Origin: a virus
IMG/VR virus record: IMGVR_UViG_3300043015_002491
Span: 32,001 to 96,000 of that record
Direction: 5' to 3' (one strand)
Length of the DNA: 64,000 nucleotides
Part shown: positions 1-64,000 of the stretch, piece by piece
How the letters are laid out: each line of letters starts with the position of its first letter
Numbering within the stretch: the first letter of the stretch is position 1
The notes under the pieces: model-generated
What the model saw: the letters and a program-made list of their open reading frames with translations, nothing else
Database searches by the model: none
What the model was told of the DNA's origin: nothing
Position numbers and translations under genes: made by a program

Positions 1-248
1 TATGTTCCAAGTGTACCTCCAATAAGGAATGCTATGATTGGTAATGTTTGACCCTCAAGTATTGAGTTAGCACCAATAGACATTGATACAAGCCAAGCTA
101 GTGCAATACCATTACTGGTAAGAATAGCTGGTAACATTCTACGTTCAGCTGTATAAATTACATTAACAGTCCTCAAATATATGAAAACTATTTGACTTAT
201 CAAAACAACTAGTGCTGATAAGTATGAGTTATTTAATATCTCTTGCAT
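1..248 (-). CDS. Small membrane protein (DUF5698/DUF2179-like), truncated by window edge
   Basis: Manual translation MQEILNNSYLSALVVLISQIVFIYLRTVNVIYTAERRMLPAILTSNGIALAWLVSMSIGANS...GGTLGT; hydrophobic, runs off position 1. Confidence 0.6.
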   Translation of the reverse strand, partial: MQEILNNSYLSALVVLISQIVFIYLRTVNVIYTAERRMLPAILTSNGIALAWLVSMSIGANSILEGQTLPIIAFLIGGTLGT

Positions 249-354
249 CAATTCTTTTTTTATTTAACGAATCTCCTTCGATTATTAAACCATCTGGTCC
301 ATCACTTAATCTCATTAATTTAATGTTTTAAGGGGGTACAATACCCCCCTGGTT

Positions 355-1470
355 TTACAATACGTTATACAACTTCTTATTGTCGTAATTCATCATATAC
401 TCTCTTACACTTTCTACCTTACCATCGTTTAATCCGAAGAATAAACCTGTGTAAGCCTTGTGTGTCTTACCAGCAACTCTGAATACTTCCATTGCATATC
501 TTTTCTTTTCCTTTGGAGTTATGTTCTTTGGTCTTAAGCCTTTCAACTCACCCCACATACCTTCCAACTCACCTATAAGGTTATTGTAACCCTCGTGAAG
601 CTTAAATATTTCTTCTCTTCTTTCTGGGAAAGTAGCGGAAAATTCCTCAATCTCATTAGACTTAACAACATCCATTATATTGTGTTCAGCTAATTTCCCC
701 TTCAAATGATGAACTGCCACATATGCTGGATTCTTTATCTTGATTCTATTGTGGTTTGCATCCACAACAACATAACCTTCCTCTGTGAATGGCATACCTT
801 CAAAAGTTCTCTTGATAGCACCAACATTGTCAACATTCATGTCAAAAGCCTTAACTAATGGCACACCTATTGATATTGCGGTCATTTCAAGGTCTTTCCA
901 AGATAACTCCTTAAGAGTCTTTCTATTTCTTACTGTCAAAAGGGAAACCTTAGATTCTCCGTGTGGAGTAACCACTATATTATATGGGGTCATTAACTCA
1001 AATACATATACATGGTCCTTATCCAACAAACAATCATTGAATGAATACTTGTTGTTTAGTGTATTCCAGAATAATTCATTGAAAGTAGTACCTAACTTGT
1101 TGTTTACTTCACCTTCCCCTTCAGCGGTTCCAGTTGTAGCTGCGAACCACTCTTTCTTATTCCAATCCCAGTATACTTGAATCATAGACCCATCTTCCTT
1201 AGTCAACACCTTAGCTGTATCCCAGTCAATTTTAGCAGCGTGACCTTCTTCAGCGTTGAAGAACTTGAAGAAAGATAAAGACATGATTTCCCAAGTATTC
1301 TTTTCAAGTATAAGCCCTCTGCACTCTTGCACAATAACCTCACCCATAGATGATTCTATTTGGTCATACTTGATAAGAACCTTGTCCTCATATTCCCTAG
1401 ACTTTAATTTAAAGTCAGTAAGCGTCTTAGCAAGTCCATTTTCTTTTATGTATTCTATTACTCTTAACAT
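355..1470 (-). CDS. T4 Rnl1-like ATP-dependent RNA ligase
   Basis: Motif I KEDGS, ECRGLIL, FFKFFN, FEL, EGYVV, RIKIK. Confidence 0.88.
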   Translation of the reverse strand: MLRVIEYIKENGLAKTLTDFKLKSREYEDKVLIKYDQIESSMGEVIVQECRGLILEKNTWEIMSLSFFKFFNAEEGHAAKIDWDTAKVLTKEDGSMIQVYWDWNKKEWFAATTGTAEGEGEVNNKLGTTFNELFWNTLNNKYSFNDCLLDKDHVYVFELMTPYNIVVTPHGESKVSLLTVRNRKTLKELSWKDLEMTAISIGVPLVKAFDMNVDNVGAIKRTFEGMPFTEEGYVVVDANHNRIKIKNPAYVAVHHLKGKLAEHNIMDVVKSNEIEEFSATFPERREEIFKLHEGYNNLIGELEGMWGELKGLRPKNITPKEKKRYAMEVFRVAGKTHKAYTGLFFGLNDGKVESVREYMMNYDNKKLYNVL

Positions 1471-1503
1471 GATTATTATTTTATGATTTACACAAATATA
1501 ATT

Positions 1504-1532
1504 AAAAAAAGGGAACCACCAAACGATTCCCT
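1504..1532 (-). terminator. Intrinsic terminator
   Basis: Minus strand AGGGAATCGTTTGGTGGTTCCCTTTTTTT hairpin plus U tract after ORF 1545-1883. Confidence 0.7.
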
Positions 1533-1544
1533 AATTATTTTTAA

Positions 1545-1883
1545 TTATTCATCATCATCATCATCATCTTCACCCATTTCAAAATCTTCATTCATTTCAT
1601 TTCTAAGTTTATCTATAATCTTATATATGTCCTCATCTAACATATCCGCCATTGGATTTTCTAATCTTTGTGTTTCGTATAATTTTTTAGCTGAGAACAT
1701 TGAACATAACTCACCAAATAAATTTATATCATTTTCATCATGTATAATACCACTAATTAGAATCATGAAGTTACCCACATTAGTGATTATGTAGTCTTCT
1801 TTGTCAACCCCTTCTTTCATTAGGGCATCACCCATTTTAAAAATTTTTGCACTTAATTCATGGTGCCTTTTTTTGTTTTCCAT
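1545..1883 (-). CDS. Hypothetical protein with acidic C-terminus
   Basis: 112 aa ORF on the gene-dense strand. Confidence 0.7.
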   Translation of the reverse strand: MENKKRHHELSAKIFKMGDALMKEGVDKEDYIITNVGNFMILISGIIHDENDINLFGELCSMFSAKKLYETQRLENPMADMLDEDIYKIIDKLRNEMNEDFEMGEDDDDDDE

Positions 1884-2013
1884 CTTATTTAATTTGTGTT
1901 AATAATAAAAGCATTACAATACCAAAACCAATGATACATAAATTAACTTTTGTCGCTTCATCTAAATTTTTAAATCTCTTAAACATATTCAAATATATTA
2001 TTTTTTTTGGTTA

Positions 2014-2970
2014 TTAACCAAGTTTTTCTTCAGAAACTTTTCCAGAAAGATTTGGTCCATCTTCCCATTTACCCCAATACTTAATATCATTAGACATAAC
2101 TGGTTTACCACCCTTAGCTCTATTAACGGCTATTGTAATGTGTGGTTTTTCATTATCCGAATAATAACCCTCAACACCAACAGCTAAAGCCATATCAGAC
2201 ATACCAATACTAACAACCCTTAAGTTTACGGTCTTACCTAAGTCACCCTTAAGGTTTTCTGGTAACCCATTACCGAAGTTAATTGTCATGTGATGAGCAA
2301 TTATTTCCCAATCACCCCAAACATCACTTATTTTACTTCTAACCGCCTCTAGTAATTTAGTTCTAGATTTTTCATCCAATACAACACTTGCAAACATCTT
2401 TGGTTTATTTGAATACATAGGTTTTGCTTTAATAACTTTTTCAAGTGAAAGTGGTCCAACACTCTTATGAGATTGAATCATTGATTTAATTTTATCCAAT
2501 GGTACACCATGTGTATTCCTTTGCGCTAACTCTTCAGCAGAAAGACCGCCAGCACCTATATCAACAAATTTAATATTTTCATCAGCATAACCCATGTTTA
2601 ATGCTGCTTCAACATAATTCTTTGGTTCGTTAGCCTTGATGTTGGTATTGTCAACTATAACTGGTGACACACCCTTTTCCATAGCTTCCTTAGCCATCTT
2701 AAAGTTAAGTGAGTGCATCTTACTAAGTGGTGTGAAATCCTTATTAGAAATCATGTTTGAAAAGAATTCGTTATAATCACCTTGTGCTTCGATTCTGTCA
2801 TCAGTCGAGAATATGGCACCACCACCCTTAAGTTCTTTTGCTTTAGTCGATTTACCACTACCTGGTATCCCTCTCATCACAATAAGTTCTTGTTCTGGTT
2901 TTGACACTGTAACACCTAACGAGTTTTTCTCAACATTTTCTCTAAGTATTTTTCTTATATTTTCTTTCAT
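2014..2970 (-). CDS. Polynucleotide kinase (AAA_33 P-loop) fused to 2H cyclic phosphodiesterase
   Basis: GIPGSGKST Walker A, VIVDNTN, RNTHGVP; two HxT motifs (HHMTI, HITIA) in C-terminal domain. Confidence 0.85.
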   Translation of the reverse strand: MKENIRKILRENVEKNSLGVTVSKPEQELIVMRGIPGSGKSTKAKELKGGGAIFSTDDRIEAQGDYNEFFSNMISNKDFTPLSKMHSLNFKMAKEAMEKGVSPVIVDNTNIKANEPKNYVEAALNMGYADENIKFVDIGAGGLSAEELAQRNTHGVPLDKIKSMIQSHKSVGPLSLEKVIKAKPMYSNKPKMFASVVLDEKSRTKLLEAVRSKISDVWGDWEIIAHHMTINFGNGLPENLKGDLGKTVNLRVVSIGMSDMALAVGVEGYYSDNEKPHITIAVNRAKGGKPVMSNDIKYWGKWEDGPNLSGKVSEEKLG

Positions 2971-3512
2971 ACTAAAAATTCTTTAAATTTATTTTTCAAT
3001 TCTACCTCTGTTAAGTAAGTTTCAAGTTTTACCTTAGTTTCGTAATTTTCATTTTCACGCTCTAAAATATCATATGATACAATATCTTGTGGGAACTTAT
3101 GGCGTAATTCAATAAAGTGTTTAACACTTAACTCATAACCCTTAATTTCTTTACCTTCTTGATTAGTTCTATAATAAATAATACTATTTAAATAAATTGA
3201 CCTAATGGCATCTAACTCTTCATCTAACATAATATCTAATATCTCATCTATGGACATATTTAACCCTAAATATCTTAGAACCATATTTTTAATTTCATTA
3301 GGGATTGTTGAGAATGCTAGTGTTTCAATATCATATATTTTATGTAATCCAGCATCTTCCAATTCAAATCTTAATTCACTAGAATCTATGGTAACCCCTA
3401 TGAAGTTATCATCATCATAAAAAATATGGAAATCAAATAAGTCTAACGATGGTAAATAACCATCATCAGACAAAGGAATGTGTGTTACTATAATATTCTT
3501 AACGTTTATCAT
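2967..3512 (-). CDS. Hypothetical protein
   Basis: 181 aa ORF, TATATTTG promoter box just upstream, ATGA overlap with the next gene. Confidence 0.65.
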   Translation of the reverse strand: MINVKNIIVTHIPLSDDGYLPSLDLFDFHIFYDDDNFIGVTIDSSELRFELEDAGLHKIYDIETLAFSTIPNEIKNMVLRYLGLNMSIDEILDIMLDEELDAIRSIYLNSIIYYRTNQEGKEIKGYELSVKHFIELRHKFPQDIVSYDILERENENYETKVKLETYLTEVELKNKFKEFLV

Positions 3513-3559
3513 GTAACAAATATAATAAAAAAAATGAAACCTACAATGAAAAAATTAAA

Positions 3560-4273
3560 TTATTTTCTTTTTTTTCTAGATTCTTCTAATAATTCTTCAG
3601 CTGTATCACTTAAATGTTTAGGCATAACACTAATTAAATCCATCTTCTCATCATCATTAGCATTCTTAAAAACACTTAACATGATGTCATCACTAGGTAA
3701 TTCATTAAAAATATCCGCAAGTTCTATTGGTTCCCCATTATCAGTTTCAAATCTATTACTAGTTTGATAAAAATGTACCTTCTCACCATTAGATAATTTC
3801 ATCTTTTTAAAAGATTCTTTCTTTTCTTTAGCTCCAACATTTTTTTCTTTAGACCATCTTCGTAACCCATCAATTGTTATAGGTCTTTTTTCAGTACCGT
3901 AATCACCACTATTAACAAATTCAATTAACTTTTCATATGGAATAACATAATCGTATTGACCTTTAACTATATGTTTCCAAAATAAAGTTGTGATGACATT
4001 ATCCTTAACCACTAACACTAGTAAATGACCTGGTAGGTCATTATTTGGTTTTATTGGTTCTTTAGAGTCATATATAATAATACCCAAGTCTCTACCAAAA
4101 GAATCACCAAATTCTAAGCTTTCAATAAAATCAATCCTTTCATCAATTATTTTTTTACCTTCATCACCTATTTGGTCTAGTAAAGCAGTAATCCTTTCTG
4201 GATACCTTTGTTTAACAAAATGCTTTATATCCTTTATCGCTTCTAATAATCTTTGTCTAATAAATTCTTTCAT
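3560..4273 (-). CDS. Hypothetical protein with MKxxIxxxLxE N-terminus
   Basis: 237 aa ORF, coupled to upstream gene. Confidence 0.7.
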   Translation of the reverse strand: MKEFIRQRLLEAIKDIKHFVKQRYPERITALLDQIGDEGKKIIDERIDFIESLEFGDSFGRDLGIIIYDSKEPIKPNNDLPGHLLVLVVKDNVITTLFWKHIVKGQYDYVIPYEKLIEFVNSGDYGTEKRPITIDGLRRWSKEKNVGAKEKKESFKKMKLSNGEKVHFYQTSNRFETDNGEPIELADIFNELPSDDIMLSVFKNANDDEKMDLISVMPKHLSDTAEELLEESRKKRK

Positions 4274-4752
4274 TACTCACCTTTTAATATTTGTTTAAAC
4301 TTTCTAAGTTGTTCTTTTATTACGTTTTTAGCTTTAAAACTAGGACCCTTTTTGTTTATCGGTACTTTCACAGTTTTGGGTGACTTATCACCACCATTAA
4401 CATTAATAGTATATTTTCTATTATCCTTAAAGGTAATTTCGTTAAATTCTTTATCCAACTGATTTATTTCCATCTTAAGCTTAGGACCATCAGCTGAGAT
4501 AATTCTATGTATTTGAACATCCCCTAGATATTCACCTTGTATAATATGATTTAACTCGGCTTCTTTTCTTTTTTGTTTACCCGCAGAAACCCAGTCATTT
4601 CTAATACCAATAACCTCACAATCACCACCTACAGTAGCACTCATAAGGTCATCATTGTACTGTCCACCAGACTTTCCACATTCACATTTTCTCCATTTGG
4701 TGTGAATTAGTCTAACTACGTCATCACAATTTTTACAGATAATTAACTTCAT
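4273..4752 (-). CDS. Hypothetical Zn-binding protein (likely start MKLIICKNC)
   Basis: CxxC and CxCG motifs; ATATTTAT motif at 4758-4765 upstream of ATG at 4752. Confidence 0.65.
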   Translation of the reverse strand: MKLIICKNCDDVVRLIHTKWRKCECGKSGGQYNDDLMSATVGGDCEVIGIRNDWVSAGKQKRKEAELNHIIQGEYLGDVQIHRIISADGPKLKMEINQLDKEFNEITFKDNRKYTINVNGGDKSPKTVKVPINKKGPSFKAKNVIKEQLRKFKQILKGE

Positions 4753-4789
4753 ATTATATAAATATATTGAAACACGCAAAAAGATGAAG

Positions 4790-4879
4790 CGGAAGACAAG
4801 GGAATTGAACCCTCGGACCGCTCAAGGCGGCCAACGCATTAGCAGTGCGCCCCGACTAACCAACATTCGGCTATCTTCC
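4790..4879 (-). tRNA. tRNA-Ser(GCT)
   Basis: GGAAGAT/GTCTTCC acceptor, GCGCA-CTGCTAA-TGCGT anticodon arm, long variable arm, G73; no encoded CCA. Confidence 0.92.
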
Positions 4880-4884
4880 AAGTA

Positions 4885-4951
4885 CAGGATGGTTTTTTTA
4901 CGTAATCAAATTAGAAGTTTGGTCGTTAAAAATATTTGCTGAACCCATCCT
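4885..4951 (-). ncRNA. Small RNA family member A (closing stem plus CAGCAA), with CT-TCT-AA anticodon-like loop
   Basis: AGGATGG...CCATCCT closing stem; motif shared with four other loci. Confidence 0.6.
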
Positions 4952-4955
4952 TTAG

Positions 4956-5028
4956 TACCCCTACAGGGATTCGAACCCCGATTCTCGGCTTAGAAGGCCG
5001 ATGTCCTATCCAATTGAACGATAGAGGC
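4956..5028 (-). tRNA. tRNA-Arg(TCT)
   Basis: TCGGC-CTTCTAA-GCCGA arm, GGTTCGAATCC T-arm. Confidence 0.93.
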
Positions 5029-5133
5029 ATTTTGGTGAGAGGCTTTGGGTTAGATAAACCTCAATATTACATGAGAGACCCCCTAGAATGCATCACCATT
5101 GTGTGAGAACGTCTAAACGTTCCCGACTTTTAG

Positions 5134-5208
5134 TACACCTAGAAAGAATCGAACTTTCAATCTCTCAGTTCGTAGCCGAGTGCTTTAAATCCGTTAAGCT
5201 ATAGGTGT
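5134..5208 (-). tRNA. tRNA-Arg(ACG)
   Basis: ACACCTA/TAGGTGT acceptor, CTCGG-CTACGAA-CTGAG arm. Confidence 0.92.
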
Positions 5209-5216
5209 ATATTAAG

Positions 5217-5286
5217 TACCGACTGTGAGGTTCGAACTCACTTAACCGTCCATATGAAGGACTGTTCTTTTCCACTAAGTGTCGGC
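5217..5286 (-). tRNA. Atypical tRNA-Met-like (CAT) with weak D-arm
   Basis: GCCGAC/GTCGGT acceptor, GTCC-TTCATAT-GGAC arm, GTGAG-TTCGAAC-CTCAC T-arm. Confidence 0.7.
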
Positions 5287-5317
5287 ATGTCGCTACTATT
5301 CGACCTATCAATATTTG

Positions 5318-5389
5318 CTCCTTGGGGGAATTTCGAAATCCCGACCTATCGCTTAACAGGCGATTGCTCTACCTCTGAGCTACCAAGGA
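5318..5389 (-). tRNA. tRNA-Asn(GTT)
   Basis: TCCTTGG/CCAAGGA acceptor, ATCGC-CTGTTAA-GCGAT arm; non-canonical T-arm GGGATTTCGAAATTCCC. Confidence 0.9.
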
Positions 5390-5446
5390 ATAATTGTTTA
5401 TAGTTGGCCAAAACTAGTAAATAAATTAACTTTTGGCTGATTATAG

Positions 5447-5519
5447 TGGGCCCACTGAGACTCGAACTCAGAACAACTGATTATGAGTCAGCCGTTTTAA
5501 CCACTTAAACTACAGGCCC
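5447..5519 (-). tRNA. tRNA-Ile2(CAT, lysidine type), Met not excluded
   Basis: GGGCCTG/TGGGCCC acceptor typical of Ile2, GCTGA-CTCATAA-TCAGT arm. Confidence 0.85.
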
Positions 5520-5523
5520 TTTG

Positions 5524-5613
5524 TACTGGTGGTGAGATTCGAACTCACGTTTGGTAACAACCTCAAGAACCGCTACGTTTCTCCAAGATATAAGCTTGGG
5601 ACGCTACACCAGC
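5524..5613 (-). tRNA. D-armless tRNA-like gene with TAT (Ile) anticodon and long extra arm
   Basis: GCTGGTG/CACCAGT acceptor, CCAAG-CTTATAT-CTTGG arm, canonical T-arm, no D stem. Confidence 0.6.
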
Positions 5614-5692
5614 ATTTGTAGAGTAGGTGGGGTATTCTCCCACAATAAAGGGTCATAGTCCAGCGGTTTGTAGTTTGAACCTACTATTCTAG

Positions 5693-5778
5693 TTGGTAGG
5701 GTGGGACTCGAACCCACATTGTGCTTTCGCACCCAGTGTATCAGACTGGTCCCTGTAAACCAATTCGGGTACCTACCA
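5693..5778 (-). tRNA. tRNA with GAT (Ile) anticodon in a long-variable-arm body
   Basis: TGGTAGG/CCTACCA acceptor, CCAGT-CTGATAC-ACTGG arm, GTGC-GAAA-GCAC variable arm. Confidence 0.85.
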
Positions 5779-5785
5779 ATATTAA

Positions 5786-5875
5786 TGGCGGAGAGAGTGG
5801 GACTCGAACCCACACACCTCTAGGGCCTACGGTTTTCAAGACCGTTGCAGTTAGACCTACTCTGCTTACCTCTCC
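5786..5875 (-). tRNA. tRNA-Ser(TGA)
   Basis: GGAGAGG acceptor, ACGGT-CTTGAAA-ACCGT arm, variable arm, GCCA end. Confidence 0.93.
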
Positions 5876-5883
5876 GAATAAAG

Positions 5884-5970
5884 TACCCCATTGTAGGATT
5901 CGAACCTACGGTCCCCTAAAGGGACACCCGTTACACACGGGTCGCATTAAGCCACTCTGCCAAATGGGTC
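5884..5970 (-). tRNA. Atypical tRNA with TGT (Thr) anticodon, class II body
   Basis: ACCCG-TGTGTAA-CGGGT arm (G at 33), GTCCC-TTTAG-GGGAC variable arm, canonical T-arm. Confidence 0.7.
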
Positions 5971-5976
5971 ACTTTG

Positions 5977-6049
5977 CACTGCGTTAGAGAATCGAACTCT
6001 ATCCATCCGAGGTTTTGGAGACCTGGCGCATACCATTATGCTACGCAGT
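5977..6049 (-). tRNA. tRNA-Trp(CCA)
   Basis: ACTGCGT/ACGCAGT acceptor, AGGT-CTCCAAA-ACCT arm. Confidence 0.87.
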
Positions 6050-6127
6050 ATGTGTTTCAATACGTCAAAGAACATATCGGTTTAAAAGCCGATATTATCA
6101 ATTATCTGTTATTAATCAGATAACCTT

Positions 6128-6203
6128 TGGGGTGCACGAGGAATTTCGAAATCCCGACCTTCCGAATCACAGTCGGATGCTCTGCCTCTGAGCTACGTAC
6201 ACC
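6128..6203 (-). tRNA. tRNA-His(GTG)
   Basis: G-1:C73, TCCGA-CTGTGAT-TCGGA arm, encoded CCA; T-arm GGGATTTCGAAATTCCT. Confidence 0.92.
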
Positions 6204-6207
6204 ATAT

Positions 6208-6375
6208 TTAAAGAACTACGAAGAATACAACCTTTCCCCTTTCTTTTTTTATTTTTATTTCACCATTATAGCCTCCGTCTTCAGCTTTCTTTTTATACTT
6301 GTCGTAGATGGTATCAAAGTCTTTCTTAACTTCTTTTTCTTTTTCTACCCCAAGTTTTCTAACTCTCTCTTCCAT
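6208..6375 (-). CDS. 55-aa basic hypothetical protein, first gene of the tRNA operon
   Basis: Manual translation MEERVRKLGVEKEKEVKKDFDTIYDKYKKKAEDGGYNGEIKIKKERGKVVFFVVL. Confidence 0.6.
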   Translation of the reverse strand: MEERVRKLGVEKEKEVKKDFDTIYDKYKKKAEDGGYNGEIKIKKERGKVVFFVVL

Positions 6376-6388
6376 AATAATCGGACAT

Positions 6389-6421
6389 AAAAAAAGCCCG
6401 ACCAGTTTCCGAGTCGAGCTT
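6389..6421 (-). terminator. Attenuator terminator upstream of tRNA array
   Basis: AGCTCGACTCG-GAAA-CTGGTCGGGCT followed by T tract; G-U pairs fit a minus-strand RNA. Confidence 0.85.
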
Positions 6422-6455
6422 TATATTATTTTAGTTTTTTTATTTACATCACAAC

Positions 6456-6539
6456 TTAAATAATGGACATACTCGACTCATTTAGAGAATTACGTCTCCA
6501 ATTACTAATCGAATTTCTATGTATGTTCATTGTTCTCAT
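6456..6539 (-). CDS. Leader peptide MRTMNIHRNSISNWRRNSLNESSMSII (attenuator)
   Basis: 27-codon ORF between promoter and terminator; contains antiterminator GAGTCGAGT (6471-6479). Confidence 0.75.
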   Translation of the reverse strand: MRTMNIHRNSISNWRRNSLNESSMSII

Positions 6540-6574
6540 TGTTATAAAATTTTCTTTGTTTTTAAATATATATG

Positions 6575-6606
6575 CAAATATATGATAAAAGTTTCAATTT
6601 GGCAAG
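6575..6606 (-). promoter_or_regulatory. Bacteroidota-type housekeeping promoter for leader and tRNA operon
   Basis: TTG-N20-TATATTTG matches -33/-7 TAnnTTTG consensus. Confidence 0.75.
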
Positions 6607-6632
6607 TATTTTTATAAAAAAATTTTAAAAAA

Positions 6633-7223
6633 TTATTTTAAACTATAAAATCTTGTTGGAACTTCTTCCTTTGAAAGTTTGAAACTTAAGTTTTTACATA
6701 ACTTTTCAAAAGTTTCAGCAACTTCTTTACCTTGTTGTGACATTAGTGGATTATGATTAGTTTTAAATGACTTTGAGTACGTATATTTTATAGCATCTCC
6801 TTCATCAACACCATCAAAGATACAGGTTGTATCGTTATATTGAAACATGATTTGTCCAGATTCATATAATTCACTTGATGAATTAACTTTAGGGTCCCAA
6901 TATTTACCTCGACCTTGTGTTGAAGGTGTATCTTTGTCTACGAATCTAACTATAACATCTGAAAAAGCTGGCTTCACTTCAAATTCAACATTTCCTAATG
7001 CTTGGTCTCTGTATTTTTTAAACTTATTTACAAAATTACTTATTTGTGGGTTTCTTAACAATTCTTCATATTGCCTTTTCCAATGTTTGAATCTATTTTC
7101 ATCTATGTTGTTCACAGTTACTTCATCATATGACTCATTTATTAATCCCTTTGAAGCAAGGTATCTTTGTTCGGCTAACATGTTAGCCTTTTGTATGTTT
7201 AATTTCTTATCAAATTTTCTCAT
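6633..7223 (-). CDS. Hypothetical protein, shared MRKFDKK...AEQRYL N-terminus
   Basis: N-terminal ~25 aa shared with the two upstream ORFs. Confidence 0.75.
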   Translation of the reverse strand: MRKFDKKLNIQKANMLAEQRYLASKGLINESYDEVTVNNIDENRFKHWKRQYEELLRNPQISNFVNKFKKYRDQALGNVEFEVKPAFSDVIVRFVDKDTPSTQGRGKYWDPKVNSSSELYESGQIMFQYNDTTCIFDGVDEGDAIKYTYSKSFKTNHNPLMSQQGKEVAETFEKLCKNLSFKLSKEEVPTRFYSLK

Positions 7224-7237
7224 AATAAATCTTTATT

Positions 7238-7669
7238 TTACAAATCTTCTCTAGAAATTATTTTATATTCATCTGGGTTTTGACCAATGTCAGATAAGAA
7301 TTGCACCATAGCTTCCTTATCATTGGAGTATATACCTTTACCAGCTTTAATCATTGGGTCGTCTGATGCACCATAACCAACTGGGTATGGTGTGGTTAGA
7401 TTTACGTGTTTGAAAATATCACCACTCTTAAATAGGTTATATAATATAACCATATTGTCATTTGCTACACCAAAGTCTCTTGAAGAACTAACGTATTTGG
7501 ATATTTCTCGAATTAAATCATAAAAATTGTTTATATCTTTTAAATCATATTTAGCGTCACTCATTTCATTAATAACTTCTTCATTTTTTGATTCCTTACT
7601 TTCAAGGTATCTTTGTTCAGCTAACAAATTAGCTTTTTGGATATTATATTTCTTATCAAATTTTCTCAT
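7238..7669 (-). CDS. Hypothetical protein, shared MRKFDKK...AEQRYL N-terminus
   Basis: Same N-terminal module; ATATTTAT motif at 7685-7692. Confidence 0.75.
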   Translation of the reverse strand: MRKFDKKYNIQKANLLAEQRYLESKESKNEEVINEMSDAKYDLKDINNFYDLIREISKYVSSSRDFGVANDNMVILYNLFKSGDIFKHVNLTTPYPVGYGASDDPMIKAGKGIYSNDKEAMVQFLSDIGQNPDEYKIISREDL

Positions 7670-7703
7670 AATAAATCTTTATTTATAAATATCCATTATA
7701 AAC

Positions 7704-7731
7704 AAAAAAACCACCCGAAGGTGGTTTTTTT
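7704..7731. terminator. Bidirectional intrinsic terminator
   Basis: AAAAAAACCACCCGAAGGTGGTTTTTTT. Confidence 0.8.
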
Positions 7732-7810
7732 ATTAATCATGTTCCAATTCTTGACTTTCAAGTAATTATATAATTATAAGAATTTTAAACTTTCTTTTGG
7801 GTTTAACATA

Positions 7811-8674
7811 TTATCCTATATATATTTTATTACCGACTGTATATAGACTTCCAAATGTTTCACCATCAACATCTACAAATGTCTCTCCTTCTGATTTATA
7901 ATCATCAACACCTGGTCCATCTTTTACTTCTTTAACATAAAGAGTCCCACCTAAATTAACTGCAAAGAATCTACTCATATAATTTTTATCTGGTCCCATT
8001 GGTACTGGTGTTATCGGTGCTTTATATACAACACCTTCTTCATATTTAGGTATTTCCTCACCAATTTCAATTGCTTCACCTTCTAGTTGTTGGAACACGT
8101 CTTTTGTACGCATTCTCCAGTAAGGTGCAACCTTTGGGTTGTAGATTATTTCAGATTCTGGTGAACCTGGACTCTTAGAAGCTGTAGAAACCCTAACATC
8201 AGAACATTTAACTTTAGCTATAACATCCTTATTAGCGCCCTTATAAATCTCATAACCAGTTTTAACTCTATTTGTTAATAAACAATTAGTCATCTCAATA
8301 TCGAAAGACCATGGGTGGAAATTATTTCTTACACCTCCCTTTTCTACTTTATCAACTAAGTCACTTGGGTTGAAGTCTAATTTATCATCACCTAATAAAC
8401 CTGTTTTACCATTAGGTTCAACCTTCCATGTCATGAAAATACCTTTTCCAGTAATTGGGTCTCCAGTTTTAGCTAAGTTAAATCTAACCATGAATTGATT
8501 AGCTTTTGTAGTTGGGATATTTGGTACTCTGTCGTCTGTCGTTGGTTGTTCTACCTCTGGTTTTGACACCATACCTATTTCCTCTTCCTTTATTAAACCC
8601 TTTGAAGCAAGGTATCTTTGTTCGGCTAACATGTTAGCTTTTTGTATATTTAATTTCTTATCAAATCTTCTCAT
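7811..8674 (-). CDS. Hypothetical protein, shared N-terminus (likely start MRRFDKK at 8674)
   Basis: Same N-terminal module; ATATTTAT motif at 8691-8698. Confidence 0.75.
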   Translation of the reverse strand: MRRFDKKLNIQKANMLAEQRYLASKGLIKEEEIGMVSKPEVEQPTTDDRVPNIPTTKANQFMVRFNLAKTGDPITGKGIFMTWKVEPNGKTGLLGDDKLDFNPSDLVDKVEKGGVRNNFHPWSFDIEMTNCLLTNRVKTGYEIYKGANKDVIAKVKCSDVRVSTASKSPGSPESEIIYNPKVAPYWRMRTKDVFQQLEGEAIEIGEEIPKYEEGVVYKAPITPVPMGPDKNYMSRFFAVNLGGTLYVKEVKDGPGVDDYKSEGETFVDVDGETFGSLYTVGNKIYIG

Positions 8675-8749
8675 TGGGTTTCTTTTAATTATAAATATCA
8701 CTAATAAAGAAAAAAAACTGTTCCTAAAACTCCCATAACTTCTTAATTA

Positions 8750-9910
8750 TTATAATAAATTTTTAAAATTTTCAATTTCCATTTTCTCAATAGCCTTACC
8801 CATTTCTGGTCCAGGCTTAACTCCTAACTCTCGTTGTACTTGGTCACCAGTTACACTCAATTCAAATTTAACAAAACTAGTGATTAACTCACCATTTAAC
8901 CTTGCAAGCATACCAAACTTAAGTATTTGAGTATCTTCAATACCAGACTTACTTTGTAACTTCTTAAACTTGTAAACTTGTTCTGGGTTTACGAATTGTT
9001 GTAAAGCAATTAGAAATGTAATAACCTTAACTTCTGATGAAGAATAAGTAAGCTTATTTAACTCCTTTGCAATAACATTAGGGTCATTATCCTTAAGTGT
9101 ATTAGCAATCACAATGATTGGGTCCTTATCGTTAACCCTATCTGTTTTACTAATCTTAAGACCTGGGAAAATTGATTCCCATAATTTGTAGTCATCAATA
9201 AGACTTAAGAAATGTTTAACATTCTTAGCCGTTTTAATCCCCTTTAATAACTCATCTCTGATTCTTTCTGGCGAAACACCTTCAAGACTGTTATCCTTCT
9301 TTAAAGCAGCATCTACAGCTGGGTCAAGCCCACTTCCGAATCTACCAGCGAATCTAATAGCTCTAAGTATTCTAAGTCTATCTTCACCGAATCTATCTTC
9401 AGCAGCACCAACAGTTCTAACAACACCATTCTTCAAGTCATCAATACCACCAACAAGGTCAACAACCTCACCAGTATCTATATCGTAAAATAATGCGTTA
9501 ATAGTTAAATCTCTTCTCTTAACATCGGTTTCAATATCTGTAAATCTAACAGCATCTGGTCTCCTACCACCAGATAGGTCTTCTCTAAATGTAGCAATTT
9601 CGTATTCATCTGAATCTGTGAATACATTGATTACACCAAAAGCTTTACCAGTTGGTAGTGTTTTAAACCCAGCATCAGCCATCATATCTTCAACCTTGTC
9701 TGGTACAGCATCAGTTGCGAGGTCATAATCTTTTGGTGTCTTTCCTAGTAATGCATCTCTAACAGCACCACCAACAACAAATAACTTATGTCCGTTTTTA
9801 ACGAAAACATCTTTAATTTGTCTAATATCATCTGGGATAGGCATGTTCATTTGCACCCTTTCTTCTCTTATGATATCTTCTCTAAGTATTTGTTTGATTT
9901 TATCTTTCAT
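8750..9910 (-). CDS. cca: CCA-adding tRNA nucleotidyltransferase (class II)
   Basis: VGGAVRD, DYD, RRDLTINAL, EDRLRILRAIRF, ERIRDEL motifs. Confidence 0.88.
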   Translation of the reverse strand: MKDKIKQILREDIIREERVQMNMPIPDDIRQIKDVFVKNGHKLFVVGGAVRDALLGKTPKDYDLATDAVPDKVEDMMADAGFKTLPTGKAFGVINVFTDSDEYEIATFREDLSGGRRPDAVRFTDIETDVKRRDLTINALFYDIDTGEVVDLVGGIDDLKNGVVRTVGAAEDRFGEDRLRILRAIRFAGRFGSGLDPAVDAALKKDNSLEGVSPERIRDELLKGIKTAKNVKHFLSLIDDYKLWESIFPGLKISKTDRVNDKDPIIVIANTLKDNDPNVIAKELNKLTYSSSEVKVITFLIALQQFVNPEQVYKFKKLQSKSGIEDTQILKFGMLARLNGELITSFVKFELSVTGDQVQRELGVKPGPEMGKAIEKMEIENFKNLL

Positions 9911-9947
9911 ATCACAAATATAGAGAATTATTTTTAAATAAACAAGT

Positions 9948-11468
9948 TTATAACCTTTTTCTAAATAATTTTTTTATTATTTTTTTGTTTTCAGACATAA
10001 CACTTACATTTGATTCTATAAGACCTTTTTCTTGGAATTCATCTAAATCATCGTCTAATACCCATGCTTCACCATAGTCTTTTATATCAACCTTAGTTGC
10101 TTCTTCTGGGTGACCATAATTATATTCACCATAGTGTGGTTCGTAAAGTCTTATAGCATCAGCTTTTAATATTGTCTTATCAGTATATGTTTCTACAGTA
10201 TCATCACTAAATGCAAATGGTATTTCATAAATATCATCATCTAACATAATATAATCATCCTCATGTGTTATATATTGACCTTCACCATAATAATTGTGTT
10301 CTAATTCTACAGTATCATCTAATTTAGCATATTCACCTTCATATTTACCAGCTGTTAATTCTACTGGATATGACTCATCATCATACTTATACACCCATTC
10401 ATGGTCGTATGTTTTAATACAATCATCTATTAAATAAACACCATCATCTACGTATATTACATCGTCTTGGTGGGCGTACCCTTCTACATAACCATTTGGG
10501 GTTCTATATGATAAATAAAATGCTTCATCTTCATCAACAGTATCACCTTCATGGTCACCTAATTCAATATAAACTCCAGCATCTGCATGACCACCATGGG
10601 TGTCTTGTAAACGAAGCCAACCTTCACTACCATCAGCGGCTAAGGTACCACTTTCTGGGTCGTAGTATTGGAATGTGTCCATATATGGATATGTATCATA
10701 TTCACCTCCATTTTCAAGTGTTACTGTTGAGTTAGCTCTTTTACTAATACCCTTTTCTTCAGCGTAATTATTGAAAAAAGTATTAAATTCTTTGTTTGTT
10801 GTATAAACCCTATCCATGAAGTACTGGTCGTTATCCATATGCCAGATAAGAGCTCTACCTCTAACCTTGTTAGTTTCTGGGTTTAATAACACAAGACACT
10901 TAACTTCATTAGGATTGTCAGTATAAATCTTAAGGTATTCTTGAGCATAATCAAATCTCATACAAGAACCCATTGTTTCACCGTCTTCATAATTCTCACA
11001 ATGATATGCTTTAAGGATATCATCACCCTCAACAATTTTTAATTGTGATGTATCAGCTTTTTTAAGATGACTAATAAGGTCTTCTATTTCGTAATCCTTA
11101 ATATCCTTAATATCACTACCTAAATAATTAAGAAGTTTATTTATTTTAAAAAGCCTTTCCTTAACCTTTCCATTCATATCTGTATAACCTAGAGTGATTA
11201 ACTTTTCATTCTTTTTATCATAATCAACGTAATCAACATTAGCGTCATCTTTAATCTTATCACTATTAAAAAATGCTAATAGTTTTTTAGAAAGGGGGGT
11301 GTTGATATTATTTAACTTTTTAGTTAAGTTATCACCAACTTTTATTTCTTTTTCTAAAATTAATAAAAGTCTATTAGCCTTTACCCTATTCTCTCTCTCA
11401 GTTAATAGTTTAAAACCTTTAGTTTCCCTTATTGATTCGTTAAGTAATTTTTTAATTAATTTTTTCAT
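9948..11468 (-). CDS. Hypothetical phage protein, acidic C-terminal half
   Basis: 506 aa; GSCMR, GRALIW, DRVY, YPYMDTF motifs. Confidence 0.75.
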   Translation of the reverse strand: MKKLIKKLLNESIRETKGFKLLTERENRVKANRLLLILEKEIKVGDNLTKKLNNINTPLSKKLLAFFNSDKIKDDANVDYVDYDKKNEKLITLGYTDMNGKVKERLFKINKLLNYLGSDIKDIKDYEIEDLISHLKKADTSQLKIVEGDDILKAYHCENYEDGETMGSCMRFDYAQEYLKIYTDNPNEVKCLVLLNPETNKVRGRALIWHMDNDQYFMDRVYTTNKEFNTFFNNYAEEKGISKRANSTVTLENGGEYDTYPYMDTFQYYDPESGTLAADGSEGWLRLQDTHGGHADAGVYIELGDHEGDTVDEDEAFYLSYRTPNGYVEGYAHQDDVIYVDDGVYLIDDCIKTYDHEWVYKYDDESYPVELTAGKYEGEYAKLDDTVELEHNYYGEGQYITHEDDYIMLDDDIYEIPFAFSDDTVETYTDKTILKADAIRLYEPHYGEYNYGHPEEATKVDIKDYGEAWVLDDDLDEFQEKGLIESNVSVMSENKKIIKKLFRKRL

Positions 11469-11469
11469 T

Positions 11470-13638
11470 TTATAATAAATCTTTAAATCTATTTATCGCT
11501 TCGAATAACTTATAATTTGAAAAGTGTGTTGGTAATGCTTCTATCTTAACCATACCACTCATAGTCTTACCAGTTTTCTTATCTGTTAATTCGATAAATA
11601 TTTCTTCTTTCTCAAAGTTAAACTTAGAATAATCAATTCTTAATTTAACCATTTCGTTTTCGAAACTATCCTTATTCATATCCAACTTCATGTCTGTCAT
11701 AATCTTACTTAACTTATCCCAGAATGGCCCACTCTTAGTTCCATAAGTAATGTATTTTGGTAGTTGGTCTATTCTAACATAACCACTAAAGTCTTTATGT
11801 GTCATATTATCTTGGAAATGAATGTATACAGTCTTTTTCGGTATGTTTATCTTTCTATCATAAATCTGTAGTGTTCTGTAAGCATCTGACATGTACATAC
11901 TATAACTATTAGTGTATTTATGAACCATATTGTGTAGTAACTCTCTAATGTTAGATAAGTCTGAATGATATTCATCACCAGATACATTTTTAAACCAATC
12001 TTTAGTTTCTTCATCATCACCAGTTTCATGGTGGAACTCAATAATTTCATCTTCAAACTCTTCTAGAAAGTGTTCAACAATATCATCTTCAATATCATCA
12101 TACACTTCTACTATCTGATTAATATCTACATTAAGAATTTGATTTTCTAATTCTCTAACCTCTTCATAAATCTCATAATCTTCGACTGGGATTTGGAAGG
12201 TGCTTGATAGGAAATCTTTAAATTCATCCATGTCATAGTCATCATATCTAATCAAGAAAAGCATGAATATTGATTTCTCAATTTCATTACGACTTATACT
12301 AAATAAACCGTCAGATTTATTGGCTACTTGTTGATTAGCTTCTCTATTAGCATCATAAGTCGCATCATAGATAATCTCATTTATTTTTTCTAAAACCTTA
12401 TCCTTCTTGTCTGAATTAATTATTAAGTTATTTAAAAAGTCTTTATCATAAACACCATCACTATAACCAACACCAGCTTTCTGGTCTTCAAGGTATTCTA
12501 AGAATCCTTTAATATCTAATCCTTCACTGTTAAATTTTATTTCTAGGTCATCTTTCTTTTGATTGAACATTTCTTCAATTGAATTATCATAATAATAACC
12601 TGGTTCTTCATCGTCAATATAAACATCTGGTTCATTATAATAACCACCTAATTGGTCATATATAGATAAGTCTGGGTCATCTAGATTTTTAAATTCAATG
12701 TCATCCCTAACTATGTCTTCTATTTGAAGGTCTGATGATAATAGTTTATTAATTTCATCATAATCATCTTCTTCTTCAGACTTTAATAATAAATTAACTA
12801 TTGGTTTTGTAGCATTACGTTTAACCAATTCATCGATAACCCAAGTTCTGGCGTTATTGGTGATTAATTTTCTATTAATCATAGAATCCAAATCATCATC
12901 ACTAATGTTACTCATATCACCCTTTAATTCTGGGTTAAAGAAAAATAATAACTCTTCATTATTATCTAAGAAGTTAGACACATTGATTTGTCTGTCATTC
13001 TTATCCATATATTGAGCACTCTGAACGTGAAATTGATACTTGTCAGTATTGTCTTTTTTATTAATGATAGTATAAATGGTACCACTCTTACCATATTGGT
13101 TAAACATATTATTCCTACCCTTATACTTTGGGTTTGTTGAATGTTTACCCCATGCTGTACACCATTCTGTTGCTGAACCTAGAGTACAAGCACCCTTTTC
13201 AGTCTTAGGTTTAAATACAAGCCACTTCTCACCATTATGTAATAATTCATAATCTTCTTGTTCTAAAGAATCAACTAACTTAGTCACATCTGTTTCACCA
13301 GCTTGTACAATATAGTCTTTAATAACATCATACATGTCTGGTAGCGTCTTAATCATGTTAGCTTTAAGTGGTAATTGTTTCTTATAAACAATTGATAAGT
13401 ATTCATTCGCTTTTGGTAAATCTTCTAGTTTAAGATTGTCCTTCTTAAACATATCAAGAAGTATTTTAGCATACTTACCAATCTTCTTAACTTCATCACC
13501 TTTAACTTTTGTCTTTGGGTCAGCTGAAACAATTTTATTAAATTCTTTTTCATCTATATCAGAGTAGTATTTTTCTCTGATTTCAGATGCTGTTAATTCC
13601 ATTATTAACTCTTCAAATATAAGACTAAGTTTTTTCAT
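11470..13638 (-). CDS. Large hypothetical phage protein (TEWCTA motif)
   Basis: 722 aa ORF; two similar C-terminal segments (IHFQDNMTHKDFSGYVRI / IELTDKKTGKTMSGMVKI). Confidence 0.75.
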   Translation of the reverse strand: MKKLSLIFEELIMELTASEIREKYYSDIDEKEFNKIVSADPKTKVKGDEVKKIGKYAKILLDMFKKDNLKLEDLPKANEYLSIVYKKQLPLKANMIKTLPDMYDVIKDYIVQAGETDVTKLVDSLEQEDYELLHNGEKWLVFKPKTEKGACTLGSATEWCTAWGKHSTNPKYKGRNNMFNQYGKSGTIYTIINKKDNTDKYQFHVQSAQYMDKNDRQINVSNFLDNNEELLFFFNPELKGDMSNISDDDLDSMINRKLITNNARTWVIDELVKRNATKPIVNLLLKSEEEDDYDEINKLLSSDLQIEDIVRDDIEFKNLDDPDLSIYDQLGGYYNEPDVYIDDEEPGYYYDNSIEEMFNQKKDDLEIKFNSEGLDIKGFLEYLEDQKAGVGYSDGVYDKDFLNNLIINSDKKDKVLEKINEIIYDATYDANREANQQVANKSDGLFSISRNEIEKSIFMLFLIRYDDYDMDEFKDFLSSTFQIPVEDYEIYEEVRELENQILNVDINQIVEVYDDIEDDIVEHFLEEFEDEIIEFHHETGDDEETKDWFKNVSGDEYHSDLSNIRELLHNMVHKYTNSYSMYMSDAYRTLQIYDRKINIPKKTVYIHFQDNMTHKDFSGYVRIDQLPKYITYGTKSGPFWDKLSKIMTDMKLDMNKDSFENEMVKLRIDYSKFNFEKEEIFIELTDKKTGKTMSGMVKIEALPTHFSNYKLFEAINRFKDLL

Positions 13639-13640
13639 TT

Positions 13641-13838
13641 TTATTTTTCTTTTTTATCCCATTTAACCAATTCACCATCACATACATCATTGGCAAATTC
13701 TTCAGCAGTTATAAATGACCACTTATCATCACCTTCAGTTCTCTTATAAAAGATAGGTCCATCAATATATCTAATTTGATATTGTATCTTATCTTTCTTG
13801 CTAGATTCTCTAAGTAATATTTTTATTCTATCTTTCAT
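13641..13838 (-). CDS. Small hypothetical protein
   Basis: 65 aa, MKDRIKILLRE N-terminus, coupled to neighbours. Confidence 0.65.
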   Translation of the reverse strand: MKDRIKILLRESSKKDKIQYQIRYIDGPIFYKRTEGDDKWSFITAEEFANDVCDGELVKWDKKEK

Positions 13839-14623
13839 AACAGTTCCTCGTCTATTGTATGTTCATCATCATAAGCATTACTTGATAAATCACCAAGTTT
13901 TTCCATTATATCGTTCCTTCTAAGTAATTTAAATACAATATTCTCTACACTGTATTCACCACCCTCATCAAGCCCAGCTTGCCTCATCTTTCTAATTTTA
14001 TCTTTAAGTTTTTCAACTCTATCAACAACACTATTATTGTCTTTATCTTTTTCAATATCTTCAACAGATTTAACAATTTCTTTATATTTCTTTCTAATTG
14101 TTTCTTTATCTAATTTAACATCTTGTTTTTTTGGTTCTATAACCCATTCATCATCCATAATGGAATAAACACCTGTTGAATGGTGAGGTTGGTCTTCTGG
14201 TTGTAAATATAATTCAACTTCAAAACCCTTAATGGTGATATCATGGTCAGAATTCCACTTTCTAGTCTTAACGTCAAGTAAGTCTTTAACCATTTCTTTC
14301 TTATCACCTAATTCATTTATATCGAATATCAAATGAAGGTCAACATCTGAATACTTTGACCAATTAAAATTAGCTAATGAACCAGTCATTGTAATATCTA
14401 AGTATTCAAAATCTAAATCTAAAGATTCCCAATAATCTTCAGCAATCTTAATAAGTGTTTTTCTTATGTCTGGTTTTATCCTATCTTCTGTGTCCCATAT
14501 ATCTGGTTGGAGGGTGTCATTCATCTTAAATGCTGAAAAGTCTAATTCATCATTAAGTTCTGTAAGAAGTGACTCTATATGAAGACTCTCTTTTAATAAT
14601 CGTTTTACAATACATTTTCCCAT
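13835..14623 (-). CDS. Pol-beta superfamily nucleotidyltransferase
   Basis: TGS-x10-DVD motif, later VELY. Confidence 0.75.
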   Translation of the reverse strand: MGKCIVKRLLKESLHIESLLTELNDELDFSAFKMNDTLQPDIWDTEDRIKPDIRKTLIKIAEDYWESLDLDFEYLDITMTGSLANFNWSKYSDVDLHLIFDINELGDKKEMVKDLLDVKTRKWNSDHDITIKGFEVELYLQPEDQPHHSTGVYSIMDDEWVIEPKKQDVKLDKETIRKKYKEIVKSVEDIEKDKDNNSVVDRVEKLKDKIRKMRQAGLDEGGEYSVENIVFKLLRRNDIMEKLGDLSSNAYDDEHTIDEELL

Positions 14624-14647
14624 ACTAATAAATATGTTGCTATAAAC

Positions 14648-14680
14648 AAAAAAAGCCCTACAAAAGTAGAGCTTTTTTTT
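14648..14680. terminator. Bidirectional intrinsic terminator ending the ncRNA transcript
   Basis: AAAAAAAGCCCTACAAAAGTAGAGCTTTTTTTT. Confidence 0.8.
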
Positions 14681-14687
14681 AATTAGA

Positions 14688-15175
14688 TGGGGGAAATCAA
14701 AAGGATTCTTCTTAACACCTTTAACATTTGGATTAATTACGGATTCGAACCGTTATTACCTTACTACCGATACTCCTAAGCGGTTAACTTAAGATTCTTC
14801 TCCACCATTTGACCTTGAAGCGGTCTTCCTACCTAGTACCGTGCCTTAACCCACTAATCAAAGGTTTATTAGGCTACAAGATGGGATTTATTTATTCACC
14901 CATAAGTAAGGTTACAAGTAGATATTTACATCTAGCTGTACCATTCAAATGCTCTAACGATAACTAGATTGTTAGCAACAATCATTGGCTACTCAGTCGC
15001 TTACTCCCCGAAGGAAGCTTGCACCTACGTTTTCACTATAATTGCTGTAGTTTACTCTCGGAAGATTTTCCATTGAGTATCCCACCACAGGAATCGTTAA
15101 CTCTTATCACCCTTGTAAATAGTGATTATTCGAGCATAATTATACATGCAAACTGTACAGGTTCACATGCCCCCA
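14688..15175 (-). ncRNA. Candidate large structured ncRNA (~490 nt)
   Basis: No credible ORF, raised GC, TGGGGG/CCCCCA terminal pairing, many hairpins including ACGG-TTCGAAT-CCGT; promoter upstream and terminator downstream. Confidence 0.7.
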
Positions 15176-15189
15176 ATATTTTTAGTTAT

Positions 15190-15314
15190 CAGAATAGTGA
15201 TTTAGAATGATTAACATGGTCTAGACACATGGTTGTTTTTTGTTACTCAACAAGAGGACAATTTCTAAAACCTCTCTCTCTCTTTCTTAAAGAACTAATC
15301 GCTGTAACTATTCT
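15190..15314 (-). ncRNA. Small RNA family member B
   Basis: AGAATAG-TTACAGCGA...CTATTCT-G. Confidence 0.55.
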
Positions 15315-15360
15315 TTTATAACTTTTCTTCAATGAACGTTTGTTAATTACTTAACTGATA

Positions 15361-15391
15361 CAAATATATCACATTATTTATCATTTGTCAA
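15361..15391 (-). promoter_or_regulatory. Host-type promoter for ncRNA operon
   Basis: TTG-N20-TATATTTG, boxA-like GTTCATTGAA at 15328-15337. Confidence 0.7.
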
Positions 15392-15571
15392 GTGTTTTGG
15401 TAAATATTTTTCAAATTCCTCAAGCCTAGCACCAAGAGTACTACCATTAGCTTCGAAAAATACCGAATCACCAATTACTCTAACATTACTAATATCCCAA
15501 TGAACTATATTACTTAAATTCATTGCTATCTCACCCTCATTGGGTAACCTTATCCACATATACTCATCCAT
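15374..15571 (-). CDS. Small hypothetical protein (likely start MDEYMW)
   Basis: ORF track 15374-15619; the upstream part overlaps a terminator-like hairpin. Confidence 0.5.
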   Translation of the reverse strand: MDEYMWIRLPNEGEIAMNLSNIVHWDISNVRVIGDSVFFEANGSTLGARLEEFEKYLPKHLTNDK

Positions 15572-15661
15572 AATACAATTATAATTAATTACAAATAAAT
15601 GTAAACAATAAAACCCCACAATTGTGGGGTTTTATTGAGTAATAATTAACTTTTATTATTT

Positions 15662-17023
15662 TTATTTACCAGTTAATTGTTTTGCCATTGAAGCACCAAT
15701 TAATGATTCTAATGGTGTACCACCCTTACTATCACCCATAATCATTGTTTCTGGGAATTTGATTTTAGATAACTCAGCAGCAACACCAATTTTAGTTTCT
15801 TTCTCAATTTGAGCTCTCTCTTGTGGTGTTAAACCAGCTGACACTAATCTTTGGTTCTCATAAGCTTGTGCATCTGCCGCTACTTTCTTCTTCTTAGAGT
15901 TTAATTTCTCAGTTTCTAAAGCAATTTCAGCTAACTTACGATTAGTTTCTTCTCGTTTTAATTGAGTTTCAATAGCGATTAAGGCTTTAACTTGCTCTTT
16001 CTCTTGTGTTACCCTTTCAGCAGCCTTATCTCTCTCCCCTTCAGCTACAATTCTTTGTTGTGCAGCCTTAGCGGTTTCAATCTTTTGTAATTCAATAGAT
16101 TTTTGCGCTGAAATATCCCTTGAATCTTCTAACTTCTTACGGAATTTTTCTTCTAATACTACTTGGTCTACAATAACTTGAGATACTATAATTTTGTTTT
16201 TTGTAATATCGTGTGCTATTCTAATTGGTAACCCAGTTTTCTTATCTATACGCTTATTAACTTCGTAACGTGTTTGAACTTCTTTAATTGTTCTACCTTC
16301 CTCATTTTGAATTACTGATTCAATCGTATCAGTGTGTTCAATTTTATCTACCGCATAACCACCAGATTTTAATTGTTCATCAAGCGTTGCTCTAAAGTTA
16401 GATGCGTCTCCAGATACATAATCTTCAGCGGTGAACATATAACCAGTGTTAATTACTTGTTCTTTAACTGTTGGGATAAGCGTATTATTAATTAAATTCT
16501 TTGGATGTATAATTTCTCTAACAATTTGACCAAATGATTCGTCATCTTGTGGTAACTGCATACGTACAGATAATTTAACACTACCAACTACTTTATCGAT
16601 AAATCTAATTGGAATACCACCTAATATTGGTCCTTCAATACCTTCAGTAGATTCACCATCACTAACCACCTTAATATCACTAAATGATTCCCATTCTTGA
16701 ACTCGTGAAAATGGCATCACTAATTTCCAACCTTGACTATATTCATAACTAACTTGACCTGTTGGGCTAACTATGTAATATTGATGCCCTGGTCTAGCGT
16801 AGAAGAATGCTGATGTTGACATCATTAATAACACTCCAATAACACCAACGATAAGAGATTTCTTACCAGTCCAGTTTGTTAAAAATTTTGGATGTGCTGG
16901 TAAAGTTTTTGTACCACCATATCCGTTTGGTACACTTTCAGATTCCGTTCTCAAATTCATAAATTTTGGTACAACGTATAATGCGATAGCTACCAATAAT
17001 AATAAAATTCCTAATACTGTCAT
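15662..17023 (-). CDS. SPFH/band-7 family membrane protein
   Basis: Two N-terminal TM segments, SPFH-like core, AE-rich coiled coil. Confidence 0.78.
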   Translation of the reverse strand: MTVLGILLLLVAIALYVVPKFMNLRTESESVPNGYGGTKTLPAHPKFLTNWTGKKSLIVGVIGVLLMMSTSAFFYARPGHQYYIVSPTGQVSYEYSQGWKLVMPFSRVQEWESFSDIKVVSDGESTEGIEGPILGGIPIRFIDKVVGSVKLSVRMQLPQDDESFGQIVREIIHPKNLINNTLIPTVKEQVINTGYMFTAEDYVSGDASNFRATLDEQLKSGGYAVDKIEHTDTIESVIQNEEGRTIKEVQTRYEVNKRIDKKTGLPIRIAHDITKNKIIVSQVIVDQVVLEEKFRKKLEDSRDISAQKSIELQKIETAKAAQQRIVAEGERDKAAERVTQEKEQVKALIAIETQLKREETNRKLAEIALETEKLNSKKKKVAADAQAYENQRLVSAGLTPQERAQIEKETKIGVAAELSKIKFPETMIMGDSKGGTPLESLIGASMAKQLTGK

Positions 17024-17118
17024 TTTCTTTTTTTTTTAATTGTTTATACTTATTTAATTATTACAGTCACAAATATAAGACTTTTTTTTTAATCTGCAAA
17101 CTTTTTTTTTGATTTTTT

Positions 17119-17652
17119 TTAAATCTTTTCTAAAACATTTTGAAAAAGTATTCTACCAAACCTTGATACTCTTTCTTTAAACTCTTCAAATGTGCCGTTA
17201 TTATTGATAATAACATCAGCACATGATTTATCAATATTAAATGATGTTGCTGGTTCAAGAGGTAATCTATCTGATGCGTCAACCCAAATAATAAGGTCAA
17301 AAAGCCCTTGCTTCATACATTCTTGTATTTCATCGTTATCTCTCATTCCAACATAACAATCAGAAATTTCAAGAATACCCTTAGCTAGTCTTGCCCTATC
17401 CTCTTTATTGTAATCACAAATAGATTCATACCACTCTTGTCTATGATTAACTCTATCCTCGAAACATTCTTCTGAAGACGTATAACCATACTTGTCTTTT
17501 AATTTTTCATAAAGAAAGATGTCAGCTGCTGCTTGAGATGATGATTTAAACTGTAAACCAAACTCTTCACCTAGTAGTTCAGCAAATGTGTCTTTTCCGT
17601 GCCTTGCATTTCCAATAATCAATAATTTAGGTGTTTTATTCATAATTTTCAT
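17119..17652 (-). CDS. P-loop deoxynucleoside monophosphate kinase-like protein
   Basis: IIGNARHGKDT, GMR, DVIINNNGT. Confidence 0.7.
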   Translation of the reverse strand: MKIMNKTPKLLIIGNARHGKDTFAELLGEEFGLQFKSSSQAAADIFLYEKLKDKYGYTSSEECFEDRVNHRQEWYESICDYNKEDRARLAKGILEISDCYVGMRDNDEIQECMKQGLFDLIIWVDASDRLPLEPATSFNIDKSCADVIINNNGTFEEFKERVSRFGRILFQNVLEKI

Positions 17653-17805
17653 ATTTAAATTTATATTTTTTACATTTATTTTTCATAATATCTTTTGTAT
17701 TTTATACAATATTACAATATTTTTTTGGGATACGCAAGTTTTTAGACAAAAAAAAATCCCCACCTATGAAGATGAGGACTTTTTCCATTATTAACCATTA
17801 AAAAT

Positions 17806-17853
17806 CAGAATCGTTTTATTTTGCAGATAAATATTCATTGCTGAACCGATTCT
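17806..17853 (-). ncRNA. Small RNA family member C with CT-GCA-AA anticodon-like loop
   Basis: AGAATCG-GTTCAGCAA...TTTAT-CTGCAAA-ATAAA...CGATTCT-G. Confidence 0.6.
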
Positions 17854-17882
17854 TAAACAACTATGAAAGACAGAAAAACATT

Positions 17883-17962
17883 TGGTGCGGTGGAGACGAC
17901 TTAACATCTTATTCTTAAGAATGGAAGAACCATATTTATATGGAAAACTTAAGAACCACCAC
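17883..17962 (-). ncRNA. tRNA-like RNA with encoded ACCA, no D-arm
   Basis: GTGGTGG/CCACCGC-ACCA acceptor, AGATG-TTAAGT-CGTCT T-like arm, TTCTTAAG/CTTAAGAA central stem. Confidence 0.6.
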
Positions 17963-17968
17963 ATGTTG

Positions 17969-17988
17969 TAGCGGGGGAGGGAATCGAA
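17969..17988. repeat. 20-bp direct repeat of tRNA-fMet 3' end
   Basis: TAGCGGGGGAGGGAATCGAA identical to 18784-18803. Confidence 0.9.
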
Positions 17989-18052
17989 AATGAACTTTCC
18001 CCACTCTCACATATATTTATGTTATATAACATAATATTTTAAATCTTCTATA

Positions 18053-18727
18053 ATGAAACCTTTATACACTGAAACCGAATTTGAAAATGCAAAATCAACT
18101 GATAAATTACCTTGCGAATGTTACCATTGTGGTAAGAGATTCACGGCAATGAAAAAATCAATAAAGCAAGAAATCAAACATAAAAGAGGTAGAATAAAAT
18201 TCTGTTCTCAAACTTGTAACTCAGCAAATCAAAAAACTAGTAAACTGGTTAAATGTGATAACTGCGGAACAGAGTTCTTGAAAAAACCTAACCAAATCAC
18301 TAAATCTAAGAATAACTTCTGTTCTAGGTCTTGTAACACATCTTATAATAACAAGAATAAGACTTGGGGTACTAGACGTTCCAAACTTGAAATTTGGTTA
18401 GAAGAACAATTAAGCATTCTATACCCAAATTTACATATTGATTATAATAAACCAAATGCGATTGGGTCTGAATTAGATATTCACATACCTTCTCTTAACT
18501 TAGCAATCGAATTAAATGGTATATTTCACTATGAACCTATATATGGTGTAGATAAACTACAAAAGATTCAAGAGAATGACCATTCTAAATCAAAAGCATG
18601 CCATGATAATCAAATCGATTTATGTGTTATCGATACTTCTGGTCAGAAATACTTTAAACCAAAGTCATCACAGAAGTATCTTGATATCATCACTAATATT
18701 CTCAATGAACGCTTATCAACTTCCTAG
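18053..18727 (+). CDS. Putative free-standing homing endonuclease (Cys-rich Zn repeats plus PD-(D/E)xK/Vsr-like domain)
   Basis: CxxC...FCS repeats; ELDIHIPSLNLAIELNGIFHY; opposite strand to neighbours. Confidence 0.72.
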   Translation: MKPLYTETEFENAKSTDKLPCECYHCGKRFTAMKKSIKQEIKHKRGRIKFCSQTCNSANQKTSKLVKCDNCGTEFLKKPNQITKSKNNFCSRSCNTSYNNKNKTWGTRRSKLEIWLEEQLSILYPNLHIDYNKPNAIGSELDIHIPSLNLAIELNGIFHYEPIYGVDKLQKIQENDHSKSKACHDNQIDLCVIDTSGQKYFKPKSSQKYLDIITNILNERLSTS

Positions 18728-18783
18728 TCACCAAAAATGGTGTGCAACAGTCACTACGTGCAAGTGAGTTGATTTCGACTGTC

Positions 18784-18855
18784 TAGCGGGGGAGGGAATC
18801 GAACCCCCGACCTCAAGGTTATGAGCCTTGCGAGCTACCTCTGCTCTACCCCGCA
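18784..18855 (-). tRNA. tRNA-Met(CAT), initiator-like
   Basis: TGCGGGGTAGAGCAG start with unpaired 1:72, CAAGG-CTCATAA-CCTTG arm. Confidence 0.9.
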
Positions 18856-18862
18856 ATATTAG

Positions 18863-18916
18863 TTCTTCGACTAGGACTTTCACCTAAAGATACTACTTAC
18901 GTTAGTATTCGAAGAA
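18863..18916 (-). ncRNA. Mini tRNA-like three-way junction
   Basis: TTCTTCGA/TCGAAGAA stem, ATACTA-7nt-TAGTAT hairpin, TAGG-TGAAAGT-CCTA hairpin. Confidence 0.5.
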
Positions 18917-18962
18917 TTGTACTTAAACGTTATTCCAAAATTCAGTACCAATATTTTAATAT

Positions 18963-19022
18963 CAGAATGGTATCTTTACAATAAATATTCAAAATTTAAC
19001 TTTAACTTGCTGTAACCATTCT
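18963..19022 (-). ncRNA. Small RNA family member D
   Basis: AGAATGG-TTACAGCAA...CCATTCT-G. Confidence 0.6.
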
Positions 19023-19106
19023 TTTCATTAGGATTAGTTTTTAACACTATTTATATAACACTTCAATAAAACAACAAATGAATTTATTACGCTAACCCTA
19101 TACTTG

Positions 19107-19187
19107 TGGGTCTTCTAGGAATCACACCTAGTATTAACATTACAAGGAGGTGAAGTGAGTGTAACGTCAATATATTTATTAAGACCC
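19107..19187 (-). ncRNA. tRNA-like RNA with anti-Shine-Dalgarno loop
   Basis: GGGTCTT/AAGACCC-A acceptor, CTAGG-TGTGATT-CCTAG T-like arm, 13-bp stem capped by CTCACTTCACCTCCT. Confidence 0.65.
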
Positions 19188-19247
19188 TTAATATCTTTTT
19201 TTTTTGTCTTTCAAGATGTCAATGAACTAACGTTCTTTTTATATATA

Positions 19248-19278
19248 CAAATATATAGATATATTTTTGTTTTGTCAA
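19248..19278 (-). promoter_or_regulatory. Host-type promoter for second RNA operon
   Basis: TTG-N20-TATATTTG; boxA-like GTTCATTGACA at 19217-19227. Confidence 0.7.
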
Positions 19279-19285
19279 GTTTTTT

Positions 19286-19522
19286 TTAAACTTTTTTTTC
19301 TAAAATATTAAAATCATCTGTATATTCCTCTATTATCACATAAATATGCTGTGTATCAGAAAAATTATAAACAACATTTACAACCCTATAATATTTATCA
19401 TACTCAGTTAAAAATATTAATTCGTGAGTCCTTGGTATGGCGGTAACCTTCATACTTTGTTTAACAATATTCCATTTCTCATCAAGTATTGTTACTTCAT
19501 GTTTTTTAAACCATTTAAACAT
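19286..19522 (-). CDS. Small hypothetical protein
   Basis: 78 aa ORF. Confidence 0.6.
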   Translation of the reverse strand: MFKWFKKHEVTILDEKWNIVKQSMKVTAIPRTHELIFLTEYDKYYRVVNVVYNFSDTQHIYVIIEEYTDDFNILEKKV

Positions 19523-19637
19523 ATAATTTTTTTAATTAAAATAACTATATTAAAAAAAAAATAAAGATTTAGACTTTATTTTACTAAATTTTGATATTTA
19601 TTTATAAATAGAATAACACTTAAAAAAATTAGAAATT

Positions 19638-19724
19638 ATGGGTTGCGGATGTAAAAAGAAAAATAAACCACAAACTAATACAACTAACAGTAACACACAA
19701 AGTAGTAGTAGTACTAGTAAATAA
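19638..19724 (+). CDS. 28-aa peptide MGCGCKKKNKPQTNTTNSNTQSSSSTSK
   Basis: Own ATATTTAT motif (19594-19601) and downstream terminator. Confidence 0.55.
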   Translation: MGCGCKKKNKPQTNTTNSNTQSSSSTSK

Positions 19725-19731
19725 AAGAAAT

Positions 19732-19762
19732 AAAAAAAGGGACTTTATCGAGTCCCTTTTTT
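19732..19762. terminator. Bidirectional terminator between convergent genes
   Basis: AAAAAAAGGGACTTTATCGAGTCCCTTTTT. Confidence 0.8.
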
Positions 19763-19779
19763 ATTTTTAAAAAGTATTA

Positions 19780-20016
19780 TTATTTTGGTAAATCCTTACC
19801 CTTACCGAAAATTTTAACCACTGATGCACCTAACATTGTACCAGAAAAGATAAGCATTGAATCGAACATTTCTTTATCTATTTTATAGAAATTAAACCCA
19901 TCAGCAATAAATGCTGCAAATGCTAATAATCCAGCAATAATACCCATTGTTTTTTTTGATGAGAATTTTTCTTCATTCTTATCTTCCGTAAAGATGTCTT
20001 TAATAAATTCTTTCAT
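19780..20016 (-). CDS. Small two-TM membrane protein (holin-like possible)
   Basis: Two hydrophobic segments, basic C-terminus. Confidence 0.6.
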   Translation of the reverse strand: MKEFIKDIFTEDKNEEKFSSKKTMGIIAGLLAFAAFIADGFNFYKIDKEMFDSMLIFSGTMLGASVVKIFGKGKDLPK

Positions 20017-20117
20017 AGTTTATAAGTTTTAAGTTTTGTTTATATACAATAAATATTTAACAAAACAAAAAAAGCCTCAATAATGAGGCTCTTTAAGAAA
20101 CTTATAATCATGGAGAA

Positions 20118-20561
20118 TTACGAAATAGAAACAACTTCTAATTCAAAAACTAAGTCTTTTCCAGCTAATGGATGATTAGCATCCAAAACAACTGTATCTT
20201 CTTTTACTTCTTTAACTGTTACAACCATCGGACCTTGAGGACCGTCAGCTTGAAGTAACTCACCTTCTTTAACTGTTGGTGGTACATATTGTTTTTCAAC
20301 TTCTTGAAGTCTATCACTTAATATAGGTCCATAAGCCTTATCTGAAGTGATTGTAACTGTTTTAGTTTCACCTTCTTTCATTCCTTGTAATGCTTCTTCG
20401 AAACCTGGGATAACTAACCCTTTTCCTAATTGCACTTCTAATGGTTCTTTATCTTGAAAATCTGTACCCTCTACAGCCTTAGAAGAATCAAAAACTTCAT
20501 CGTTAGTAAATTTACCTGTGTAATGCACCTTAACTGTGCTGTCTTCTTTAATAATTGACAT
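20118..20561 (-). CDS. FKBP-type peptidyl-prolyl isomerase (SlyD/SlpA-like)
   Basis: VKVHYTG, FDSS, IPGFEEAL, AYG, DANHPLAGKDLVF. Confidence 0.92.
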   Translation of the reverse strand: MSIIKEDSTVKVHYTGKFTNDEVFDSSKAVEGTDFQDKEPLEVQLGKGLVIPGFEEALQGMKEGETKTVTITSDKAYGPILSDRLQEVEKQYVPPTVKEGELLQADGPQGPMVVTVKEVKEDTVVLDANHPLAGKDLVFELEVVSIS

Positions 20562-20701
20562 AATAACTTTTTTTTTTTATTTTTAATTATGGTACAAATA
20601 TACCACCTTTATTTTAAATTGTCAAGTAAAAACGAAAAAACCCTCACTAGGAGGGTTTCTTAATTTCCATCTGGCGAAATCAGAATGGAATGCTTGAGCA
20701 G

Positions 20702-21070
20702 TGGAGTTGCTCGGATTCGAACCGAGGTCTTACTTACTCATAAAGAGCTTTCTACATGCTTATCTGGTTTCTAATTCCAGCAAAGTTTAACAGTTCCCTT
20801 ATTTTAGTAGTTCGTTTTACTGATAACTAATCTTCTACCCTTATTTTAACACCTTTGGTTGGTCGTTCCTGTGGGTTTCCCCAGTGCATTACTCTGTTAG
20901 GCGAATGCTACCTCTCCTACACCTACTTCTACAGAAGCAGTGTCAAGGAAGTTTTCAGCGATGTCAAATTCGTTTCCATCTAAAAATTTGATAGGTAATT
21001 AAAGTGTTTCCAATCTAACACTGCATGCTTACTAATCACGACTATAAGCAATCAATAGCCAGTCAACCCC
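20702..21070 (-). ncRNA. ssrA: tmRNA
   Basis: GGGGTTG/CAACTCC-A acceptor with G3-U70, GCATG boxes, T-arm GGTTCGAATCC; tag frame 20977-20897 GNEFDIAENFLDTASVEVGVEEVAFA. Confidence 0.9.
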
Positions 21071-21208
21071 ATAATATTAAAGAACGTATCTTATAAATAT
21101 ACACAAATATATTAAAAGTTTTTTTAAATGTCAAGTAAAATTAAAAAAAAATGAGGAAATCTTTCGAAATCCCCATTTTAAAAATCGGAGTGTTAATTTT
21201 GTTATTTG

Positions 21209-21601
21209 TTAATCAGTAAGTAATTGTTTACTTGCTGGCATGTTATTATTTGAATTTTTTAGAGTTTCAATCTCTTTTTTATTGTAGTTTATAGTTCTTA
21301 CAAACTTATCATCCAAGTCTTTTATTTTAGTGTCTAACTTGTCACACCTTGAATCTATGAATCTTCTAGTTTCATCATCCTCTTGATTCATTTGTTGATA
21401 AATTTCAGTGACATGACGTTCCAAATCACTAATTAGGTTTTCAAACCTTTTATCTAACTCATTATAGATGTTTTCATTTTCTCTATCGAAATCATTAACA
21501 TCAACCTTTTTTTTCAACTTAACAAACGCAACCACAATAGCTGTAACTACTGCAACTACACCTAATGTTGCTAAGACTGTTATTAAAATTATCATTTCCA
21601 T
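21209..21601 (-). CDS. Membrane-anchored coiled-coil protein
   Basis: N-terminal TM helix, coiled coil. Confidence 0.7.
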   Translation of the reverse strand: MEMIILITVLATLGVVAVVTAIVVAFVKLKKKVDVNDFDRENENIYNELDKRFENLISDLERHVTEIYQQMNQEDDETRRFIDSRCDKLDTKIKDLDDKFVRTINYNKKEIETLKNSNNNMPASKQLLTD

Positions 21602-21679
21602 ATTAATTTAATTTTTTAATAACACCCCGATTTATTATAAATGTAATAAAAACCCAACTAAGTAAAGTGGTGTCTTAAA

Positions 21680-22384
21680 TTATTTCTTGTTTGTTACAAT
21701 ACCATCAATGATACCATACTCTAGAGCTTCGTCAGCTGTAAGCCAATTATCTCTATTACAATCTGCTAATACTTGTGCGACATCCTTACCACAATAATCA
21801 GCAAGCATACCAAATAATTTATCATTATACTTGATAGCTTCAGCAATACTAATTCTCATATCTTCTACGTGACCTTGAGCCCCAGCAGATACTTGATGTA
21901 ACATTACCTTAGAACTTGGTAGAGAATATCTTTTACCCTTAGTTCCAGCACCTAATAGGATTGAACCCATCGATGCGGCCATACCAGTATTAATTGTTTG
22001 AATATCTGAACTAACATAATTCATAACATCAACCATTGATAAACCAGATTTAACTGAACCACCTGGTGAGTCAACATGCATTGTAATCGTCTTACCTGGT
22101 TCTAAGTTATCTAAGAACATTAACTGTGCTTGAACAACTGTACTCATTTGGTCATTAACTGGACCAGCAACCCAAAGAATCCTATCCATCATAAGTCTTG
22201 AGAAGATATCCATTTGAGTTACTCTCATTTCTCTTTCTTCCAAGATGTATGGTGTAAGACTTCCACTTACTTGAGTGTTATTGTATATAGTAGCTTGTAA
22301 GTTCTCCCAATAATGGAATTGAATACTACTAATCCCCATATGCTTTGTAGCATAATCTTTAAATTCACTATAAAAATCTAACAT
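21680..22384 (-). CDS. clpP: ATP-dependent Clp protease proteolytic subunit (likely start MLDFY)
   Basis: DIFSRLMMDRI, SPGGSV, AASMG, MLHQ, RDNWL. Confidence 0.93.
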   Translation of the reverse strand: MLDFYSEFKDYATKHMGISSIQFHYWENLQATIYNNTQVSGSLTPYILEEREMRVTQMDIFSRLMMDRILWVAGPVNDQMSTVVQAQLMFLDNLEPGKTITMHVDSPGGSVKSGLSMVDVMNYVSSDIQTINTGMAASMGSILLGAGTKGKRYSLPSSKVMLHQVSAGAQGHVEDMRISIAEAIKYNDKLFGMLADYCGKDVAQVLADCNRDNWLTADEALEYGIIDGIVTNKK

Positions 22385-22385
22385 A

Positions 22386-22640
22386 TTATTCTTCGTTTGT
22401 ATAAATAAAGACTGGGGTATATTCACCCATCCAAGACCCTATTATATTATATTGGAAATATTCCATAGCTTCTTCATATGTCATATCATCACGTTCAACT
22501 AGTATTTCCAAAATCTTTTCTACACTATAAGCAGCAACTGGACCTAAATTAATCCTTTCAGCAACACCTATGATGGCTTCATCGAAACCATCACAGATTA
22601 ATGCTTCTTCGTTGTATTCTGCAACTTCTTCTGGAGTCAT
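22386..22640 (-). CDS. Phage hypothetical protein
   Basis: DGFDEAIIG...EEAMEYFQYNIIGSWMGEYTP. Confidence 0.75.
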   Translation of the reverse strand: MTPEEVAEYNEEALICDGFDEAIIGVAERINLGPVAAYSVEKILEILVERDDMTYEEAMEYFQYNIIGSWMGEYTPVFIYTNEE

Positions 22641-23056
22641 TATACTTCAGCTTCTTCTTTCTCTACTTGGTATAATGTTTTGATAGATTCACGAACAACT
22701 TCGTATCTTTCATAACCATACTTAGAAAGTAATCCAGAGAATGTTTCGATATCACCCTTCTTAATTTCTAACTTGTCTTTTTCTGTATCAAAATACACAC
22801 CAGCTAAGGCTTCTTCCGCTACGATTACTTTTTGCCAATCCTCTAATTGTTCAAAGATTTGTTCATTAACAAAAATGTATAAGTCATTTTTTGTTTCAAA
22901 CTTTAACAATGGATTTGCTTTAACAACCTTAGTGATTGTTTTACATTTGTTGTCAGAAAGTAACTTGATATTTACATATCTGTCCAATTCTGCGTTTGCG
23001 ATTACACCATCAAAAATCTCTTGTGTGTCATCAAATGGTTCTTCATACTTTGCCAT
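22640..23056 (-). CDS. Hypothetical protein
   Basis: 138 aa, coupled to downstream gene. Confidence 0.7.
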   Translation of the reverse strand: MAKYEEPFDDTQEIFDGVIANAELDRYVNIKLLSDNKCKTITKVVKANPLLKFETKNDLYIFVNEQIFEQLEDWQKVIVAEEALAGVYFDTEKDKLEIKKGDIETFSGLLSKYGYERYEVVRESIKTLYQVEKEEAEV

Positions 23057-23088
23057 AAAAATTTAATTTATATTGATTATTAATTAAT

Positions 23089-23298
23089 TTACTTCATTAA
23101 ATGTGCTATAAAACTTATAATAAGACCGATACCTATAATAACTAAACCTAACGCTAAAGGAATCCATAATGGAGATGTTACCCACCACCAAGACCAATTA
23201 GCTACTTGACCAATCTCGGCCAATTTCATGACTAGGAATACAATGAAAATAAATCCACCTAAACCTATACCATTACTTGTCACTTTTTCTTTACTCAT
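23089..23298 (-). CDS. Small membrane protein
   Basis: WSWWWVTSPLWIP motif, two TM segments. Confidence 0.75.
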   Translation of the reverse strand: MSKEKVTSNGIGLGGFIFIVFLVMKLAEIGQVANWSWWWVTSPLWIPLALGLVIIGIGLIISFIAHLMK

Positions 23299-23346
23299 AT
23301 CATTTAATTTTTAACAAATATATAAACTTTATTATTTATATGCAAG

Positions 23347-24372
23347 TTATTTTTTAATATTTTTTAATTTTTCTATTACCTCTTTTTCTGAATCACTTAA
23401 CTCAGTTGGCATTTCGATATCTAAAATAATCATCATATCACCTCTAATATTTGTATTATATTTAAACAAACCTTTATTAACTACCCTTAAATTATCACCA
23501 ATTTTGCTATATTCTGGTACTGTAACCCTAATTTTACCACCGTCAATAGTTGGTACTTCCACTTTATCACCTAAGACTAACTGAGGATAACTTAATTTAA
23601 GGTTATACTTCAAGTTATCACCATTTCTAATAAAATTATCATTGTTATTGACAAATAATTTAATTAGAAGTCTACCAGGTGTGCCTTGTTTAACACCATG
23701 ACCCATACCAACATATTCCATTGTATCACCATCCTTAACACCCTTTGGGATTGTCACTTCAACCGTTTCTTCTTTATTAATTGTACCATTACCATGACAT
23801 GTACCACATATATTTTCAACAACTGAACCACTACCACCGCATTGGTCACAATCGATAACTTGTCTCATTTGACCTAGAGGTGTGTTAATAACATTCATTA
23901 TACTACCATTACCTTTACACTTAGGACAAGTTTTTTTACCCGTTCCACCATCAGAATTACAAGTCATACATGGCGCATTTCTCCTATATTTAAATTTCTT
24001 AGTGACACCGTTAAAAACTTCTTCTAATGAAATTCTTACATTTATAACTAAATCATGACCTCGACTTTGCTCTCGTTTAGTAAACGGATTCCTACCACCA
24101 CCAAAACCAAATTCACGCATTATATCTTCCATAGATTGACTACCAAATGGATTACCACCCCTAGGGTCAGCTGAACCAAACCTATCATAATTAGTTCTTT
24201 TGTTAGAATCACTTAATACATCATAAGCTTCAGCAATATCTTTAAATTTTTCTTCACCATCTGGGTTTACGTCTGGGTGATACTTTTTAGATAACTTTCT
24301 ATAAGCTTTTTTAATGTCCGATTCTGTGGCGTTTTTTTCAACACCCAATATTCCATAATAATCTTTACTCAT
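23347..24372 (-). CDS. dnaJ: DnaJ chaperone
   Basis: J domain with HPD, four CxxCxGxG-type repeats, C-terminal domain. Confidence 0.93.
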
Positions 24373-24414
24373 CTATTTATTTTTTTACAAATATAGCTAT
24401 AATTATTGAATATG

Positions 24415-25071
24415 TACAGGGTAATACTCACTAAAAACGGAAAATATAAGCAAACACTTCATAGATGTAAAACTATGGAGACATCTTTTATTAACTATAA
24501 TAGATTTATTGAGGAAAATAAGACAGTATTATTCCCAAGGAAACATATAAATTATAACGGAATTAAATCGGTTGAATATCGCATTTATGTTGTTAAAGAC
24601 ACTGAAGAAGGTGATGAGTTTAGAATACTCAGAGATAAAATGGGTAGGACTTATGAAGAGCAGCCATTATTTGGAATTTGGACAGTTTTGGCTGACCATG
24701 AATATGAAATTGAGGAAACATTTTGGATGTTTGGTAAAGACCCTAAGTATGATAGGGTTACTATACATGATATCGCAAAACCAATGATGGAAGGTGCTTA
24801 TAAACAAAAAATGACAAAACAAATAATTATTGTACATAATAAATTAGTCTTACATAATGAAGAACAATTCGAAATGATTATTTGTAAGAATAAACTTGAT
24901 GCTCAAAGACTCCATCATACCCTACATAAGGCTTGTAAAAAGAATAAAATAAAGAGTGTTATATTCATGGGTACAGCTAGTCCAGCTACCGTATCAAGAA
25001 TGTATGAATTAATTCAAGAAAAGACTGGGTGGCCAATTGAAAAAGTGCGTAGGACTTCTACTCGCCCTTAA
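24415..25071 (+). CDS. Hypothetical protein
   Basis: ~220 aa ORF filling gap between convergent and divergent genes; start approximate. Confidence 0.7.
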   Translation, partial: YRVILTKNGKYKQTLHRCKTMETSFINYNRFIEENKTVLFPRKHINYNGIKSVEYRIYVVKDTEEGDEFRILRDKMGRTYEEQPLFGIWTVLADHEYEIEETFWMFGKDPKYDRVTIHDIAKPMMEGAYKQKMTKQIIIVHNKLVLHNEEQFEMIICKNKLDAQRLHHTLHKACKKNKIKSVIFMGTASPATVSRMYELIQEKTGWPIEKVRRTSTRP

Positions 25072-25492
25072 AAGACTTCAAAAATTCAATCTTTTTATGT
25101 TTAGGTTGCTTTTTAACCTTATTTTCTAATTTAAGAGCTTCAGATTTGCTTTCTACTGCACGATAAGCTTCTAATATTACAGGTAACCTACCTCTGGTAT
25201 ATTTCGCTCCATTGCCGCTTCTATGGGCTTCTAAACGTTTAATTATGTTATTAGTCATGCCACAATATAGTGTTCCATCAGCACATCTAAGTATGTAAAC
25301 ACACCAGGTTGGTTCGTAGCCATCTAAAAACTGAACAGCATCAGATTCAAGTAGCATAGCCATATTCATCTTAGGGTTACCCTTACCAATACCTTCTAAC
25401 AAACCAAGTTCGTTCCATTTATTGATAATTTCTTCACGCATTTTTTTTAAGCGTTTTATCCCGTCACTATTAGTATTTAATAATCTACTCAT
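25058..25492 (-). CDS. GIY-YIG nuclease (UPF0213-like) with N-terminal extension
   Basis: VYILRCADGTLYCGMT, RLEAH, GAKYTRGR, EALKLE. Confidence 0.85.
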   Translation of the reverse strand: MSRLLNTNSDGIKRLKKMREEIINKWNELGLLEGIGKGNPKMNMAMLLESDAVQFLDGYEPTWCVYILRCADGTLYCGMTNNIIKRLEAHRSGNGAKYTRGRLPVILEAYRAVESKSEALKLENKVKKQPKHKKIEFLKSFKGE

Positions 25493-25645
25493 ATTAAACC
25501 TTGCTCATCTTGAAGGTAATCTTCAAGGTTCTTTATTATTCTTGTTAAATCCTTATAATCTTGACTTTCTTTACCACCGTCTTTTAGTTCAACTAAAAGC
25601 TCTTCTACACGATATAAAAGAGCTAGTAATTGGTGTTCTCTATGA

Positions 25646-25972
25646 TTAGTCCTCTCTCCCCCCATCAGTTTCGATTTCAGATTCTGGTGAATCCTTACCT
25701 TCATCAGCACCTTGACCTATATCAAAGTTCTTAGTAAGGTCTTCAACAATTTTATTTATTCTTTCCATATCAGCTTCAGCAACTTGTACTGGGTTGATAC
25801 ATTCAATTCTTTCTTCACCATCCGTTGGTATAAAGAAAGCCATTGCGTTTGCTTTTTTTTGAACTAAAGCATCATTCACTGAGTTAGCGAATGGTTGTAT
25901 AATATCTGGATTCATCATCATTTCTCTATCCAAATAAAATACTAAATAAGTTGTTTGTTCGTTTTTACTCAT
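25646..25972 (-). CDS. Hypothetical protein
   Basis: 108 aa ORF overlapping upstream stop. Confidence 0.7.
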   Translation of the reverse strand: MSKNEQTTYLVFYLDREMMMNPDIIQPFANSVNDALVQKKANAMAFFIPTDGEERIECINPVQVAEADMERINKIVEDLTKNFDIGQGADEGKDSPESEIETDGGRED

Positions 25973-26387
25973 TATTACTATTATTATTACTATTATTATT
26001 ACTATTATTATATTTTTCCCTAGCCCTAGAACTAATCATTTCTGGGTCACCATCTTCATCGAGTCTAACAAATACAAGTGTATTATTAGCTATTAATTTT
26101 TGTTCCCCAGAATAAGGGTTGTGTCTCCTAACTTCTATTTCGATAGTCACTGAAGTTCTACCTAATTTAACCACTTCACCGTAAATTTTTACGATTCGGT
26201 TAACCTTAACCTTTTTATTAAATGAGACCTCACCAAATTTAGCTGTAACCACTCTTGGTGTGTCAGCAGCTTCAGCTGCCAAGATTCCCCCAGCTTCATC
26301 CATCCAACCTAGTAACTTACCACCGAAAAGATTTCCATGTGTTCCTAAGTCAGATTCCTTAACAATTCTTGATGTTATTAGTTCCAT
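25965..26387 (-). CDS. Hotdog-fold acyl-CoA thioesterase
   Basis: DLGTHGNLFGGKLLGWMDEA, GRTSV, FVRLD. Confidence 0.85.
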   Translation of the reverse strand: MELITSRIVKESDLGTHGNLFGGKLLGWMDEAGGILAAEAADTPRVVTAKFGEVSFNKKVKVNRIVKIYGEVVKLGRTSVTIEIEVRRHNPYSGEQKLIANNTLVFVRLDEDGDPEMISSRAREKYNNSNNNSNNNSNNE

Positions 26388-26620
26388 TATTGTTTTATAT
26401 ATTCTTCGTAACTAACTTCTTCTACATGTTCAAGTAAATTAGTTTTATTATTCACCCAGTCACTTGGAGTGAAGTATTCGGCTAATAAATTGTTAATAGT
26501 TTCTTCTTTTTCATTTTTAGAAACTATACTCGCTTTCAATGGATTTCCATTGTCATCAACCAAATACACTATTGATTCAGACTCATCTTTTTTAATTACT
26601 TTTGTAATAATTTTCATCAT
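26387..26620 (-). CDS. Small hypothetical protein
   Basis: 77 aa, coupled to thioesterase. Confidence 0.6.
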   Translation of the reverse strand: MMKIITKVIKKDESESIVYLVDDNGNPLKASIVSKNEKEETINNLLAEYFTPSDWVNNKTNLLEHVEEVSYEEYIKQ

Positions 26621-26733
26621 TTATCTTTTAAACCTTATTATTTAATTATAACTTAAATCTAACTAAAAAAAATGAAAGTGTAAAGCATAAAAAAGGTTTA
26701 TATGAAAAAATCACATAAACCTTTTAATTTTAT

Positions 26734-26902
26734 CGGAATGCGGGAGCGTTTACTTCAGAGCTCTGTAATGAAGGTTGTTTTTTATAGTACACATCCTAAG
26801 TTTTTTAGTGTACCAAATAGGTGCTAACAACTTTAAAAACACCACCTTTCAACTGTACTTAATATAAATCTAATTTGTTAAAAAGTTTGCAGTATGCATT
26901 CC
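26734..26902 (-). ncRNA. Small RNA family member E, immediately downstream of Ro60-like gene
   Basis: GGAATGC-ATACTGCAAA...GCATTCC-G; terminator-like hairpin at ~26689-26725. Confidence 0.6.
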
Positions 26903-26909
26903 TTATATT

Positions 26910-28361
26910 TTAAACACGAATTGCTTCGTATCTTTCTGAACTAATAATATTCATCATCATTCCGTAAGGAGTGATATCATTACCAGCTAATAAGCTTGTT
27001 AATAACGCTGGGCTGAAACCAGACACCAACGCAGTACCTTGCTTATCGAATTGTACTGGGTTATTGTCATTTCTTGATTGAATGTTCCAGTATACAACCT
27101 TTGGCATTGTGTACCCAGCATCTGCATACATGTTTTCAATCATTCTTTGAGCAGTTGGATTCCAATCAGAATCACCTCTCCAACCATCGCCAGTAGCTTG
27201 GTTGAATTCCATATCCGAAAGGATAAGAATCATAGTTGGCATTTCTGACTCAGCAACATTACTAGCTTTTGCTTTTTGAAGCAATACCTTGAATGTCTTT
27301 TCTAAGTCTGTACTACCACCCCATTCTGCTCTAGATAGTTGGTTGAATCTGTCTCTTAAATCACCCTTTAAGTATTGTAACTTTGGGTTAGAGTGGAAAG
27401 TGAAGAATGCATCCTTGAATGGTCCTTCATTTCTCTCAGAGATATATAAACCTAATGAGATAGCTACATCCATACAGCTGATATTTGCGTTACCGCCAGC
27501 TGACACACCCATTGAGCCAGAAACGTCTACCACTGGTAAAACTCTTTCTTTATTACCTTCCATGTAGTTAGGTAAAGCTTTCCATTGTTCAACAGCACCA
27601 TCAGCTGAACCATATTTCAAGTTCTTAGTAATGTCGTATGGATATACAGCACCAGCATTAATCTTAGTTTCACCCTTTGAAAGTGAATCCAAATATGCTT
27701 GGAATCTGCTACCATCATTCTTAGAGAATGCCTTCATGTAATCAGACATTGCCTTAGATGGTACGTGTTCGTATGTAATCGCACCGAATTCTCTAGCACA
27801 CATTAATTGCTCAACAGTGTTAGATAACTCAGAAAGCATCTTTCTATACGCCTTTGGTGTTAACCCTAAGTGTTTTCTTAAGGTACTAGCCCATCTCTTC
27901 TTTTCCCTATTCTTAGTGTTACCTCTTGGCATCCACTTAGCCGCAAGTCCATTACCATCTTTTAACGCTTTTTCAATTTCGTTAAGAGCTTCTTTCTCTA
28001 ATTTAGTACCAACTAATATTAAATAGTCATCATACCTACCGTACTCAGCAATAAGTCCTATGTTCTTCTTAAGTGCTGAAGTTTTAGTATTAGCAAGATA
28101 AGTTAAAATATCTCTGAAAGTACCTCTTTCACCAGCTCCACCTCTAACGTCTCTAGCCCAGAATAAAATCTTCATAGCTGTTAACGAATCTTCAGCGAAA
28201 GCTTTAGAAAATGCATTAATCTTTCTTTGTTTATCTTGCCCTCTTAAAGCACCAATTTGGAAAAATAGGTCTACACAAGAATTAAGTGTAGTTGAATTTG
28301 TTGTCATACCATTTTCAGTAACAGTATCTTCAGTTCTTAAAGCGTCAATTAAATTTGCCAT
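26910..28361 (-). CDS. DUF2828-like TROVE/Ro60-related protein with C-terminal vWA domain
   Basis: TENG, RDVRGGAGER, AKWMPR, DVSGSM MIDAS, STDL, LSDMEF, WN, SGFSP. Confidence 0.82.
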   Translation of the reverse strand: MANLIDALRTEDTVTENGMTTNSTTLNSCVDLFFQIGALRGQDKQRKINAFSKAFAEDSLTAMKILFWARDVRGGAGERGTFRDILTYLANTKTSALKKNIGLIAEYGRYDDYLILVGTKLEKEALNEIEKALKDGNGLAAKWMPRGNTKNREKKRWASTLRKHLGLTPKAYRKMLSELSNTVEQLMCAREFGAITYEHVPSKAMSDYMKAFSKNDGSRFQAYLDSLSKGETKINAGAVYPYDITKNLKYGSADGAVEQWKALPNYMEGNKERVLPVVDVSGSMGVSAGGNANISCMDVAISLGLYISERNEGPFKDAFFTFHSNPKLQYLKGDLRDRFNQLSRAEWGGSTDLEKTFKVLLQKAKASNVAESEMPTMILILSDMEFNQATGDGWRGDSDWNPTAQRMIENMYADAGYTMPKVVYWNIQSRNDNNPVQFDKQGTALVSGFSPALLTSLLAGNDITPYGMMMNIISSERYEAIRV

Positions 28362-28446
28362 AGTGTTAAAAATTTGAATTGTTAATTAATTTTAGTGTTC
28401 ACAAATATATAACCTTTTTTTCCTTTTGTCAACTTTTTTTTTAAAA

Positions 28447-28635
28447 TTATTTTAATAAATTTTGTAATTTTACCTGTAACTCATTGAGTTTCTTTTGGTT
28501 ATTCTCAATAATTTTTTGTTCATTATCTGGCATAGTTATGGGGTATTGTGATTTAAGTCTAGAAATCTCCCTTTGAAGTCTATCACCTTCTCTAATGTAA
28601 TTGTCGTAAGCTTGCGCTTTTTCTTCTTGTGTCAT
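28447..28635 (-). CDS. Small coiled-coil protein
   Basis: 62 aa ORF. Confidence 0.6.
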   Translation of the reverse strand: MTQEEKAQAYDNYIREGDRLQREISRLKSQYPITMPDNEQKIIENNQKKLNELQVKLQNLLK

Positions 28636-28636
28636 A

Positions 28637-29149
28637 TTAATTTATTTTAGTGAACCAAGCCCTAATAGTTGACGTTGTGTTTTGTATATTAGTGAACTCA
28701 GCGTTATTTATTTGTCCGTCATCAACGAAGTAGTATCCGACATTGGCACTGTAGTGACTTCCACCAAATGGCATGAAGTATTTAAGCGTTAATTCATAAT
28801 TTGTTGATGATGGTAGTAATGATAGCGTGTATGGTCTTTGTGCGTTTTGATTTAATACATAATCATCACCAGTTGTAAATTCTATAGTATCGTTTGGATA
28901 TTCTGTAGCAAATGCTGATACCACTTTTGTTAATACCCATCTTGTACCAACTAGTGGGTTTGTTTGGTTACCAGTACCTGGAAGTGTACCACCATGAGTG
29001 TATGTATTTTGCCAATTAGTTGTGTCAACTTCTTCTGGCACTTCTTCTAACGCAATAAATTCTTCTTTTTTACAAGAAGAAAATAAAAGTGCTATTATAA
29101 CTAATATAAATGTAAATATTAAAATTGTCTTTTTTGTTTCTAATTTCAT
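28637..29149 (-). CDS. Putative lipoprotein
   Basis: Signal peptide with LFSSC lipobox followed by KKEE. Confidence 0.7.
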   Translation of the reverse strand: MKLETKKTILIFTFILVIIALLFSSCKKEEFIALEEVPEEVDTTNWQNTYTHGGTLPGTGNQTNPLVGTRWVLTKVVSAFATEYPNDTIEFTTGDDYVLNQNAQRPYTLSLLPSSTNYELTLKYFMPFGGSHYSANVGYYFVDDGQINNAEFTNIQNTTSTIRAWFTKIN

Positions 29150-29191
29150 GTCCTTTAATTAATGGTTCTCTACAAATGTAAGAAAGATATT

Positions 29192-29425
29192 TTAATTATC
29201 CAAATCTTTTTTAACAAATCTTACAATAATACCACCAATTTCTAATTCAATGACATCCTTATGTTGAAACTCTGTACTTTCTGGATTAGCTTTATAGAAT
29301 AAATGTTCATCCATCTTCTTATGGTCTGTTTCACTCATTTCATATAATAAAACTAACCCTTCTTTATTAATCTCATCGTTATTAATTACTTCTGAAACCG
29401 TTTTTATAATATCATCATATTTCAT
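29192..29425 (-). CDS. Hypothetical protein
   Basis: 77 aa in tight operon. Confidence 0.65.
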   Translation of the reverse strand: MKYDDIIKTVSEVINNDEINKEGLVLLYEMSETDHKKMDEHLFYKANPESTEFQHKDVIELEIGGIIVRFVKKDLDN

Positions 29426-29426
29426 A

Positions 29427-29741
29427 TTAAAACCTTGTAAAAATATTCTTTAAAAATGTACCTAATTTTTGATACCACTTTTTCTTTATTATAATTATAC
29501 CGTTTGGGTTTGATTTAACTTTTTCACCTAAACCACTTTTAATTTCATTAATAAACCTGTTTTTCTTCCTTTCAACATCTTCTTTAATAGCTTTAATATC
29601 ATTATTAATGGAATCAATCGTTTCTACTTTTTCTAAACTTTCTTCCTTTTCTAGACCACTAATAAAAGTTTTATTATGTTCTTTAAATTTTGAAAGGACT
29701 GCTTCTAACGGTATCTTACCCTCTAATTTTGGTTTACTCAT
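29427..29741 (-). CDS. Hypothetical protein
   Basis: 104 aa in tight operon. Confidence 0.65.
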   Translation of the reverse strand: MSKPKLEGKIPLEAVLSKFKEHNKTFISGLEKEESLEKVETIDSINNDIKAIKEDVERKKNRFINEIKSGLGEKVKSNPNGIIIIKKKWYQKLGTFLKNIFTRF

Positions 29742-30172
29742 ATTCTATTTATTTTACCCTTTAACCCTGGAAACAGTGGTTCTGGTAATTCATTTTTATC
29801 AAACCAACCCCAATCCAGATTCTCATGGTCTAATGTAGGTATAAATTCGCTATTTGTCAAGCCTTCGTAATAATGAAACTCTAAATTTTTACTCTTATGG
29901 TAGATTTTATCTATAAATTTATAAGAAATAATATTTGGGTTTATCTGCATTTCTTCATTAACTTCTCTTTTAAGCCCTTCTAATACATCTTCACCGTCTT
30001 CAATACCACCACTAACTAATGACCATGTATTAGGTTCATCACCAAAGTCATTTCTAAGTAATAATAGGATTCTACCAGTCGAGTTACACTTAACCAATAC
30101 TCCAGCCGCAGTTCTTTTGTTTTCGTTTTCCATTAACATATATCTAACTTTATTTTTAATTAAATCTTTCAT
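29738..30172 (-). CDS. Nudix hydrolase
   Basis: GGIEDGEDVLEGLKREVNEE Nudix box. Confidence 0.88.
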   Translation of the reverse strand: MKDLIKNKVRYMLMENENKRTAAGVLVKCNSTGRILLLLRNDFGDEPNTWSLVSGGIEDGEDVLEGLKREVNEEMQINPNIISYKFIDKIYHKSKNLEFHYYEGLTNSEFIPTLDHENLDWGWFDKNELPEPLFPGLKGKINRI

Positions 30173-30231
30173 ATTATATAAATATTGACTTATTGGATGA
30201 TAAACGTTATCTTTAAAGAAAAATTAAAGTT

Positions 30232-30558
30232 ATGGTAAATTTATTTATTTTCGTATTAGTTGCTTATGGGATTAGTAACATTTTAATCTATGGTTCAATC
30301 TTTGAAGGTTGGAGAACCTTACTATCTAAATTAGGGACTGGCGATAAGAGTCTTTATAAACTATTCACTTGCATGATGTGTTTACCTACTTGGGTAGGGT
30401 TTGGTTTATCTTATTTGTTACAATCACAAGGGATTGATACACCTATGACCACTTATGGTATTGAGAATTTATACTTATCTATATTTTTAGATGGTGTATT
30501 AAGTAGTGGAGCTGTTTATGCGTTTAACGTATTAGTTGAATACTTTGAGGGTGAATAA
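30232..30558 (+). CDS. Membrane protein with CxxC (DUF1360-like)
   Basis: Three hydrophobic segments, LFTCMMCLPTW. Confidence 0.65.
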   Translation: MVNLFIFVLVAYGISNILIYGSIFEGWRTLLSKLGTGDKSLYKLFTCMMCLPTWVGFGLSYLLQSQGIDTPMTTYGIENLYLSIFLDGVLSSGAVYAFNVLVEYFEGE

Positions 30559-30587
30559 TAAAAAAGCCCCAATTAAGGGGCTCTTTA

Positions 30588-31232
30588 TTAATAACTTCCA
30601 ATTTTTTCTTCTTCACATACTGGACAAACTTCATCTGGTCCAGAACAATTACATGTTATATTTGGTACATCGAATTCTTCTAATTCAACCTTACCATTCT
30701 TAGGTGGTAATTCAATATCTTGACCTTTAACATTAGTGATTTTAATTTCACCATTTACCTTTTCAGTTGTTTTTTTAACTTCTTCTGGGTTAGCTGGTGG
30801 TGGTGGTAGTGTTTCTTCCACATTAACATCATCTTCTAACTCAAAGTTATCCATATCACCTAACGATGGCATAACACCTGGTTTATTAAAAGTAAATTTA
30901 AGTTCTTGTAATTCGTGTAAAGTTTTTTCTTTAAATAATTTTTTAAGTTCTTCTACCTTTTGTTTAAGTAATTCATATTTCTTTTCTCTTTCAATATTAA
31001 CGCTAATAACACCTTCAACATAATCTAATAAGTCGTCAATTGTTACACCTTCCTTTTCAGTGAAGAACATATAGTAATTTTGAGATTCATCAACTAACTC
31101 TTTTTTAATCACATCACTATTTGGTACCGTCCACCCTTCTTTAAAGACAGCATCAACAATTTGCATACCTTGGATGTATCTAATACCAACAATGTGGGGT
31201 TGTAATGAATCTAATCTTTCTTGTATTGACAT
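30588..31232 (-). CDS. Hypothetical protein
   Basis: 214 aa, C-terminal Cys cluster. Confidence 0.7.
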   Translation of the reverse strand: MSIQERLDSLQPHIVGIRYIQGMQIVDAVFKEGWTVPNSDVIKKELVDESQNYYMFFTEKEGVTIDDLLDYVEGVISVNIEREKKYELLKQKVEELKKLFKEKTLHELQELKFTFNKPGVMPSLGDMDNFELEDDVNVEETLPPPPANPEEVKKTTEKVNGEIKITNVKGQDIELPPKNGKVELEEFDVPNITCNCSGPDEVCPVCEEEKIGSY

Positions 31233-31247
31233 AAAACAATTTTATTT

Positions 31248-31460
31248 TTAAATATAAATACCAGTTACGATACTCATTAAGATATATGCTATAGACATGC
31301 TCAATACCCATAACGAAGTATTTTTAACTAAATACTTCTTAGGATTTTCAGTACTTGATTTCACCCAAGCTTGAGTAAAGTAGTACCCATGTCTAATAAC
31401 GTTTAAACATGACATAAATAACAAAATAAGTAAAATTTTATTGAGCATATCTATTAACAT
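31248..31460 (-). CDS. Small membrane protein
   Basis: Two TM segments. Confidence 0.6.
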   Translation of the reverse strand: MLIDMLNKILLILLFMSCLNVIRHGYYFTQAWVKSSTENPKKYLVKNTSLWVLSMSIAYILMSIVTGIYI

Positions 31461-31470
31461 AATTTTTTAT

Positions 31471-31644
31471 TTAAGCTTTTTTCTTATCAGAAATTTCAAG
31501 TCTAAGCTCTTGAGCTACTTTTTTAATTTCTTGTAACCCTTGTCTAACTCTAGTTCCAGCAGCTTTATTGCTCTTACTATAGAATTTTTCTACATCTTCG
31601 TTAAGTCCTTCTACTAAAGCTTTTAAATTTTCAAATTTTTCCAT
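31471..31644 (-). CDS. Histone H1-like (Hc1-type) small protein, not in ORF track
   Basis: MEKFENLKALVEGLNEDVEKFYSKSNKAAGTRVRQGLQEIKKVAQELRLEISDKKKA; NKAAGTRxR signature. Confidence 0.8.
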   Translation of the reverse strand: MEKFENLKALVEGLNEDVEKFYSKSNKAAGTRVRQGLQEIKKVAQELRLEISDKKKA

Positions 31645-31657
31645 TTTAATTTAATTT

Positions 31658-31894
31658 TTAATTATTATTATTGTTATTATTATTTGCGCTAGGTGCGTTA
31701 GCACTTGGCGCTGTATATGAATTCCATTTGGAAATCATAGTTTCAATTTTAACTATTTCAGCCAGTGATTCTTTAATTTCATCAACTAAATACTCAATAT
31801 TACTTTCACTACTATTGATAAGTCTTTGGAGTTTCTCTTCAGCCTTTAATTTATCACTAGCTAACTCAGCTAATATAATTTCAATCATTCTCAT
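31658..31894 (-). CDS. Small coiled-coil protein
   Basis: 78 aa, poly-N tail. Confidence 0.6.
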   Translation of the reverse strand: MRMIEIILAELASDKLKAEEKLQRLINSSESNIEYLVDEIKESLAEIVKIETMISKWNSYTAPSANAPSANNNNNNNN

Positions 31895-31945
31895 GTGGTA
31901 AATATAAGGTATTAAAAATATTAATCAACCCTTAAACACGTTTTT

Positions 31946-32419
31946 TTACCCTTTTTTAAGGGATTCGTCTAAAATTTTGTAGATTTCTATGAAGTTATCC
32001 ATATCAGAACGTGTCTTAAGTTTATTATATGAAAACACTGATATCCATAGGGTTCTAATTGTGATAGGTACATTTCTATTGTCTTTATCATCGAGCATGT
32101 AAAATACTTCCATCATGAATTCTAAAAAATAATCATAAGCTTCTTTAGATTCATTAAAATGTATTTCTTCTTCTTTAAAATTATCGATGTTTTTATTCCA
32201 ACACCATTTAAAATGATTTACTTTATCTTCGTCTGATGTGAAATCATCACCCATATAAGTATCAAATATAAGAGTCAATAAAGATTGTACAAAGTCACTA
32301 AACAAAAGACATTTCTCATATCTAATGTTATTGGCGCTATATAATACTGCCACACTATCTTCACTTAACGGTGTTTTAATATAACTCAAAAATTCCCTAG
32401 TTTTATCCTCTTTTTCCAT
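31946..32419 (-). CDS. Hypothetical protein
   Basis: 157 aa ORF. Confidence 0.7.
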   Translation of the reverse strand: MEKEDKTREFLSYIKTPLSEDSVAVLYSANNIRYEKCLLFSDFVQSLLTLIFDTYMGDDFTSDEDKVNHFKWCWNKNIDNFKEEEIHFNESKEAYDYFLEFMMEVFYMLDDKDNRNVPITIRTLWISVFSYNKLKTRSDMDNFIEIYKILDESLKKG

Positions 32420-32457
32420 TTAATCTAAATATATAGAATCAATAGAAAAAATAAATG

Positions 32458-33339
32458 TTATAATGACAATAGCATGTCAATTAAATCTTGTTGTGGAAAT
32501 AAATCTGTTTTATCTTTCCTAGTATTGGTGTGGGTCCACATACCCTTCACTTTACCATAATAAGCATCTTCATTAAATTCAAAAGCATCGACACCCTTTT
32601 TCTTTATTTCTGATATTAAACCTTCTCTAACGTCAATACCATCCCTTTCGGCAATAAATAATATTAATTTTCTAGTACTCTCTATCTGTTCATCAGAATA
32701 TCTATGCCATTCTTGATGACCTCTAAATGGTTTATCTAACTTTACTATTTGTTCTGGTACTACACTAGTCCCAGCATAAGTCTTACCATTTGTTACATAA
32801 CCAAAATTACATATTTCAAGCCCTACAGAATGTGTGTGCATATGTTGTGAACCATTCTTACCTAAATGCCACCCATACCCACCTTCTGGAATACATTGTA
32901 ACATCTTACCATCATAATTAAAGTCATCACCCTTTACAGATGGTCCACCTAATACAAACTCAGTAGCTATTGACCCTCTAGAGTCCATACCCCACTGGTC
33001 AACACATTTATATGGATTGTGCCAGCCAGCTGTATGATGTAAAAATAAATATTCTTTGTTTGTAGGACCTTCTTTATATTCACCCTTTGGTAGAAGATAT
33101 CTTTCAATTATTAATCCATTAGAAGTCTCGTAAAACGCCTCTGTATTGTCTGTGGTAGCTAACCCCATAGCATCCCAAGTTTTAGGACCTACAATACCAT
33201 CAGCTTTTAACCTATTTTGATGTTGCCACCTAATTACCGCTGATTCTGTACCTGGACCGAAATCACCATCAGCTGTTATACCTAAAAACTCTTGTAATTC
33301 TTTTACTTCTTTTCCCTTAGAACCTTTTTTTAATATCAT
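32458..33339 (-). CDS. Endolysin: peptidoglycan-binding domain plus N-acetylmuramoyl-L-alanine amidase
   Basis: ADGDFGPGT/ADGIVGPKT PG-binding; LHHTAG, WHLG, SVGLEI, TH...KTD. Confidence 0.87.
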   Translation of the reverse strand: MILKKGSKGKEVKELQEFLGITADGDFGPGTESAVIRWQHQNRLKADGIVGPKTWDAMGLATTDNTEAFYETSNGLIIERYLLPKGEYKEGPTNKEYLFLHHTAGWHNPYKCVDQWGMDSRGSIATEFVLGGPSVKGDDFNYDGKMLQCIPEGGYGWHLGKNGSQHMHTHSVGLEICNFGYVTNGKTYAGTSVVPEQIVKLDKPFRGHQEWHRYSDEQIESTRKLILFIAERDGIDVREGLISEIKKKGVDAFEFNEDAYYGKVKGMWTHTNTRKDKTDLFPQQDLIDMLLSL

Positions 33340-33422
33340 AACTTTTCTTTAGTAATAAATATTATACTAAATAAAAAAACCCTCACAATGGAGGGTTTTT
33401 ATTTTAAAGTTTTAAGTTTGTA

Positions 33423-35171
33423 TTATCTATTAACTCTCATTACCATGTTTAATGGAATGTCATATCCTTGTGGGTCAATAACTGGTTCCATTTCACCATC
33501 TTCACCTGGTACATACTCGATTTCTAACCAATCACTAGTTTGTGGATTATCAGAACCGTAAGCGTCTCTAACTTTAGCAGCATCACCATCGTCAGATAAC
33601 ATCACTTCGTAACCACCAGCATTACTTATTGTATACGTTCCGTGTGGGATGAATTCTTCATCTTCTTCAAACACGCCTCTACCCTTAAGAATATCAGCTT
33701 GCGTTACTTTACCATCACGTGTTAAGTCTGGGAAATCTTTACCTTCTTCTTCTGAATATAAGTCTTCAAAGATTTCATCGAATCTATCACCTTCTTTTCT
33801 AATACTTATTTTGTTTAATGAATTCATAGTACCCTCAAATCCTGGTATGTCATATCTAGATGGTTCTTCACCCATTCTAACTTTAAGTTCATTCTGTAAT
33901 TGTAGAATGTCAGCTTCAAGCTCATTAACCATTCTTGAATTACCTTCTTTTTTATAATATTCTAAAGCGTCTGAAAGAACTTTTATTTGTACAGATAATT
34001 CAGCATCTGTACCATCTGTATTTACATTTTCGTTTATCTCAGCAGCTTCAGAGTCCGCAGACTTATCATTCATAAGTTGTCTAGCAATTTGCTTTTGTAA
34101 AACTTCGTTATCACCAACAATAGCTTTAACATAAGCAGCTGCCGCCTCTATTTTTTCTGGTTTAGTATTAATTTTAGACGCTAATGTTTTAATTTTACTC
34201 ATATCACCCATAGTGTTGAATAAATTTTCAACATCTTTATTTTCAAATTCATCTAATTTTTCGTCAGATTCTTCTCTTTCCATTTCAGCGATTTTGTCGT
34301 GACCTTCAAGATTACCTTCGTTTTTGAATCCCGTACCAAATGCTTCATTAATATCTTTCTTTTTGTTTTTTAATTTTTTAAATACCTTATAAGCAACAAC
34401 AGATAAAATACCACCAGCTAAAGCACCTAATGCTTGTATTAACATTGGGTTGTGTGCATGCATCATTTGTTCAATCGTTCCAATATTAGTAGCTATTTTA
34501 CCTAAAACCATTGGGTTTGGTACTAGCTTATCAGCTAATACGCCACCACCAACCATTGCACCTATGACTCCACCTATTTTACCACCCATGTCACCATCAG
34601 AAGATTCAGTCACACTTGAAGCTTTTTTCATTCCGAAATCCATAGCTTTTTCGATGAATTCATTACCGATTGTTGGTAATCCCTCATTTTCATTAGTCTT
34701 ACCCATTGCAACAAATTGCTGTAAAGCCTCAATCGCTTGTGGGTTATTTAATATTTCATTAGAAATTTTTTCAATGTTTGGGTCATTGATTAATTTAGGT
34801 AATTCTTTTTTAATCTCACTTGATATTTCATCAGAACTAGGTCCAGCTTCTTCATTTAATAACCTCTTAGTCTTATTCCAAACATCAGTAAACGACTTAT
34901 TCTCGTTAAGTCTTTGTTCACCCTTTAAATTACCAAGAGTATCTTGAGATTTGAAACCCATAAGGTGTTTCATCTTTTTCATATCCTCACTAATAAGGTT
35001 TTTATTCTCAGCTCTTAATACAGTTGCTTCATTGATATCCCATCTAACATCGTATGTCTCAGTACCATCAGTTATTTGGAATTCCTTACCATCTACTTTG
35101 TAAGATTCTGGAATTAATTTTAATGCATTATCCATTCCGTTGAATGGTTTTTTAAATGTAAGTCTTTTCAT
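33423..35171 (-). CDS. Hypothetical protein, possible internal head protein
   Basis: 582 aa, many (L/I)NE motifs; N-terminal domain paralogous to part of upstream ORF. Confidence 0.7.
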   Translation of the reverse strand: MKRLTFKKPFNGMDNALKLIPESYKVDGKEFQITDGTETYDVRWDINEATVLRAENKNLISEDMKKMKHLMGFKSQDTLGNLKGEQRLNENKSFTDVWNKTKRLLNEEAGPSSDEISSEIKKELPKLINDPNIEKISNEILNNPQAIEALQQFVAMGKTNENEGLPTIGNEFIEKAMDFGMKKASSVTESSDGDMGGKIGGVIGAMVGGGVLADKLVPNPMVLGKIATNIGTIEQMMHAHNPMLIQALGALAGGILSVVAYKVFKKLKNKKKDINEAFGTGFKNEGNLEGHDKIAEMEREESDEKLDEFENKDVENLFNTMGDMSKIKTLASKINTKPEKIEAAAAYVKAIVGDNEVLQKQIARQLMNDKSADSEAAEINENVNTDGTDAELSVQIKVLSDALEYYKKEGNSRMVNELEADILQLQNELKVRMGEEPSRYDIPGFEGTMNSLNKISIRKEGDRFDEIFEDLYSEEEGKDFPDLTRDGKVTQADILKGRGVFEEDEEFIPHGTYTISNAGGYEVMLSDDGDAAKVRDAYGSDNPQTSDWLEIEYVPGEDGEMEPVIDPQGYDIPLNMVMRVNR

Positions 35172-35197
35172 TTTTATATTGTTTTATATTAATTTTA

Positions 35198-36391
35198 TTA
35201 ATGTAGGTAATAGGCTCTTTGGAAGGCACCAGATATTGCATATTTAGCTTCTTCACTACCGCTATCTAAATCTTTTCTTATTTGATTAAAGATATCCATT
35301 TCTTCAACCTCTGGTTTAACTGAAGTAGCGTTATAAGCCTTCTTCAAAATCCCTTTATCAGCTTCATCAGATAATTTACCAGCAACATATTCTAATTCTT
35401 TAGCTAAAGCTTGTGAGTTAACCTTTGCACCTGTTCTGTATTGTTCTTTACCACTAGCTTTTACCGTTTTTCTATCTAAATCAGAATAATCTGCTTCATT
35501 TAATAAGTTTTTAGTTTTACCCCAAATATCATTGAATGATTTATCCTCATTGATTCTCTCAGCACCCTTAAGGTTACCTAATGTCTCTTGAGACTTATAT
35601 CCCATAAGATGTTTCATCTTATTCATATCTTCATTCATAAGTTGCTTATCAGAAGCCTTAAGAACGATAGCTCTACCTTCATTAAGTGAACCTTCCCATC
35701 TGATTTCATAATTCTCATTACCATCAGTCATTTGGAAAGTTTTATTATCAACTTTGTATGATTCTGGAATCATCTTTAGTGCGTTCTCCACACCTTTAAA
35801 TTCATTTTTAAATACAAGTCTTTTCATTTTACTTTCATTTTTAGGCCCACTCTTTTTAATTTCTTCATCATCAAAGTCAGCACCAGAAATACGCAATGAT
35901 TTTCTAACATTACCAGCTTCAACTTCTAGTCTTTTCTTTTTGAATTTTTGAGCATCATCATATACTTTTTCATTACCTTCTGGTCCTTGGAATCCAGCTT
36001 GGTCTCCAGGTACAACGTTTGCAACGTCATCACCCTTATTTGCATTACCCATTGTAGAATCACCTTCAATAGCTTTCTTTTGTCTTTCGTCCCACTCTTC
36101 AGTGTCACCATTAACCTCTAAAGCGGCCATACTACCCTTTTGTAGTTCACCTACATCATGTAATTCAGCTTGTTTATCACTATAGTTATATTTTTTAACG
36201 ACCTCAGCGTTTTCTTTTTCACCATCCATTTTAGTGAAGTCTTTCATCTTTTTTTCAACATCTTTCATAGCAGCTTTGTTTTCCTTACCAGAGTCTTTTT
36301 GAACCTTTTCAGTTGCAGTTAACCCCTTTGGTTTAGATTCTTCCATTAAGAATGTAGAATCAAGATATTTTTTAATTAATGACTTATTCAT
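35198..36391 (-). CDS. Hypothetical protein, possible internal head protein
   Basis: 397 aa, contains MKRLVFK...KTKNLLNE domain. Confidence 0.7.
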   Translation of the reverse strand: MNKSLIKKYLDSTFLMEESKPKGLTATEKVQKDSGKENKAAMKDVEKKMKDFTKMDGEKENAEVVKKYNYSDKQAELHDVGELQKGSMAALEVNGDTEEWDERQKKAIEGDSTMGNANKGDDVANVVPGDQAGFQGPEGNEKVYDDAQKFKKKRLEVEAGNVRKSLRISGADFDDEEIKKSGPKNESKMKRLVFKNEFKGVENALKMIPESYKVDNKTFQMTDGNENYEIRWEGSLNEGRAIVLKASDKQLMNEDMNKMKHLMGYKSQETLGNLKGAERINEDKSFNDIWGKTKNLLNEADYSDLDRKTVKASGKEQYRTGAKVNSQALAKELEYVAGKLSDEADKGILKKAYNATSVKPEVEEMDIFNQIRKDLDSGSEEAKYAISGAFQRAYYLH

Positions 36392-36423
36392 AATATTATC
36401 TTTTTTATATAAATATAAACTTT

Positions 36424-38082
36424 TTACTTAAAGTTACTTATTATTTTCTTAACCTCTTCAATAGTTCTACCAGTCTTTTTAGCAACTTCTTGAACTATGT
36501 GGTCATTTGAAACAACAGCCATTTTAGTTTTTTTTGTTTCGATAGCTCCTGGCCCTTCATCACAATATGGGTATTTCTTACATTTTTCTTTAACGTTAAC
36601 AAAAGAACCACCTTTTAATTGTGTTTCTGAATGAGAATCTTCATTCATTGGTATTTCTTGACTACTCATTGTCCCAAATGGTTGTTTAAATAATTTTTGG
36701 ATTCTAGGTTGGTTATCATACTTAGCATCCATTTCTTTAGCCATTTGTTGAGCAACTTGTTTTGCATGTTCATCATCATTAGCAAATAAATAAAAATCCA
36801 TTTCAGCTATATATCTATTTCCACGTTCACCTTCTTCTAAGTGTTTATTTTCTTTATTTCCAGCTGTCCAAAATGATGATTTATATTTACCGCCACCCAT
36901 TGGGACATCGTAACCAAAGAAATTATCAGCACCACCAACACTGCCAGTTGTTGTTGCTTCTTCTAAACCTAATAATGAATTAACATTATCACCATAATCA
37001 CCTCTTAAATATTCAACTAATTCATCATCAACTTTAACAAGGTCTTTACCATCTTCGTAATCAGATAAACCAACACCCATACTTAATGAGTCTAAGTTAT
37101 CATTTACATAACTCTCTATAGCCTCATCACTAATCTCCCAATCTTCATCATATTCAAAATCTGGAAAACCATCTTCATCTTTACCTATATAAGTTTTTTC
37201 AATATCAACATAAGGTTCGAAATCATCTTTAGGTAAATGATGATAATATAATACGAATTTTTCACCAGATTGGTTTGATAAGATTGCTATCTCGTCACTA
37301 AGTGTACCAATAATTTTAAACTCACCACTAACTCTTTCACCTTCTCTATAGTCTGGTTCTTGTTGATTAAATGGTGCTGATGAATCATATTTAGCACCTA
37401 ACGGATAATCACCAATTTCATCTAGTTTTTGTTCTTCTTCACCCTGTGCTAATGCTTTAATAGCGTCTTCTCTTTCTTTTTCCTTAGCAGCTGTAATCGC
37501 ATTAGATTCTTTTCTCTTTTTTTCGATAGCAGCCATTAGTTCTTCTCTAGACTTTCCAGACTTATTAGGTTCACCAATTTGTTTTCTAAAATAATCTGGT
37601 GTTATATCAGATAACTTAAGAGCTTCTTCAATAGCTTCCATTGCCATGTAGGGGCTTTTACCACAAGCCATCTCGTAAAGACCAGCACTAATAACTTGTT
37701 TTACTCTCTCTTTATCGTTATTAAATTTTTCTTTAACTATTCTACCTTCTTTAGTTAAACCACCAAACTCCATTAACTTACGTAATTTAGAGTACTTACC
37801 TTCACCTAATGTTGGGTCAGATTCATTTAAGTTATATAATTCTTGGATAAAATCTTCATACATCTCATTAACCTTGTATGGGTTAGCTTTTTTTAAGTCC
37901 CTACTTATTTGAGGTCTGTGTGGTCCAGGTGCGGACTTAATCATATCTTTTAACATGTCTTCTTGAACGTTTTCCATTTCAAGGATTTTATTATATTGTT
38001 CTTGAGTAACCTTAAGTACTTTAGGTTGACTCATCTCCTTAAGCATGTTAGCTTGTTTTTCGGTAATCTTTATCTTTCTCAT
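36424..38082 (-). CDS. Hypothetical acidic protein
   Basis: 552 aa; KIKITEKQ / KVTQEQ N-terminal repeats. Confidence 0.7.
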   Translation of the reverse strand: MRKIKITEKQANMLKEMSQPKVLKVTQEQYNKILEMENVQEDMLKDMIKSAPGPHRPQISRDLKKANPYKVNEMYEDFIQELYNLNESDPTLGEGKYSKLRKLMEFGGLTKEGRIVKEKFNNDKERVKQVISAGLYEMACGKSPYMAMEAIEEALKLSDITPDYFRKQIGEPNKSGKSREELMAAIEKKRKESNAITAAKEKEREDAIKALAQGEEEQKLDEIGDYPLGAKYDSSAPFNQQEPDYREGERVSGEFKIIGTLSDEIAILSNQSGEKFVLYYHHLPKDDFEPYVDIEKTYIGKDEDGFPDFEYDEDWEISDEAIESYVNDNLDSLSMGVGLSDYEDGKDLVKVDDELVEYLRGDYGDNVNSLLGLEEATTTGSVGGADNFFGYDVPMGGGKYKSSFWTAGNKENKHLEEGERGNRYIAEMDFYLFANDDEHAKQVAQQMAKEMDAKYDNQPRIQKLFKQPFGTMSSQEIPMNEDSHSETQLKGGSFVNVKEKCKKYPYCDEGPGAIETKKTKMAVVSNDHIVQEVAKKTGRTIEEVKKIISNFK

Positions 38083-38084
38083 AT

Positions 38085-38339
38085 TTAATTACTTTTATTA
38101 GACAATCCGTTTTTCCAGAAAGCTCTTTTAGTCCATAACTGTTTATATAATTGCGTTAAAACATTCTTAGTTATTTCAACAACTTTATCCTCTAAAGCTT
38201 TTTCAGTTTTGATTCTATCTTTAACAATTTTTTCAACCTTACTTTTAAATTCAGAAGAATCCATATACTTTTTAATTTCTGATTTAACATCAGATTTATT
38301 AACTTCCTCGTTTAACTTTTGTCTAATTAAATCTTTCAT
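38085..38339 (-). CDS. Small hypothetical protein
   Basis: MKDLIRQKLNEE N-terminus; ATATTTAT upstream. Confidence 0.7.
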   Translation of the reverse strand: MKDLIRQKLNEEVNKSDVKSEIKKYMDSSEFKSKVEKIVKDRIKTEKALEDKVVEITKNVLTQLYKQLWTKRAFWKNGLSNKSN

Positions 38340-38398
38340 TATTTTCTTTATTTATAAATATTGAATAATAATAAAAAAACCCCTCAAGGGGGTTATTT

Positions 38399-38923
38399 TT
38401 AATAAAGAAGTTCAGCTGAATTTGGTTTGACTTTAATTCTACATATTACAAGACCATCATCACTATAATCTAATCCACCAAAATCAACTTCAATAACATC
38501 ACAATCCAGTATTGCCCATTTTTCAACAACCATACCTGTTGGGTCAAGCATCTCTAATGTCATATCAAGTTTTTTCTTCCCTTTAATTAAGCTATATAAA
38601 TATTTACTCACTGAAGGTTCTATAGGGTCATTTAATACGAATTCCATTTCTTGTATCTCATAATAAGTACCTTTCCAAAAACTATTAATTTTTTTAAATC
38701 TTGGTCTACTCGCTTTATATAAAACCCATGGTTTTATTTCTTTACCATCACCCAACATTAAAACCCATCTATTCTTTTTCTTCGGTTCATAGGGTACGGG
38801 CATTTTCATTAATAAATCATACTTACTTTCCAGGGGATTATTTTCACCTGTTAATTCTTCATAGTAAGGGTTTAACTCACCAGTTTGTGGGTCATGTGTT
38901 GGGACTCTTTTCTTGAAACTCAT
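38399..38923 (-). CDS. Tail tube-like protein (T4 gp19-like)
   Basis: PYEPKKKNRW, DPIEPS, LEMLDPTGMVVEKW, DFGGLDY pattern recalled from myophage tube proteins. Confidence 0.6.
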   Translation of the reverse strand: MSFKKRVPTHDPQTGELNPYYEELTGENNPLESKYDLLMKMPVPYEPKKKNRWVLMLGDGKEIKPWVLYKASRPRFKKINSFWKGTYYEIQEMEFVLNDPIEPSVSKYLYSLIKGKKKLDMTLEMLDPTGMVVEKWAILDCDVIEVDFGGLDYSDDGLVICRIKVKPNSAELLY

Positions 38924-38936
38924 AAATAAATATTTT

Positions 38937-39413
38937 TTATAAAACTAATATTAATGTTAATATAGGTAAAACCACTGAACCAGTAAAACCTAATATTTTT
39001 AAACTTTTTTGTTTTCTTATTTCTTTCTTTTGGTCTTTTATAATTTCATCCTTAAGGTCTAATTCTTTATCCTTATTAACAATAACTTGTTGTAGGTTAT
39101 CGTTAATTTGTTCTAAGTTAAATTTTTCATTACTTAAATTCATTAACACTTCTTTTTGCATTGTGATTGTATTAAGTTGTAGACTATCTTTAACTTTATA
39201 CTGAATTAAAAGACTGTCCGCATATTCATACTTTAAAACATCTTCTAAAAGTATCTTTGCATCAGATAGACTCATACTAACCATAGTATCACCATATTCA
39301 TTAACAAAAGTTGTAACCCTATTTGGTTCTTTTATTGATATATTCTGAGAGTGACTTTGAAACACCATTAGCGTCAAGCTTAAGAACAATATTAGAAACT
39401 TTATCTTTTGCAT
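38937..39413 (-). CDS. Exported coiled-coil protein, spanin-like candidate
   Basis: Signal peptide, coiled coil, C-terminal hydrophobic tail; overlaps upstream gene. Confidence 0.5.
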   Translation of the reverse strand: MQKIKFLILFLSLTLMVFQSHSQNISIKEPNRVTTFVNEYGDTMVSMSLSDAKILLEDVLKYEYADSLLIQYKVKDSLQLNTITMQKEVLMNLSNEKFNLEQINDNLQQVIVNKDKELDLKDEIIKDQKKEIRKQKSLKILGFTGSVVLPILTLILVL

Positions 39414-39690
39414 TTTCTAAAACTTCAATTTTTTTGTCTTTTTCATTAATTTTAACTTGGGTAGAATCTATTGAAATTAAAAGACTATCATTAATATGAT
39501 TAAGCTTTAAATTAACTAATTCAAGACTATCGTTATTATTTAATAATTTAATATTACTATCTTTTAAGTTATTAATTTCATCTTCATAGATATCAATACC
39601 CTTTGATGGTCTGAAAAAAAAACTTAATATCAAAGCACCAGCTAAGATAATAATAAATAAAACTTTTATATCAAATTTATCTTTAACCAT
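39319..39690 (-). CDS. Membrane-anchored coiled-coil protein, spanin-like candidate
   Basis: N-terminal TM helix plus coiled coil. Confidence 0.55.
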   Translation of the reverse strand: MVKDKFDIKVLFIIILAGALILSFFFRPSKGIDIYEDEINNLKDSNIKLLNNNDSLELVNLKLNHINDSLLISIDSTQVKINEKDKKIEVLENAKDKVSNIVLKLDANGVSKSLSEYINKRTK

Positions 39691-39693
39691 TAT

Positions 39694-40164
39694 TTACGCT
39701 TTTAACGTAGAATCGTTTAAAAAATTATCATTCCAATTATCTTTCCAGATATCATAGTTTTGAACTAACTTATTTAGGGTGATGATATCATCCTTAGTAA
39801 TCTCAACATATCTGTTACCAACAGGTGTACCTAATTGAACCCCACCATTCTTAGAGTATGACCATTCAATACCATTACCTAATTTACCTGTTAACACAAC
39901 GTTTTGTGTTTCTAAATCAATATTAAAGTTATCAAACTTAACGTCATTAGTAACTTTTTCAACAAAAGATTCTTTGTTTTTTTCAAAGTAATCTTTTTCA
40001 GTATTATCTAACTGCTCTTCAAAGTTAACATCACCCTCATTTTCAGTTTTAGGTTCTGTAGTTTGAAATTCTTCGTTCTCTCTAATAAGATTCTTATGCT
40101 TCGATGTTTGAGCTCTCATAGTCTCAAGCATCAATTTAGTCATTTCATGTTCACTATTTTTCAT
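39694..40164 (-). CDS. Hypothetical protein
   Basis: 156 aa ORF. Confidence 0.7.
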   Translation of the reverse strand: MKNSEHEMTKLMLETMRAQTSKHKNLIRENEEFQTTEPKTENEGDVNFEEQLDNTEKDYFEKNKESFVEKVTNDVKFDNFNIDLETQNVVLTGKLGNGIEWSYSKNGGVQLGTPVGNRYVEITKDDIITLNKLVQNYDIWKDNWNDNFLNDSTLKA

Positions 40165-40781
40165 ATTTCTAATTTATTTTTCATTTCTAAAAAATCCCAA
40201 GCTGGACTAACATCTGTATAGTACTTCTCGAAATTACTCTTATAAAGGATACCATTATAATTTTCTACACCATCAAAGTTAGTATTATGGTTAATTACCT
40301 TAAGTGGTATATCAAACTCTAAACATAATTGTCTAACTAGTTTATATGTAGAATCTTTTTGTTTTTGAGTGTATGGTGCCCAATACTTATGATTTCTCCA
40401 CCTTTTCTCAAAAACTGAATCCTTTCTATTATAAATATGACCAAGATAGTTAATATACTTATTTTCACTATTTAAATCTTTCATAAGCCAACCTTCATTT
40501 TCTAATACTATAGAAATGATGGTTTCATTTAAAAAAATGTCATCTAAAAAATTTGAATAATTATTTGGTGAGAAATGTTGGTAGGTGTTACCTTCTACAT
40601 CTATAGTGAACATAGCTGTCTTAGTATATCTACCGTTCCATCTTTTGTTCCAACCAATACAATGTCTCATATCGGTTGAAAATGTATTACCAATGACAAT
40701 CTTTTTTTTGACTGTTACTTCATTAATATAGTTCTTTTCACTTAATTTATAAGATTCTTTATCAATGATTAAATCACTCAT
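40161..40781 (-). CDS. Amidase_2-fold protein, catalytic histidines apparently lost
   Basis: Parallels the endolysin (ISIVLENEG, WAPYTQKQ, DVSPAWDF) but GNT replaces HHT. Confidence 0.55.
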   Translation of the reverse strand: MSDLIIDKESYKLSEKNYINEVTVKKKIVIGNTFSTDMRHCIGWNKRWNGRYTKTAMFTIDVEGNTYQHFSPNNYSNFLDDIFLNETIISIVLENEGWLMKDLNSENKYINYLGHIYNRKDSVFEKRWRNHKYWAPYTQKQKDSTYKLVRQLCLEFDIPLKVINHNTNFDGVENYNGILYKSNFEKYYTDVSPAWDFLEMKNKLEI

Positions 40782-42091
40782 TATCTTTTCTTAAAAAAAA
40801 TTGTGTCAGATTTACCGTCTCTAACTTCTTTATTACTACCAATTCTTTCAATCGAATTTTTCTTTCTAACTGGTACAGTCACTGAAAAACCTCTTTCTCT
40901 TTCTTTAATTTCTTTAATATCTTCTCTAGATATTGCTTTCTTTATAGGTTCTTCTGTTATCTTAATATTATCTTCTACCCCCTTAACTTCTTGAACTCCG
41001 TTATTAACAGATTTAACAAACACCTTATTATTTGTACTTTCTTCCTTAACTTCTGGTTCAATTTCCTCATCTTGGTGTTCGATTTCAACATCAATATCAT
41101 TGTCTGGAGTTTCATCATATTCTGGTGAAGCTATATGAACTTCATCTTCGATTGGTAATTGTTCTTCTGGTAATTCTATCTCACCACTTTCTTCATTAAC
41201 CAATTCCATTTTAGCGTCTGGAAAACCAGGGTCAAGTTCTCTAACAAATTCTGGTGTTGTTTTTACAGTCTCATTTACAACCTCATTTACAGCATCATCT
41301 TTCTTAGCATTAATAACCTTATTAAATACAATTACCATGATAACAGCCATTGGGTCACCAATAACAATAAGAAGGATGATAAAATACTTCATTACATCAT
41401 CCATTGTCATTCCAGTAATATCGGCTAAATACTTAAGTGGACCTAATTCTGAAGCTACATCATCACCTAATTTAACTTCAGTTATTTCATTTTCTAATTC
41501 AAAAACTTTTTTAGATAATTCATCAGATTTACCATTAAGCACTTCTTGCCTTTCAATAGCTTTATCTAATTGAGCTTCTAGAACTTTTCTAGTTGATGAT
41601 GATGTCGTTCTTATAATTTCACCTGTTTCTTTATCTTTATATTCTATAACGTTATTAGATAAACCTTTGGTTAATTCAGTTATTGTTTCACCAACACCTA
41701 CTTTTTCGTTAATTATGATATTTAATTGGGATTGATAACCATCTCTCTTTTTTTCCAATAACTCAATTTTAGCTTTTACATTTTCAAACTTGGAGAATGT
41801 TTCTTTATATGAAGATGAAAGGAATCCATAGATACCCATAGACGTGATAGTCATAGCAATAACTATGAATAATGATAAGATAGTATTGTAAAACCAACCT
41901 ATCTTCTTTCCATAAGTGTGTATTGCAGATGTGGCAATAATTTTAGCAGCTTCAATACTTGAGAATAAAATAAGTCCTACAGTACCAGCACCAGCGAAGA
42001 CTTTTAAAAGACCATTCACTGATACATAAGCAACTGTACCAGCCATACCTACCGCCATAATTAAAATCAAATATAATAATACCTTTTTCAT
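40781..42091 (-). CDS. Multi-TM coiled-coil membrane protein
   Basis: Three N-terminal TMs, GIYGFLS, ELGPLKYL, fourth TM, acidic tail. Confidence 0.72.
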   Translation of the reverse strand: MKKVLLYLILIMAVGMAGTVAYVSVNGLLKVFAGAGTVGLILFSSIEAAKIIATSAIHTYGKKIGWFYNTILSLFIVIAMTITSMGIYGFLSSSYKETFSKFENVKAKIELLEKKRDGYQSQLNIIINEKVGVGETITELTKGLSNNVIEYKDKETGEIIRTTSSSTRKVLEAQLDKAIERQEVLNGKSDELSKKVFELENEITEVKLGDDVASELGPLKYLADITGMTMDDVMKYFIILLIVIGDPMAVIMVIVFNKVINAKKDDAVNEVVNETVKTTPEFVRELDPGFPDAKMELVNEESGEIELPEEQLPIEDEVHIASPEYDETPDNDIDVEIEHQDEEIEPEVKEESTNNKVFVKSVNNGVQEVKGVEDNIKITEEPIKKAISREDIKEIKERERGFSVTVPVRKKNSIERIGSNKEVRDGKSDTIFFKKR

Positions 42092-42109
42092 ACTATATAA
42101 ATATATGGT

Positions 42110-42943
42110 TTAATCATTTAATGCGTCAAATAAACCATGAGCATTGTGTCTAACTTTTCTAATGGCTTTTTCTTTTATTTGTCTAACCCTTTCTTTAGTG
42201 ATACCATACTTTTCACCGATAGCTTCTAATGTCATTGGTTCATATTCACTATCTATACCGTAATAAGCTTTAATAATTTCTCTTTCTCTATCACTAAGTA
42301 ATGATAATACAGAGTTAAGCTCTTCTTTAACCCTTTCATCTATATCGTAAAAGCTTTCATCTTTTAACGAATTTTTATCTTCAAGGATTTCATATAATTC
42401 ACTACCGTCTTCATTAATAAATTCGTTAAGTGAACCACAACTAGGTAATGAGAATAAATCAACGAAATTTTCATTCTCCATTAGTTCTTCGTTAGTTGGT
42501 TCTCTTTCATTCTTAAATTCAAAACTTTCAATTTCTTTTTTGATTTGTGAAATTTTACCAATAACGTTAGATGGTATTCTTATAGTTCTTGAATTATCGT
42601 TTAAGGATTGCATAATAGATTGTTTAATCCAATGCACTGCGTATGAAATAAAACGAAAACCCCTAGTATGGTCATATCGCTTTGCAGCCTTTACTAAACC
42701 AAAATTACCTTCACTAATTAAATCAGATAAAGATAAACCTTGCCCTTGGTATTCTTTAGCTATTGATATCACAAACTTTAAATTTGATTCTACTAACTTA
42801 TCAATAGCTAAATCATCACCTTCTTTTATTCTTATTGCTAAATCAACTTCTTCTTGTGGACTTAACAATTCTGATTTTCTTACATCTTTAAAATATTTAG
42901 AGATACTCTCATCTCCATTAAAATTTACGTATACTTTACTCAT
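42110..42943 (-). CDS. RNA polymerase sigma70-family factor (RpoD/SigA-like)
   Basis: NLKFVISIAK, DLISEGNFGL, FISYAVHWIKQ, TLEAIG...TKERVRQI. Confidence 0.92.
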   Translation of the reverse strand: MSKVYVNFNGDESISKYFKDVRKSELLSPQEEVDLAIRIKEGDDLAIDKLVESNLKFVISIAKEYQGQGLSLSDLISEGNFGLVKAAKRYDHTRGFRFISYAVHWIKQSIMQSLNDNSRTIRIPSNVIGKISQIKKEIESFEFKNEREPTNEELMENENFVDLFSLPSCGSLNEFINEDGSELYEILEDKNSLKDESFYDIDERVKEELNSVLSLLSDREREIIKAYYGIDSEYEPMTLEAIGEKYGITKERVRQIKEKAIRKVRHNAHGLFDALND

Positions 42944-43029
42944 TAATTACATTATTCTATAACTTTGTTATTTATGTCTGTTAGGACATATAAATATACG
43001 TAAATAATAAAAAAAGTAAACCTTTTTAA

Positions 43030-43560
43030 TTACATTTTTGTGAGAAATTCAAGTATTTCTTTATCGTGGTCAGTAAGATTATCGACACCCTTATCAAGTA
43101 TTTCGTTCATAAGTTTTTCCCTATCTTTTTTACCCATTTCTTTCAACATTTCTTTTCTATACCTAGTTTTAGGTTTTACAAAAGTCCTTGAACCATAACT
43201 GGTAATACCACTTGATGCTTTATCATTAACACTCGACACATCATCAATCAATTTATTTGTCAAATCTTCTAACTCTAAGTCATATTCTTTACTTATATGA
43301 CCAAATAAAGCATCATTTAACCCTTCATTAGTTAAGAAATAACCAGATGTTTCTGGGTCAGTATCAAATATTAAAAAATTTCTATTTAATGACTTAAAAT
43401 AATCGGTAAGCTCACTAACTTCAGCAATACTAGTAAAAGTTGATATAACAATACCCTTAGCTTCTAAAAATCTAGGTGAATCCTCGGCAATTTTACCAAT
43501 CTCTAGTTTACATCCACTAGTTTCACCCATAACAACTATACAATAACTTCTAAATTTCAT
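43030..43560 (-). CDS. Hypothetical protein
   Basis: 176 aa, C-terminal EILDKGVDNLT motif. Confidence 0.7.
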   Translation of the reverse strand: MKFRSYCIVVMGETSGCKLEIGKIAEDSPRFLEAKGIVISTFTSIAEVSELTDYFKSLNRNFLIFDTDPETSGYFLTNEGLNDALFGHISKEYDLELEDLTNKLIDDVSSVNDKASSGITSYGSRTFVKPKTRYRKEMLKEMGKKDREKLMNEILDKGVDNLTDHDKEILEFLTKM

Positions 43561-43622
43561 ATTTATTTTTTTTTTGTTCGTATTATAACAAATATAACAT
43601 TTTTTTCTTTTAAAATCAAAAT

Positions 43623-45998
43623 TTACTTAAGTTTTGATATATTATTTTCCTTTATTACCGTTATAATGTTATCAGCCCAGTCCTTAACCATATCATTTTG
43701 AGTAATGAAGAAAACTATGTCAAACATATCAGAAACTCTCTCGAAAAGTGGTTTCATATTAGGTAAGTTATCCGCTGCAACCCTACCCATAACCTCATCG
43801 AATACAATAAAGTTAGGTGTTGGTAATGATGACATCTTACCTAAGACACATCTAAGGGCAATACTTGAAGTTGTTAATTCAAATCCACTACCAGACTTCA
43901 ATGGTTTCTCTACACCGTCTTTAATTAATAAATATTTAACTTCATTCTTATCGTCAATATAAACTTCAACCTCAAAGTCTGTAATATCTTCTAATAATCT
44001 TTGTAACTCACCATTAATGATAGGTAAAACACTTCTAAGTATTAATTTACTAATACCCTTTTTACCAATCATGTCAATATAAATCTTAAAGATTCTATCA
44101 ATCTCTTTTTCTTTACCGATAGTAACTATTAACTTCTCTTTAGTTTCAATATCCTTAGTATTAGAACTAACACTTATAGCTATATCCTTTAAAGCATCAT
44201 TAATTAAATCTTTTTGTCTATCAGATACAACTATTTTAGTATCTACTTGACTGATTTCGATATCAATCTCTTTATTCTTGTCAATAGCTTCTAAATTAGC
44301 GTTATATTTCTTTAAGTCACTCATCTTTTCCTTCAAAGTAACCCTAAATGAGTCAATCTCAACTTCAAGACGGTCTTTTTGTAATTCTAATTTATTTTTA
44401 TTTTCGATTAATTTCTTAGAATCAGACATCCCAGTTATTTCAGTCTCAATATCTTTTAACTTTCTTTCAGCCGTCTCCTTTTCTCTCTTAATATTTTCAA
44501 TAGTACCATTATGTTCAGCGATATGTTTACTATTATCCACATCATCCAATGGTCTATTACAAGCTTTACATATTCCACTCTTAATTAAATCCTCTACAAC
44601 ACCTTCTAATCTAGTAATTTCAGCTTCTTTAACAGCAATATCACTACTAGTTTTAGTTTTTTCTTTATTAAGTCTAAAATCTTTCTCTTCATCAAAATCA
44701 ACCTTACCTATTTCTTTGATTTTAGATTCTATTTCTTGAATTGTCTTCTTATGTACTTTACCATTAGCAGTAATAGTGTCAATTTCAGTTTGAAGTGTCT
44801 TAGGGTTAAGCGCTAACACTTCATCATCAATCTTAATCTTTGATGTAGCTAATCTTAATTTCTCGTCTTGTAATTTCTTATTAACTTTTTTCTCAATTTC
44901 TAATTCATTTTCTTTGACACCCTTATCTTTCTCTAGTTGTATTAAATTTTCCTTATGTGTTTCAATCTCTTCTTTAAGAGTTTCGATATCATAAAGATTA
45001 GACTTCATTGTTTTAGTAAAGGTATTATGCATTTTCCTAACAATACTCTCCTTTTCAGAAAGAACTTCTAAACCAATAAATCTAGTTAGTAATTTACCAG
45101 ATTCACCAGCTGTTGAATCAACTAAATCGTCAAGGTTCTTTGATGTTGCTAATACAACCAAATCGAAGTCTTTTTCAGTACCAATAGTATCCTTAATCAA
45201 TTCAGTTGTTTTTCTAGCATCTTCATCATTCATCTCTTCTTCTTCACCATCTGGTAGTATTCTATAATAAGATAACTTATTAGTTACATTCCAACCACCT
45301 TTTCTCTTTGGTTTTCTCTCAAGATATCTTTCAATAATGAATTCATCTTCACCTTCAATTTCCATCATACCTCTAACAATAAGGTCTTTTTCTTCATTAA
45401 ACTGGTTAAACACCTCAACATTCTTATCAGTCTTAGTTGTTTTACCAAAGAATAAGAATTTAACAGCATCAATTGTAAGTGTTGTCTTTCCACCCTGGTT
45501 CGCTGGCTGGGAATTAATTACTGTAAAACCCTTATACTTGTCTACTGGAAAATAATTACCATTACCAAATGATAAGAAATTATTCACCATAAGCCATGAT
45601 AGTTTATACTTTTTATGTAATGTTTCTTCTAAATCATATTCTAATTCAGCGTTAACTTTATCGTCTAAAGCTATGATTCTATCGAAATCAACATCGTCTT
45701 TACCTTCTCTAGTAAGCCATTCTTTAAAAAGGCTTCTTTGGTATGGTATACTCATGATATTGTCAATAGTGGCACCATCAATCTTAATTTCTTTACCAGA
45801 CTTATCAACCTTAACTGGTCTATAAACAACATTAATATTTTGTGTTGGTATTCCGTACTTATTTGAAAAATACTTCTTTACTCTAGCTCTAGATTCCCTA
45901 GAGTAGTTCTCTGGTTTGTCATCCCAATACACCTTAATCTTTGCATAAGGTGGTATACTAACTTTGTTTGTTTCTACTATTTCTTTTTCCTGTTCCAT
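43623..45998 (-). CDS. Rad50/SbcC (gp46-like) SMC ATPase
   Basis: NFLSFG, NQGGKTT Walker A, CKAC zinc hook, SGFE signature, FDE Walker B. Confidence 0.9.
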   Translation of the reverse strand: MEQEKEIVETNKVSIPPYAKIKVYWDDKPENYSRESRARVKKYFSNKYGIPTQNINVVYRPVKVDKSGKEIKIDGATIDNIMSIPYQRSLFKEWLTREGKDDVDFDRIIALDDKVNAELEYDLEETLHKKYKLSWLMVNNFLSFGNGNYFPVDKYKGFTVINSQPANQGGKTTLTIDAVKFLFFGKTTKTDKNVEVFNQFNEEKDLIVRGMMEIEGEDEFIIERYLERKPKRKGGWNVTNKLSYYRILPDGEEEEMNDEDARKTTELIKDTIGTEKDFDLVVLATSKNLDDLVDSTAGESGKLLTRFIGLEVLSEKESIVRKMHNTFTKTMKSNLYDIETLKEEIETHKENLIQLEKDKGVKENELEIEKKVNKKLQDEKLRLATSKIKIDDEVLALNPKTLQTEIDTITANGKVHKKTIQEIESKIKEIGKVDFDEEKDFRLNKEKTKTSSDIAVKEAEITRLEGVVEDLIKSGICKACNRPLDDVDNSKHIAEHNGTIENIKREKETAERKLKDIETEITGMSDSKKLIENKNKLELQKDRLEVEIDSFRVTLKEKMSDLKKYNANLEAIDKNKEIDIEISQVDTKIVVSDRQKDLINDALKDIAISVSSNTKDIETKEKLIVTIGKEKEIDRIFKIYIDMIGKKGISKLILRSVLPIINGELQRLLEDITDFEVEVYIDDKNEVKYLLIKDGVEKPLKSGSGFELTTSSIALRCVLGKMSSLPTPNFIVFDEVMGRVAADNLPNMKPLFERVSDMFDIVFFITQNDMVKDWADNIITVIKENNISKLK

Positions 45999-46543
45999 AA
46001 ATCACTTATATTTGAACCGAAGAAGCCTTGTTTACCTTCTCCGTATATGTCATTATCTTCTTCTTTTGGTTTAGCTTTCTCCGCTTCTAATTCTTCTTTT
46101 AGTTGTGAAATTTCTTTAGTTAAATCGGATATTTTCCCATTAAGTGTGTCGATTTCATCAAGTTGTTTATTCCTTAATTGACTTGTTTCTTGCATAGCAG
46201 CAGCACTCTTAAGTTTTTCAGAAGCTAATTTACTTCTAACATCTTTTAGTTCTATTTGTAACTTATTAACTACTTCATCATCAGTTACAAATACTTCCTT
46301 CTCAACAATTTTCTCAACTTCCCTCACCACTTCAACTGGTACTTCCTTAATAACCTCTTTTTCTACAATCTTTTCAACTTCCACTTCTTTTATTTCGGCT
46401 GGTTTATCCCATGGAGTAGCACCAAACTTCTCAGACGTAAAACCTTGTCTTACCATCTTTATTATAAAGTCATCTACCCCAGAGATATCATTCAAACGGC
46501 AATATTCCCAGATTTCATCTTTAAGTTGTTTTGGTAACTCCAT
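45977..46543 (-). CDS. Coiled-coil protein with VEKIVEKEV repeats
   Basis: 188 aa between the SbcD-like and SbcC-like genes. Confidence 0.7.
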   Translation of the reverse strand: MELPKQLKDEIWEYCRLNDISGVDDFIIKMVRQGFTSEKFGATPWDKPAEIKEVEVEKIVEKEVIKEVPVEVVREVEKIVEKEVFVTDDEVVNKLQIELKDVRSKLASEKLKSAAAMQETSQLRNKQLDEIDTLNGKISDLTKEISQLKEELEAEKAKPKEEDNDIYGEGKQGFFGSNISDLWNRKKK

Positions 46544-47358
46544 TATAAATTAGTTAATTGTTCAGTACCATTATCTAAATCATCCAATGATGTTACCTTG
46601 AATTGATAGAAACCATAATCAGTTTCAATATCATGCTCTTCAAATGTTCTTGATTCTACATCCCACCATAAGAAACCATGCTTACTTACAGTCTCCCCAA
46701 AGTTTTGTTGAATAAGACTAGACGGATACGCAATTGGGATGCCCTTGTAATTAAACACTTGTCTCTTGTGGATATCACCAAGTAACACCATATCACAACC
46801 TTCAAAGTGTTCTAACGCTGTTGCTTCGTCAAATTCATATCCGATATCGGTAGTAGCCCCAATAATTGGTGCATGATAAAGCCCTATATAAGTTTTATCA
46901 TCGCCATGTTCTGTTCTACCTTCTTCAATATTAGGTCTAGTATTTTCTTCAAATATTGAATAGTTACACCATACAATATTTTCATCTAAATAACACTTAG
47001 ATTCCTTGTAATATTTAATATCTAAGTCTGGTAGTAGTTGTACCATTGGTGTGATGCTATCAACTCTATCCTTATTATTTTCTAATAAGTCATGATTCCC
47101 AGCTACGATTACAACTGGTGCAATCTTCTCTAGTTTTCTAAGGAACCATGTACCAAGTATAAGAAGTTCATTGGAAATCGTAATCTTCTGGTGAACATAA
47201 TCACCAACTATAACGATTCTTATTTCTTCTCTCTCATATCCTTTAACCATTTCTCTAATGGTCTTAAGGAAAGTTTTAAATGCTGCTCCGTATTCATCGT
47301 GCATCCTATATGTTCTTATGTGAATATCAGCAATATGTATTATTTTTTTTACTTTCAT
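46543..47358 (-). CDS. Mre11/SbcD (gp47-like) metallophosphoesterase nuclease
   Basis: ADIH, GD, GNHD, GDIH motifs. Confidence 0.88.
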   Translation of the reverse strand: MKVKKIIHIADIHIRTYRMHDEYGAAFKTFLKTIREMVKGYEREEIRIVIVGDYVHQKITISNELLILGTWFLRKLEKIAPVVIVAGNHDLLENNKDRVDSITPMVQLLPDLDIKYYKESKCYLDENIVWCNYSIFEENTRPNIEEGRTEHGDDKTYIGLYHAPIIGATTDIGYEFDEATALEHFEGCDMVLLGDIHKRQVFNYKGIPIAYPSSLIQQNFGETVSKHGFLWWDVESRTFEEHDIETDYGFYQFKVTSLDDLDNGTEQLTNL

Positions 47359-47359
47359 A

Positions 47360-47566
47360 CTATAATTTACTTAATTTTTCTAAATAATGTTCTGACTCAA
47401 CTGCTAAATAAAATAACATATCTAATCTTTCAGAATCAAATATAATATTTTTTTCTTCTTCAGACAAGTTATTAAAATTATTAATTAAAAATTTTAACTT
47501 TTCATTAATATTAATAAAACCACTTATAGTGTCATCAATATTTCTAGCGATATCGTTTTTATCCAT
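47360..47566 (-). CDS. Small hypothetical protein
   Basis: 68 aa, coupled. Confidence 0.55.
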   Translation of the reverse strand: MDKNDIARNIDDTISGFININEKLKFLINNFNNLSEEEKNIIFDSERLDMLFYLAVESEHYLEKLSKL

Positions 47567-48509
47567 TTTTCTTTTTTATTTCTTCAGCTAATAATTGTTT
47601 TCTCTTTTTATCTCTGGAAGCAAATCTCTTTTTCTCAGCAAATACTCCATCAATTCTTGGTAATGGGTCCATTGTTAATACCTTCGTATAAAATGATTTC
47701 TCAATCTTATATTCAGTGAATTTACCATCATCTGTTAAGTGAACAATGATAGCACCTAAGAATTTAAGGTTTTCATACTTTGTACCCTTAAGCATATCCA
47801 TTATAAGTCTAGCATATAATGGTAATTGAATCTTATAATGACTTAACGCTGTGTCTGGCCATTCTTCAAATGGTTCCAGCATTTGTTCAGTATATGAATG
47901 CACTTCAAAGTTTTTTGGCTTATTCGTTTTCCAATCTGTCACTATAAACCCTAGTACACCATTCTCATCAAATATAACCCAAACCTTATCTGGTTGACCT
48001 GTATAACCTAACTCTGGGCTACCTAATACCATCTCTGTATCAAGAAGTATAGCACCTCTACGATGCATAAGACGAATAAAATCATGACCAGCATCAATCA
48101 TGTTATTACCATCAATAATTTGTTGTTCATCACAATCAAATATGGGTTTTCTTACTTCCTTATATGAACCATATTGAGCCAATAAATCAGTTTCTAACAA
48201 ATAGTGAACTCTTGAACCCTTATTATTAGCGTAATCAGCTGTACCTTGCCATTGAGTTAACAATTCATCTTGTGCTACTAAATCACCATTAGTCATTTGC
48301 CATGACTTATCTAATGATGGAAAATCATTATAAAATTGTTTTATAACTGTAGATACACTAGGATAATCTGAACGTATCTTACCATTCAAATCTCTCATGT
48401 AGTAAGTGTGTGTATCTTCAACAAAGGATAAGTCAAGTTCTTTTTGTCTTTGCTCAATTACATCTCTTATTTCTTTTGCAATTTTTTTTAATTCTTCTTT
48501 ATTATCCAC
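47559..48509 (-). CDS. PD-(D/E)xK exonuclease
   Basis: PSVSTVI, GSRVH, GQPDK, DWKT, QLPLY. Confidence 0.82.
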   Translation of the reverse strand: MDNKEELKKIAKEIRDVIEQRQKELDLSFVEDTHTYYMRDLNGKIRSDYPSVSTVIKQFYNDFPSLDKSWQMTNGDLVAQDELLTQWQGTADYANNKGSRVHYLLETDLLAQYGSYKEVRKPIFDCDEQQIIDGNNMIDAGHDFIRLMHRRGAILLDTEMVLGSPELGYTGQPDKVWVIFDENGVLGFIVTDWKTNKPKNFEVHSYTEQMLEPFEEWPDTALSHYKIQLPLYARLIMDMLKGTKYENLKFLGAIIVHLTDDGKFTEYKIEKSFYTKVLTMDPLPRIDGVFAEKKRFASRDKKRKQLLAEEIKKKNG

Positions 48510-48638
48510 ACTTATCTATTAAATCTTTTTATTAAATCATTTCTATATTCGTTATAAGTCATACTTTTAATTTTACAATTAAAACAAATATACCCATTTT
48601 TTAGTTAAAAATCAATATATTTATAGTAAAAGGAAAAA

Positions 48639-49130
48639 ATGAAGAATTTTATAAAACAAAAATTAAGGGAAAACCTAAATTTATCAACATTATCTTTATA
48701 TAGTAAGGTAGATATTTCTGATGATGAGAAATTAAGGATAAAAAATCTTAAATGGTCTGATTTAATTTTAGAACCACAAAATGAAATGTCACCAGTGCAG
48801 ATTAAAGTTGATTTCCCATGGGAGAGTGAAGTTTCAAAAGGCATTGCTTTAGATATCACTTTAGTTAAAGATATGTTTTATCAAATTCACATTTCATTAG
48901 ATGAAAATCTTAGAGGGTTAGGTTTAGGTTATAAAATATATAAAGCTATTATAATGAATTTTGGCCATGTTTATTCTGGTAAAGGTAGGAGACTTAATAG
49001 TTTAGAAGTACCTAAGATTTGGGATAAATTATCTAAAGATTCAGATATAACATGTGTTTCTAACGATATAGCTGATATGTGTGTTGCTAATAACGCACCA
49101 AATAAAGATGAGTTATTAAATAATTTCTAA
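48639..49130 (+). CDS. Putative GNAT-like protein
   Basis: LRGLGLGYKIY acetyl-CoA-binding-like motif; MKNFIKQKLRE N-terminus; ATATTTAT at 48617-48624. Confidence 0.55.
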   Translation: MKNFIKQKLRENLNLSTLSLYSKVDISDDEKLRIKNLKWSDLILEPQNEMSPVQIKVDFPWESEVSKGIALDITLVKDMFYQIHISLDENLRGLGLGYKIYKAIIMNFGHVYSGKGRRLNSLEVPKIWDKLSKDSDITCVSNDIADMCVANNAPNKDELLNNF

Positions 49131-50074
49131 TACAACTTATGTTCTGGTACCTTAGATGAATTTCTAAGTAATTTAACAATACCCTTTGGTCCTAATTTTT
49201 CAAATATACTTGATGGGTCGTGACCATAAGGTGGTGTACATAACATTATTCTGTTATAAAGCTTACCAGTATTCAATTCTCTATAAATCCTTAATGCATC
49301 ATCATGAGCATCCTCATCTAACACAATAACTATCTTACCTCTAGCTTTATTATAGAGTGTTAATTTTAATTTATCTGGTAATGATTTACCAAGTATAGCT
49401 ATTGAATTAGGTATAACTATATGGTCAAATGCACCTTCAACTAAATAAATGGTCGCATCCCAATTAATTTTATCCTCATTGAATATAATTAAATTTTTAA
49501 GTGCATCTGGATTAAGATACTTTGGTTTTTTCCATTTATCCCAAGCTCTACCAACAAAGAAATTAAGGTCGCCAAATTCATCATAAGATGGTAGTATTAT
49601 CCTATCATGGTATTTACCCTTTATAGTATAACCAATATTATAATACTTAATCATATCATCGGTAATACCCCTTTTCTTTAAGTATTCGTAAGCGTTATTA
49701 AATTTAAAATAATTTGAATTTTCTAATGTAAGTGGTATAAACCCTTCTGGTAGATGTACTTCTGTTGGAGTTTGTTCTAAATCTACAACGTAATCATCCT
49801 CTGGCTTAACTAAATTATATTCTTTAAGTATTTGTTTATTACCATATCTCTTAATAAGGTACGGAATCTTACCATGCATGTTGTGTTCGAAACCACATAC
49901 CCAACATCTGAATATGTTTTTCTTGTAGTTTACAGCTAATTTATGTTTACCCTTACCTTTACCATGTTCAGCACAAGAAGGACAATCAAAAGATAATTGC
50001 CCCTTCTCTTCATTATGCTCGGCTGGTTCACCAAGGAATTGTTTAAATATACTTGTAATCATACTCATTATCAC
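49127..50074 (-). CDS. DNA primase-like protein (Zn finger plus TOPRIM)
   Basis: CPSC...CWVC, YLKKRGI, VEGAFD, LDED. Confidence 0.85.
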   Translation of the reverse strand: MIMSMITSIFKQFLGEPAEHNEEKGQLSFDCPSCAEHGKGKGKHKLAVNYKKNIFRCWVCGFEHNMHGKIPYLIKRYGNKQILKEYNLVKPEDDYVVDLEQTPTEVHLPEGFIPLTLENSNYFKFNNAYEYLKKRGITDDMIKYYNIGYTIKGKYHDRIILPSYDEFGDLNFFVGRAWDKWKKPKYLNPDALKNLIIFNEDKINWDATIYLVEGAFDHIVIPNSIAILGKSLPDKLKLTLYNKARGKIVIVLDEDAHDDALRIYRELNTGKLYNRIMLCTPPYGHDPSSIFEKLGPKGIVKLLRNSSKVPEHKLY

Positions 50075-50106
50075 AAATATATGATAAAATATTTAAATAA
50101 ACAAAT

Positions 50107-50751
50107 TTATTCCCAACTACCTTCTTTTTTCATTATAGCTCTAACACAACAATAAGCATCTGTCATATCGTAATTTTCTTTCTTTAGGGTTTTTGTTTTT
50201 GTATAAAGCCAAGTGATTTGTGGTTCTAAATCAGAAACTTTTTCCCATACAACAATCTTTTTATCAATGTCCCAAGGATAAGCACCAAATAATACTGGAT
50301 TTTTCTTTGAAATTTCTTTATCGGTATAAGGTTCACCCTTTTTATTATGAGTTCTTACAGCCATTAATTCTGGGAACGCATACTTTCTAGAGTCATATGA
50401 TGAAATAAATTCTGGTACAACACCAAGTGTATCATAAACAGACCTAGAAACCATACCATTAAATCTAAGTAATGTGGCAACAGTATTTACGTTATTAGAA
50501 CGTAATAAAGGTTCTTCTATTATCACTCTAGAAATCCCTACATCAGCATACTTATTCAAGAATTCTTCCTCAAATATTCTAGCTTTTTCAAATAATTCCT
50601 GTAATTTATCTTTTGGCATAGGTTTAATCTTTGGAGACACATGGTGTAATAGTTTTAATTTGCCCTTACCACCTAAATCTTCAAATAAAGCAATACCAAT
50701 CGTTTTTGTTGATACGTCTAAACCTAGAATAAGTTTATTATTTTCACTCAT
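50107..50751 (-). CDS. RuvC-like Holliday junction resolvase
   Basis: LGLDVSTKTIG, IEEP, DMTDAY. Confidence 0.78.
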   Translation of the reverse strand: MSENNKLILGLDVSTKTIGIALFEDLGGKGKLKLLHHVSPKIKPMPKDKLQELFEKARIFEEEFLNKYADVGISRVIIEEPLLRSNNVNTVATLLRFNGMVSRSVYDTLGVVPEFISSYDSRKYAFPELMAVRTHNKKGEPYTDKEISKKNPVLFGAYPWDIDKKIVVWEKVSDLEPQITWLYTKTKTLKKENYDMTDAYCCVRAIMKKEGSWE

Positions 50752-50801
50752 ATACTTAATTTTTTACTAAGTATAACCTATAATACCCAAATGTAAAGTG
50801 T

Positions 50802-52007
50802 TTAATAATTAATCGTTACATTAAATGCTACCATATCATCAATTGGTTTATAATACGTTGCATTTAACTTACCAATAGCTATTAATGTACCAGAATTATC
50901 ATATAAACCAAGTTCGGTAATTCTAGGTGTATCACCTTCTGCCCAAGTAGGGTTAGATGATGCTCCAAACTCACCCCTTTCAGCAATACAAGTTATCGAT
51001 TGAGATACAGTAGTTCTTAAATGGTTGAATGTTATTGAAGTACCAGTTGCACTAGCTGAACCTTCAATAAAATCATTTACTATTGTAGGTTCTGTTATCA
51101 CCATAAACCCACTATCTAAATAAGCTATACCTACTGGTGTATCAGCAGTAAGACTTAAACCTTCATTATTAGTAAAGTTATAAGTTTCTTTACCATTAAT
51201 ACTAAATGCTTTGTTAGATGCGTAACCAGTAGACCATGATTTAGTAGCATCACCACCATTAGGTTTAACTATATCATCTGAAAATAAAAGAGCTCTGTTA
51301 GGACCAAAAACACTTAAATTATTTGATGTATCTGAAACATCATTATCTAATAAATTAAGACTTCTATTAGTCTTTTCGTAAGTACTATAAATGTTAAACG
51401 TGTTAGCTGTATTAGATAATGTCATATTAATTGATTTACCATCAATCACTTCTCCATATTCGTTATTATCAATACCAATAACTAATATTTTAGTTTGAGC
51501 TAAACCACTGTAAGCTGTATTTTGATACCCGCCAGAATTTATTGTTGTTGCAGTAAATGTATTGAAATCTTGTGAAGTAATTGGTAAACCAAACGATTGA
51601 AATAGATTTGTTAATGAATCTGTAGACACATTACTTAAGGATATTTTATTTTGAGTAATCACATCACCACTGTAATTAATTGTTTTATAACCAAGTGGTG
51701 TAAATGTCGTGTTTATAGATATTGATGCGGATTCAACAGGTTTTTTGTCAGTAGTGGCATCATAAGCTAAACTATTTCTAACCACATAATTAACACCACC
51801 ATTATTAATATCAGAACCATTATTGTTTCCACCCATACCTGGTACTTCACCCATACCAAGTCCAATATCAGTACCGTAATATGAGTCTGAATCCCCAAGA
51901 TTAAAAAATCTTACAAGATTATTATCATTTGTTATAAGCCTTCTTCTACCTTCTGGTGTAAGTTTAGCTGTTAATTGTATTGTTGTTCCTGTACTTAAAT
52001 ATCCCAT
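50802..52007 (-). CDS. Virion structural protein (baseplate/tail; likely start MGYLST)
   Basis: AKLTPEGRRRL...FNLGDSD N-terminus and ITELGLYDNSGTLIAIGKL C-terminus, paralogous to next ORF. Confidence 0.7.
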   Translation of the reverse strand: MGYLSTGTTIQLTAKLTPEGRRRLITNDNNLVRFFNLGDSDSYYGTDIGLGMGEVPGMGGNNNGSDINNGGVNYVVRNSLAYDATTDKKPVESASISINTTFTPLGYKTINYSGDVITQNKISLSNVSTDSLTNLFQSFGLPITSQDFNTFTATTINSGGYQNTAYSGLAQTKILVIGIDNNEYGEVIDGKSINMTLSNTANTFNIYSTYEKTNRSLNLLDNDVSDTSNNLSVFGPNRALLFSDDIVKPNGGDATKSWSTGYASNKAFSINGKETYNFTNNEGLSLTADTPVGIAYLDSGFMVITEPTIVNDFIEGSASATGTSITFNHLRTTVSQSITCIAERGEFGASSNPTWAEGDTPRITELGLYDNSGTLIAIGKLNATYYKPIDDMVAFNVTINY

Positions 52008-52008
52008 G

Positions 52009-54177
52009 TTAAAAATCCATTGCCATTTCAATCATTATTGTGTTACCAGATGCTAATTTAACTGGTTTAGATAATTTACCAATCATAACTAAATCACCAG
52101 TTGAATCATAAATACCAACTTCCGTAACTCTAATATCTGGTGCATTAGAGCTTGAGTTAAGTCTAGTAGGGTTTCCAGTAGTTTGAAAATCATCAGCTGA
52201 GACTTTAATATTAAATATACTTTTAAAAATTGTAGCACCAATATAAGTTTCTAAATTACCATAAAAGAATCTTTCATCACCAAATTGTAATCTATCTGTA
52301 TTAGCATTACTTGGCATTGATAAAGAATTAATTATACTAAATGTAGTTGAACCAGTATTAACTGAATTATCAATTAAAAAACCTAAAGCTGTTGGGTTTT
52401 GGCCTTCTAATAAAATTGGGTCAATCGTTTCTGAAGTCCCAGAGGTAATACTAGTACTAGTAAAATCATATGATTTCCATGTATCAGCTAAAGGTCTAGA
52501 ATCATCAGAGACAATTTGATATAATACTTTGAACTCCTTAGCTGAGAACCCCATACCATCATAACTAGACTTTTCTTCTTTCCTCATGTATGGTAATAAG
52601 TCAGTGTCAGCAATTCTAAATTGAACATCCTTAGAAGATGATGTATTATTTTTAATCTTACTATAATATTGACAAGGAAGTGTTGTAGTTAAACCAGTAC
52701 CACTAGTATTTTCAAATGTATAAGTTAAGTACATTGTACTATTCGTTGGTAAGATACCGTTAGTTGAACCATTAGCTGAACTAACAAGGTTAGCTGCAAG
52801 TGGTGGAAGTGTCCAGTTTCTATTTGATTTGTATGAAGTAGCTGCAACTATTTCATCATCACTAAATACAACAGTTTTAAGTTGTGGGAAAACCTTACCG
52901 ACAACAATTGGTGTGTCAGAAACTAAGGTTGGGTCTTCTATAAGGTCAATATATTCAATATCACTATTACCAATAAGTTTAGTAGTACCACTAGCTAAGA
53001 ATGTCATACCCATTACATTACCATTTTCTGTTGAACCACTTCTTCTGTGATACATAAGGTCTGGTAAATGCACTTTAAGTGTCTTATTATTATCATTATC
53101 TATATAGAAAAATTCTCCATAGAAGTTTGAAATAGTGTTGTTAGTATAATGTAAAATTGATAATGATTTCTTAACACCATCAATGACAGATTCACCTGGA
53201 GTAGCACAAATATCTACTAATGAAGTATCTAACTCATTAGTACACCCAACTTCAAAATATGGGTATTTTTGACCTAGATATTCATTAGAACCAAATTTTT
53301 CAAATGGTTCGTTTGGTGTTGCTACTGTGTTATTAACACTAGCACCAGTCATACCAGCAAGATTTTCACACCAAACATTATTCATGTTCCAAACTGGAAC
53401 ATCACTACATGATACATCACAACAACTAGCAAAAGAAAGTGTGTTAGAATTCCAGTAAGCTGTTGTATTTTGAAAACCAAAACCTTGATAAACTTCTTGA
53501 CTTGTATAAATCATATACTCAGTTAAAGCTGTAGTTGAATTAATATTAGGTAATTCTCTATCAAGTGTTATAGTGTCACCAGCAGAGAATGTCGTACCAC
53601 TAGATTGTATCTTATACCATAAATGCGGTGTAGGGATAGTGTTACCATTAACTACTTGACTACCCAGCGTATCATTACCTATTTTTAATAAGATATAATC
53701 ACCTACACTATATGTTGTACCATTATTAACGACTAATGTTGTACCACCAGTTATACTAGAACCACTAATAGTACCATAATACTTAACATAATCACTAGTA
53801 TAATTAGTTGTAAATGTTGAATGAGTTGTATCAGCACTAAAAAAACCTCTTTCAGTAGCTTGATTATTAACGACAGCTTTAATAGTTTTTATCTGACTAT
53901 TAGATAAAGGATTTAAATTCTGATTATTATTACTATTAGATGTAACAAAATACTTTATGTCTGGTTGTCTATCAACAGGTCTTAAAACCTTTGAATTACC
54001 AGAAAGACTTGCATCACTTTGATAGTTATCAAATAAGTCTTCTCTATCATAATTAATTTCAGAATCACCTATCGCCCAAGAGGTGAAATTTAATCTACCT
54101 TGGGCTAATTTTTGCCTACCAGTTTCAGTTAATTTTATATTAACGAAAGCGCTTGTATTGTTTATAATGTAGCTCAT
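52009..54177 (-). CDS. Virion structural protein (baseplate/tail)
   Basis: KLTETGRQKL...AIGDSE; VTEVGIYDSTGDLVMIGKL; S/T/N-rich. Confidence 0.72.
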   Translation of the reverse strand: MSYIINNTSAFVNIKLTETGRQKLAQGRLNFTSWAIGDSEINYDREDLFDNYQSDASLSGNSKVLRPVDRQPDIKYFVTSNSNNNQNLNPLSNSQIKTIKAVVNNQATERGFFSADTTHSTFTTNYTSDYVKYYGTISGSSITGGTTLVVNNGTTYSVGDYILLKIGNDTLGSQVVNGNTIPTPHLWYKIQSSGTTFSAGDTITLDRELPNINSTTALTEYMIYTSQEVYQGFGFQNTTAYWNSNTLSFASCCDVSCSDVPVWNMNNVWCENLAGMTGASVNNTVATPNEPFEKFGSNEYLGQKYPYFEVGCTNELDTSLVDICATPGESVIDGVKKSLSILHYTNNTISNFYGEFFYIDNDNNKTLKVHLPDLMYHRRSGSTENGNVMGMTFLASGTTKLIGNSDIEYIDLIEDPTLVSDTPIVVGKVFPQLKTVVFSDDEIVAATSYKSNRNWTLPPLAANLVSSANGSTNGILPTNSTMYLTYTFENTSGTGLTTTLPCQYYSKIKNNTSSSKDVQFRIADTDLLPYMRKEEKSSYDGMGFSAKEFKVLYQIVSDDSRPLADTWKSYDFTSTSITSGTSETIDPILLEGQNPTALGFLIDNSVNTGSTTFSIINSLSMPSNANTDRLQFGDERFFYGNLETYIGATIFKSIFNIKVSADDFQTTGNPTRLNSSSNAPDIRVTEVGIYDSTGDLVMIGKLSKPVKLASGNTIMIEMAMDF

Positions 54178-54234
54178 ATTTTATAAATATTCTTTTTTAT
54201 CTTATTTTACTAATAAATACTAAAAAATAAAGGT

Positions 54235-56937
54235 TTAGTACGAATTAAATGCATTAGTTTGTATTGTTATATCTATTACTTCACTATAAGCAGTTGTCGT
54301 AAATGGATTACCACATATATCTTCATAAGTTTTTTCATTCTTAATTCGATAATATTGGACATCGCCAACACTACCACTTAATTCAATAGGTACTGAATAA
54401 GTGATTTGACCTTCAACGTATGGTGTTGTAGCACTTGTTGTTAAAAGTGTTGTAAAATCTTTACTACTACTAAATTCAACAGTGAATAAACCATTAGTAT
54501 TTTGAGGTTCATTAGTTATTACCCATGAAACATTAAAAGATGGTATTGTTACATCACCTTGTATTGTAACATTACTAGTGTAATAAATACCAATAACATC
54601 ACCAACAATTAAATTACCTTCAAGTATTATCCTATTAGAATCACTTGTTGATAAATAATAATCAATATTATCAGCTAACGTAACACCATTAATTGTTACT
54701 ATTATATCACCACCAGATGGTACTAAGTCAGTGTATAATTCATATTTACCAGTTGTTGTGTTATAGTAAACTTTTTCATTTCCTTGATTATTTGTTGTAC
54801 CACTAACTATTGGTGATGTTATTTCTAAACCTTCATTTCTAATATTATCACTATTTTGACTATTAGCATATGCATATGTTAATACATCACCACTAACTAT
54901 TGTATCATTAAATGTTATTAAAGTAGTTGTACTTAATGCACTTAACGTGTAATCTAAATCTTTTTGTAATGTTAAACCATTAATAGATATTATATAATCA
55001 CTTTCAGCTGAGGTTAAAACAGCTGTGTTAGAATTACCATTTAATATAATACCATCAACTATTAATGAACCTATTGGATTAGATTTACCAATACTAGGTG
55101 TGATTGTTGGTGTTTCAGCTGAATTAAATGCTACAAAATGAAAATCCCTATATGGTTCATATAATTTATATTGTGAACCCAAGTTGTTTGATGGTAGTGT
55201 GTCTCTATCACCATTTAATAAAGCAAACTCCGTACAAACATCATGGGAAAAATAACTCTTAATTAAATAATCACCATCAAGTGTTAATGAACTAACAGGT
55301 ACACTAACTGTTATAGCGCTAGTAGCACTAAATGATGACCACTCATATATTTCAGATTCAAACTTAGTTGAATCTATAAAATAACCAAGTGCGTGATTGT
55401 ATTTAAATATTTTAAAATTAAATGTAGTATTTTTATCTAAAAATTCACTAGTGTTAGCTGTAAAATTAAAACCTAAATCAATCTCCGTTTCATTTGTTAT
55501 ATTGTATACCTCTTGACTATTAATAGTTGTTGCTGTGAAATCTAAATTACATATAACACTATTAATATCACTACATGTTCCAGTAAATACACAAACGGTG
55601 TCTGTATAATTTAATTGAGTACAAGTGTATCCAGTACCACAAACATCTAGAGAATAACCAGCTGGACATGAATAACCAGAAGATTCACCTAAATCTAACA
55701 CTTGTATACCAGTAGTACCACTAACAACATCACTTCTATAATCAGCTGTGGTAAATATTGTTACAGCACTCAACTGAGATTCGGTTGTCATACCAGTAAG
55801 ACTAGAAATACCAACATTATATATTTCAGCACCAAATGACGCATAACTACCATTATTTTTACCTTCCATCTCAATGATGTGTTTACCAGATGTTAATTGG
55901 ACTTCAAATACCCTCCAATAACTAAGTGATTCTGTACCTCCAACAGCATTTTCAGATGTAAAGAATGTTTCACCATCAAGTTTAAATCTAGCCCAATTAT
56001 CACCAGAAAGACCTATAGAATAAGTTCCACTTGTGTTTATATCAATACAAGCTGAAAATCCTATCCATTCTAAGTTTGGTTGTCCTATACCAGGTTCTGT
56101 TGTCCATATACCACAATTATTAAGTCTACCATAAAGAGTACTACCATTTGCATCCCATAATTGATTTGTTGAGGAAGCATTAGGTGATATTGCTATACCA
56201 CCACTTGTTCTAAGTGTTGTTGAACTACCTGTAAGAATATACGGTATTTCACCTGTAAGATTAGTACTAAAAAAATGGGTACCATTATTGGCATAACCAG
56301 CATTAAGGTTACCAGTAGTCGCTGTATAAATTGTACCATTAAGTGTTGCGGCAGTTGTTGTTGTAAAAACACAACTATCACCTTCTGGTGTTGGGTTATA
56401 TCCCGTTGGACATGAACATGATGTATCACCAGTTGTGTTACCAGTAACAATACAATTAGGTGTATAATTTAATTCAGTATTTATATCAACCCTTAATTCA
56501 GAAAAACCATTTTGAGTTACATTGAATTGAGTCCCATTAAAATTAAAATTATAACCAAGCGCTGTTAAAGAATCATTAACACTACCACTAAATTGACTTA
56601 TATTTGGTGCATCATTAATATTTGTTGACGTGTAAAACACATCAGTATTCACTAATAAATTATCTTCATATATTTTGGTTGACCAAATAATATTATTGAA
56701 ACAATCAGCTGACATAGCTGCTACTTTAAAACATTCGGTTGTAGCGGTAAGTATATTAGTGTAAGATACACCACTAAGGTCACATGTTTGTGTTTCACAA
56801 TCTATTTTACTAGCACCGCTCATACTAAAGAATGGCATATTGAAAATACAAATATCTGAACTCGTATTTACAACTGATACTGTTGAATTTCTTCTACAAT
56901 TACCTGTTTGGTCGTATATTTCGTTTTGATAACTCAT
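54235..56937 (-). CDS. Large S/T/G-rich structural protein (tail fibre/adhesin-like)
   Basis: 900 aa, Cys clusters, NGxTL...DY repeats. Confidence 0.68.
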   Translation of the reverse strand: MSYQNEIYDQTGNCRRNSTVSVVNTSSDICIFNMPFFSMSGASKIDCETQTCDLSGVSYTNILTATTECFKVAAMSADCFNNIIWSTKIYEDNLLVNTDVFYTSTNINDAPNISQFSGSVNDSLTALGYNFNFNGTQFNVTQNGFSELRVDINTELNYTPNCIVTGNTTGDTSCSCPTGYNPTPEGDSCVFTTTTAATLNGTIYTATTGNLNAGYANNGTHFFSTNLTGEIPYILTGSSTTLRTSGGIAISPNASSTNQLWDANGSTLYGRLNNCGIWTTEPGIGQPNLEWIGFSACIDINTSGTYSIGLSGDNWARFKLDGETFFTSENAVGGTESLSYWRVFEVQLTSGKHIIEMEGKNNGSYASFGAEIYNVGISSLTGMTTESQLSAVTIFTTADYRSDVVSGTTGIQVLDLGESSGYSCPAGYSLDVCGTGYTCTQLNYTDTVCVFTGTCSDINSVICNLDFTATTINSQEVYNITNETEIDLGFNFTANTSEFLDKNTTFNFKIFKYNHALGYFIDSTKFESEIYEWSSFSATSAITVSVPVSSLTLDGDYLIKSYFSHDVCTEFALLNGDRDTLPSNNLGSQYKLYEPYRDFHFVAFNSAETPTITPSIGKSNPIGSLIVDGIILNGNSNTAVLTSAESDYIISINGLTLQKDLDYTLSALSTTTLITFNDTIVSGDVLTYAYANSQNSDNIRNEGLEITSPIVSGTTNNQGNEKVYYNTTTGKYELYTDLVPSGGDIIVTINGVTLADNIDYYLSTSDSNRIILEGNLIVGDVIGIYYTSNVTIQGDVTIPSFNVSWVITNEPQNTNGLFTVEFSSSKDFTTLLTTSATTPYVEGQITYSVPIELSGSVGDVQYYRIKNEKTYEDICGNPFTTTAYSEVIDITIQTNAFNSY

Positions 56938-57179
56938 TAATATGATATTTCTATTTCTTTATATATTTTATCTCTGTTAACACTTAAACCAAAATCACTC
57001 GATTTATATAAATTTTCACTACTAACAACTTTCTTAAAGTTTTGTAAGAATACCTCAAGAGAACCTATTTTAAACCAATCAGTATACCCAAAATCAGTTT
57101 GTATAGTTTTAAGAATAGCAACATCATCACTAATATTGTCAGCAATTTTCCCTGTTATGTTTTGTATTAATATCGGCAT
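56937..57179 (-). CDS. Small hypothetical protein
   Basis: 80 aa, ATATTTAT upstream. Confidence 0.6.
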   Translation of the reverse strand: MPILIQNITGKIADNISDDVAILKTIQTDFGYTDWFKIGSLEVFLQNFKKVVSSENLYKSSDFGLSVNRDKIYKEIEISY

Positions 57180-57222
57180 CTTATTTTATAAATATGTTCC
57201 TATTTTTTTATTAATAATATTT

Positions 57223-57741
57223 TTAAGGATTTAGTATTGTTACTGAACCTAAAAATTCTGGACTACAGTTAATTTGTTTCATGTACGCTCCAGTACATTT
57301 AGTTATTATATTATTATTTGAACCACTAAATGGAATAACTGTTGTATCTACACCAACATTTAAATCATATCCAATTACATTATCATCAGTAATTAATAAT
57401 AAATTTATTTGACCTAATAAGTCTTTAACTATAGAGTAAGATGCTAAATAATTATTATACGATGTTTTATCAAAACAATCACTACCAGATGGACTAGCAG
57501 ATAATTCTACAATAAGTAAATTTAAATTAGCTTTAGTATTATTAACGGCTGTTACGTAATCTTGGAATAATAGTAATAACTTATCGTAGGTTTGAACTGA
57601 AAGTTCATCTTTTTTTGAAATTATTAATCTATTTAAACATTTAAGATTAGCATCAAATACCTCTCTTATTGATGTTTCGTAGTCTGACCAATCATTTGGT
57701 AATTGGTCACATTTGAAATCTTCTAAGTCAAATAAAAACAT
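57223..57741 (-). CDS. Hypothetical protein (MFxFDLED N-terminus)
   Basis: 172 aa; N-terminus similar to ORFs at 59941 and 60920. Confidence 0.65.
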   Translation of the reverse strand: MFLFDLEDFKCDQLPNDWSDYETSIREVFDANLKCLNRLIISKKDELSVQTYDKLLLLFQDYVTAVNNTKANLNLLIVELSASPSGSDCFDKTSYNNYLASYSIVKDLLGQINLLLITDDNVIGYDLNVGVDTTVIPFSGSNNNIITKCTGAYMKQINCSPEFLGSVTILNP

Positions 57742-57759
57742 ATCTCTTTTAATTATTAA

Positions 57760-59910
57760 TTATATTATGTAATTTGAGTCACTATAAAGAACTGTCCCAC
57801 CAGAATAGTTATAAATCTCTAACCAATCCACAGTAGTTCTAGAATTTGATGTCTCTACGGTTCTATTAGCATAAATTTTAAAATCATTATAATCCAATGG
57901 GTTAGTTAATTCAACTCGCCAATCACCATCCCAATAATACTTAAGTTGATTACCTTCAAAATAAGTATCCAATAAACCACATGTTACCCCACTTAAACTT
58001 GGTATTAAAGTGTATGAAGAACCAGATGCTGGAATTGTTTTATTATAATAGTGATTGATATATCTATATATAAACTTTTCTTGAGCATCATTATCATAAG
58101 TTGCTGAACGAACATAACTAAAACGTGGGAATAAATAGTTATACCTAGATGAAGTATTAGTTGTTCCAGTGTAATTAGATGTTACACCAGTTGAATATCT
58201 ATTTACACTAGTTACAATACTATTATATCTAATATTACAATTTATATCACATGTGTCAGCAGTTAACCCTAGTGTAATTGTTGGTAATGTTAATTGTAAA
58301 TAGTAATCAGCTCCAGTTGTACCAGTCGTAACTATTGATGATTGGTGTACTGATATATTTCTCAATATTCCAACATCACCACACACTTGATTACCAGTTG
58401 ACCCTGGATAATATATGTCAAAAATTCTATAATAATCCTCATTAGATGAATCACCCGAATAAATAGATATATTCGGTTTTATATTATTTATATATTCATT
58501 ATAATAATCTCTAACATAAGTTGGGTTATCTGTAGTAAGTTTAAACAATCCATTCGATTTTTCATATTTTATAAAGTAATTATTATCTGCTGGTTCACAA
58601 ACTAAATTATTTATTTGGTAAAATACATTTTGAAGATTACATCTTTTTTGATTAAAATATAATCCATTGAAATTAAGTAAACTAAAACCGTTAGAATCGG
58701 TACCAGATGCACCATAAGAACTATATTCACTTAGGTAAGTATCAAGCTTATTTGTTAGTGTTATCCCACTAACTTTAAAGGTTATTGTACTACTACATTC
58801 ACCTGTTACCACAGTAATTGTAGAACCACTAATCTTTAATGGTTTATTTGGTAGATTAAGATTACAATCTATTGTATCAGCACAACCAAAATAAAAATCC
58901 CAACTTGTTGATGGGTTAGAAGTATTAGGTATAACTTCTAAATCTATAGTATCACCATCATTAATAGTAAAACCAGTTAAACAAGTTATTTTTGATACAT
59001 ATTGGGAGGTATCGGCTGATTTAGGGAAGACGTTATTATTAACGTTAGTACTTGGTAAATTAGACCCAACCTCCCAATATTCCAATACGATAGGGTTATT
59101 GTAGGCTGAACCATTATACGTTAATTTAAGTTTATCTGGTACAAAACTACCTCTAAATTTCCATGCAAAATAATTTGTATTAGCACTTAATATAAATGTT
59201 GATGAAAGTGCTGTTGGAGGTGTACCATTACCAATACTAGTAAAATTTACTCTATGTTCATATTGTGATAAATCTGAACTACCATCACCATTATTACATC
59301 TAAATGCATCCACATCAACAGTTACACTTTGAAAACATGTTAATAATGCTGGTACTGGGTCATTACTATATGCAGTATTACCGCTTTGTGAAAAATCAAT
59401 ACCACCTATATTAACTTTATCTATTATTGGTAGATATGTACCAGCTGGCACAAATAACGCAGAAGTACCAATTAATGGATGTTGGTAATTATAATTAAAG
59501 CTAGTACCAGAACCACTCACATATTTAAGGTTATTTGAACTATCATACCAATGTATTATATAATCACTTAAATCTGTTTGACATGAAGCGGTTAAAGCAC
59601 CAGCATACAACCTACCAACAGTAGATGTAGGAAAATAATCAAAACCTAAATCACATGTTATGCATAAATTATTCTCACCTATATCACCATATGTTTGTAT
59701 ATTATTATTTGTATCAAGTACCATAACTTTAGTGGCATCATCTGGAACTAATAAGTTAAAAGGTGTTGTTGTTGCTGTTAATTCAGTTCTTGTTCTATTT
59801 TGAACAATTGGGGTAGCGTAATTATCTGAATCAGTAAATATACTAAAATCAGTACTAGTTGAAGTTAGACCACTAGATGATAATATAACTGTAACGTATT
59901 TTCTTGGCAT
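57760..59910 (-). CDS. Large S/T/N/Y-rich structural protein
   Basis: 716 aa beta-rich composition. Confidence 0.68.
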   Translation of the reverse strand: MPRKYVTVILSSSGLTSTSTDFSIFTDSDNYATPIVQNRTRTELTATTTPFNLLVPDDATKVMVLDTNNNIQTYGDIGENNLCITCDLGFDYFPTSTVGRLYAGALTASCQTDLSDYIIHWYDSSNNLKYVSGSGTSFNYNYQHPLIGTSALFVPAGTYLPIIDKVNIGGIDFSQSGNTAYSNDPVPALLTCFQSVTVDVDAFRCNNGDGSSDLSQYEHRVNFTSIGNGTPPTALSSTFILSANTNYFAWKFRGSFVPDKLKLTYNGSAYNNPIVLEYWEVGSNLPSTNVNNNVFPKSADTSQYVSKITCLTGFTINDGDTIDLEVIPNTSNPSTSWDFYFGCADTIDCNLNLPNKPLKISGSTITVVTGECSSTITFKVSGITLTNKLDTYLSEYSSYGASGTDSNGFSLLNFNGLYFNQKRCNLQNVFYQINNLVCEPADNNYFIKYEKSNGLFKLTTDNPTYVRDYYNEYINNIKPNISIYSGDSSNEDYYRIFDIYYPGSTGNQVCGDVGILRNISVHQSSIVTTGTTGADYYLQLTLPTITLGLTADTCDINCNIRYNSIVTSVNRYSTGVTSNYTGTTNTSSRYNYLFPRFSYVRSATYDNDAQEKFIYRYINHYYNKTIPASGSSYTLIPSLSGVTCGLLDTYFEGNQLKYYWDGDWRVELTNPLDYNDFKIYANRTVETSNSRTTVDWLEIYNYSGGTVLYSDSNYII

Positions 59911-59940
59911 TTTATTTAACTTTATTTAACTTTATTCATT

Positions 59941-60918
59941 TTATTCATCCCCATAATAATAAGTACTAGTAACTGTTGCTAAAGAAGTTGGTGGTGGACA
60001 CTCATCGGTATAAAATTCTTCAATAATAGAACCCATACAATCATTTAGATAATCAATATTGTTTAAATTACATGGTCCATCTATACATGTAAAAGTTGAA
60101 CCCATTTTATATTCAAACTTTTGTTCATCAAAAACTGTATTCCTATAAACATAAGTTGAATCCCATATGGTAGTCGCTGGTACAACTTGTTCAATAAGGT
60201 CAATCCAATAATTACCTACAGCTTGACCGAAATTATCCATGTCAAAATAATCATACTGACTACTCTTATATGAACTAAAGTCTAATGAATTAAAATTATA
60301 CCTATCATAAAGCATCCTAAGTGTAGCATATGAACTAATTGTTTGTCTATTCTTAACATCAATTAATTCACTACTGATAACATTAGTAAATTCTTCAACA
60401 GAATCAACTTGAACTAAGTCAGTTGTTAATTTACCGCTAAGGTCTATACAGTCATCTCCACATTTTATTAATGGACAACAACCTATCCCCCAATAATTCT
60501 TTTTCCATTCTTCTGGGTATGACCAATATGTTGTAATTTCTTGACCGCTGAAATAATAAAATATTTCATTAGTGGCACACATCACTTCATTTATTAGTTG
60601 GGTGTAATCATAATATATTTGAGGTGTTACATCCATTTGGTTATTAGCTAAATTCCAAAAGTTGCTATATCTACTATCTAATCCCATTCCACTAATTGTT
60701 TGCCATGCTGTTGTGTAACCAGTACAACCACTAAGACCAGGTTCAGCTGATAATGCCAATCTAAGTTCATTCATACCCTTAATAAAAGCATCTTTAGTGG
60801 CTCTAGCGGTTGTTGATAAGTCACTCCAATCACCAACAAGTCTATAATCTTGGTTATCGCAACCAATTGCTTTAGCATTAGGGTCAGTATAATTACATAA
60901 ATCAAAAAATAGTACCAT
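59941..60918 (-). CDS. Structural protein
   Basis: WIDLIEQVVPATTIW motif, Cys-rich. Confidence 0.68.
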   Translation of the reverse strand: MVLFFDLCNYTDPNAKAIGCDNQDYRLVGDWSDLSTTARATKDAFIKGMNELRLALSAEPGLSGCTGYTTAWQTISGMGLDSRYSNFWNLANNQMDVTPQIYYDYTQLINEVMCATNEIFYYFSGQEITTYWSYPEEWKKNYWGIGCCPLIKCGDDCIDLSGKLTTDLVQVDSVEEFTNVISSELIDVKNRQTISSYATLRMLYDRYNFNSLDFSSYKSSQYDYFDMDNFGQAVGNYWIDLIEQVVPATTIWDSTYVYRNTVFDEQKFEYKMGSTFTCIDGPCNLNNIDYLNDCMGSIIEEFYTDECPPPTSLATVTSTYYYGDE

Positions 60919-60919
60919 A

Positions 60920-63544
60920 TTATAATATATATTTTTTTACCTGGAAATCTGGTATATATTTATTCGCAAATAAGAATGGTCTAGTCGCTAGTATAACTTC
61001 ATTATAGGTTTTAAGTCTAGCATCCCTGTTACCTATTCTTGTTGTTAGCAAATCTCCTATAAGGTTTGCAACATCATTTGTACCATCACTTAAATCTTCC
61101 CAATTATTTGTTAATGGATTCCAAAAATAATAAGTCCCCGCTGAATATGGTTCAACACCTCTTATATCACCTGGATTACCAGTTATACCTGTGAGTGTTG
61201 TTAGACTATCGACTGCTGGTTGGAATGTAATGTCGTTACCACTAAACACAACATTTAAAGAATTACCACTAGGACTAACTGTATAATATTCAGTGTATGC
61301 TGATGCATGATACCATTGAACCATCGGTATATTCTTAATATCAGCAATACTGTAACCACCTAATACAGATGTATCTTGTTGCAGACCACTAATACTAGTT
61401 ACTGGATATTTTGGATTCTGGGCATCACTCCAACCATTATTTTTTATAAGATTATACTCGTTTAAATCTTTTAGATAAGTATCTCTATTAGCTCTATATA
61501 AAATATTTTCATCTTCATCACAATCATATGTTGTATCACATGCACCATACGTTTCAAAAATATCTTTAGTCCATATACCAGAATAATCTGTCATTGTATC
61601 ATGTGGTAATGGGTAATCTACTATATTTTTAACAACATCACATGTTGCTGAATAAGAACATTCAACTGGGTGTGAATAATATTCATCACTAGTTATTCCT
61701 GTTGTTGCACCAGCACAATTAAGGATATTATTATCTTGCATATAACACCAAACATCTTGTTCAACAGCCCTTGCTGGTGAAAGATTTAAATCAACTTCCT
61801 TAGTGTTTATAACTAATCTATGATGATTTGTATTATATTCAGCTGGTCTATATTTTAAGTCATAGAACCTATCATCTCTAGACCTATTAGCAATCCAAGA
61901 TTTTTTATTATCTATAATTCTTGTAAGTTCAAATTTTGGTGGTTCAGATATAAATGTTTCAACATTATCAACCTTAGTACAACTCTTAGTCATCTTAACT
62001 CTATCAAGTAATACTGAAAAATCAGCACAAGCGTTACTAATTTTAATTGACATATTTACCTTTTCACCCTTTAGTGATTGGATTAATTTAACGTCACATA
62101 TTTTACTTGAATAAGATAACCAACAAGATTGCCACCAATCACTTAACGCATCGTTAAGAGTTTTTGGGTCTAAAGAATTTAATTGCGTTTTTTCATCTGC
62201 TGGTATTATGTTATATACTTCGTTAGTAATTTGTTTCCTAAACTGAAGACAGTCACTAAATTTAGTGGTATTAAACTTACCAGACGTAGCAAATGGCGCT
62301 AATGGAGAATAATTACCTTGATTAAGTGTTGGCATTACACCAGTACTACCACTAATTATTATACCAGTAGACCCACTAGCATTACTAATATAATTCCAGA
62401 AATTACCATTACCAATATTAAAGATGCTTTCTTCATAAACCGTTTCTAATCTATTGTTACTCGTATTTAATCTTTCCAGAGTAAAAGATATATTTAAATT
62501 TTCGAAAAATTCAATAACTGAATTACAAGTACCAGCTAAAAATATAGTTTGAGTTTGACTTTTTAAAGACGCTATATCATTAGTTATCTTATCTTTACTA
62601 TCAGTTAATTTTTTAAGCTCTATTTCTAATTCCGTAATTTTTTTATTAGCTTTAGCTTTATCGTATATCGTATAATTACAATTAACACTATATAATGTAT
62701 CCGTTGAAGTTGAAGCTACGTTTTCTAAAGAATCAATATCCTTACAATCATAAATAGTCGTATTAGTACCATCACTATTAAACCAAGTTTGATAATCGTT
62801 ACCTAATATTTTTTTCCATTCTAATAACCCAGCATCAGTTAAACAATATTTTTTAACTCTAGTATTATCAAAGTAAGGTAAACTCCATGACCATGAACTT
62901 GGTGGTGTACTATCTTTCCAAGTGTTATTTGGGGCTTTATAGTATAAATTACTCCAATTAGCTGGTGGTTTAGCCCATGAACCCCATGTAGTTCCATTGA
63001 AAGTTGTGCCAGGTTTTATGGAATTAGTTTCAGTACACTCAATTACAAATGGTACATCATATAATGATATTAATCTATTATTTATATTAGATATTTCAAT
63101 ATCAATTTTATTTAAATCATTTTCTAATTTAACAATTTTATCACTATTAGTTTGTACTATTGTTGGTACTCCATTTATAGCTTCTTCTAATACATCACAA
63201 TCAAATTTAAATTTATAATCAAATGAAACATCTAAACAACAAGTTTCATTCTCATCTATATCAAATAAAGCGCTAGTATTACCTTGCGGATTTATAATAA
63301 GTTTAAAGTCATCTAAATCACAATCAGTTTTTTTCCAAAGGCATTTACGATTTTCAATGTCAAATTCGTAACCAGATTTTTCACAACAAGTTTCAATGTT
63401 AGAAAATCCAGTTTGCACATTGTTAGCGTCATATATACTAACTGTACCATCTGGTTTTTCTAAAAACGTATAACCATCATTTTCAGCTTGTAATTTTGTG
63501 GACCAATTACAGGCTGTGTAATCTTCTAAATCAAATTTAAACAT
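60920..63544 (-). CDS. Large Cys-rich structural protein
   Basis: 874 aa, coiled-coil segments, LVINTKEVDL. Confidence 0.68.
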   Translation of the reverse strand: MFKFDLEDYTACNWSTKLQAENDGYTFLEKPDGTVSIYDANNVQTGFSNIETCCEKSGYEFDIENRKCLWKKTDCDLDDFKLIINPQGNTSALFDIDENETCCLDVSFDYKFKFDCDVLEEAINGVPTIVQTNSDKIVKLENDLNKIDIEISNINNRLISLYDVPFVIECTETNSIKPGTTFNGTTWGSWAKPPANWSNLYYKAPNNTWKDSTPPSSWSWSLPYFDNTRVKKYCLTDAGLLEWKKILGNDYQTWFNSDGTNTTIYDCKDIDSLENVASTSTDTLYSVNCNYTIYDKAKANKKITELEIELKKLTDSKDKITNDIASLKSQTQTIFLAGTCNSVIEFFENLNISFTLERLNTSNNRLETVYEESIFNIGNGNFWNYISNASGSTGIIISGSTGVMPTLNQGNYSPLAPFATSGKFNTTKFSDCLQFRKQITNEVYNIIPADEKTQLNSLDPKTLNDALSDWWQSCWLSYSSKICDVKLIQSLKGEKVNMSIKISNACADFSVLLDRVKMTKSCTKVDNVETFISEPPKFELTRIIDNKKSWIANRSRDDRFYDLKYRPAEYNTNHHRLVINTKEVDLNLSPARAVEQDVWCYMQDNNILNCAGATTGITSDEYYSHPVECSYSATCDVVKNIVDYPLPHDTMTDYSGIWTKDIFETYGACDTTYDCDEDENILYRANRDTYLKDLNEYNLIKNNGWSDAQNPKYPVTSISGLQQDTSVLGGYSIADIKNIPMVQWYHASAYTEYYTVSPSGNSLNVVFSGNDITFQPAVDSLTTLTGITGNPGDIRGVEPYSAGTYYFWNPLTNNWEDLSDGTNDVANLIGDLLTTRIGNRDARLKTYNEVILATRPFLFANKYIPDFQVKKYIL

Positions 63545-63611
63545 TATCCTCTTTTATTATAATTATATGATAATATACTTTATTTATTTTTTTTGTAAAC
63601 ATTAGACATAT

Positions 63612-64000
63612 TTAAGCTTTTAATATTGTTAAATTATAAGAAACTGAAAAATCTGCACATTTTTCTTGCCCCATTTGTCTAAGTTTATATAACACATAAA
63701 AGAAATTAGTGTCATAATTAATATTATTTATAAAATGTTGATAACCTCTTGGTGTTAATTTACAACCATAACCATCTTTATTAGTATATGGGTCTGTAAT
63801 AACTGTAGGGTTAACTAAACCAGTCCTAGTTGGACACCAACAGCTGTCAGCTTCATTAACAACTCTTAAATTACCGTTTGGGTCTTTAAATTTAAGATAG
63901 TATTCACCGTTAAACAAATACATGTCATTAATATTTGGTGACACTAATTCCCATTGACAAGATAAATCACAACCACAACCATTTTGTTGGTTATCATCAC
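63612..64000 (-). CDS. C-terminal part of a Cys-rich protein starting beyond the window
   Basis: Frame appears open to the window end (GCGCDLSCQWELVSP...). Confidence 0.55.
   Translation of the reverse strand, partial: DDNQQNGCGCDLSCQWELVSPNINDMYLFNGEYYLKFKDPNGNLRVVNEADSCWCPTRTGLVNPTVITDPYTNKDGYGCKLTPRGYQHFINNINYDTNFFYVLYKLRQMGQEKCADFSVSYNLTILKA

What the first reader, a model, noticed from the sequence alone, without database searches (positions are those of the whole stretch)
4790..6606. Leader-peptide attenuator whose codons mirror the downstream tRNA array: a tRNA-depletion sensor
Seen (minus strand): promoter (6575-6606), 27-codon ORF (6539-6456), intrinsic terminator (6421-6389), a 55-aa ORF, then 12 tRNA genes. 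Leader codons: ATG AGA ACA ATG AAC ATA CAT AGA AAT TCG ATT AGT AAT TGG AGA CGT AAT TCT CTA AAT GAG TCG AGT ATG TCC ATT ATT. Array anticodons: His GTG, Trp CCA, Thr-like TGT, Ser TGA, Ile GAT, Ile-like TAT, Ile2 CAT, Asn GTT, Met-like CAT, Arg ACG, Arg TCT, Ser GCT. The first 18 codons use only M,R,T,N,I,H,S,W, every array anticodon has a matching codon among them (Ser TGA, Ile GAT, Ser GCT and His by wobble), and 25 of 27 codons fall in this set. Lys, Phe, Asp, Val, Gly and Tyr, abundant in this genome, are absent. Codons 21-23 (GAGTCGAGT, 6471-6479) form 9 bp with the terminator 5' arm (GCTCGACTC, 6411-6419), and AATGAACATAC/GTATGTCCATT gives an alternative hairpin overlapping that segment. 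Established: this is the logic of trp/his-type attenuation, and hosts cleave tRNAs as anti-phage defence (e.g. PrrC). Inference: a ribosome stalling at any of these codons frees the antiterminator, so replacement tRNAs are made only when host tRNAs are cleaved or depleted. I know of no described multi-codon attenuator controlling a phage tRNA array.
Basis: partly seen in the sequence, partly recalled or inferred. Interest (0 to 1): 0.96.

Follow-up and report, generated by a model that had tools for sequence, protein, structure and literature searches.

The report
Codon-matched attenuators gating phage tRNA arrays
A large phage puts each block of its tRNA genes behind a tiny test gene written in the codons those tRNAs read and followed by a switchable transcription stop, so it probably makes each tRNA set only when ribosomes read those codons slowly.

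Summary
Confirmed and extended. At 6389-6611 (minus strand) a Bacteroidota-type promoter, a 27-codon ORF and a hairpin+T7 terminator precede 10 tRNA genes. The array reads 16 of the 17 leader codons 2-18 (genome share 0.30; P about 6e-8).

The same genome holds three paralogous units outside the window. Each leader is rich in the amino acids of its own array, and the four arrays cover all 20. Relatives in IMG/VR and metagenomes keep the design (36 and 30 non-redundant units).
- Substitutions stay within the array's amino-acid set.
- The signal is frame-specific (0.94 against 0.23 and 0.26).
- A leader segment at codons ~20-25 co-varies with the terminator's 5' arm (0 of 20,000 shuffles).

Divergent units show covariation most clearly. 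An Arg/Leu/Gln leader with nine codon types precedes nine matching anticodons, a Ser leader precedes Ser tRNAs, and a hybrid leader precedes a hybrid array. A bacterial contig has the same leader start before ilvE-ilvD-ilvB.

Best reading: ribosome-mediated attenuation giving feedback on tRNA supply. The defence trigger is untested and there are no usable expression data. Ten literature searches found no description. This scan has already reported the same design in other phage genomes.

The parts
6585..6611 (-). 27-nt promoter block shared by the tRNA-array units; includes the upstream TTG at 6605-6603
   Evidence: exact here, with 1 and 2 mismatches of 27 at genome 21693 and 15821; a fourth, more diverged copy near genome 18770. 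TTGCCA-17-TATATT at 6605-6577.
6575..6582 (-). TATATTTG box. It fits the Bacteroidota -7 consensus TAnnTTTG, which I recall and no call supplied.
   Evidence: sequence. The same box type occurs in the three paralogs, in relatives and before the tmRNA.
6456..6539 (-). Leader ORF, 27 codons plus TAA: MRTMNIHRNSISNWRRNSLNESSMSII
   Evidence: An intact ORF is kept in 12 of 12 non-redundant D-type units, and gaps within the ORF are in multiples of three.
6486..6536 (-). Control codons 2-18, all for amino acids of the downstream array
   Evidence: run of 17. (16 of 17 read under strict wobble, P = 5.9e-8). (204 of 204 residues in set across 12 D-type units; 8 of 8 minority residues in set).
6521..6531 (-). 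Candidate segment 1 (AATGAACATAC), which can pair with GTATGTCCATT at the 3' edge of segment 2 as an anti-antiterminator
   Evidence: Paired in the full-length MFE. ACATACAT and TATG are invariant in 12 of 12 D-type sequences. No covariation is available.
6471..6479 (-). Segment 2, the antiterminator 5' strand GAGTCGAGT (codons 21-23)
   Evidence: -16.4 kcal/mol with its own terminator arm; own-versus-shuffled tests, 0 of 20,000 each.
6393..6422 (-). Intrinsic terminator hairpin. The 5' arm GCTCGACTC (6419-6411) is also segment 3.
   Evidence: 11 pairs, 5 G-C, loop 8. (terminator pair probability 0.81 in the full-length fold).
6389..6395 (-). Run of seven T after the hairpin
   Evidence: sequence.
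6208..6375 (-). 55-aa ORF inside the attenuated operon, of unknown function
   Evidence: Homologs follow the D-type terminator in L002, L003, L004, L006 and L020. No Pfam match. A related strain's contig differs at 11 places, 6228-6271, mostly 3 nt apart.
6128..6202 (-). tRNA-His (GTG)
5976..6049 (-). tRNA-Trp (CCA)
5883..5970 (-). tRNA-Thr (TGT), 88 nt with a long variable arm
5786..5875 (-). tRNA-Ser (TGA)
5692..5778 (-). tRNA-Ile (GAT), 87 nt with a long variable arm
5446..5519 (-). tRNA with anticodon CAT (Met or Ile2; not resolved)
5317..5389 (-). tRNA-Asn (GTT)
5133..5208 (-). tRNA-Arg (ACG)
4955..5028 (-). tRNA-Arg (TCT)
4789..4879 (-). tRNA-Ser (GCT)
   Evidence: One search finds it only as a tRNA-Sec-like hit, 40.2 bits against a threshold of 47.

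Best explanation
This is one of four paralogous ribosome-mediated transcription attenuators in the phage genome. Each sits between a Bacteroidota-type promoter and one block of tRNA genes.

Proposed mechanism:
1. The promoter fires and a ribosome translates a 26-35-codon leader. Its codons 2-19 are drawn almost only from the codons that the tRNAs just downstream read.
2. If those aminoacyl-tRNAs are plentiful, the ribosome runs on over codons ~20-25. That stretch (segment 2) is complementary to the 5' arm of the terminator. With segment 2 covered, the terminator hairpin forms and transcription stops before the tRNAs.
3. If any of those tRNAs is scarce, the ribosome stalls upstream. Segment 2 pairs with the terminator's 5' arm, the terminator cannot form, and RNA polymerase reads into the array.

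The products relieve the stall, so each unit is a negative-feedback loop on the supply of its own tRNA set.

What is shown here:
- the anatomy;
- the codon/anticodon matching and its covariation across relatives;
- covariation between segment 2 and the terminator arm;
- fold models with the expected polarity.

What is inferred: translation of the leader, coupling, termination and readthrough in vivo, and the physiological trigger.
For: (1) Four units in one genome.
- MNLTVTTYQPKQYTQGGKPS.. precedes Pro, Pro, Gln, Tyr, Tyr, Thr, Gly, Lys.
- MRTFNNIFDFAFEAFAEADF.. precedes Phe, Glu, Glu, Asp, Ala.
- MITRNNILLVLNLCLLVV.. precedes Cys, Val, Leu, Met, Val, Leu, Leu.
- The window's leader precedes His ... 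Ser.
- In-set runs are 14, 13, 6 and 17, with bounds of 2e-6, 1e-7, 6e-4 and 2e-7. Three are the longest among 499 small ORFs.
- The diagonal dominates the 4x4 matrices of G000 and G003 and the 3x3 matrix of G002.

(2) Frame control: 0.94 in set in the ORF frame, against 0.23 and 0.26 in the other frames (36 units, 501 codons).

(3) Orthologs permute residues within the set. Minority residues in set: D 8 of 8, C 15 of 25, B 10 of 16, A 10 of 19.

(4) Covariation with the array.
- L184 has leader codons CGG, CTA, CGC, CAG, AGA, CAA, AGG, CTG and CTC before Arg cct/tct/gcg/tcg, Leu gag/cag/tag and Gln ttg/ctg, so 9 of 9 anticodon species are matched.
- L213 has a Ser-codon leader before four Ser tRNAs.
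- G001 has a hybrid leader before a Pro-Gln-His-Arg-Pro-Ser-Phe-Glu-Asp array. It has lost Tyr and Lys codons and gained Phe, Asp, His and Glu codons.
- Leu codon types track Leu isoacceptors in G000, G003 and L033.

(5) Antiterminator: own against shuffled duplex energy.
- 36 units: -12.84 against -9.21 kcal/mol, 0 of 20,000 shuffles.
- 19 units with distinct arms: -13.34 against -9.20.
- An independent metagenome set of 30 units: -11.99 against -8.30, 0 of 20,000.

(6) Fold models of the transcript up to the terminator loop.
- A ribosome at codons 5-15 leaves the arm sequestered (0.68-0.83).
- A ribosome at codons 20-24 frees it (0.21-0.41).

(7) In units B and C of this genome the first tRNA starts about 15-20 nt after the T run, so it can only be made by readthrough.

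(8) A bacterial contig (L164) has two Ile-rich leaders with the same start, each with a terminator, before ilvE-ilvD-ilvB.

(9) The tmRNA has the same promoter type but no leader.
Against: There is no experimental or usable expression evidence. The one RNA run gave two 151-nt contigs inside the array and nothing on the leader, and DNA can be present in such libraries.

Equilibrium folds with no ribosome favour the antiterminator in the truncated model (0.46-0.89).

Many A- and D-type leaders have tails long enough that a ribosome at the stop codon no longer covers segment 2. The arm is then sequestered 0.63-0.65 on average, and 0.89 in this genome's A unit. Termination would therefore need a ribosome on codons ~18-27 at the right moment, or a 1:2 pairing for which I have conservation but no covariation.

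Several B-type units have weak complementarity between segment 2 and the arm (-5.5 to -10 kcal/mol).

Some tRNAs that have joined an array are not mirrored in its leader:
- His in L044;
- Asn in L028;
- 'Gln' in the G003 B array;
- Arg-ACG in G001.

The unit finder required a terminator and a nearby tRNA, so those sets are selected. The pattern-anchored sets are not.
Confidence: 0.78

Rival explanations
1. The same attenuators, but a dedicated counter-defence sensor. They would be silent in normal infection and fire when host anticodon nucleases or other tRNA-targeting defences cleave particular tRNAs.
For: Isoacceptor-level matching suits detection of the loss of single tRNA species (D 10 of 10, L184 9 of 9). 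The genome also carries a CCA-adding enzyme, a tmRNA and a Ro60-like protein. I recall that hosts cleave tRNAs as a defence and that phage tRNAs can replace them; no call supplied this.
Against: Nothing here ties the units to a defence. A stall responds equally to amino-acid starvation, host shut-off or codon-usage mismatch. No anticodon-loop features were examined.
Confidence: 0.15
2. Translation of the leader controls the array, but not through the intrinsic terminator. The route could be ribosome-dependent RNA processing or stability, or Rho-type termination.
For: A motif GTTCWTTRA lies 14-25 nt upstream of several tRNA and tmRNA 5' ends and may be a processing signal. The tails of A- and D-type leaders fit the simple model poorly.
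Against: A hairpin plus T run is present in every untruncated unit at the pattern-anchored places: 15 of 15 D matches, 11 of 11 B/C matches in IMG/VR, and 40 of 56 metagenome matches, the rest being cut or unrelated. Segment 2 co-varies with the terminator arm.
Confidence: 0.05
3. The small ORFs are independent micropeptide genes or are untranslated. The terminators merely end a short transcript, and the codon match is compositional or chance.
For: Leader C is hydrophobic, and its run of 6 is not unusual among small ORFs (13 of 499 reach it).
Against: The joint statistics of four units. Frame specificity. In-set permutation of residues rather than conservation of a peptide sequence. Leaders that track different arrays. 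No room for a promoter before the first tRNA of units B and C.
Confidence: 0.02

Closest known systems
Multivalent leader-peptide attenuators of amino-acid operons (trp, his, leu, pheA; thr and ilvGMEDA with several amino acids; pheST). Textbook knowledge, recalled. For PMC1183508 I saw only the search listing and the start of the abstract.
   Same: A promoter-proximal short ORF rich in regulatory codons, an intrinsic terminator, and an antiterminator whose 3' strand is the terminator's 5' arm. Slow decoding gives readthrough.
   Different: The regulated genes are tRNAs, not biosynthetic enzymes or synthetases, so the product sensed is the product made. Control sets span 4-8 amino acids and resolve isoacceptors. 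Four units partition all 20 amino acids. The system is phage-borne.
ilv-operon leader on a bacterial metagenome contig (L164), found here
   Same: The same first seven codons (by design of the search pattern), Ile-rich control codons, a hairpin plus T run, and a segment complementary to the terminator arm right after the stop. ilvE, ilvD and ilvB-like genes lie downstream.
   Different: It controls enzymes. There are two tandem leader-terminator units, with segment 2 just after the stop codon. It is a single example found with a pattern taken from the phage leaders, so common descent is not shown. The GTDB scan gave 10 matches, none of them a leader.
Anabaena sp. PCC 7120 trn operon (a long tRNA array induced by translational stress). 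PMC8421152: passages read. PMC10272220: abstract read.
   Same: A supernumerary tRNA array, silent by default and induced when translation is impaired.
   Different: Control there is by the repressor TrcR, acting at direct repeats over the -10 box and the start site. In PMC8421152 'leader peptide', 'attenuat' and 'terminator' each occur 0 times in the main text.
T-box riboswitches (recalled)
   Same: They sense tRNA status and switch a terminator/antiterminator.
   Different: T-boxes bind uncharged tRNA directly, with no leader ORF, and control synthetase or amino-acid genes. No T-box match was found in the window region or in L007.

Membership tests
Ribosome-mediated (leader-peptide) transcription attenuators | A short ORF with a start codon just downstream of a promoter and upstream of the regulated genes | tested here: met
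   The ORF is kept in 36 of 36 and 30 of 30 non-redundant units, which were selected for a short ORF.
Ribosome-mediated (leader-peptide) transcription attenuators | Regulatory codons cognate to the product of the regulated genes, beyond chance | tested here: met
Ribosome-mediated (leader-peptide) transcription attenuators | An intrinsic terminator between the leader and the regulated genes | tested here: met
   Pattern-anchored sets: 15 of 15 untruncated D matches, 11 of 11 B/C matches.
Ribosome-mediated (leader-peptide) transcription attenuators | A mutually exclusive antiterminator that uses the terminator's 5' arm, supported by covariation | tested here: met
   (0 of 20,000 shuffles in two independent sets). 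It is weak in several B-type units.
Ribosome-mediated (leader-peptide) transcription attenuators | An anti-antiterminator or pause hairpin (1:2) giving termination without stalling | tested here: inconclusive
   It is present in the full-length MFE and its bases are invariant in D-type units. There is no covariation, and the truncated models favour 2:3 without a ribosome.
Ribosome-mediated (leader-peptide) transcription attenuators | Readthrough rises when the cognate aminoacyl-tRNA is limiting | not testable with these tools
   No culture, Term-seq or Ribo-seq. The RNA contigs were uninformative.
Rfam leader families (Thr_leader RF00506, Trp_leader RF00513) | A score at or above the family's gathering threshold | tested here: not met
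   22.8 bits against 55 and 20.4 against 41, with E 0.24 and 0.54. The hits rest on the terminator region.
T-box riboswitch | A match to the T-box covariance model | tested here: not met
   No T-box hit at E <= 1 in window 4500-6800, or at E <= 0.1 in L007.

The most novel reading that the evidence does not exclude
A clade of large Bacteroidota phages runs its whole tRNA complement through a set of re-codable, isoacceptor-resolved 'decoding-capacity meters'. Each block of tRNAs is switched on by slow reading of exactly its own codons. The modules may derive from host amino-acid attenuators and are rewritten whenever tRNAs move between blocks. The phage could then match tRNA output to whatever host pool, shut-off state or tRNA-cleaving defence it meets. 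This would be a first case of direct product feedback on tRNA genes by attenuation.
Probability: 0.45. Interest if true: 0.95.

Novelty: new variant of a known kind. Interest (0 to 1): 0.9.

Why it matters
How phages control the tRNAs they carry is largely unknown, and tRNA genes are generally treated as constitutively or growth-rate regulated. Here a classical mechanism is turned on the translation apparatus itself. The sensor reads the very codons whose decoders it controls, in up to ten isoacceptor channels per unit, and four units cover the whole code.

If it works as inferred, several things follow.
- It explains why phage tRNA arrays are sorted by isotype.
- It gives a directly testable model for when phage tRNAs are needed.
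- It offers natural, compact, codon-specific biosensors of decoding capacity.
- It shows how a regulatory module is re-coded as its cargo changes.

Tried and rejected
Searches that found nothing or too much:
- GenBank phages gave no match, by DNA to 6200-6640 or by tblastn of a 900-aa protein.
- The promoter 20-mer gave 0 stretches in IMG/VR.
- The pattern CAAGGNGGGANGCCNAG was too loose. It gave 119 or more stretches, mostly unrelated. Family units turned up only in L039, L044, L051, L067, L074, L092, L098, L119, L129, L146 and L153.
- The GTDB genome scan with the 21-nt leader pattern gave 10 matches. Nine are N-termini of proteins of 82 or more aa and one is a 24-aa ORF with no terminator seen (L217). 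None is a leader-terminator unit.
- Of 56 metagenome matches, 40 were short ORFs with a terminator. Three were cut by a contig end (L179, L180, L211). Thirteen were unrelated ORFs or had no terminator.
- Among the 30 non-redundant metagenome units, L159 and L167 showed no tRNA within about 900 nt. L174 and L175 had under 125 nt of room. L164 is bacterial.

Folds and alignments:
- Full-length equilibrium folds hardly discriminated between stall positions, except in unit B. I replaced them with folds truncated before the 3' arm.
- The MAFFT alignment A1 did not align the terminators. I therefore did not use the count of structure pairs or fold_alignment, and used own-versus-shuffled duplex energies instead.

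tRNA calls:
- Relaxed ARAGORN gave 90 calls, mostly noise. From it I keep only the second Asp-like element (genome 17953-18030), as unconfirmed.
- The odd tRNA-like elements at 5209-5316 and 5520-5691 aligned only weakly to relatives' CAT tRNAs.

Expression:
- RNA run X20 held two exact 151-nt contigs (5083-5233 and 5267-5417) and chimeric pieces at 4965-5019. Nothing lay on the leader or terminator. This is no evidence either way.

Literature:
- Ten searches found no account of leader-peptide control of tRNA genes.
- The library lacks most subscription journals, and supplements were closed.

Not done: structure prediction, complex prediction, protein homology searches on the 55-aa ORF, and tRNA isotype modelling.


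Full report
**What is in the window.**
- A promoter-like TTGCCA-17-TATATT lies at 6605-6577, with a TATATTTG box at 6582-6575.
- An ATG at 6539 opens 27 codons (MRTMNIHRNSISNWRRNSLNESSMSII) that end at a TAA at 6458-6456.
- A hairpin at 6422-6393 has 11 pairs, 5 of them G-C, and is followed by seven T.
- A 55-aa ORF runs 6375-6208, and a tRNA array follows.

ARAGORN tRNAs between 6202 and 4789: His-GTG, Trp-CCA, Thr-TGT, Ser-TGA, Ile-GAT, CAT, Asn-GTT, Arg-ACG, Arg-TCT and Ser-GCT. Rfam agrees on the same ten places, nine as RF00005 and Ser-GCT only as a sub-threshold tRNA-Sec-like hit. The count is therefore 10, not 12. Weak Rfam hits to Thr_leader and Trp_leader lie far below threshold and rest on the terminator region.

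**Is the codon match more than chance?**
The genome is one contig of 122,509 bp with 31% G+C, and the window is bases 32001-96000. I took proteome composition from 107 long ORFs.
- The set {H,W,T,S,I,M,N,R} makes up 0.356 of residues. The run of 17 in-set residues after the start has a bound of 2.4e-7, and it is the longest among 499 small ORFs of the genome.
- At codon level the ten tRNAs read 0.302 of genome codons under strict wobble, yet they read 16 of the 17 leader codons 2-18. Binomial P = 5.9e-8.
- Conversely, all 10 of 10 anticodon species have a cognate codon in leader codons 2-20.

**Three paralogs in the same genome.**
Whole-genome ARAGORN finds 31 tRNAs and a tmRNA, all on the minus strand. 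I found the paralogs before I looked at earlier notes of this scan.

The 27-nt promoter block of the window's unit recurs at genome 21693 (1 mismatch) and 15821 (2 mismatches). A more diverged copy lies near 18770. Each copy is followed by a short ORF, a hairpin plus T run, and a tRNA block.
- Unit A: MNLTVTTYQPKQYTQGGKPSVAG... precedes Pro, Pro, Gln, Tyr, Tyr, Thr, Gly, Lys. The Gly-TCC tRNA at genome 14750-14819 comes from Rfam only, at 30.7 bits.
- Unit B: MRTFNNIFDFAFEAFAEADFSLG... precedes Phe, Glu, Glu, Asp, Ala.
- Unit C: MITRNNILLVLNLCLLVVNWSD... precedes Cys, two ORFs, then Val, Leu, Met, Val, Leu, Leu.
- Unit D is the window's unit.

In-set runs are 14, 13, 6 and 17, with bounds of 2e-6, 1e-7, 6e-4 and 2e-7. 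The run of 6 in unit C is not unusual on its own: 13 of 499 small ORFs reach it. In the leader-by-array matrix the diagonal is 0.56, 0.52, 0.52 and 0.92 by amino acid. It is 0.72, 0.58, 0.59 and 0.94 by strict codon reading. The four arrays together cover all 20 amino acids. In units B and C the first tRNA begins about 15-20 nt after the T run, which leaves no room for a promoter of its own. The tmRNA has the same type of promoter but no leader ORF.

**Relatives.**
The neighbouring CCA-adding enzyme gene led to six IMG/VR loci. Record G003 is 362,532 bp with direct terminal repeats and is rated 100% complete. It carries all four leader types, each before the matching array. G002 carries B, C and D.

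Two patterns taken from the leaders gave further places.
- The 20-mer inside the D leader is identical in 16 places on 15 IMG/VR stretches. Fifteen have the complete leader and terminator, and one is cut by a contig end.
- A 21-nt pattern from the start of the B and C leaders hit 11 IMG/VR stretches, all with leader, hairpin plus T run and tRNA.
- The same pattern hit 56 metagenome stretches. Forty have a short ORF plus terminator, 3 are cut, and 13 are unrelated.

After removing duplicates I had 36 units from IMG/VR plus this genome (D 12, B 9, A 8, C 7) and 30 from metagenomes. The first set was selected by a filter that required a terminator and a tRNA within 700 nt. The pattern-anchored counts above do not share that bias.

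**Signatures of a codon sensor rather than a peptide or a plain RNA.**
- The signal is frame-specific: 0.94 of control-window residues are in set in the ORF frame, against 0.23 and 0.26 in the other two (36 units, 501 codons).
- Orthologs shuffle residues within the set instead of keeping a sequence. Examples are FDFAFEAFAEAD, FEFDFFAAEADF and FDFAFFAAEADK, and TYQPKQYTQ, TYQPKTKQQ and TYYQPKQTQ.
- Minority residues in variable columns are in set for D 8 of 8, C 15 of 25 (set frequency 0.18), B 10 of 16 (0.24) and A 10 of 19 (0.32).
- Gaps within the D-type ORFs come in threes.

**Covariation with the array.**
- G001 has a fused array, Pro-Gln-His-Arg-Pro-Ser-Phe-Glu-Asp. Its A-type leader reads MNFIIDIHTFEQNSQGGTPSETG. 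It has lost the Tyr and Lys codons of its orthologs and gained Phe, Asp, His and Glu codons. Seven of its 8 anticodon species have a cognate codon. It still keeps Ile, Thr, Asn and Gly codons for which no tRNA was found in that array.
- G001's C-type leader precedes only two Leu tRNAs and has lost the control-region Cys.
- Leu codon types follow Leu isoacceptors. G000 uses TTA, CTT and CTA with TAA, AAG and TAG. G003 adds TTG and CTC together with CAA and GAG. L033 uses TTA, CTT, TTG and CTA with TAA, AAG, CAA and TAG. L011 is an exception: it has CTT and TTG codons but no AAG or CAA tRNA was detected.
- L184 is the clearest case. Its leader MKTINNIVRLRQRRQRLLQRNQ... uses CGG, CTA, CGC, CAG, AGA, CAA, AGG, CTG and CTC. 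It precedes Arg-cct, -tct, -gcg and -tcg, Leu-gag, -cag and -tag, and Gln-ttg and -ctg. That is nine codon types for nine anticodon species.
- L213 reads MKTINNISSSSSSRSIS and precedes Ser-tga, -gct, -tga and -gga. Its Ser codons TCT, TCG, TCA and AGT cover all three species.
- In a 7x7 codon matrix the diagonal is 0.58-0.92 and is the row maximum in 6 of 7 rows. The Ser leader scores 0.75 on the D array, which also holds Ser tRNAs.

Some tRNAs in arrays are not mirrored in the leader: His in L044, Asn in L028, a 'Gln' in the G003 B array, and Arg-ACG in G001.

**The switch.**
In every unit a segment at about codons 20-25 is complementary to the 5' arm of that unit's own terminator, with different sequences in different units. 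Examples are GAGTCGAGT/GCTCGACTC here, GGGAGAGTC/GGCTCTCCC in B, GGTCGGACT/AGTCCGA in C, GGCGGGTTT/AAACCCGTC in A, and GGTCAAGGT/GCCTTGACC in L002.

Own-pair duplex energies beat shuffled pairings.
- 36 units: -12.84 against -9.21 kcal/mol (sd 0.39), 0 of 20,000 shuffles.
- 19 units with distinct arms: -13.34 against -9.20.
- 30 metagenome units: -11.99 against -8.30, 0 of 20,000.
- Related sequences inflate such tests, and several B-type units pair weakly (-5.5 to -10).

I also folded the transcript up to the terminator loop with a 30-nt ribosome mask. For the window's unit:
- A-site at codons 2-17: the 5' arm is sequestered (0.78-0.82).
- A-site at codons 18-28: the arm is free (0.03-0.19).
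- No ribosome: 0.46.

Over all 36 units the means are 0.68-0.83 at codons 5-15, 0.21-0.41 at codons 20-24, 0.37-0.65 at the stop, and 0.63-0.74 with no ribosome. The polarity is therefore as predicted, but two points stay open.
- The default state without translation is unclear.
- In A- and D-type leaders with long tails, a ribosome at the stop no longer covers segment 2.

A 1:2 pairing (ACATAC with GTATGT in D) appears in full-length folds, and its bases are invariant in 12 of 12 D units. It shows no covariation.

**Link to known attenuators.**
One metagenome hit (L164) is bacterial. Two tandem Ile-rich leaders (MKTVNNIIMINIIIRFNE and MKTNTIIIISIIIICPSG), each with a hairpin plus T run, precede genes with the following Pfam domains:
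- Aminotran_4;
- ILVD_EDD;
- TPP-enzyme.

These correspond to ilvE-, ilvD- and ilvB-like genes, and a HmuY gene lies nearby. This is a classical ilv attenuator with the same first seven codons as the phage leaders. It was found with a pattern derived from those leaders, however. The GTDB scan found no further leaders. A host origin for the phage modules is therefore a lead, not a result.

**What it most likely does.**
The units are ribosome-mediated attenuators that give each tRNA block negative feedback on the decoding speed of its own codons. The signal is any shortage of those aminoacyl-tRNAs. Whether the natural cause is host shut-off, codon mismatch, starvation or defence nucleases cannot be told from sequence.

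**Comparison with print.**
Ten full-text searches found nothing on leader-peptide control of tRNA genes. The nearest functional analogue is the Anabaena trn operon, a silent tRNA array induced by translational stress. It is controlled by a repressor at promoter repeats (TrcR). I read passages of PMC8421152, where 'leader peptide', 'attenuat' and 'terminator' each occur 0 times, and the abstract of PMC10272220. Supplements were closed and subscription journals are mostly missing from the library.

**Earlier notes of this scan.**
First-stage notes on this genome list the same four units, and I tested their claims here. Follow-up reports on other phage genomes describe the same design. So the scan has found this before on other DNA, and I did not re-test those cases.

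**Expression and habitat.**
DNA of this stretch is held in estuary, urban and freshwater metagenome runs. Eight runs hold at least half of the sampled words, and three of them are possible sources of the assembly. The single RNA run gave two 151-nt contigs inside the array and nothing on the leader. That is no evidence either way.

A related strain's contig spanning 6075-6631 differs at 11 places, all within 6228-6271 of the 55-aa ORF and mostly 3 nt apart. It shows no difference in the leader or the terminator.

**Verdict.**
The interpretation as a codon-matched attenuator is strongly supported by comparative evidence but is untested at the bench. It is a new use of a known mechanism, and I could not find it in print.

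Noticed in passing
window 5692-5778 and 5883-5970; outside the window at genome 18232-18317, 20061-20144, 20150-20240 and 15323-15419: Several tRNAs of 84-97 nt have a long variable arm but carry Ile-GAT, Thr-TGT, Glu-TTC, Val-TAC, Met-CAT or Pro-TGG anticodons. From memory, long arms are normally confined to Leu, Ser and Tyr. Most sit beside a normal-length tRNA with the same anticodon. The Ile-GAT tRNA is the only one of its kind in the genome.
   Followed up: partly
window 20701-21070: A phage-borne tmRNA (tag GNEFDIAENFLDTASVEVGVGEVAFA) has a TTGACA...TATATTTG promoter and no leader ORF. A relative (L004) also has a tmRNA.
   Followed up: partly
window 6216, 6073 and 21085; genome 20550, 18421, 15530, 17512, 51227 and 47337 (minus strand): A motif GTTCWTTRA lies 14-25 nt upstream of the 5' ends of tRNA-His, Trp, Leu, Glu and Pro and of the tmRNA. 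It also lies shortly after three other TAnnTTTG boxes. It may be a processing or leader signal for structured RNAs.
   Followed up: partly
window 26910-28361; genome 17382-17444 (outside the window): A Ro60-like protein (phrog_850 'RNA-binding protein'; Pfam DUF2828 and DUF7788) occurs together with a sub-threshold YrlA (Y RNA-like) hit of 42.3 bits against 69, in the tRNA region.
   Followed up: no
window 4880-4954, 5029-5132, 5209-5316 and 5520-5691: The spacers between tRNAs hold structured, partly tRNA-like elements with acceptor-like and T-arm-like helices. One has a CTTATAT loop and one a TTCATAT loop. Neither ARAGORN nor Rfam calls them.
   Followed up: partly
window 6633-7223, 7238-7669 and 7811-8701: Three neighbouring genes just upstream of the unit share the N-terminus MRKFDKK(L/Y)NIQKAN(M/L)LAEQRYL. 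They have no Pfam family apart from a sub-threshold FlaG hit.
   Followed up: no
window 8750-9910: A tRNA nucleotidyltransferase (CCA-adding enzyme) gene lies close upstream of the array. It is conserved at 46-77% identity in six IMG/VR relatives.
   Followed up: partly
L164:4100-4540 (bacterial metagenome contig): Two tandem Ile-rich leader-terminator units precede ilvE, ilvD and ilvB-like genes. This is a double attenuator in a probable Bacteroidota bacterium.
   Followed up: partly
window 18783-18856: A lone tRNA with a CAT anticodon lies outside the four arrays, with no leader ORF upstream. It may be the initiator, but this was not tested.
   Followed up: no
leaders of units B and C (genome 18667 and 21626) and most relatives: The first seven codons, M-(R/K)-T-x-N-N-I, are conserved at nucleotide level across leader types and use amino acids of the D set. 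This could reflect shared ancestry, a translation-start optimum, or cross-sensing of the D set.
   Followed up: no

Follow-up and report, generated by a model that had tools for sequence, protein, structure and literature searches.

What a compact interval without long reading frames encodes within the genome of a giant phage, and in what form its product exists, were the questions raised by this locus, for which an earlier note had proposed a structured non-coding RNA with its own promoter, boxA and terminator. The 64,000-nt stretch of DNA analysed here (the window) originates from a giant (jumbo) phage of estuary water, a size class that follows from a record of 122,509 nt with a CheckV completeness of approximately 35%, and its DNA is AT-rich, with a GC content of 0.309. 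The element lies on the minus strand, running from 15175 (UGGGGGCAU...) down to 14688 (...UUUCCCCCA), with neighbouring genes all on the minus strand too, and it is present in its own record as a single copy with unique flanks. The excess of GC over its surroundings that had been noted was confirmed, at 0.388 within the unit, whereas the flanking 500-nt stretches have values of 0.296 and 0.278. Its description as free of open reading frames held to the extent that all frames within it are short, although five of these (30-63 aa) do overlap the stretch, and the pattern of substitution among homologues is that of paired RNA.

ARAGORN located 11 tRNAs and a tmRNA in the window, none of them at the element, and Rfam at curated thresholds returned the tmRNA and eight tRNAs (9 rows), again with nothing at the element. 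The tmRNA gene is found at 20699-21070, an array of ten tRNAs at 4789-6202 and a gene encoding a CCA-adding enzyme at 8750-9910. The region is hence rich in tRNA genes, the nearest of which (18783-18856) is situated 3.6 kb from the element. Downstream of the element, and also on the minus strand, is a gene encoding a 262-aa nucleotidyltransferase-like protein (13835-14623).

This downstream gene was utilized as an anchor to retrieve related loci, with four loci obtained in a scan of viral contigs and eight in a scan of metagenomes, and the leader and element were then used in BLAST searches against the eight metagenome loci. Locus L025 contained the whole leader and element region (81% identity over 779 nt), and L026 contained the element (76% over 554 nt) with a leader that was matched separately, whilst a third locus, L023, contained only the last 76 nt of the element because its contig starts inside it. 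The three full-length copies (window, L025 and L026), which are 76-81% identical, share a common fold, for which RNAalifold assigned 141 pairs in approximately 22 helices. Thirty-six of the 141 pairs were altered on both sides with pairing kept, compared to 13.8±2.7 in column shuffles, none of 500 of which reached 36, and to between one and eight in six slid controls; as one alignment served both to derive the structure and to score it, this comparison is biased in favour of the structure, though the margin is very large. Paired cells likewise amounted to 96.7% on the consensus structure and to 38.6-45.1% when the structure was slid. A fourth, more divergent variant, obtained from an RNA sequencing run (X18), differed at nine paired positions, eight of which stay paired, the partner of the ninth falling beyond the end of the contig. 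The single sequence from the window also folded with a minimum free energy of -148.4 kcal/mol (z = -3.12), with none of 100 shuffles as stable. The covariation across the three copies and the divergent variant demonstrates that the element is a real structured RNA. Both the covariation looked for in the collected homologues and the structured non-coding RNA of approximately 490 nt proposed in the earlier note were thus substantiated, the latter by the shared fold, the strong covariation and the low free energy. The element is accordingly a large structured non-coding RNA gene.

The RNA unit comprises 492 nt (14686..15177, minus strand), with its 5' end, AUUGGGGG..., at 15177 and its 3' end, ...CCCCCAUC, at 14686. 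It is closed by a helix, P1, in which the 5' strand UGGGG (15171..15175, minus strand, together with G15170) pairs with the 3' strand CCCCA (14688..14692, minus strand); this corresponds to the TGGGGG/CCCCCA closing helix recognized previously, and is invariant in all three homologues. Stacked directly on P1 is the P2 hairpin (15144..15170, minus strand), five of whose ten pairs have changed on both sides, with further compensating changes added by the loose end of the X18 contig, and whose loop presents an invariant palindromic GUACA. Invariant copies of the palindrome GUAC occur twice, in the P2 loop and in a joining strand, and these two copies could pair either within or between molecules.

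The remainder of the fold is divided into two halves. The 5' half (14955..15135, minus strand, helices 3-12) comprises a hairpin, GCUC/GAGU, that is interrupted by a GAAUAA/UAAG internal loop, followed by a long-range helix, UAACGAU/AUCGUUA, which encloses a hairpin with a GUGGUG loop, another hairpin and a long arm whose tip is hypervariable. In the 3' half (14723..14953, minus strand, helices 13-22), which was the source of a covariance model termed R1, the long-range helix AGCAUUUG/CAAAUGUU is formed around one hairpin and the helix ACCUUACU/AGUAAGGU, inside which are located the AUGGG/CCCAU and AAUAAAC/UUAAGG hairpins, a junction of three hairpins closed by CGGUACU/AGUAUCG, and a T-loop hairpin. 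The T-loop-like hairpin, CGG-UUCGAAU-CCG (14740..14752, minus strand), fits the tRNA T-arm consensus, and has a stem that is invariant in the three copies and a loop with one change, in L026. By inspection, a CUUAAG/CUUAGG hairpin at 14775-14793 is also kept via compensating changes, and the last hairpin, AAAGG-UGUUAAGAAGAAU-CCUUU (14700..14722, minus strand), is near-invariant in four sequences including the partial L023. As to the individual hairpins that had been read from the single sequence, ATGGG...CCCAT, TAGAT-GTAAAT-ATCTA and the T-loop CGG-TTCGAAT-CCG were all recovered in the consensus fold. CTTCC-TTCG-GGGAG was kept as a helix, albeit in a variable hairpin tip, and GATTGTT-GCT-AACAATC was kept as a local hairpin by our reading of the alignment, although RNAalifold favoured a long-range alternative. 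GACC-GCTTCAA-GGTC was not conserved, the homologues instead favouring GGUA-GGAA-(G/U)ACC together with CUUC...GAAG.

Comparison with other relatives showed that the element is an insertion/deletion polymorphism, and close relatives were found to be without it cleanly at the same site. Locus L003, whose neighbour protein is 82% identical, harboured the promoter, leader and terminator with nothing in the place of the element, and in L022 (92% identical) an upstream 81-aa reading frame ran straight to the terminator, with promoter, leader and element all absent. L026, on the other hand, harboured, between the leader and the element, an extra module of approximately 150 nt that has a closing stem of its own. 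The element is therefore an accessory module.

A sigma-70-like promoter with a TG-extended -10, CTTGACA-N17-TATATTTG (15361..15392, minus strand), is located upstream of the element. A promoter scan scored this site at 11/12 with TG, it was invariant in all four of the loci concerned (window, L025, L026 and L003), and transcription would start near 15355. The proposal that the RNA has a promoter of its own was not upheld, as this only conserved promoter lies approximately 180 nt upstream, behind a conserved leader, and none was evident directly in front of the element. With at most one mismatch, the CTTGACA-N17-TATATTTG motif has six sites in the window, against an expectation of 0.06, and each of them is on the minus strand. 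One of these sites immediately precedes the tmRNA gene, and others are upstream of tRNA-Met, the ten-tRNA array and the element; these positions indicate that this type of promoter serves stable-RNA genes of the phage, though it serves others too. The intervening leader of approximately 180 nt (15178..15355, minus strand) is conserved and contains two hairpins, GAGAGG/CCUCUU and CAUG/CAUG, both with compensatory changes by inspection; it is present without the element in L003, and a contig from RNA run X8, which crosses the border between leader and element, is in keeping with their co-transcription. The suggested boxA found no support, in that the GTTCTTTAAGAA-like words are in the non-conserved part of the leader and were absent from the conservation in the three other loci. 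The suggested terminator fared better: a terminator-like hairpin, AGCUCUAC-UUUU-GUAGGGCU, with a U-tract (14647..14673, minus strand) was seen in both sequence and fold and in all homologues, though a simple scan did not register it. It was retained in L022, which is without the RNA, and as an A-tract precedes the hairpin, it could act in both directions.

We then examined sequencing runs for the RNA itself. An 851-nt query was found, at least in part, in 20 of the 24 listed runs, and nine RNA runs, from nine coded studies in which estuary, freshwater and marine water had been sampled, contained 0.49-0.68 of the sampled query words. Logan contigs, which are assembled contigs and not raw reads, from four of these nine RNA runs were placed on 14300-15700, and the element was present in these RNA-library contigs. 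The protein genes that flank it were not covered by the contigs, an observation which was not counted as evidence, and neither were the word shares of the other five runs. Three of the four runs (X10, X19 and X18) define one and the same 492-nt unit, 14686-15177. The 494-nt contig from X10 corresponded exactly to 14686-15177, whilst the 522-nt contig from X19 was circularly permuted, with its first 439 letters placed on 14739-15177 and its last 83 on 14686-14768. The joint in the latter passes from 15177 to 14686 with zero letters between and zero shared, and its length (492 + 30) is that expected for a closed 492-nt path assembled with 31-letter words. In X18, the variant contig differed by 27 letters and three gaps over 14686-14892 (207 nt), and its loose end past 14686 reads the opposite end of the unit, comprising the C-run of P1 and a compensated P2. 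A second contig from this run (14691-15100) is a plain linear piece, and in the 596-nt contig from X8 (14691-15286) the element continues into the final 109 nt of leader sequence, from which it follows that uncut RNA, or else contaminating DNA, is present as well.

Taken with the loose end in X18, the outright joint in X19 places a head-to-tail junction at two identical positions in two runs and studies. The unit-length contig, the permuted contig and the joint in the variant, together with the single copy in DNA, suggest that the RNA is probably excised and circularised. We consider it probable that the RNA exists as a 492-nt circle plus some uncut precursor, contigs being of a nature that cannot prove covalent closure. 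As all six circular reading frames contain stops (5-17 each), an endless frame on the circle, after the manner of the retron-like Neo concatemers, was rejected.

A different reading of these contigs is that of a stable linear non-coding RNA of approximately 490 nt whose ends have been trimmed back as far as the base of P1, with the joints arising as artefacts or from a strain with tandem DNA, and we regard this as possible but rather unlikely. Such joints may be generated by de Bruijn assembly, or by a reverse transcriptase that switches templates where an RNA is abundant and has fixed ends, yet a rare artefact would hardly be assembled at the mean depth of only 7.9 observed for X19, and the length of that contig, the unit plus 30, is exactly what a closed path yields at k = 31. 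The joint was read outright in one contig (X19) and as a loose end in one more (X18), and both X8 and the second X18 contig (14691-15100) are plain linear pieces, all of which a linear RNA would accommodate, as it would the inability of contigs to show covalent closure. However, the identical joint recurs in a variant that comes from a different study and habitat, and the tandem-DNA version is countered by the window, L025 and L026, each of which has one DNA copy with unique flanks.

It is improbable, in our estimation, that the element is an intron-like mobile RNA, representing a new ribozyme class, which excises itself and closes into a ring without protein, with L003 representing the empty allele. 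In L003 the leader and terminator have nothing between them, the element occupies this position in L025 and L026, and the borders of the insertion/deletion in DNA match the ends of the RNA unit within a few bases; a circular excised form, a U preceding the 5' cut, and approximately 22 conserved helices, far in excess of the needs of a ligase substrate, are also in keeping with such a mobile RNA. Nevertheless, at E≤10 Rfam gave no match to group I or group II introns or to any family of small self-cleaving ribozymes, the unit ends in C and not in the G of group I, and its start is not GUGYG. The flanks were joined without the unit in none of the RNA contigs examined, the element has no homing endonuclease or reverse transcriptase inside it, and the absence of the leader as well from L022, along with the extra 150-nt module in L026, has the appearance of cassette shuffling. 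Least probable by far is a cis-regulatory, riboswitch-like leader controlling the downstream 262-aa nucleotidyltransferase-like gene (13835-14623). The element is upstream of that gene on the same strand, and manA, the one Rfam family to which it bears a weak resemblance (see below), has been proposed as a riboswitch candidate of 5' UTRs (PMC2864571), but a complete terminator separates the RNA from the gene and is unchanged in L022 without the RNA, no such RNA precedes the homologous genes of cyanophages, Lak phages and Maribacter phages, and the RNA occurs as a discrete unit.

The explanation that we favour on balance is therefore that of a free-standing gene for a large non-coding RNA of a new family, which is excised and closed into a ring by a ligase. 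Under this model, a promoter of the stable-RNA type would produce a precursor of approximately 700 nt containing the leader, the 492-nt domain and the terminator, and the six-pair G/C helix P1 would hold the two ends of the domain together. The precursor would be cut two nucleotides outside P1 on each strand, and its ends would be sealed to yield a covalently closed circle of 492 nt, as the head-to-tail contigs suggest. As the ends are two bases outside P1 and directly opposite one another, sealing would create a four-base loop capping P1. A phage ATP-dependent RNA ligase, of the Rnl1 or Rnl2 type, would be the likeliest sealer. A T4 Rnl1-type RNA ligase gene (355..1470, minus strand; PF09511, 61.9 bits; phrog_562, 142 bits) is a candidate for the sealing enzyme, and beside it is a gene for a P-loop kinase-like protein (2014-2970) with a weak polynucleotide-kinase match (phrog_505, 44 bits). 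A T4 Rnl2-type ligase (PF09414, 59-60 bits; phrog_548, 229 bits) is encoded just outside the window, where it adjoins a phosphoesterase. The co-occurrence of either ligase with the RNA in one genome is what suggests a link between them. No gene for RtcB was identified in the 122.5-kb fragment, an absence which says little given that the record is approximately 35% complete.

An invariant terminal helix such as P1, in a genome that encodes RNA ligases, fits the pattern of ligase-circularised non-coding RNAs. In archaea, an ATP-dependent RNA ligase is reported to be required for the circularisation of C/D-box sRNAs (PMC9014305), and T4 Rnl2 is described as closing RNA rings if the precursor keeps its ends together (PMC7229815). 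The resemblance to the archaeal RNAs (PMC9014305, PMC2577357), as they are described in these sources, lies in a terminal helix that holds the ends which are sealed into a ring, and extends to the ligase, as the same superfamily (PF09414) is encoded in the phage genome. The present RNA differs from the archaeal C/D-box sRNAs in being that of a bacterial virus, in being approximately ten times longer, and in that the pairing of ligase and substrate is here a putative one. In phage T4, Pnkp and Rnl1 repair tRNA that has been nicked in the anticodon loop. The present system is similar in combining an Rnl1-type ligase with a kinase-like gene, and in a break situated in a small loop capping a helix, but the substrate would be an RNA of the phage itself, and the product a circle. 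As the genome carries two RNA ligases and the RNA together, this biogenesis is directly testable. If true, phage ligases that are thought to serve tRNA repair would gain a role in making circular structural RNAs, and a natural route to stable RNA rings would exist in bacteria.

To establish the relationship of the RNA to known families, Rfam was searched by cmscan over 14500-15400 at E≤10, and 16 rows were obtained, most of them on the terminator. No family reached its threshold at the element, and the hallmarks of RNase P and group II introns, which had already been noted as missing, had no corresponding row at E≤10. Nor was there a row at the element, at E≤10, for ROOL, GOLLD, group I introns or tmRNA, or one within 14500-15400 for the hammerhead, twister, pistol, hatchet, hairpin or HDV-like ribozymes. 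Of the earlier suggestion that the RNA is either a divergent relative of ROOL and GOLLD or a new class, the first part was thus left without a match at E≤10, whilst the second agrees with its absence from Rfam at curated thresholds.

The only meaningful row was for manA (RF01745), the whole model of which aligned to 14690-14904 with 27.6 bits (E 5.2e-5), the cut-off being 55.2. This match was not reproduced in the other copies, with none at the homologous place in L025 (11.6 bits elsewhere) and none at E≤10 in L026. When the 5' half was considered as a second manA core, Rfam gave no manA row for it, and model R1, built from the 3' half, scored no more than 1.4 and -3.5 bits on the matching hairpins of the 5' half. 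The bona fide manA of P-SSM2 scored 181.6 bits with the Rfam model; R1 did not match it under default filters, and with filters off gave 8.8 bits out of register. A search of the phage's own genome with RF01745 returned no row, unlike the cmscan of the locus, which was taken as a loss at the first-pass filter. As the cut-off, other-copy and reciprocal tests all failed, the RNA was not filed under manA. A distant and expanded relationship, with two manA cores, is nonetheless a possibility of some weight, though not the view that we prefer.

Several features underlie this possibility. manA was originally proposed to be a candidate riboswitch located in 5' UTRs (Weinberg et al. 2010, PMC2864571), and a preprint reports that manA RNAs assemble in vitro via kissing loops into decamers and a 60-mer cage (10.64898/2026.07.01.735769). 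The present RNA resembles manA in being phage-borne, promoter-driven and multi-branched, with a G-rich/C-rich closing stem. By inspection, the order of elements in the 3' half is also alike, comprising a hairpin, the AAUAAAC/UUAAGG hairpin, the three-hairpin junction, a further hairpin, a GG...AAUCC hairpin and a CCCCC strand, although the closing-stem and fourth-hairpin helices of the Rfam model are mispaired here. Counterparts in the P-SSM2 manA also include, by inspection, an ACC-containing loop and a C-rich 3' strand, and the 5' half repeats the GAAUAA/UAAG hairpin and the GUGGUG loop, again by inspection and without Rfam support. The two RNAs differ in length (492 nt, and about 190 for manA), in the closing stem that here surrounds two halves, and in the tRNA-type T-loop. 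The present RNA, unlike manA, is not within a 5' UTR, having a terminator before the next gene, and it occurs in a head-to-tail form; the word 'circular' does not appear in the main text of the manA preprint (10.64898/2026.07.01.735769).

The ROOL and GOLLD RNAs, as portrayed in the sources consulted (PMC5737381; 10.1101/2024.12.08.627333), are alike in being large, ornate, stand-alone phage RNAs encoded in regions that contain tRNA genes. They differ in giving no match at E≤10, in the larger size of GOLLD, and in lineage and habitat. We know of no head-to-tail form of ROOL or GOLLD. A tmRNA was rejected, since ARAGORN and Rfam both place the tmRNA elsewhere, and approximately 47 nt including a hairpin separate the T-loop hairpin from the 3' strand of P1. 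Group I introns share the U before the 5' cut but are unlike the element in that there is no core match and the unit ends with C at 14686. Viroid-like and ribozyme-bearing circular RNAs have a similar circular-contig signature in metatranscriptomes and a branched fold, whereas the present RNA is encoded as a single copy in phage DNA, is without a known self-cleaving ribozyme, and has stops in all six circular frames.

In sum of these comparisons, the element represents a large and new RNA of phage origin, one that is probably circular and may be distantly related to manA. In the portions of the literature covered here, no account was found of a DNA phage that encodes a large, structured and circular RNA; a dsDNA-phage segment with a pistol ribozyme is listed by Lee et al. 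among circular candidates. Few RNAs are as poorly understood as ROOL, GOLLD and manA, whose roles are unknown; to these large ornate phage RNAs the present analysis adds a member of approximately 490 nt that is backed by covariation, as well as evidence from natural communities of excision at exact ends and of probable ring closure. As to function, we tentatively suggest, by analogy and with considerable doubt, that it may be an exonuclease-resistant structural RNA, which might either form multimers via its GUAC loops or present its T-loop as a tRNA-like decoy of a host factor, the former idea building on the in vitro reports for manA, ROOL and GOLLD. A Ro60-like protein partner was also considered and found no support; the DUF2828/DUF7788 protein encoded at 26910-28361 is without a solved relative.

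The RNA family is known from one narrow lineage, consisting of the window, L025, L026, the partial L023 and the variants from sequencing runs. A blastn search of 50,697 phage records with the locus as query gave no match, and BLAST against four huge-phage records and the L003 contig gave matches at chance level, mostly on the T-loop. Model R1 identified no homologue in five phage records, three cyanophages and five further viral contigs, and neither did exact-motif scans of viral contigs and genome contigs. The use of a 453-aa neighbour gene as an anchor retrieved no related locus, and a search with leader motifs had the L003 contig as its single find. A 435-nt gap without reading frames of at least 80 aa, present in loci L004 and L006, was considered as a further copy and found not to be homologous to the element. 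This gap contains a shorter minus-strand frame which, by our reading of its sequence, resembles that of a small lipoprotein.

A leader RNA of approximately 150-180 nt, positioned immediately upstream of the 492-nt element (window 15178-15355, minus strand), was found to be conserved in three related viral or metagenome loci, L003 (3001-3151), L025 (about 1640-1817) and L026 (1410-1553). Two hairpins were identified within this leader, both of which displayed compensating changes across the window and the three loci. The leader occurs both with the 492-nt element, as in L025 and L026, and without it, as in L003, where it would be a small RNA in its own right, with the terminator as its end. In L026, an additional module of approximately 150 nt (about 1554-1705) lies between the leader and the element, and is closed by an AGUUGAA/UUCAACU stem with helices inside. 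A search of this module against Rfam retrieved no matches at E<=0.1, and it may represent a further excisable RNA cassette.

Six sites of the phage promoter class CTTGACA-N17-TATATTTG were present in the window, relative to an expectation of 0.06, all on the minus strand (6575-6606, 15361-15392, 19248-19279, 20595-20626, 21104-21135 and 28402-28433). These precede the tRNA array, the 492-nt RNA, tRNA-Met, the tmRNA and two protein genes. The -10 part is also compatible with the TAnnTTTG form of the Bacteroidota.

Between one such promoter and tRNA-Met is a stretch of approximately 390 nt on the minus strand devoid of ORFs of at least 75 aa (18857-19247), which contains an element closed by GGGUCUU/AAGACCC, along with words similar to the leader of the 492-nt RNA, and may harbour further small RNAs. 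Adjoining tRNA-Met is the sole plus-strand gene nearby (18053-18727), the product of which carries a zinc-finger in its N-terminal part and, by eye, resembles a Vsr/DUF559-type endonuclease in its C-terminal part; this gene may encode a free-standing homing endonuclease. The phage tmRNA (20699-21070, minus strand; 84.2 bits) has an unusual predicted tag, GNEFDIAENFLDTASVEVGVGEVAFA. An ORF at 20118-20561 and another at 21680-22426 flank it and were read, on sequence alone, as an FKBP-type isomerase and a ClpP-like protease, respectively, and a DnaJ gene was assigned with Pfam at 23347-24372.

The phage record also holds a set of RNA repair and maturation genes, encoding an Rnl1-type ligase (355-1470), a kinase that weakly matches polynucleotide kinase (2014-2970) and a CCA-adding enzyme (8750-9910), all on the minus strand of the window, together with an Rnl2-type ligase and a metallophosphoesterase (positions 30033-30620 of the record and the adjoining gene; locus L038). 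The product of a gene at 13835-14623 (minus strand) is 262 aa long and weakly matches a poly(A)-polymerase-like palm (19.9 bits, under the cut-off); it belongs to phrog_36119, a family without an assigned function. Its homologues originated from huge uncultured phages, Lak megaphages, Maribacter phages and cyanophages. In L003 and the related locus L027, the homologous sequence makes up the C-terminal portion of a larger ORF, which measures 515 aa in L003.
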